Virus record (IMG/VR): IMGVR_UViG_3300005805_000486
Coordinates: 1 to 24,167 of that record
Strand: one strand, 5' to 3'
DNA from: a virus
Lineage: Duplodnaviria; Caudoviricetes
Length of the DNA stretch: 24,167 bases
The translations under genes were made by a program, and so were the position numbers. The stretch's first letter is position 1. Every line of letters starts with the position of its first letter. Under the pieces are notes generated by a model. It saw only the letters and a list, made by a program, of their open reading frames with translations, made no database searches and was not told the origin of the DNA. This document shows positions 1-24,167 of the stretch, piece after piece.

Positions 1-45
1 GCTCAAAACACCTAACATAAGACATACACACATAAGGAGAATATA

Positions 46-318
46 ATGTCTAATTTACCAGAAATGAAATTACCTGAAGTAAAATTTAACAAGAACGGAT
101 ATGAAATCCGTACAGATATTCTACACCTAGCTAAAGACCTAGTTGCTCAAGAATATACCTACAAATACCAAGGTTGGGAAATGAGCGCCAAGCGTGATGA
201 CAAAACTGGTCAGATTGTTACATCAGTTGGTATGCCTGAGTTTCCAGGACTTGATAAAGTTCTTGAAACTGCTGAAAAAATGTATGCATTTGTTAATGCA
301 GCAGGTGGTAGAAGATAA
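46..318 (+). CDS. Hypothetical phage protein (90 aa)
   Basis: ORF with AAGGAG Shine-Dalgarno at 34-39, followed by a terminator hairpin; no family recognised. Confidence 0.8.
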   Translation: MSNLPEMKLPEVKFNKNGYEIRTDILHLAKDLVAQEYTYKYQGWEMSAKRDDKTGQIVTSVGMPEFPGLDKVLETAEKMYAFVNAAGGRR

Positions 319-355
319 TATCACTGCATAGCAGTTTACATTAATACGTTACGAT

Positions 356-377
356 AAGGGCTCTTCGGAGCCCTTTT
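356..377. terminator. Intrinsic terminator hairpin between convergent genes, possibly bidirectional
   Basis: AAGGGCTC-TTCG-GAGCCCTT stem with C(UUCG)G tetraloop followed by T run, between the stops of ORFs 46-318(+) and 376-990(-). Confidence 0.85.
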
Positions 378-990
378 AATTTGACTTTTCTGTATATTCA
401 GCCTTGTTCCAGCCTATTAAGAACTTTGCCTTCCAATGGTTTTGATCAAATCCTTTTAAGTGTATCCACTCTTCTTTATGCTGTAGAATCTTATTAGCAG
501 CATCAACCCAATCAGTGTGTCTAATTTTAAAATCAAAGCTTATCATTTTTTCAGTAAACTTAAAATAGTTGTAATTATCGTATTCAATATGCAATACCTC
601 AAACATATTACCTTCAGAATCTATACTATCCAGAGCAAAATCAAATCCCCACTTGGCTTTAGTGTTTGCTAATAGTGATGCTTGGGGAATAGCTTTGGAC
701 AAATGATTAAGTTGCTCTAGTGCTTGATCTTCATATCTGCATCTATGAAGAATAAGACAATGATCTATTATGATATCTGTTGTCTCTGATATAAACCAAT
801 CTTGTTGAAAGCACATATGATTAAGACAATTATTAAGAGGGTAATTCATCTTATGGTAAAATAATTGCTCTGCTTGATTTAACTCAAACCCATCTTTATC
901 ATAATATAAAAAGTCTTTTATGTCAAAATAGTTAATAGGCTTATAACAGACAGGATGGCTTAAGGTTTGTACATCTAACCTTTTGAGCAT
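376..990 (-). CDS. Hypothetical protein (204 aa), aromatic/His/Asp-rich
   Basis: ORF translationally coupled (TAATG overlap) to the upstream gene; no family recognised. Confidence 0.75.
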   Translation of the reverse strand: MLKRLDVQTLSHPVCYKPINYFDIKDFLYYDKDGFELNQAEQLFYHKMNYPLNNCLNHMCFQQDWFISETTDIIIDHCLILHRCRYEDQALEQLNHLSKAIPQASLLANTKAKWGFDFALDSIDSEGNMFEVLHIEYDNYNYFKFTEKMISFDFKIRHTDWVDAANKILQHKEEWIHLKGFDQNHWKAKFLIGWNKAEYTEKSN

Positions 991-1565
991 TATCCAATCC
1001 AGATTTGAGGAATATCTGTGCTTCCGCCACCAGCTCCGGCTACAACATAAATTTCACCACTTGTTCCGTTAATAGCTAGTTGTCCATCGTTGCTTTCGAA
1101 TTCTTGTATTAAGAATGTATAATGTTGGTGGAAAGCAGCAGTTCCAAGAGTAAGGCTAGCAGTAGCTATTTCTGGTATTACTGCAAATACTCCACCTAAT
1201 GGTGGACCAACAATTGTTAAAACACCTGTCTCTGTTACAGTAACACCAAACGATTGGCTTGTAGTACCAGATATTGTGACACTACCTTCATGCAATCCTT
1301 CAAAGTACGATTTGTTGCTGTACTCAGTTGGCTCGAGCACAAGCGGACCAGTTTCAACAGAGTATAATTTAAAGAATTGAGTAGTATCTACGTTTATTGT
1401 TATATTGTAGCTAGCTGTTTCTACAGGGCTTTCAAATAAAGGACTCTGTAAGTCTTTTGAACTAATTAATAACTGTAAAGGTCCAGTAGTAACATCAGCA
1501 TATTGGTTAGCACCTACTGCTTCTGCATAGGCAACAACACCAATAGCTTCTGAACCTAATAACAT
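990..1565 (-). CDS. Putative virion structural protein, beta-rich (191 aa)
   Basis: In the tail-associated operon; Thr/Ser/Gly/Val-rich composition. Confidence 0.6.
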   Translation of the reverse strand: MLLGSEAIGVVAYAEAVGANQYADVTTGPLQLLISSKDLQSPLFESPVETASYNITINVDTTQFFKLYSVETGPLVLEPTEYSNKSYFEGLHEGSVTISGTTSQSFGVTVTETGVLTIVGPPLGGVFAVIPEIATASLTLGTAAFHQHYTFLIQEFESNDGQLAINGTSGEIYVVAGAGGGSTDIPQIWIG

Positions 1566-1566
1566 T

Positions 1567-1932
1567 TTAACTAAACACTAAAGAATTTAAAAGAAGCTCT
1601 TCTGAGATCTGTATGATACTTGTTGCATTAAGGCTTATAAAAATAACCTTAAATTCTGTAGTCCAATTTACTGCTTGATTATTGTTACTGCTCGCTTGTA
1701 TTTCTAATCTTGTAACAGTATTAGTCGCTGAATTATAGCGGCCTAAGCCAGTTTCCCATTTTGCGCCGCCAATTTCATTTACGGCATAATCAAATACATC
1801 ATTATTTTGACAAACTGATGCAAAGGTTATAAACCCTACAGCAGCCCCATTTAAAGAATAGTCACCCGTACCCGAGCTGGTACTTGTTTCTTTAACACGG
1901 TCTACTATTTTTTTATCTGATAAATTTGCCAT
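1567..1932 (-). CDS. Small phage tail-associated protein (DRVKET..TG..L.GA..GF family)
   Basis: N-terminal DRVKETSTSSGTGDYSLNGAAVGF and WETGLG motifs resemble a common phage tail-associated family. Confidence 0.6.
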   Translation of the reverse strand: MANLSDKKIVDRVKETSTSSGTGDYSLNGAAVGFITFASVCQNNDVFDYAVNEIGGAKWETGLGRYNSATNTVTRLEIQASSNNNQAVNWTTEFKVIFISLNATSIIQISEELLLNSLVFS

Positions 1933-2336
1933 TATGGATTATTCAATGATAATGTAAGTAAAATTCTAATTTCATCGCCGTTATTTAAAACAGTAATAGG
2001 AGCATTTGCAAACCTATTAGCAAAAATTAATAATCCTGAGGTTGCTTGAACTACATAATATCCATAAATTGCGCCAGCTGCTCCAGTAAACGCGAATGTT
2101 ATCTGTGGAAAAGCTGCTGTACTAGGATCACCTGGAGTATAAACAAAATCGTTTGGTGTTAAAGTAACGGCTGCATAACCATATCCAGAAACTTCAGTGT
2201 AGTCTGCTGTGACATCAGTTTTGGCGGGAACTTTATTATTTGAAAAAAGACGTAATTCAAGTGTTTGGGGCTGAGTATGATTAAGAATATTCTTTAATGC
2301 AATAAGCTCACCTGAGTTTGTAAAGACAATGGCCAT
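1932..2336 (-). CDS. Small tail/tail-fibre-associated beta protein (134 aa)
   Basis: L.LF...P......YTEVSG.GYAAV.L....ITF pattern typical of small phage minor tail proteins; preceded by TAAATA motif. Confidence 0.6.
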   Translation of the reverse strand: MAIVFTNSGELIALKNILNHTQPQTLELRLFSNNKVPAKTDVTADYTEVSGYGYAAVTLTPNDFVYTPGDPSTAAFPQITFAFTGAAGAIYGYYVVQATSGLLIFANRFANAPITVLNNGDEIRILLTLSLNNP

Positions 2337-2368
2337 AAGTAATCTACCTTATAATTTAATGTATTTAT

Positions 2369-3643
2369 TTAGATATATCGTTTACTAAAGTTAATATCTG
2401 CTGCTGTAGCCGACAGCATCGTTACCCTAAGTATTAAATTCCCGCCTGAGATAGCTGCTGAAAAGGTAGCTAAAGAAGCCTGTGTTTCTATTACACCATA
2501 TTCTGAAATAAAAGCTTGTGTATTATTATGTGTAACCAATATTTCACTAGTCTGGAAATTAGAGCCTTGATTTATGCTAACTAAGTATTTGGCACTTCGA
2601 TGTGCGCTGATAGACCAACTATCAACGTTGGTCATAGCTGTTGTTGCTAAAGACACTGTACCAGTTTCTTCAATAGCTAAGTTAGCCACGGATGAAGCTA
2701 TGCCTGCTGCCGATATAAAGTTATATTTAAACTCAACGCTAAGTCCATATCCTGGTTGAGCATTACTACCTACATTATAAACATCTACAGTAAGAAAATC
2801 GTCTACAGCCATACTAATTGATACATTAACTTCTTCTTTCATATCTCCAGCTAACATTGTAACGGATTGAACAATTACTCCACTTTTTCTTACTCTAAAT
2901 TGTATTGTATCATCACCTGCTACAGCTAATCTACCTATTATTTTGCTTATTACTAAAGCATATGGAGCATACCATCTAGTAGTACCATTTTTGATTGTCA
3001 GGTTACCGTCTTGATACATAAAGACACTTTTTTCAGGAGTACCAAATATTATTTGCTTATCGGGGCTAGCATATGGATCTGTATTAATTGTTATACCAGG
3101 TCCAGCTACAAACTCAATAGTATCTAAACCACTAGCAACTAAGTCATCTTCACCAGCGACTTTCCAAGTTTTGAAAGTGCTGTTCATTTGAATTTTAATT
3201 TCACCGTTGCCGAGATCAACAACATCAAACCCGCTATCACTATCGAATCTTATTGTAGTTACATTATCTACTTCGTTAGCTATGACATTTAGCCCATCTA
3301 TATTGCTGACAGTTAATCCAGATTGATTTACAGTCCAGTTCCCTTCGGCATTAGGCATAGCCCCAGTGCTAGCACTTCTGGATTCTCCAGTAAGTAAATT
3401 ATATCGATAGTACAGACCTCCTACCCTTACAGTAGGGCCAGAAGTGTATCCTGACTTAAGATAAACTAGCATACCTTCTTCAAGTCTTTGCCCGGTTATA
3501 TCTGTTAAACGATCACCTAAAGATCCAGATACTGTTCGTAGGCTTCCTCGTATTTCTGTATCTAATACAATAGGATGGCTAGCAGTCGGGCTAAACGTAC
3601 CCGTCCACAGATTTCGCGTTAAACCACTATAATCACTAGACAT
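2369..3643 (-). CDS. Modular fibre/decoration protein (424 aa) with C-terminal beta-sandwich
   Basis: C-terminal DSW...RSAKYLV.I...FQTSEILVTHN...ISEYG domain resembling T4-like fibre tips; shared AG.D..IEFVAG.GI stalk motif. Confidence 0.65.
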   Translation of the reverse strand: MSSDYSGLTRNLWTGTFSPTASHPIVLDTEIRGSLRTVSGSLGDRLTDITGQRLEEGMLVYLKSGYTSGPTVRVGGLYYRYNLLTGESRSASTGAMPNAEGNWTVNQSGLTVSNIDGLNVIANEVDNVTTIRFDSDSGFDVVDLGNGEIKIQMNSTFKTWKVAGEDDLVASGLDTIEFVAGPGITINTDPYASPDKQIIFGTPEKSVFMYQDGNLTIKNGTTRWYAPYALVISKIIGRLAVAGDDTIQFRVRKSGVIVQSVTMLAGDMKEEVNVSISMAVDDFLTVDVYNVGSNAQPGYGLSVEFKYNFISAAGIASSVANLAIEETGTVSLATTAMTNVDSWSISAHRSAKYLVSINQGSNFQTSEILVTHNNTQAFISEYGVIETQASLATFSAAISGGNLILRVTMLSATAADINFSKRYI

Positions 3644-5172
3644 TATGAAATACTCACATATGTATCACCAGGCTGAAGTATTATGCCATAAAGACTATAA
3701 GCTTCAGCAGTATATCCTCCTGGAAGACTATCTGGCTGTAAACTTACACTAGAAGTAGTATAAGATGTATTAGTTAGCAACGATGCACTAGGACCAGTTT
3801 GAAAACTAGTAGGTTGGCTAGCTGCTGTTCTAACAGCGAACCAAAATACCTTAGGAGTTATATTAGGATTATTTACAGTGCCTGCAAATGTTTTAACCTG
3901 ATTGCCTAACACTGTGACAGGTGCCTCAAATCCTGTACCAAAAACAATGTCTCCATTGCTAGGAGGATTTCCTGTACTGGCTGTAAAAATCCAAAAACTA
4001 GGATAAGTGAATGACGCTGTTAAAGTTAAATCCGTGGTCGTTAATTGTGCTGTATAACTACTGCCTGTAACAGTAGCAGGTCTTGTAAATGTTGTAGTTA
4101 AGCTTAATGTTCTTGCTGTTCCTGTATTATCTTTATGTATAGCGGTAGTAAAATTGAATGTGCCTGAACCGCTGGCATTGGTTACTGTTCCACCAGTTGG
4201 AGTAACTGCGTGACTTACATTGGCTCCATTACTTATTCCTGTTACTGCTACTGTGTATGCAGTGCTTGCATAGCTTTGTAGGAAAGTGTTTCCACTTAGG
4301 TTAGTCATATTAATACTATTAGTTGGCGTTGCCCAAGTAACTGCAACTGTAGAATTGCCACTTCCGTATAAAGCAGTAGTAGTTCCATTATAATAGTTGT
4401 AAGCTACAGTAATACTAGCTGACCCTCCAGTAATACCTGATGTAGAATTTGGCCTAATATAGCTATCGCCATCGGTACTGAATGTCTGAGTCCAGTCGAC
4501 ACCTCCAGCAGGACTAGCACTTTTAGCTCCTGCACTAAATGTATTCAATGCACTAGCTGTTCCTGTTGTGGCTGTTACACTGGCTACGTCATTAATGTAT
4601 TCTGAGGTATAATCAGCAGGATTATCTACAGTAACAGTAAAGCCAGTGCAAGGTGCATCCCAATTTAAGCTAGAGCCTGGAGTAGCTGCGCTGGCTAAAG
4701 CTGGGGTAAATGTTGCTAAATTTAATCTTAATAAGTTGTTATAAAATTCAGCTGTTCTTACTGTATAAGTACTTCCTGATTCTTGATAACCGGTCAATGT
4801 TCTATAATCACCATTTGTTGTAAAAATTAGTGGATTGGCCGCTAATGAATTTAAACTGACAACTAAATTACCTTCAGCGTCAGTAATTACACTTATACCT
4901 CCAGTACCAGAAACCTTAACAGTTTCACCTCTATTGATAGTTCTCTGTGTACTATCGTCACCGGCAATATTAAATGAAAAATCAGGAGGAAGGTTAGTGA
5001 GATCTTTGTAACTATTGCTTATAGCAATTATACTTTCTGATCCGTTTACATCAGTTTTTAGGAATAGTTTTCCATCGTGGGTATTGACAGCTAACTCACC
5101 AAGAACAAGGTCGCTGGTTTGTGGCGACCTTCCTGGTGTAGATGTACGTTTAAGTTTTAATAGATTTGCCAT
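3643..5172 (-). CDS. Tail fibre/spike-like protein (509 aa) with Mtd_N-like N-terminus
   Basis: N-terminal LKLKRTS.PG..P....L..GELAVNT.DGKLF; Thr/Ser-rich beta domains. Confidence 0.7.
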   Translation of the reverse strand: MANLLKLKRTSTPGRSPQTSDLVLGELAVNTHDGKLFLKTDVNGSESIIAISNSYKDLTNLPPDFSFNIAGDDSTQRTINRGETVKVSGTGGISVITDAEGNLVVSLNSLAANPLIFTTNGDYRTLTGYQESGSTYTVRTAEFYNNLLRLNLATFTPALASAATPGSSLNWDAPCTGFTVTVDNPADYTSEYINDVASVTATTGTASALNTFSAGAKSASPAGGVDWTQTFSTDGDSYIRPNSTSGITGGSASITVAYNYYNGTTTALYGSGNSTVAVTWATPTNSINMTNLSGNTFLQSYASTAYTVAVTGISNGANVSHAVTPTGGTVTNASGSGTFNFTTAIHKDNTGTARTLSLTTTFTRPATVTGSSYTAQLTTTDLTLTASFTYPSFWIFTASTGNPPSNGDIVFGTGFEAPVTVLGNQVKTFAGTVNNPNITPKVFWFAVRTAASQPTSFQTGPSASLLTNTSYTTSSVSLQPDSLPGGYTAEAYSLYGIILQPGDTYVSIS

Positions 5173-5179
5173 TTACCAA

Positions 5180-8100
5180 TTAGAAAGTTCCGCCATCAAA
5201 ATCGCCATACACAAGATCTGTTCCTGCTGCGTTAACCTGTAAAAACTTCCCTGCTGCGCCCATTGTTAATTTACTTAAACTTCCACCAATATTTCCATAT
5301 AATAAATCACCGCTTGCGTAGGTTGTATGGCCAGTGCCGCCATATCCTGCTTGCACTGTGCTACCATTCCAGGTACCAGTTGTAATTGTTCCTAATGTTG
5401 TAATAGTATTTTGACCGATATATGTACTAGCGATGTCAACTGCATCTGCACTAACAGTTATTCTATCTGTAGTTCCAACAACATTAAGCACCCCAGAAGT
5501 GTATGTTAAGCCATCACCTGCTACACTACTCTTTAATTGTAAAGCATCAGCACTAATCTCAATACCACCGCTAGCTGCTACAACAACGTCAAGTCTGTTA
5601 CCAGTCTTTGATAATGCATCACCTGCTGTTATCTGCCCAGCACCGCTAAACTGTGTAAATGTTAATGGATCAGTGCCTACTACTAGTGGGTTATTACTTG
5701 TTATAACAAAGCCATTATCAGCATTTACTGTACCTTCTTCGACGAAAAAGAATACACCAGCAGTTACTTCATACGGTTCGTCGAAATCTGTAGCTCTTGT
5801 CCAAGCACCGTTTGCAACTACATATACACCGTTTTCACTTGCAGTAGCTTGGTCTTTAACAAGCACACGATCTCCAACCACTAAGGCAACACCGTCAATT
5901 GTTTGGGTATTGCTACGAGTAATTGGCCCTGTTGTAGCAGCACGTACACTTTGTTTTACATCTAAGCCACTACGTGATGCATCAACATAATCTTTTGTAG
6001 CTGCATCTGTTCCTTGTGTTGGTGTGCCTAGACTTGTAATTCGAGCACTGTTAACATCAACAGTTCCAGTGCCATTTGGATTTAGGCTAATATTTCCATT
6101 TGCATCAGTGCTACTAATTTCATTACCATCTACACGAATGTTATCAACGTCTAACTGCTGTAACCCAGCAAGAGTTAAATCAGTACTACCTAAATCTAAA
6201 ACTGTAGTTCCTAATGTAATACTTTTTGCACTAACTGCACCAGTGGTTACTGTAAAGTTATTAGTGTCAAAGCTAGCAATACCTTTTGTAGTTGTTGTAG
6301 CATCGTTAATAGCGACATCGCCACTAGTTACTGTAAAATAAGTTGGACTGAAGCTAGCAATACCTTTATTGGCACTACTGGCATCTTCGCCGGCAATAGT
6401 TATTGATGTGCCAGCGTGAGTAACATCCATTCCTTCTCCGCCAAGCACTGATACAGCATTGCCAGTAATAGTCATTGCACCGGAATCTGTTGTGATCCCT
6501 TGAACTACATTAGCTTTTAAGCTTACCGCTCCTGTGTTAAGATCGAATCCACTAGTATTAAAACTAGCGATACCTTTTGTAGTTGTTGTTGCATCGTTAA
6601 TAGCAACGTCACCACTAGTTACTGTAAAGTAACTTGGGCTAAAGCTAGCGATACCTTTATTATTGCTGGCTGCATCTTCACCACTGATTGTTACTGTATT
6701 ATTTGTTACAGCAACATCCATTCCTTCGCCGCCACTAAACGTTAGAGTGTCGGTTAATAATGAAACTGTATCAGTGCCAGTATCGCCAGCAATGCTTAAA
6801 TTTGTACTAATGGTGGTAAATGTAACATTTCCATTTCCGTCAGTAATTAACGCCTGACCCGCAGTTCCATCTACAGTTGGAAATGAATATTCATTATTAA
6901 TTGTTAATACACCATTGATGCCAGTATCAGCATCAACAATCACATCTTGATTTCCAGTTGGGTCAATGTAAATATTGCCTGTAGTGCTGCTAATTGTGTT
7001 ACCACTAATAGTGATATTATTAGCAACAACACCGTTTCCACTAATAGTAGTTACATTAGCTCCACTTGTAAATGTAAATCCAGTTGTGTTATTAACATTG
7101 AATTCTGGTGCATTAAATGTAACATTACCAGTTGCGAAATCTACGCTGAAGTAATCACCAATTCTAAAATTACCACTTTGGTCTACACTGTTATAATATA
7201 CTCTACCATTATTAGCTTCAATAACCTCATCGGCCTGGACAACAGCTGATTTATTGTTTGTTAAATCAGCACCAGTTCCAATATAAGCAAAATTATGTGC
7301 CATTAAATGAATATAAACGTCGTCACCATCGGCTCTTACGCCTTGGTTACCATATACGTTTGCGCTACTAATGCTGCGCATTTCAGCAGCGAATTCACCA
7401 CGATCATAGCGTACAACTCTAACAGCACTTGCACCTGATATGCTTCCACTAATACCACCTGCTGGAGTGAAATCTTTACCTTCTAAGGTATTAAGACTAC
7501 CGTCAATAACAACAGTAGTTCCACTATTCTCTACACTTTCTACTGTGAATGTAACATCTGTGCTATCTACATAGTCCAATGTAACTACGTCACCTGCTTG
7601 GAACGCACCAGTTACATTACCAAATGTAATACGTGTTTTACCATCACCACCACGTCCAGCAGCTCCAACAACACCTTCAATGGCTAAATCAGCAAAATAA
7701 GTAAAGCAATTTAACCATTCTACCCTAGCACCGTTGGTCATGATTAAGCCGCGGCTATTAGGAACAATAAATGTACATTCGTTAAACAGCATAGCTGCTT
7801 CTAAACTAGCACGAGTAACACGACTACCATCTACATACGCACCACGTCCAGCATTATTACTTAAAAATCCATAAGGATCGTTGCTGTTAGCCCCTGATCC
7901 TTTGTTGAATACAGTGACATTTCTAATGTATGGGCTTCTACTTGTAACACTAACCATTGCGGCTGTGTTGTATCTAAATGCATATCCAGTATTAGCTCCA
8001 CTGTTATAACGCATATCAGCAATGGTAAGATCTTCAATAGTTGTCTCACCGTTCAATAAGAAACAGTCATTTGTATTTGTTAATGCAGTAGGAGTAATCT

Positions 8101-10189
8101 TTGTAGCACGTACACCGGCTCCACGTACTGTAATACCAGCTGGAACAGTTAACGGAAATACTTCTTGGTATGTTCCAGGTAAAACTTGAATAGTATCACC
8201 AGCTGAAGCTTGTGTTAAAGCATATGCAATTGTTAAAAATGCAGTGTTTAACCTACGACCGTCATTAGAGTTGCTGCCACTATCGGCACTAACATAAAAT
8301 GTATCCCCGTTATATGCAGTCCAGTTTTGTCCGCCAATTAAAACTTGCCCGGTGCCATTTGGGCTAATCTCGATATTACCATTAACGCCGTCATTGATCT
8401 TAATAAATCCACTGTCGGTTCCACCATTTGTGTTTAATAAAAGATCAGTAGCACCTACTGTGCTAATAGTGCTGCCATTAATATTAATATTATCTACAGT
8501 TAAATCACCAGTTAACGATAAAGCGCCGGTACCAGTGTTAAAGGTAAAGTTAGCACTGTCAACTAATTGACCTGCTGTGCCAGCAAATGTTACTCTGCCC
8601 GAAGTTAAGTCACTAACTTTGGCACTAGCTAAAGTTGCTAATGTGCCAATGCTAAGATTAGGTGTTGTTAAAGTATCAGTAGAATCATTAAATGTTAAGT
8701 CAGCGCTATCAACTACTGCTCCGCTAGTGCCAGCAAATGTTACACGCCCAGCTGTTAAATCACTAATGATTGCACTAGCTAGGGTAGCTTCTGTACCAAC
8801 GCTAACATTTGGAACCGTTAAAGTATTACTTGTCTTATTATATGTTAAATCACCGTCGTCTTCTAATTTTCCGGAAGCTCCTGCAAAAGTAACTCGGCCA
8901 GATGTTAAATCACTTGCGGTTACACTTGCAAATGTAGCGTTTGTAGTGACATTAATATTAGGAACGGTAATAGTGTTTGATGTGCTATTATATGTTAAAT
9001 CACTGTCGTCTATTAAAGCGCCACTTGCTCCAACAAAAACCATTCTTCCAGCAGTTAAGTCTGTAATTTGCAGCTCTGCGCCTGTAGCAATGACCACATC
9101 ACCTGTTCCGTTTGGATCTAAAGTGATATTTCCGTTACTATTTGTACTACTAATTGTGTTACCATTTAGATCTAAGTTATCAACAGCTAACTGAGTTAAC
9201 CCTGCTATTGCTGTAGTTGTACTTCCTAAGTCTAATGTGCTTGAACCTAGTGTAATACTTTTTGCACTAACTGCACCACTACTTACGGTGAAATTTGCTG
9301 TGGCAAAACTTGCGGCACCTTTTGTTGTAGTTGTAGCATCTGCAATACTAAATGTTATTTTATTACTTGCAGGCACACTAGTTGTACTAATAGCACCAAC
9401 ACCTTCAAGATCTAGTGTCTCTGAAAGCAAATCAATTGATGTATTAGAACCGCTATCGCCACTAATGTTTAAAGTTGTTACAGGACTAGCCCAAGTTGCA
9501 TTACCTGATCCGTCGGCAGTTAAAACTTGATTAGCTGTACCTGCTCCTCTTGGTAGATACCAAGTGTTTGCAATTTTAACTTGACCTGTACCATTTGGGT
9601 TAAGATCTAAGTTACCGTTGGTATCAGTTGTACTAATAACATTTCCATCTAGGCTAATGTTATCTGCTTGAAAACTCCCTGTTACTGCTAATGCTCCTGT
9701 TCCTGAGTTGAAGGTAAAATTTGTGTTATCTACAAGAGCACCATTGGCACCTACAAAAAGTACTCTTCCTGATGTTAAGTCTGTTACTTGTAACTCAGCG
9801 CCTGACGAAACAACAACGTCACCAGTTCCATTTGGATCCAGTATAATATTACCATTGCTATCTGTACTGCTAATTGTGTTACCATTAAAGTCTAGGTTAT
9901 CTACTTTTAAATTATCTAACTTGCTATTAGCATCAGCAATAAGTGCGCTGCTGGCAGTTAGCGTACCGTGGACATGATCCATCATATCCGTAAAATATTT
10001 TCCACCAATTACAATTGGAGCTCCAGAAGCGCCGTTAATATCGTTACCCGCTCCCAAACCACCAACGAAAACTCGATCTCCGCTGTTGTTTTGTGCTCCT
10101 ACTCCAAAGGTAACTGCAAGTTCACCGGTGTTTAATGATCCAGGTGCATTTGCATTTAAACTTCTTTTAATTTTTAATGTTGATGCCAT
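5180..10189 (-). CDS. Giant repetitive fibre/spike protein (1669 aa) with central pectin-lyase-like beta-helix
   Basis: N-terminal LKIKRS...GELA; repeated DNL..NGNTISST..NGNI.L.PNGTG and DLTSGRVTFAG units; YVSADSGSNSNDG...AFLTIAYAL..A.AGDTIQV.PGTYQE beta-helix start; DAATKDYVD neck; GLDVKQSVRAAT...GDRVLVKDQ...ENGVYVV domain; GGAG SD. Confidence 0.8.
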   Translation of the reverse strand: MASTLKIKRSLNANAPGSLNTGELAVTFGVGAQNNSGDRVFVGGLGAGNDINGASGAPIVIGGKYFTDMMDHVHGTLTASSALIADANSKLDNLKVDNLDFNGNTISSTDSNGNIILDPNGTGDVVVSSGAELQVTDLTSGRVLFVGANGALVDNTNFTFNSGTGALAVTGSFQADNISLDGNVISTTDTNGNLDLNPNGTGQVKIANTWYLPRGAGTANQVLTADGSGNATWASPVTTLNISGDSGSNTSIDLLSETLDLEGVGAISTTSVPASNKITFSIADATTTTKGAASFATANFTVSSGAVSAKSITLGSSTLDLGSTTTAIAGLTQLAVDNLDLNGNTISSTNSNGNITLDPNGTGDVVIATGAELQITDLTAGRMVFVGASGALIDDSDLTYNSTSNTITVPNINVTTNATFASVTASDLTSGRVTFAGASGKLEDDGDLTYNKTSNTLTVPNVSVGTEATLASAIISDLTAGRVTFAGTSGAVVDSADLTFNDSTDTLTTPNLSIGTLATLASAKVSDLTSGRVTFAGTAGQLVDSANFTFNTGTGALSLTGDLTVDNININGSTISTVGATDLLLNTNGGTDSGFIKINDGVNGNIEISPNGTGQVLIGGQNWTAYNGDTFYVSADSGSNSNDGRRLNTAFLTIAYALTQASAGDTIQVLPGTYQEVFPLTVPAGITVRGAGVRATKITPTALTNTNDCFLLNGETTIEDLTIADMRYNSGANTGYAFRYNTAAMVSVTSRSPYIRNVTVFNKGSGANSNDPYGFLSNNAGRGAYVDGSRVTRASLEAAMLFNECTFIVPNSRGLIMTNGARVEWLNCFTYFADLAIEGVVGAAGRGGDGKTRITFGNVTGAFQAGDVVTLDYVDSTDVTFTVESVENSGTTVVIDGSLNTLEGKDFTPAGGISGSISGASAVRVVRYDRGEFAAEMRSISSANVYGNQGVRADGDDVYIHLMAHNFAYIGTGADLTNNKSAVVQADEVIEANNGRVYYNSVDQSGNFRIGDYFSVDFATGNVTFNAPEFNVNNTTGFTFTSGANVTTISGNGVVANNITISGNTISSTTGNIYIDPTGNQDVIVDADTGINGVLTINNEYSFPTVDGTAGQALITDGNGNVTFTTISTNLSIAGDTGTDTVSLLTDTLTFSGGEGMDVAVTNNTVTISGEDAASNNKGIASFSPSYFTVTSGDVAINDATTTTKGIASFNTSGFDLNTGAVSLKANVVQGITTDSGAMTITGNAVSVLGGEGMDVTHAGTSITIAGEDASSANKGIASFSPTYFTVTSGDVAINDATTTTKGIASFDTNNFTVTTGAVSAKSITLGTTVLDLGSTDLTLAGLQQLDVDNIRVDGNEISSTDANGNISLNPNGTGTVDVNSARITSLGTPTQGTDAATKDYVDASRSGLDVKQSVRAATTGPITRSNTQTIDGVALVVGDRVLVKDQATASENGVYVVANGAWTRATDFDEPYEVTAGVFFFVEEGTVNADNGFVITSNNPLVVGTDPLTFTQFSGAGQITAGDALSKTGNRLDVVVAASGGIEISADALQLKSSVAGDGLTYTSGVLNVVGTTDRITVSADAVDIASTYIGQNTITTLGTITTGTWNGSTVQAGYGGTGHTTYASGDLLYGNIGGSLSKLTMGAAGKFLQVNAAGTDLVYGDFDGGTF
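6269..6760 (-). repeat. Duplicated coding block (GGEGMDV...EDA...NKGIASFSP.YFTVTSGDVAINDATTTTKGIASF), about 291-nt offset
   Basis: 6270-6370 and 6561-6662 are near-identical with mostly synonymous differences. Confidence 0.8.
8530..9070 (-). repeat. Four tandem 150-nt (50-aa) coding repeats, DLT[SA]GR[VM].F.G..G.L.D
   Basis: Equivalent GTTAA[AG]TC words at about 8604, 8754, 8904 and 9054 (exact 150-nt period); fifth dispersed copy near 9774. Confidence 0.85.
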
Positions 10190-10208
10190 TTAAATCGCTC
10201 CGATTTTT

Positions 10209-10508
10209 TTAAAAATATCCGCCGTCCATAACTTGTTTATTCAGATCTATGGTGTCTACCCACTTATTTATGCTAGTTTGGTAAACCATTACTGACCCAT
10301 CTATTGGACTTGTACTAATTTGAACATCGAATAAATTAGCAAGAGTTCCTTGATCTGTAAAAGGTAGTAAGTTCCAAGGCCTAACCCCATCACCTACTTT
10401 AAACCTGTAATTTGTTGTATCTACTGCAATTTCACCCTCTGCTAGTATAGGGTTTTGACTTGACCATAAACTTGCCGGTCCTCTTCTAAGTTGAATTTGA
10501 ATAGCCAT
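10209..10508 (-). CDS. Stand-alone Mtd_N-like (major tropism determinant N-terminal type) adaptor protein (99 aa)
   Basis: IQIQLRRG.AS.W.S.NPILAEGEIAVDTT..RFKVGDG..PWN.LPF is the typical Mtd_N-like pattern; ends DGGYF. Confidence 0.8.
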   Translation of the reverse strand: MAIQIQLRRGPASLWSSQNPILAEGEIAVDTTNYRFKVGDGVRPWNLLPFTDQGTLANLFDVQISTSPIDGSVMVYQTSINKWVDTIDLNKQVMDGGYF

Positions 10509-11656
10509 TATACTACTCCTCCTGCATCTAATGTTCCTGTTTGTGCATAATTAGTGTAAGGAACGCCACCGTCTAAATTCTGTGTAAACAAGTATATACT
10601 TTCTACTGCGCCGCCGTCAATATTAGCGCCAAGATTATATAGCCCACCTATATTGATATTAACAGTAACATCGTCACCTGTTCCACTGACTGTAACTCCA
10701 GGACCAGTAAATTTTATACTGGCAAGATTAGGTGTTATAACGGTATCATTAGCCTGTTTTACTGTTACTGTTCTACTTTCAATATTAAGATCGCCACTAG
10801 TGTCTACATAGGTTTGTGTGCCACCACGGCCTATAACTTGAAAGTTTCCTCCTATAGGGATATCAGCCTGAACACTGTCATCACCGTTTATACGAAATAC
10901 TACTTCTGGTTTATTATTAAGATTATTATAATTTAAAAAATAACTACTATCTAGTCCATCTAAAAAGTCTGCATTAACACCGGTTCCGCCTTGAGAGCCA
11001 AGAGCAAACCATACTGTTCCATCATAACCTTCAAAACTTTTATTAGTGGTATTAAAGCGAATGAGACCTTCCTGCCCTGCTGGTCTTTGTAGTGTAGATC
11101 CTAGCGGTATCTTCATAGCCTTATCACTGTTAATGACAACTAATCCTGTGCCGTTAGGGTTAATATTCATATTGCCATTAATTACAGTTCCTGATATTTG
11201 GTTTGTGGCTATCGTAGTTGCTGAAATTGTTCCTTGCACATTGGTGTCAGTAAGTAACTCTATAGAACCTGTGCCTACTGTGTCTATTTCAAAATTACTA
11301 TTGCTTTGGGTAGTTCTAATCCTATTACCTACAATTTCAATATCATCTGTTCTAAGCGGACCTCCAACAATATCTCCAACAACTGTTAATTTACCTTTAA
11401 CCAACAAGTCCTCAAACTCGCTAGGACCTGTAACTGTTAGACTACCTAGGGTAATTGTTCCTCCAGGACTTACAGTAAGAGCATCTGACCAACTACGTTG
11501 TCCTGCCACTGTGCTTGTTAGCACACTGCCGTTAACACTGGGGTTTCCTAGGTCGGGTTCTGCATTAGATAAATCAAGATAGTTGTAACGATCTGTGCTA
11601 AGTTGAGCTCCTGTTCTTTTTATAGCACGACCGCTTAATAATCTAGTATTACTCAT
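10508..11656 (-). CDS. Fibre/stalk adaptor protein (382 aa)
   Basis: IPLGSTLQRP...GLIRFNTT...FEGYDG..W and NADFLDGLDS motifs common in phage fibres; shares PNGTG and GDDS modules with neighbours. Confidence 0.7.
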   Translation of the reverse strand: MSNTRLLSGRAIKRTGAQLSTDRYNYLDLSNAEPDLGNPSVNGSVLTSTVAGQRSWSDALTVSPGGTITLGSLTVTGPSEFEDLLVKGKLTVVGDIVGGPLRTDDIEIVGNRIRTTQSNSNFEIDTVGTGSIELLTDTNVQGTISATTIATNQISGTVINGNMNINPNGTGLVVINSDKAMKIPLGSTLQRPAGQEGLIRFNTTNKSFEGYDGTVWFALGSQGGTGVNADFLDGLDSSYFLNYNNLNNKPEVVFRINGDDSVQADIPIGGNFQVIGRGGTQTYVDTSGDLNIESRTVTVKQANDTVITPNLASIKFTGPGVTVSGTGDDVTVNINIGGLYNLGANIDGGAVESIYLFTQNLDGGVPYTNYAQTGTLDAGGVV

Positions 11657-11987
11657 TACTTGTTTCCAATAAACTTAAAACTAAATTCAATGTGCTATTT
11701 GCACTGGCAAACGCTCTAACACTTGAACCTTCTTCAACTACCAATTTGCCTGTGGTCGCTTCTGCTGCATCGTTAGGTGGCACAATAAATTCTTTTAACA
11801 TTACATAATCCACACTATTCTTTCGTAGAATAAATGTCACTGTGGCAGGAAGCACACCAATGTTACTGACCTGCGCTCCTAATATAATAGCAGTAAGGCC
11901 AGTTGGTGTAGTATATATTGTAGAATCTGTTGTGGTTAATTCTACAGGTTTTGTTCTGAACGTGTTTAATGGCAATGCTGTAGCCAA
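11649..11987 (-). CDS. Small beta-sandwich virion protein (112 aa), TTG start
   Basis: GGAGAA SD before TTG; IYT.P......I.G.QVSN...GKLVVE.G pattern of small phage structural proteins. Confidence 0.65.
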   Translation of the reverse strand: MATALPLNTFRTKPVELTTTDSTIYTTPTGLTAIILGAQVSNIGVLPATVTFILRKNSVDYVMLKEFIVPPNDAAEATTGKLVVEEGSSVRAFASANSTLNLVLSLLETSNE

Positions 11988-11988
11988 G

Positions 11989-14583
11989 TTATTCTCCGAT
12001 TGCTAATATATAAGGTGTTACAATGGCAAACAAACTTCGAGTAAATGTTCTACCGCTGATAGTGCCTAATCTACGATTAATCACAAGATCCTCACCAATC
12101 CTAAAATCTCCTTCTTGATCGGTGCTGGTAAAATTAACCTTTCCACCATTAAGTTCTACCACTTCATTAACTTGAACAGCCACGCCACCTTGATAGGGCA
12201 ATGCTGTATTTACATTAACCCCAGCACCAACCCATTCGAAGGTTTGGTTACTGGCTGTAATTTTACTAAATTGATGAAAAGAAATAGCCGTATTATCAGC
12301 CACAGGGTTGACAATTCTAGGATAAACTTCGATCTGACTAGTATAAGCATTTTCCACAAGATTTATCACAATATTAAACAATGCATCGCTGACTGTGACT
12401 TCTGCTCCGGTGGCTGCTGCTGTGCTAGTATTTTGCACGACAGTATTTTGTAGTGCTGTGACCACAGTGTTAACCAAGCATTGTGCTGCTATAGTTTTAA
12501 GGTAGGAGAAAGTTGCTGCTGTGGCAGTTCTTTCCCCTGCGGGTATTTGTAGTGTTCCTCCGCTATAATACTCGTCACCTGCGTCCACAGTTTGACTATT
12601 TCCTCCGTAGAGTAAATCATAGGTTATAGCATTTACCATAAATCTAATATCGGCCTGGCATTTACTTTGATTATAAGTTAACGTAGGGTAGTTTGCTGAA
12701 ATATAAGCAATACCCTCGGCAACCAAAAACTCTTTGTTGGATTGTAGTATTTGTTTGGCGTTGCTTTTTCCTGTGGCTACACCTATTGGATTGTTATAGA
12801 TTAACAAAGGTGCAGGATTACCTTGTAGTATGCTTATAATAATATCAAAGTTATTGCTAACTGCTGTGTATTCGGCACCTGGCGTAGCAATAATCTCTAG
12901 GACCTTAGTCTTAGCAAAGTTTATTGCGGAAACTGTTTCTGTTAACTGGTCATTGATTACCACACTGGCGCTGGCTCTATAATAACTAAGACCAGCAAGT
13001 ATGGACTTATAGTTGGTGCCAAATACCATATCATCTAATACAGCATCTATAATTATGCCAACATCTCTACTACACTTAAAATTATTATAGTTTAAATCGA
13101 TGTAGGTTTCGTTTAGAAAATCTATAGTATCGATTTGAATTTTAGTTTTATAATCTAACACATTACTTCTAATATTCTTTGCCTGTGCAGGCTGCGGTGT
13201 AAAATCAGGGCCTTGTATGGCACTGATACCATCATTTAAAGGATGTATTCCGTTAGTAGATAACACTTCATATACTGTAGTATCACCTGCAAATTTAAAA
13301 GCATCGCCTACATTTGGAATTTGTGTAAGATTATCTATTAAAATTGTAGACCCAAGAGCAGCCCCGTTAGTCTTTGCTGTATACAATGCGGAACTTAGGC
13401 CATCTGCCTTTAAACCTACATTACCAAAACTGCTGTTACTGTTAGTTAGGCTACAAAAACCACCGCTCTCGGCTAAAATTGCAGTATCACAACATATGGT
13501 AAACACGCTGACCAACTGAGCATTACCTCTGTTTTTCATATGTATACCAATACCGCCTTGGTTATATTGTGTGTAAGCATCAACTACAAAACTCTTAAGC
13601 CCTTGACTATGTGCTCCATCAATTCTTAATCCTGTCCCTGTAGTAGTCATACTAGTGCAGTTTTGAACATATGGACTTGTGTGTATCGCACCGGCACTTC
13701 CATCTGTAGGAAACGCCACTGCTGCTGAAGGATATTCGTGATCCTTAAAAGTCATATGAGCCAAATATACTCCATTAGTCACCCAAAATAAATCCTGTGT
13801 TTTGTAATAAGGTCTAACAGTAACGCTGCGAAGATTATCTCCTACAATGCTAACACCTTCAGGAACTATTATAGGATTTAATTCTGTATAATCTCCACTC
13901 TTTACAAAAATTGTTGTTCCGTAACTGGCTGCGGCCACGGCATTTTTTATAGTAAGTTTACTAGTGTTTAAACTTGTTCCATTTTGTGTATCACTGCCAC
14001 TCTTGCTTACATATAAAACATTGGCCACGGCACTAGGACTAGCAACGATACTGTCAACATAAGCCTTAGTAACTGCATCAGTTGCATCCACTGGTGTAGC
14101 CAAGTTGCTAATTCTGGCATTATTAACATTTACAGTGCCGTTACCATTTACTCTTAGTTCTAAGTCACTGTTACTATTGGTTGTTTGTATAACATTATCA
14201 TCAATGAGGATATTGCCATTAAAGAACTGTGCTGCATTAATATTACGCCATTGTAGATCTGGCTTGCCTATATCAAATATGTTATTTTGGCTAGGAATTA
14301 AATCGCCGTCTAATCTGCCAAATATATTGATTGTATCGCCAGCACTGTTACCTAATTGTGTGTCGCCATTAACAATGAGATTGCCATTGACAGTGAGATT
14401 GCCTGGTAAGATTTGATTGCCGCCACCTCCGCCAGTAAGTATGATGCCCCCAGGTGTTACACCGTCGCCTACTCTAATTGTGTTATCATCACTATGATAC
14501 CATAGCACACCAGGCCGTTCTATCCTAGTGGCACCATCGCCATAATTGCGTCTACTGGTAAAGAAATCTTGGGTAAAGGACAT
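11989..14583 (-). CDS. Virion-type beta-helix spike/fibre protein (864 aa) with two inserted phycobiliprotein-like (globin-fold) domains
   Basis: ATG at 14583 after AAGGAG; N-terminal LWY..D.NTIRVGDG.TPGG; DAVTKAYVD neck; YVSKSGSD..NG...TIK.A...TIFVKSGDY.E beta-helix; helical repeats KCSRDVG and KCQADIR. Confidence 0.75.
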   Translation of the reverse strand: MSFTQDFFTSRRNYGDGATRIERPGVLWYHSDDNTIRVGDGVTPGGIILTGGGGGNQILPGNLTVNGNLIVNGDTQLGNSAGDTINIFGRLDGDLIPSQNNIFDIGKPDLQWRNINAAQFFNGNILIDDNVIQTTNSNSDLELRVNGNGTVNVNNARISNLATPVDATDAVTKAYVDSIVASPSAVANVLYVSKSGSDTQNGTSLNTSKLTIKNAVAAASYGTTIFVKSGDYTELNPIIVPEGVSIVGDNLRSVTVRPYYKTQDLFWVTNGVYLAHMTFKDHEYPSAAVAFPTDGSAGAIHTSPYVQNCTSMTTTGTGLRIDGAHSQGLKSFVVDAYTQYNQGGIGIHMKNRGNAQLVSVFTICCDTAILAESGGFCSLTNSNSSFGNVGLKADGLSSALYTAKTNGAALGSTILIDNLTQIPNVGDAFKFAGDTTVYEVLSTNGIHPLNDGISAIQGPDFTPQPAQAKNIRSNVLDYKTKIQIDTIDFLNETYIDLNYNNFKCSRDVGIIIDAVLDDMVFGTNYKSILAGLSYYRASASVVINDQLTETVSAINFAKTKVLEIIATPGAEYTAVSNNFDIIISILQGNPAPLLIYNNPIGVATGKSNAKQILQSNKEFLVAEGIAYISANYPTLTYNQSKCQADIRFMVNAITYDLLYGGNSQTVDAGDEYYSGGTLQIPAGERTATAATFSYLKTIAAQCLVNTVVTALQNTVVQNTSTAAATGAEVTVSDALFNIVINLVENAYTSQIEVYPRIVNPVADNTAISFHQFSKITASNQTFEWVGAGVNVNTALPYQGGVAVQVNEVVELNGGKVNFTSTDQEGDFRIGEDLVINRRLGTISGRTFTRSLFAIVTPYILAIGE

Positions 14584-14612
14584 CAATCCGCTCCTTACCA
14601 GTATTTATCAGA

Positions 14613-15011
14613 CTATTTTTGTTGGGCTGATTCGTAAACTTTGGTTAATTCGTCAAAGTCGCTGCTTAAATCGTAGACAGTTTTATCTTCGTTAATATGT
14701 GCTGGATTGCCTGCTTCGTCGCCGAATCCATCTTGTGGGCCGTGTTCGCTGTCAGCACCATTGTTATCCAGGATTTGATTGAGCACTGTGCTGCGCTTGC
14801 CTGACTTATGCTTTTCTAGTTCCAGTAATTGTTGTCCTGGAAACACCCATACAGGATCTTCAGGCAGTTCGCCTTCATTGTAAATGGCTTCTTTAGGATC
14901 TATGGCCGTAGTCGATACCTGCGGGTCGCCACCTCCACTAGGTATGGTGATATTGATAGGAATGTTTATAGTTACAGTTTTATCTTCTGTTAAAAAATCA
15001 CGGGCTCGCAT
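14613..15011 (-). CDS. Acidic hypothetical protein, possible head-packaged protein (132 aa)
   Basis: N-terminal MRARDFLTE resembles T4 capsid-targeting leaders; TAAATA 5 nt upstream. Confidence 0.65.
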   Translation of the reverse strand: MRARDFLTEDKTVTINIPINITIPSGGGDPQVSTTAIDPKEAIYNEGELPEDPVWVFPGQQLLELEKHKSGKRSTVLNQILDNNGADSEHGPQDGFGDEAGNPAHINEDKTVYDLSSDFDELTKVYESAQQK

Positions 15012-15023
15012 ATGTGTATTTAG

Positions 15024-16367
15024 TTAAACTAAGTCGTGCCAATTCAAACTTCCATAGACTACCCCACCAGTTACAAGATGCCTTGTTGCTAGAGTAATAG
15101 TATCACTGGTAGGAGTTTGATCTCTGCCTAATTGTTGTTCCCAGTTATATTCTATTTCTTGAGTTCTTAGGTTATTACTTTGATTACTACTGGCAAAGAA
15201 GCCACTGTCTTCTATTGTGCCTCCTGCCATACTAGTCGCAGACACATTGTATTCTACATTGCCGCCACTATCAGTATGTGCTACCCAGGCACCTCCAGTG
15301 ATTGTGGCATTTCTGATAATAGCATATTCATATAGGCTGTTATTACCGTCACCTGCTATATGAACAGCACCTGGTAAAATCACAGCATCTTCTCTACCTG
15401 ATGCTAGCCTAATGCTTACCACAGGGGCCCATCCTGAGGCCACTGCGGTTGATGCTATGGCTGTAGTTCTTGTGGCTCGCCACTGTCTTGTTCTTGCTTC
15501 ATATCCACCTTCACTCATAGCACTAGCACAGATTTGTAGCATAGTGCTAGATGCTGAAGTTGCTGCGGTATTCTCTATTTCGTATCGTATGGGCAGAGTA
15601 GCAGTAGTCATATATACACTGCTTAATATATTAGCGTGGTGAAATACGTGACATACAATAAACTGTCCGTTTATAACAAACCCACAGCGAACACTGCCTA
15701 CTCCTAGCCACTCTATGTCTGTCCAAAATATCTGTGCTTTGGTAGTATCTAGCGTAATACCACTGATGCCTGTGCCGTCTAACTTATCTACATTCCAGTT
15801 AGCCTGAGCAATCCTTTCACTGGTATCATCTACACTGCCAGAAGTGTTCTTTCTTATTACTAGATAACGTGATGTATTATCCTGCTCAAAGTATACACCA
15901 TTAGTAGATTTAAAATATCCTACACGCTGTCTAAGATTGGCTTTAGCTGGTGCCATTACAAACGTCACTAGAATTAGCAAACTTTTACCAGGTTGATAAG
16001 CAAATACTCTATATGTTTCTCTATAAACTTTGTCGCCGCTGGCCGTACCCACTGTCATTAATATGCTACTTTGATAGGTATCATAACTGGTAGTGCCCGC
16101 GCCTGCTGTCACTGTGCTAAATTTTCCATTATCTTTGTAACGATGAGCACTGTCAAACAGTGTTACTGGATTACTGATTCTCAGTCTTCCAAATGCGTCG
16201 GAACTGGCGCTGATATTGCCCAGTGTATTAAATCCTGTGCCGCCGATGTTATTGACTCTAAGCACCGGTTGTCCACTGGCATCATACTCCATTGCGTAGT
16301 GAACGCTATAAAGGTGGCTTTCTTGTGGGTGACTATAATTAGTGCTGTTATTTTCTAAACGACTCAA
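15024..16367 (-). CDS. Conserved phage protein, predicted lectin/jelly-roll-like beta fold (447 aa)
   Basis: DAFGRLRISNP.TLFDS, YQPGKS, EWLGVG.VR.GF, TATLPIRYEI motifs seen in large-phage proteins; TTG start overlapping the upstream TGA; start uncertain. Confidence 0.65.
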   Translation of the reverse strand: MSRLENNSTNYSHPQESHLYSVHYAMEYDASGQPVLRVNNIGGTGFNTLGNISASSDAFGRLRISNPVTLFDSAHRYKDNGKFSTVTAGAGTTSYDTYQSSILMTVGTASGDKVYRETYRVFAYQPGKSLLILVTFVMAPAKANLRQRVGYFKSTNGVYFEQDNTSRYLVIRKNTSGSVDDTSERIAQANWNVDKLDGTGISGITLDTTKAQIFWTDIEWLGVGSVRCGFVINGQFIVCHVFHHANILSSVYMTTATLPIRYEIENTAATSASSTMLQICASAMSEGGYEARTRQWRATRTTAIASTAVASGWAPVVSIRLASGREDAVILPGAVHIAGDGNNSLYEYAIIRNATITGGAWVAHTDSGGNVEYNVSATSMAGGTIEDSGFFASSNQSNNLRTQEIEYNWEQQLGRDQTPTSDTITLATRHLVTGGVVYGSLNWHDLV

Positions 16368-16588
16368 GCCCAGGGCCTTCCTGCCAATAATCCGCCTGTG
16401 TTAGCATTGTTTTCTAGTGTATTATCTGCTTTATATTTGGTAGGTAATTGACTTATGTCTGCGGATGTATCTGAGTATCTACCAGGTTCTACTAGATTAC
16501 GATCTGCTCTATCCTGTCCGGCCAATGCTAATTTTGCTTCTTGTCTTAGTTTTTTATTGGCCAATGTTGAAATACCGTTTGCTGCCAT
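16364..16588 (-). CDS. Small hypothetical protein (74 aa, MAANGIST...GRPW)
   Basis: ATG at 16588 overlaps the upstream TAA (TAATG) and has a GGAG SD. Confidence 0.7.
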   Translation of the reverse strand: MAANGISTLANKKLRQEAKLALAGQDRADRNLVEPGRYSDTSADISQLPTKYKADNTLENNANTGGLLAGRPWA

Positions 16589-16887
16589 TATGCTCTCCAT
16601 TGTGCTCCAGGATACATACTAGGAGCATTGGTTCTAATATCTGCTGGATGTTTGCTCTTATGGACGTCATCACCACTGGCAATAACGGCATCTACATCTG
16701 CATATTGTGGATTAGGTTCGTTGGCCAATACACTCATTTCTCCGTTAGGCACAAGCCCTGCAATTTGTTTAAGACGAGGAATATCAGCATCGGTATAGCC
16801 AATGGGCTGATCATCTGGCACGAATTGCTCCGGGTCGATTTGATCTAGTGTATCTAAAAATGCTCTAATAATTTCGGCAATCTGCAT
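16588..16887 (-). CDS. Acidic hypothetical protein, possible head-packaged protein (99 aa)
   Basis: MQIAEII leader; TAAATA 18 nt upstream. Confidence 0.7.
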
Positions 16888-16904
16888 AATTTTTCCAATA
16901 TGCT

Positions 16905-16922
16905 ATATTTAGTGTTAAATAT
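16905..16922. promoter_or_regulatory. Back-to-back TAAATA late-promoter-like motifs (ATATTTA-GTGT-TAAATAT)
   Basis: Inverted repeat in the 39-nt divergent gap between 16887(-) and hemA 16927(+); same hexamer precedes many other genes. Confidence 0.6.
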
Positions 16923-16926
16923 CGTT

Positions 16927-18126
16927 ATGATAAACAAACAGCCATTCAGCGACTTAATTAAAAATTTAAAAGACACAGGCAAATACAGAGTGTTCAACGA
17001 TATAGTAAGGGAAAACGGCCGATTCCCTAGAGCAATATGGTATGGTCCTTATGCTATTAAAAACATCGTTAACTGGTGCTCTAACGACTATCTCGGTATG
17101 GGTCAGCACAAGGTCGTCATAGACGCAATGCACACCGCCCTGGACCACACAGGCACAGGATCGGGAGGAACTAGAAATATAGGCGGCACTAGCCACTACC
17201 ACGTTGCACTAGAATACGAATTAGCCACACTACACAGTAAGGCCAAGGCGCTGCTATTCAGCAGTGCCTACGTGGCCAATGAATGGACATTAATTGCTCT
17301 AAGCAAAATTGTGCCTAATATTGAGTTTATATCAGACAGTAATAATCATAACAGTCTCATTGTTGGCATCAATCATAGTCGTGCTGCTAAAAGTATATTC
17401 CGGCACAATGATATGGAAATGCTGGAGCAGATGCTTAAGGCCAGTAGAGAAGCAGGACATACACCTTGTATAGTATTTGAATCAGTTTATAGTATGGACG
17501 GTGATGTGGGTCATATTAAGGAAGTAGTTCAACTGGCTGATCGTTATGAAGCAATGACCTACTTAGACGAAGTTCACGCTGTGGGGCTATATGGCTATCA
17601 CGGGGCAGGAAAATTAGAAGAACTCGGTCTACAAGATCGCATTGACATAGTTAATGGAACCTTGGGAAAAGCGTTTGGGGTGCAGGGTGGCTACATTGCT
17701 GGCGATGCTGTGGTAATTGATGCTATTAGATCAGTAGCAGCAGGATTTATCTTTACTACATCAATGAGCCCGGTAACCTGTGCAGGGGCCTTGGCTGCTG
17801 TAAAATATCTAAAAGATCATAACGAACTTAGACAACGACATCAACTTAGAGCACAGCAACTAAAAGATAAACTCATAGAACACCAGCTACCTTTGATGCA
17901 GTGTAGCACTACTCATATTGTGCCAGTGCTTGTAGGTGAAGCTAAACGATGTAAGACTATGAGTGATTATCTACTTAATGAACACGGCATTTATGTGCAG
18001 CCCATAAACTACCCCACAGTTGATGTGGGCACAGAAAGATTAAGATTCGCTCCAACACCCCTACACGACGAAGGTATGATAGAGGACTTGGTTAATGCGC
18101 TATCAGACTGTTTTACACAACCTTAG
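16927..18126 (+). CDS. hemA: 5-aminolevulinate synthase (PLP-dependent, C4/Shemin pathway)
   Basis: [58 protein letters not shown] (PLP Lys), [26 protein letters not shown]; start at 16927 preferred over 16900. Confidence 0.93.
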
Positions 18127-18343
18127 ACAATAGCCAGACACTTTGAACTAGCATAGTTTTTAGTTCAATGTCGTCTGCTTCGCTGTCTAGTTTATCTGTT
18201 CGAACTAGATCCTCTAATAATGCTTTGTATTCATCAGCACTGACCTGTCCTGACTGTAGAGCATCGTGTAATTGTATGGCGTATTGAGCCCTTTGTGCAG
18301 CCCACGGTTTATTACAATTGGCAATGTTATATAATTCCTGCAT
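18113..18343 (-). CDS. Small helical hypothetical protein (76 aa)
   Basis: Abuts the upstream lipoprotein stop; overlaps hemA 3' end by 14 nt convergently. Confidence 0.65.
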
Positions 18344-18724
18344 TTAGAATCTCCCTAAGACTGCTCGTGCTGCTCGCTCTGTTTGTGTTAGAAGTAATTC
18401 TCGCTTTAATTTACAATACATTTCACTGGCATCTTTTTCTTTAGTCCTGTCGTGAAACTCTTGCACGGTGTCTTTAATAGGCTTGATTAATCTTAGCATA
18501 TCTCTATGGTCTCTGCCTTGACTGTATAGTTCAAACCATTCTACATTACGCAGTATTCTCTGTGCCTGTGGATAGTGTGGCTGCTTACAGTCTAGGTAGG
18601 CCACTTCCATTCTTACATCTGTAATACGCTGTGCTTGATTGGCATCCCAGAAACTGGGAATATAGTCCTTGATAGTGCTGCATCCTGCAAGAGCAATGAC
18701 GAGCACAAAGACCAAGGATCTCAT
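18344..18724 (-). CDS. Putative lipoprotein (126 aa)
   Basis: MRSLVFVLVIALAGC: basic N-terminus, hydrophobic core, LAGC lipobox; ATG coupled to the upstream TAA. Confidence 0.75.
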   Translation of the reverse strand: MRSLVFVLVIALAGCSTIKDYIPSFWDANQAQRITDVRMEVAYLDCKQPHYPQAQRILRNVEWFELYSQGRDHRDMLRLIKPIKDTVQEFHDRTKEKDASEMYCKLKRELLLTQTERAARAVLGRF

Positions 18725-19158
18725 TAGTTGCACCAACTCTGTTTGGCTTCTCCGTAATACTCGCGAGCGAAGCCGTTCTTGATTAATTCTGCTCTTAGGC
18801 TTACACCATTTAGTATCATATCACCTAATACACGCCCACCAAACTTGTCCCACCCATAAAGAACAACCTGATGTTTTTGTGTAGTAGCAACTGCGTTTTT
18901 AGTAAATGCTGTCGCAGCCTGCCCACGCTGATCTTCACTTGGGCATTGAGCACGGAATCCTTTTTCAGGAGTATCAACACCATAGATCCTAACTGCCAGT
19001 TCAGGCTTAAGGGGTGCTGGCAAATATGGTGCTGCTATAACCACTGTATCACCGTCATTTACTCTTACAATTTTTGCATCATATAATACGCCTTGTGGCT
19101 GCTTTTGTGCCCAGGCTAACAAGGGAAGTAGGGCTAGTAATACTAGTAGTCGTTTCAT
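18724..19158 (-). CDS. Thermonuclease (staphylococcal nuclease family) with signal peptide
   Basis: RV.DGDT, VRIYGVDTPE, DKFGGRVLG, LIKNGFA motifs; MKRLLVLLALLPLLAWA Sec signal; GGAG SD. Confidence 0.9.
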   Translation of the reverse strand: MKRLLVLLALLPLLAWAQKQPQGVLYDAKIVRVNDGDTVVIAAPYLPAPLKPELAVRIYGVDTPEKGFRAQCPSEDQRGQAATAFTKNAVATTQKHQVVLYGWDKFGGRVLGDMILNGVSLRAELIKNGFAREYYGEAKQSWCN

Positions 19159-19188
19159 TTATCGCTCCATTAAACTACTACTATTTAC

Positions 19189-19608
19189 TCAAAAACTGTT
19201 ATTGAACCAGCCTATTTTACGACCTTGTTCTATGCGTAGATCGTATTCTTCTACTGTGCTAGGAAAGCGCCAGGCCCATATAGCCACTAAGGCCATAAAC
19301 ACTGCTGTATATGCTATACCACGTACGGCTACACCGCCGGTATACATTAAGATTAAACTTACACTCATACTAGCCAGCATAAAGAATTTAAGTTTTAATG
19401 GAAACACACGCTTTTGATTCCAATTAGTTATAAAAGGTCCGAATATACGATGATTCATAATCCAGGCGTGCATCTTTGGACTAGACTTGGCAAAGCAGTA
19501 GGCAGCGAATACCACAAAAGGACTATATGGAAGTCCAGGAGTAATCACTCCTATGTAGGCCATTCCTAAACTAACGAATCCTAAACATAACCAAAAATAA
19601 CGTTTCAT
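19189..19608 (-). CDS. ybaN: YbaN/DUF454 family inner-membrane protein
   Basis: LG..SLG...IG...PGLP.SPF...AAYCFAKSS...H.W..NH..FGP.I.NW; ATG at 19608 overlaps the upstream TGA. Confidence 0.85.
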   Translation of the reverse strand: MKRYFWLCLGFVSLGMAYIGVITPGLPYSPFVVFAAYCFAKSSPKMHAWIMNHRIFGPFITNWNQKRVFPLKLKFFMLASMSVSLILMYTGGVAVRGIAYTAVFMALVAIWAWRFPSTVEEYDLRIEQGRKIGWFNNSF

Positions 19609-20468
19609 GCCATTCCCCAACTTCCTTCACTCTTTCGAGCCTGTAGATCAAATCCATTAGTGCATTGATATTTTGGACAAGCAATTGGGCCATTGAAGAC
19701 CTGAATACGATCTGTATAAATGTTTCCAAATCTAGTGCCGAAACACCAACCTCTATAAACATCACCTAACTGATTTATTACAATTTGTTCTGATCCTGCC
19801 CAACACATATGTCCGTAGAAATTATTTAAGTTATGTTGGCGCTTGAACTCTACAGTTTTGACAACTTCTTCTTGTCGAACAATCCCTCTAGTAAAATAAT
19901 AATAGTTCCATTGCTCCTTAGAATAGTTTAAGTATTGATTATTTCCTCTGGTAAAATTACTATATAGAAATTGTAATTGTAAATCAAAATTATAAGGCTT
20001 TAATGTTTCATAAACTGTAATTTGTTTATTCCAGTTATCTGGGCTTATTGGAAGTAAAATTGTAGGATTAAGATTTTTAAGTTCTTGCACTATACTAAAA
20101 AAGTGATCAAAGTCAGTGCCGTGATGATACGTAAGCTGTATTTGGCTGAGTTTATTCTTAATTGCTGCCCACCAGGATATATCAGCATATCCGTTAGATA
20201 CAAGCTGATATTTTATTTTAGGATTCGAATTTCTAGCTATAATTAGCTGTAGGTTTTGGCTATAAGTCGGCTCGCCACCTGTTATTTCTAAAGTAATATT
20301 GTCGTAAGATTCGCTTAATCTATCTAAGTTATCAAAAGCTTTGGTTAACTTTTCTAGTTCCGGAAAAGCATTGTCACCCTTGTATAATTCAGGGTGACAA
20401 TAACCACATCGTAAATTACATTGGTTAGCTAAACTCCATTGGATCTTTAGCTCAGAAATTCTCTCCAA
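19605..20468 (-). CDS. Radical SAM protein with C-terminal Cys-rich (SPASM/twitch-like) region
   Basis: CNLRCGYC (CxxxCxxC), TGGEPT, SNG; C-terminal CWAG..I...GDVY..WC...C....C; TTG start uncertain. Confidence 0.85.
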   Translation of the reverse strand: MERISELKIQWSLANQCNLRCGYCHPELYKGDNAFPELEKLTKAFDNLDRLSESYDNITLEITGGEPTYSQNLQLIIARNSNPKIKYQLVSNGYADISWWAAIKNKLSQIQLTYHHGTDFDHFFSIVQELKNLNPTILLPISPDNWNKQITVYETLKPYNFDLQLQFLYSNFTRGNNQYLNYSKEQWNYYYFTRGIVRQEEVVKTVEFKRQHNLNNFYGHMCWAGSEQIVINQLGDVYRGWCFGTRFGNIYTDRIQVFNGPIACPKYQCTNGFDLQARKSEGSWGMA

Positions 20469-20959
20469 CTTTCGTGCCTTACCATAAAAGGAAACTGCTT
20501 TCTTTTATTTACTAGTTCAAAATAACTAGGGCGGTATGGCTTTACTTTTGGACGAACACGATGGTTATTACCTTTAGCTGCATTACAAGGTCCACAACTA
20601 GTTACAGTGTTTTCAAAAGTAGTTTTGCCGCCTTTGCTAACTGGTAGCACGTGGTCTAGCGTACAGTCTTTCTTCTGTAGCGTATGTGAACAATACGAGC
20701 AACGATATAGGTCTCTAAGGTAAACGTTACCTCTACTGAATCGTACAGTTTGTTTTGGTTTCATAAACTCTTTAAGCATAATCACAGCAGGCACTGGAGT
20801 ACTCCATCTATGACTATGTACGATCCAATTGTCGTGCCAGTTCAATACGTGTACTTTTTCAAGTACCATATATCTAATTGCCTCTTGCCAATCTATTACG
20901 CTTAATGGAAGATAAGTGATAGGCGCTCCATCAGCGTTTAATACTAGAGTATCGCTCAT
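20447..20959 (-). CDS. HNH endonuclease (Zn-binding, McrA-like)
   Basis: LVLNAD..P, RD.YRCSYC, TLDHVLP.SKGG....N.V.SC.PCN..KGN. Confidence 0.9.
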   Translation of the reverse strand: MSDTLVLNADGAPITYLPLSVIDWQEAIRYMVLEKVHVLNWHDNWIVHSHRWSTPVPAVIMLKEFMKPKQTVRFSRGNVYLRDLYRCSYCSHTLQKKDCTLDHVLPVSKGGKTTFENTVTSCGPCNAAKGNNHRVRPKVKPYRPSYFELVNKRKQFPFMVRHESWREFLS

Positions 20960-21011
20960 TTTTAAAAATGTCAGGGGTTAAAACAATTATATTTTAACAC
21001 CAATCTTATAT

Positions 21012-21560
21012 TTAATCAAGTAGTTTTTGGACAAATTCCGAACTACTACATTCAATACCGTGTGTCCATTGCTCGGCACTGTCTAGCTCAAACACACTAT
21101 GGTAATTTGGTGTTGCTGTTAACCAACTGCTCTCGTGATTATATGGATGTCGCCCTTTTACTTCTTGCTCTAACTGATCAGGACTCCAAGCACACAATCC
21201 TAAGAACATACGCCAATATTTTGGCCTATCACCCATAGCTAATCGCTGTAATAAATCTGGTTGGCTACTAAGGCTAAACTTATTATCAATTTCTAAGGTA
21301 TTTTGACAACGCCAATCTGAACTATGTAAAATTGTAAGTGCCTTAAGATTTACTGGTCCACCCACGTAAACATATCCTGGTATATCATACTCTAGCCCTA
21401 GCTGTTTACTAAAGTCTAAAATAGTATTTTTACTGTTACGATTGAGAAGTATGCCCATACTACCTCGTCCATGATTTTCAGTAATAAAAATAACAGACTT
21501 TTGCCAAAAAGTTCCTCGTACATTGGGCGGTGCTATTAATAACTGTCCAGTAAAATTCAT
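21012..21560 (-). CDS. YqgE/AlgH (DUF179) family protein
   Basis: GQLLIAPP, F..SVI, G.MG..LNR, Y.GGPV, FLG...W...QL..E....W. Confidence 0.88.
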   Translation of the reverse strand: MNFTGQLLIAPPNVRGTFWQKSVIFITENHGRGSMGILLNRNSKNTILDFSKQLGLEYDIPGYVYVGGPVNLKALTILHSSDWRCQNTLEIDNKFSLSSQPDLLQRLAMGDRPKYWRMFLGLCAWSPDQLEQEVKGRHPYNHESSWLTATPNYHSVFELDSAEQWTHGIECSSSEFVQKLLD

Positions 21561-21584
21561 ATGGGGTATTTAATAGTACAGGAA

Positions 21585-21863
21585 TTACAATTGGCCTTTT
21601 CTGGTACCGTAATCTGGTAACGGACCTCCGTACTTTTTACCCTTTATTTTTTTACCGCCTACTGTTATTCTAGTAGAGCTCTTTCCGTGCCCAACTAAAT
21701 GGCTTTTTTGCCCTTCTCTAGCTCTAAGACCTTGGCTTTTACAACTTGCTAGGTTGCTGGCACCTAAATCTTTGTTCGATTTAGTGCTCAAGCATAAGGC
21801 ACGAGTGGCTTTTTCATCTAGGTCAGCAAGTTCTTCGTCTGTAATAAATTCTTGTATCAGCAT
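21585..21863 (-). CDS. Small basic protein with acidic leader, possible internal head protein (92 aa)
   Basis: ATG at 21863 (MLIQEFITDEE) avoids overlap with the upstream gene and lies 4 nt after TAAATA; Lys/Gly-rich C-terminus. Confidence 0.7.
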   Translation of the reverse strand: MLIQEFITDEELADLDEKATRALCLSTKSNKDLGASNLASCKSQGLRAREGQKSHLVGHGKSSTRITVGGKKIKGKKYGGPLPDYGTRKGQL

Positions 21864-21877
21864 TTTGTATTTATGGT

Positions 21878-22702
21878 TTAGACTTCTAAGTCTAGCCATT
21901 CATACACATTAAGCCATTTTCTGCCGCCTATTGTTTGTTTGAGATGTTTAAGATCTGCGCAGGTTTTAGTGCGAAACCTCGTCATTTCTTCATATGGAAC
22001 AGGAACAAAAACTATGCTTACTCCTTCTTGTTCTGCAATTGTTTCTGCAATATGTAAAAAACTATGCGGTAACCCTGCCCCTACATTCCAAATTCCGCTT
22101 CCTTTGACCTTTTTAATAAAATCTAAGTGTAACTGACATACATCTCCTACCCAAGTCCAGTCCCTATAAATGTGTTCTGCGTTTTCCCACACTTCAATAT
22201 AGCCTTGCTTTCGAGCCTGCTCTCTCCACTTATGTATAGCATTAGCTCTGCGTCCACGTAGGTGCATCCATTTACCATACACATTAAAGTATCTAAACCC
22301 TTGCACAAATATATTATGTTCTCTCTCAAAAACCCAGCGATCAAATAAGTATTTGCTCCAAGCATAGGGTGTTTGCGGATGACAAGGTGCTGACTCTTCA
22401 AAGTTATTTGTTTCGCCATACACAGTACTAGAGCTGGCATATTGCAGATTTACGCCTAGTCTATTACATTCATGAAACAAATAACAACTGAAGTCATAGT
22501 TTTGAATCATACACTTTTCTACGTCAGTTTCGCTTACATCTGCCACTGCTCCAAGGTGTACAACCCAATCATATTGTTTTACATCGGGCCAATGCTTTGG
22601 ATCCCAGTCATACCCATCAACACGCCAATCAGGCTGACGACCTAAAAAGGCCGTCATATTTTTACCTATAAATCCTTCTGATCCGGTGACTAAAATCTTC
22701 AT
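21878..22702 (-). CDS. rfaD: ADP-L-glycero-D-manno-heptose-6-epimerase-like extended SDR
   Basis: ILVTG.EGFIG, HLGA, NY.FS..L, YASS..VYG, YAWSK (YxxxK), GFRYFNVYG, RD...V.DV, GIWNVG.G, T.ADL..L. Confidence 0.8.
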   Translation of the reverse strand: MKILVTGSEGFIGKNMTAFLGRQPDWRVDGYDWDPKHWPDVKQYDWVVHLGAVADVSETDVEKCMIQNYDFSCYLFHECNRLGVNLQYASSSTVYGETNNFEESAPCHPQTPYAWSKYLFDRWVFEREHNIFVQGFRYFNVYGKWMHLRGRRANAIHKWREQARKQGYIEVWENAEHIYRDWTWVGDVCQLHLDFIKKVKGSGIWNVGAGLPHSFLHIAETIAEQEGVSIVFVPVPYEEMTRFRTKTCADLKHLKQTIGGRKWLNVYEWLDLEV

Positions 22703-22709
22703 CCAATAT

Positions 22710-23651
22710 TTACTGGAACAATCCTGTAGACTCTAAACTTGTGAGTAAATTTATGCGCTGTTTCATTTTGTCATACATCTTTGTATCACGTTCGATCAAT
22801 ATACAATTTCTTTCTAAATTATAACAGGCTGCTCCTGTGCTACCACTACCAGCGAAAGTATCTAACACTGTATCTCCTGGCTTTGATAATAAGGACACAA
22901 AGTATTCTAATAATTCTACAGGCTTTTCAGTAGGATGTATCTTGCCTTTACCTAATCCGCCACTGTAAACAATGGTGTTTGGAATAACACATTCAACCAA
23001 TCCATCAACAGTTTTTCTATTTGATAGCATCTTATCTGATTCTTTGCGGGCTTGATCAAATAACTGATTAAGATTGTTCAATGCACCTGGTTCTTTGGCT
23101 AGCTTATAGATAATACTGCTAATTTTATCTGCGGCACTATAACGTTCCACAATAGTATCTTTGGCAGCGTTTGAGTTAAATGTGCGTTTACCTCCAGGCT
23201 TGATTCCCCATAAAATATATTCACAGGCGCTAACTGGATTTACACTGCGATTAAATGGAACTGCTGCTGGCTTTTTCCAAGTCCATATACGCTTGGGTTC
23301 GAAACCAGTTTGCTCCATTATTTTCCATAGATAGCTAACATATTGGTCGCTAATAAAAACAGCAAAAGCTCCACCTTTACGAAGCTTGGTATACCATAGT
23401 GTACTCCATTCAGTCATTTGAGCTATAAACTCTTCGTGCCCAACATCGTCCCAATCCTGCTCAAACGATTCACTAAACCGTTGGCTATGTATACTGTTTT
23501 TATTTTCCCCTGTATCTTTATCAACCCAAATAGGTTTAGCACCATCTGAGCTGATGTTATAAGGTGGATCTGTTAATAGTAAATCTATACTGTTGTTTTT
23601 GATTTGATCAGAGACTTCTATACAGTCTCCTTGGATAGTTGTAATATTCAT
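22710..23651 (-). CDS. Site-specific DNA methyltransferase (N6-adenine/N4-cytosine, beta-class motif order)
   Basis: GDC, DL..TDPPY catalytic motif near the N-terminus, HPTEKP, VLD.FAGSGST SAM-binding motif near the C-terminus. Confidence 0.92.
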   Translation of the reverse strand: MNITTIQGDCIEVSDQIKNNSIDLLLTDPPYNISSDGAKPIWVDKDTGENKNSIHSQRFSESFEQDWDDVGHEEFIAQMTEWSTLWYTKLRKGGAFAVFISDQYVSYLWKIMEQTGFEPKRIWTWKKPAAVPFNRSVNPVSACEYILWGIKPGGKRTFNSNAAKDTIVERYSAADKISSIIYKLAKEPGALNNLNQLFDQARKESDKMLSNRKTVDGLVECVIPNTIVYSGGLGKGKIHPTEKPVELLEYFVSLLSKPGDTVLDTFAGSGSTGAACYNLERNCILIERDTKMYDKMKQRINLLTSLESTGLFQ

Positions 23652-23681
23652 TGATGTGCCTTTTCAAGTATTATAATTGCC

Positions 23682-24167
23682 TTAATCTAAAATTCCTATA
23701 AACCCTGGTAAATTATTTCCTGGCATATGACTTGGTGCGTGATATTGAAACTCAAACTTAATGTCACTAAACGGTTTGGTTAACACCTTCATACTGCCAT
23801 CTCTATTAATAGTAATATGACCCAACACTGCATTAGCTTTGCTCACTATGTCTGTCATCATTTTACTATAATCCGCGCTGTCTTTTCCTCTGCGTATACG
23901 ATTTAGCAAACCAACTCCAAGTACATAAGTTAATATGTCTGCTGCTGCTAATGAAGGATTAGCATCGTAGCTTGCCTTACCTGCTGTATATGCTCTCTTT
24001 GGAGCATCTGCCTTTAGGCCCATATGGTAACTGCCATCCGCAGGTAACCCAACAGGTATTCCCCAATTACCTGCTGTCATCGCTGGATAAACCGTTTTTA
24101 AAAAATTAGCATAATCTACTTTTTTAGTTAACTTTGTAGTCAACCCTAACATTGAATCAAAGTTTGG
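23682..24167 (-). CDS. Hypothetical protein, probably 5'-truncated by the window edge
   Basis: Frame stays open from the Met at 24152 to the window edge (CCA AAC TTT GAT TCA); no family recognised. Confidence 0.65.
   Translation of the reverse strand, partial: PNFDSMLGLTTKLTKKVDYANFLKTVYPAMTAGNWGIPVGLPADGSYHMGLKADAPKRAYTAGKASYDANPSLAAADILTYVLGVGLLNRIRRGKDSADYSKMMTDIVSKANAVLGHITINRDGSMKVLTKPFSDIKFEFQYHAPSHMPGNNLPGFIGILD

Follow-up and report, generated by a model that had tools for sequence, protein, structure and literature searches.

A late-type 5-aminolevulinate synthase gene and phycobiliprotein-like tail-fibre repeats in a freshwater jumbo phage: candidate parts of a bilin programme without a local gene module

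Wegner et al. (2024; PMC11480375) raise the question of why phages that lack photosynthesis genes should make bilins; in the accessible text, they called the purpose of viral haem oxygenase (HO) and bilin reductase 'enigmatic' and suggested phytochromes or BBAGs. The DNA analysed here, a 24,167-nt contig (IMGVR_UViG_3300005805_000486, positions 1 to 24,167; Caudoviricetes; hereafter the window), comes from a freshwater jumbo phage and carries a 5-aminolevulinate (ALA) synthase gene (alaS, or hemA), a ybaN gene and a gene for a fibre protein with phycobiliprotein-like repeats. A first-pass annotation had joined these into one late-expressed system for pigmenting the phage particle. We found that the single parts are real and that the local alaS-ybaN-fibre module is not; the three genes are likely incidental neighbours. 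A bolder reading, which we rate as less likely than not, is a late haem-to-bilin programme of aquatic jumbo phages with non-photosynthetic hosts, in which late-type promoters would drive an optional AlaS, HO and a bilin reductase to provide a bilin held covalently by globin repeats of the phage's own tail fibre, giving pigmented and possibly light- or oxidant-responsive virions. The evidence comprises gene identities, the position and conservation of a promoter motif, the conservation of a repeat motif and the distribution of these features across genomes, together with a predicted fold.

The alaS gene (positions 16927 to 18126, plus strand) is surrounded by structural phage genes and encodes a full-length protein of 399 aa with no internal stop. 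Its product scored 558 bits against TIGR01821 (cut-off 338.55) in a profile search, and the BioF and Kbl models scored it under their own cut-offs. When aligned to R. capsulatus AlaS (2bwn), the catalytic, PLP-binding lysine K248 was kept, opposite K248 of that enzyme, and the histidine of haem feedback was replaced by arginine. As judged from its sequence, the product belongs to the viral AlaS published by Wegner et al. together with the company that viral alaS keeps with hemO and pcyA/X; the accessible text of that paper likewise describes intact AlaS in aquatic phages, with the catalytic Lys kept and the feedback His missing, and its CB_2 homologue qualifies as AlaS. No true alaS was found in cultured phage records, where the best match had 35% identity. 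By itself, the gene is ordinary.

The timing of alaS expression was approached through the TAAATA motif. Two copies stand back to back (TATTTA-GTGT-TAAATA, 16906 to 16921, both strands) in an arrangement that is conserved in relatives and likely forms divergent late promoters; the minus-strand half occupies 16906-16911, and the plus-strand half (16916-16921) stops 5 nt ahead of the alaS ATG. Among 48 distinct alaS upstream regions of relatives, a forward TAAATA lay 5-8 nt before the ATG in 40, and a reverse-strand copy was conserved in 41. The window holds 19 TAAATA against 42 expected, many of them immediately preceding start codons. The earlier statement that one palindrome heads both alaS and the structural genes stood only in part: the leftward half serves the unit containing a 447-aa virion structural protein (15024 to 16367, minus strand; phrog_1645, E 2e-116), but the fibre gene is headed directly by a separate late-type TAAATA found in the motif scan (14602-14607, minus strand), and the motif, although it precedes many structural genes, also precedes epimerase, AlgH-like, HNH and nuclease genes.

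A related motif has been described as late-type in phage CBB and in cyanophages (PMC5259590 and PMC2984593, accessible text). In the relative G006 (98% complete), which encodes a gp55-type late sigma factor, all but one of the 14 structural or lysis genes lay in motif-headed units. For genes of replication or nucleotide metabolism the figure was 6 of 13, and no such unit was found for DNA polymerase, the clamp loader, gp55, SbcC or SbcD. This is the T4-type late (gp55) pattern, with the motif before structural genes, gp55 encoded and no motif before replisome genes. The alaS gene of G006 has its own TAAATA, and HO and the reductase share a motif-headed unit, so that the whole haem-to-bilin route appears, from its sequence motifs, to be under late-type promoters. 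TAAATA is, however, also present ahead of nrdA and thyA and of about a fifth of all ORFs (91/450 in G006), and its excess before HO was modest (15/18, compared to 10.3 in a shuffle control). A sigma-70 scan around alaS gave 10 sites against 8.2 expected, none of them on the plus strand beside the alaS start, and the RNA run X20 yielded 13 short contig pieces only. Since TAAATA precedes alaS in most relatives and nearly all structural genes of G006, alaS is likely to be expressed late, which upholds the late-type promoter first assigned to it.

The fibre gene (11989 to 14586, minus strand; start at TTG 14586 or ATG 14583) encodes an 865-aa probable tail-fibre or virion protein, identified by PHROG tail fibre families (best match phrog_17885, E 1e-81), a structure model and a fold search, which would place it in the particle. 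It contains two globin-fold, phycobiliprotein-like repeats, as had been described; of the KCxRD-type motif ascribed to them, the full CxRD is present in repeat 1 (12820 to 13188, minus strand; C505-S-R-D), but repeat 2 (12427 to 12771, minus strand) reads C643-Q-A-D, having lost an Arg that most close homologues retain. In a model with pLDDT 90.3, repeat 1 (model residues 1-124) was predicted to resemble allophycocyanin 8or7_A (Z 16.0, rmsd 2.0 A, 120 residues) and repeat 2 phycoerythrin 1b8d_A (Z 13.7, rmsd 2.2 A, 121 residues). The top 8 structural matches were all phycobiliproteins (Z 13.4-16.0), and the likeness to this family (PF00502; 8or7, 1b8d and the ApcE bilin domain 4xxi) extends to an rmsd of ~2 A over ~120 residues and, in sequence alignments, to a CxRD in the corresponding position. 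In contrast to phycobiliproteins, the repeats are arranged in tandem within a phage fibre, share 12-22% identity with them, have no Pfam match and occur in relatives without a lyase; moreover, the matches start at subunit residue 33-49, and thus the N-terminal pairing helices of phycobiliproteins have no counterpart in the repeats. By sequence, the repeats matched phycobiliproteins weakly (E 0.15-0.44 and E 0.24-0.29), the fibre protein gave no PF00502 match at E 0.1 or better, and PF00502 is precomputed on 18 of the 120 homologues listed.

Globin folds also carry haem, and the repeats might bind haem fed directly by alaS in place of bilin. Haem globins did match the model, with Z up to 11.7, and a Foldseek search, which returned nothing at E 0.001 or better, had fused haemoglobins at the top of its weak list. 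However, phycobiliproteins ranked above haem globins in the structural matches, and no histidine was found in either repeat or among the conserved columns of the family, which makes haem binding very improbable. Conservation instead centres on cysteine: in 430 non-redundant repeats, it was kept in 412 and the full CxRD in 384, and it is mostly the sole Cys of the repeat (0.24 others per repeat), with a mean column identity in the family of ~33%. CXRD is a bilin attachment motif, and the globins BBAG-1/3 bind bilins without lyases (Rockwell et al., 2023; PMC10151467, accessible text). On this evidence, the repeats are a likely candidate acceptor of bilin.

Do alaS, ybaN and the fibre gene belong together? 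The starts of alaS and the fibre gene are indeed 2.3 kb apart, as claimed, with four ORFs between them. The assertion that ybaN follows alaS could not be sustained: ybaN (19189 to 19620, minus strand; a DUF454 membrane protein, PF04304 105 bits, cut-off 35.1) is convergent with alaS and three genes apart from it (a 76-aa unknown, a 130-aa unknown and a staphylococcal-nuclease homologue by ORFs and profiles; 18113 to 19158, minus strand), and therefore cannot share the alaS transcript or lie in an alaS operon here. A DUF454 gene is induced by iron starvation (PMC7970244, accessible text). Joint retention and regulation of the three genes for pigmenting the particle would agree with their common TAAATA motif, with the presence of domain, HO and reductase in each of the 4 records that bear alaS and are at least 70% complete, with the proximity of alaS to a domain gene (within ~10 kb) in G001, G024, G058 and L090, and with G013 and G027, where alaS and ybaN adjoin on the same strand. 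The wider comparison speaks otherwise. alaS and ybaN were opposite in strand in 23 of the 23 loci holding both, and ybaN was present in 3/3 complete genomes that lack alaS.

A gene for a 99-aa unknown protein (16588 to 16887, minus strand) marks the alaS slot; alaS, where present, stands divergently upstream of it. Of 14 loci picked independently, 7 had alaS in this slot. The gene was missing from all three 100%-complete genomes that had been selected through the domain, among them G007 and G008, which have close homologues of this very fibre. The domain occurred in the flank of just 1 of 80 alaS loci (1/40 among those with at least 6 kb upstream), the nearest domain gene in G006 lay ~88 kb from alaS, and the only two of the independently picked loci to have the domain beside the slot were without alaS. 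Repeats per genome were alike with and without alaS (9, 6 and 12 versus 8, 8 and 9). These counts point to gain and loss of alaS independently of repeat number and fibre position; they do not support a dedicated alaS-ybaN-fibre system, and leave such a three-gene module unlikely.

The window holds neither HO nor bilin reductase among the 28 proteins scanned, as had been noted, and both were also absent from a 37-kb sister record that ends ~5 kb left of the window; the three-gene cassette of HO and reductase beside alaS was found in neither. By synteny with relatives, the bilin genes of this phage would lie outside the contig, ~30 kb to its left. The search beyond the window that the first-pass annotation called for did recover both enzymes in near-complete relatives. 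The link runs across whole genomes rather than through the locus: in records at least 70% complete, domain, HO and bilin reductase were found together in 8 of 11, but alaS in just 4 of 11. All three features were present in 5/5 such records picked by the domain and in 3/3 picked by alaS, and all 4 alaS-bearing relatives of this completeness had HO and reductase elsewhere in the genome; among nrdB-picked records with at least 20 kb downstream, 7 of 8 had a bilin reductase. The near-complete genomes are kin and the counts ignore their tree, hence the co-occurrences are not independent. The CpeT- or CpeS-type lyase and 2Fe-2S ferredoxin that had also been anticipated were absent from 5/5 near-complete relatives.

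Capsid-picked records (domain 10/13, reductase 0/13, alaS 0/13) were left out of these counts because, by G006 gene order, they stop before the HO and alaS regions or barely touch them; a search with a guessed capsid motif gave no match. G057 (71% complete; domain, no HO or reductase) was rejected as a counter-example: it shows the matches of G056 again, each shifted by 112,576 bp, and this fixed shift places the bilin genes just beyond its end. Domain, HO and bilin reductase are a stable core of the clade, in which alaS is an optional insert and ybaN is not its partner here.

Since relatives encode enzymes that make pigment, the particle may carry it. An intact alaS in an optional slot, with its likely late promoter, would top up the haem pool, with host enzymes carrying ALA to haem; HO and bilin reductase, found in relatives and presumed to lie outside the window here, would turn haem into bilin, which could attach to Cys505 of the fibre repeat without a lyase. 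We give slightly less than an even chance to this scheme, in which alaS, as an optional gene expressed late, boosts a haem pool used by clade-wide bilin enzymes, with the fibre repeats as likely acceptor and the three genes of the window as incidental neighbours. The first-pass annotation would have dropped the bilin link had co-occurrence across genomes been lacking, had bilin enzymes been missing from phage and host, or had alaS been expressed only early; given the late-type alaS promoter, the fold and motif, and the bilin enzymes of near-complete relatives, none of these was found outright.

It is quite possible, if still doubtful, that the particle carries no pigment at all: alaS could serve respiratory haem or spare tRNA-Glu, HO and reductase could release iron or supply a host receptor, and the repeats could be spacers or receptor-binding modules. 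Viral alaS has been read in this way in print (PMC11480375, accessible text), and the absence of a lyase in near-complete relatives points in the same direction. HO and reductase also occur without the domain, both in the complete genome of pelagiphage Mosig and in G083, which is 76% complete and includes the structural region; phage bilin genes must therefore have another use as well. Repeat number is free to vary, with 2 here and 6 in a sister record whose alaS is 99% identical. What argues for an acceptor instead is the retention of a mostly solitary Cys in a family that otherwise diverges widely, and the fact that we found no near-complete genome that bears the domain yet lacks a source of bilin in the phage or its host.

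Alternatively, the repeats could bind bilin without making a stable virion pigment, serving as a sink or sensor that works inside infected cells or at the surface of the host and mops up HO product or docks on host biliproteins. Overexpressed viral AlaS leads to a build-up of photoactive porphyrin (PMC11480375, accessible text), and cyanophages, which infect hosts rich in biliproteins, commonly have the domain: 298 of the 299 domain-bearing records in the cultured collection were cyanophages, and S-PM2 gave nine matches to the repeat profile. The repeats are, however, embedded in fibre and baseplate proteins, and five near-complete relatives were without psbA, which argues against cyanobacterial hosts; we regard a sink or sensor as decidedly unlikely.

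The pigmented-fibre reading, if true, names the missing acceptor of phage-made bilins. Like the viral genes of Wegner et al. (valaS, vhemO, vpcyA/X), those of related genomes include HO and reductase located elsewhere ('broken cassette' or stand-alone); the accessible text of that paper names neither a promoter class nor an acceptor encoded by the phage, and the late-type motif and virion globin repeat are what is added here. The BBAGs of Rockwell et al. (PMC10151467, accessible text) are also CXRD globins accompanied by HO and bilin reductase in non-photosynthetic settings, but they are bacterial and clustered with the enzymes, whereas these repeats are part of virion proteins and are encoded tens of kb away from HO and reductase. 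Our literature search found no phycobiliprotein-like virion domain, though the supplementary contig maps of PMC11480375 and 10.1101/2020.02.13.942896 might mention such genes; the main text of a jumbo-phage survey (PMC7824862) lacks the terms globin, bilin and aminolevulin, and the accessible text of PMC13446030 names no phage bilin acceptor. The locus contributes within-clade anatomy, namely a stable domain/HO/reductase core, an optional alaS and a non-partner ybaN, and the 125-residue repeat, with its predicted phycobiliprotein fold and attachment motif, offers a cheap and direct test.

The clade is allied to Rak2/GAP32/CBB-like T4-related jumbo phages: the G006 major capsid protein is 64-70% identical to theirs, and both have a gp55-type sigma and ATAAATA/TAAATA before structural genes (PMC5259590, accessible text). 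Four cultured jumbo relatives (Phosso, Vibrio 2.275.O, PA5oct and XaC1) differ in lacking domain, HO, reductase and ybaN, and G078 is without domain, HO and reductase. In the DNA runs X1 and X3, no contig reached from the fibre gene to ybaN, and all 30 bins of the window were covered. A 56-kb metagenome contig, compared over 10 kb on either side, carries a 91% identical marker.

The fibre gene of the window (11989-14586, minus strand) encodes an 865-aa product with two phycobiliprotein-like globin repeats, the first (12820-13188, minus strand) bearing the motif CSRD and the second (12427-12771, minus strand) the motif CQAD. A sequence search of the PDB with the fibre returned phycobiliproteins in five of five matches (E 0.15-0.44), a resemblance that is weak but specific. 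The best eight structural matches of a model of residues 465-750 (pLDDT 90.3) were allophycocyanin, phycoerythrin and ApcE (Z 13.4-16.0), with photocobilins (Z 11.9) and haem globins (Z 11.7) ranked lower; Foldseek gave weak rows only. Of the 430 non-redundant repeats that span the site, 412 had the Cys and 384 the full CxRD, counts which the use of a profile made from motif-bearing repeats may inflate, and no His was conserved. No paper on such repeats in virion proteins was found in the open-access literature searched. Repeat number was highly variable, with two in the window, six in the corresponding gene (L001:1986-6437) of a sister phage whose alaS is 99% identical, and at least 18-21 in loci L104 and L109.

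Co-occurrence was assessed in 50 records, the longest of 324 loci plus that of the sister, mostly fragments and selected through alaS or the domain; bilin reductase was present in 33, haem oxygenase (HO) in 32, the domain in 26 and alaS in 34. Among the 11 examined records at least 70% complete, the domain, HO and reductase occurred together in eight (five domain-picked, three alaS-picked), whereas alaS was present in only four, all within those eight. Every near-complete case of the domain came with a bilin source, and in record G057, which has the domain, the bilin genes probably lie just beyond the record end. Reductase was found in 9 of 14 nrdB-picked records, and in 7 of the 8 with at least 20 kb downstream. 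The domain occurs in 299 records of cultured phages (298 cyanophages and one marine virus) and is present in four pcyA-bearing cyanophages and S-PM2; four cultured jumbo isolates lacked domain, HO and reductase, as did record G078.

The converse fails, since bilin genes sometimes occur without the domain: record G083 and pelagiphage Mosig have HO and reductase, and no domain was found in Mosig with search filters off. The main rival reading, a serious one that we nonetheless hold to be rather doubtful, holds that no pigment is carried by the particle and that alaS acts in respiration or in sparing tRNA-Glu. A natural negative control is offered by a 1450-aa fibre homologue without repeats, which in G083 (249075-256470) is only some kilobases away from the HO and reductase genes. 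No CpeT/CpeS lyase or 2Fe-2S ferredoxin was found in the five near-complete relatives. Bilin binding by BBAG-1 and BBAG-3 is described as needing no lyase (PMC10151467), so on that account missing lyases do not refute attachment.

The alaS gene (16927-18126, plus strand) encodes a full-length ALA synthase (TIGR01821, 558 bits) that retains K248 and has Arg in place of the haem-feedback His. Relatives are encoded on 587 stretches of viral contigs; cultured phage records yielded none, the best match (35%) being BioF/Kbl. Neither viral alaS nor the pairing of HO with reductase in phages is new: the alaS class was described, with activity, in 2024, frequently beside hemO and pcyA/X (PMC11480375), and alaS was reported from large freshwater phages in 2020 (bioRxiv 10.1101/2020.02.13.942896).

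A TAAATA palindrome was indeed located directly ahead of alaS, as previously proposed; TATTTA-GTGT-TAAATA (16906-16921) reads in both directions and ends 5 nt 5' of the ATG. The 77 alaS loci with sufficient upstream DNA represent 48 distinct upstream regions, of which 40 have TAAATA 5-8 nt ahead of the ATG and 41 a reverse copy. In the relative G006, which encodes a gp55-type late sigma factor, the motif lay within 60 nt of 91 of 450 ORFs (shuffle mean 31.7, maximum 48) and at 4-8 nt from 34 (mean 2.7, maximum 8). Motif-headed units contained 13 of 14 structural/lysis genes as against 6 of 13 replication/nucleotide genes; the labels came from a PHROG scan that covered 140 of the 192 ORFs with at least 190 aa, one fibre being labelled from its repeats. 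DNA polymerase, clamp loader, gp55, SbcC and SbcD fell outside such units; nrdA and thyA are headed by the motif, and HO and reductase lie within a motif-headed unit. The motif occurred within 700 nt upstream of 15 of 18 HO genes, compared with 197 of 1008 random windows but with a shuffling expectation of 10.3. Late expression of alaS is likely, because the motif is conserved near its ATG and enriched ahead of structural genes in G006; for S-PM2, timing is described as poorly predicted by promoter class (PMC2984593). As TAAATA at 4-8 nt from the ATG (16916-16929 in the window, and in G006) leaves a ribosome-binding site no space, the arrangement suggests that late mRNAs of the clade are leaderless.

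Contrary to the earlier proposal that ybaN follows alaS, ybaN is on the minus strand, convergent with alaS and three genes distant, and is antisense to it in all 23 ybaN-containing loci among 80 alaS loci. It is therefore outside any alaS operon in this phage. It occurs in all five near-complete relatives, three of them without alaS; among regions read, only G013 and G027 have alaS and ybaN in order on one strand. Of 80 alaS loci, one had the domain in its flanking DNA (1 of the 40 with at least 6 kb upstream). A dedicated local module of alaS, ybaN and fibre is improbable. The alaS slot is divergent from a 99-aa marker gene (16588-16887, minus strand). When an unrelated core gene was used to select 80 metagenome loci, this marker was present in 15, of which one was dropped for a short flank; alaS occupied the slot in 7 of 14, any redundant loci included, and the domain adjoined it in two, both alaS-negative. 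No alaS is present in the three domain-picked genomes that are 100% complete, two of which have this fibre region at 55-59% identity. Within the clade, alaS is variably present.

We tentatively favour, at somewhat less than even chances, a scheme in which an optional late alaS, HO and reductase together place bilin on the fibre repeats, and alaS is near the fibre incidentally. AlaS, which has no feedback His, would raise ALA late in infection, and host enzymes would convert the ALA to haem; phage HO and reductase, using host ferredoxin, would turn haem into bilin, which would attach at Cys505-type sites of the repeats. Here alaS would be a booster with which about half of the clade dispenses, and its proximity would reflect a variable island of fibre genes beside a fixed slot. 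From the gene order of G007 and G028, we infer that HO and reductase of this phage lie about 30 kb to the left of the window. That the virion is pigmented we consider possible, with more doubt than assurance.

The 24-kb window is the entire genome record of this phage, a fragment, with fibre, baseplate and virion proteins encoded in its left two thirds. It occurs in lake/freshwater metagenomes, at least half of its words being present in 13 of the 24 runs listed. Near-complete relatives are mostly 320-380 kb, and the G006 capsid protein is 64-70% identical to those of cultured jumbo phages of the Rak2/GAP32/CBB-like group. The hosts are likely not cyanobacteria, because psbA was absent from all five near-complete relatives searched.

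HO and reductase lie immediately 5' of neck genes in Mosig (L458, MT647606.1:38808-43977), five genes downstream of an annotated putative ferrochelatase, and G032 (25654-34216) carries two such pairs, which lie on opposite strands with about 7 kb between them. In L340-L349 (e.g. G006:34556-38799) they are mostly last in a run of chaperone-like genes, which from their translations we take to be dnaK-, hsp20- and clpS-like. The genes at 18113-18736 encode a 130-aa protein, which has a signal peptide and an LAGC that we take as a lipobox-like motif, and a 76-aa partner; the two have no family match and are present in 21 and 24 of 80 alaS loci, respectively. The sister has a 397-aa gene (L001:8441-9634) inserted beside the alaS slot and absent from the window; its CxxxCxxC motif is presumably radical-SAM-like. 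A strongly conserved 90-aa protein of no known family (46-318) has at least 592 relatives among the viral contigs scanned. An AlgH/YqgE-like gene, an ADP-heptose-epimerase-like gene and a DNA methylase occupy 21012-23651, the first two headed by TAAATA.
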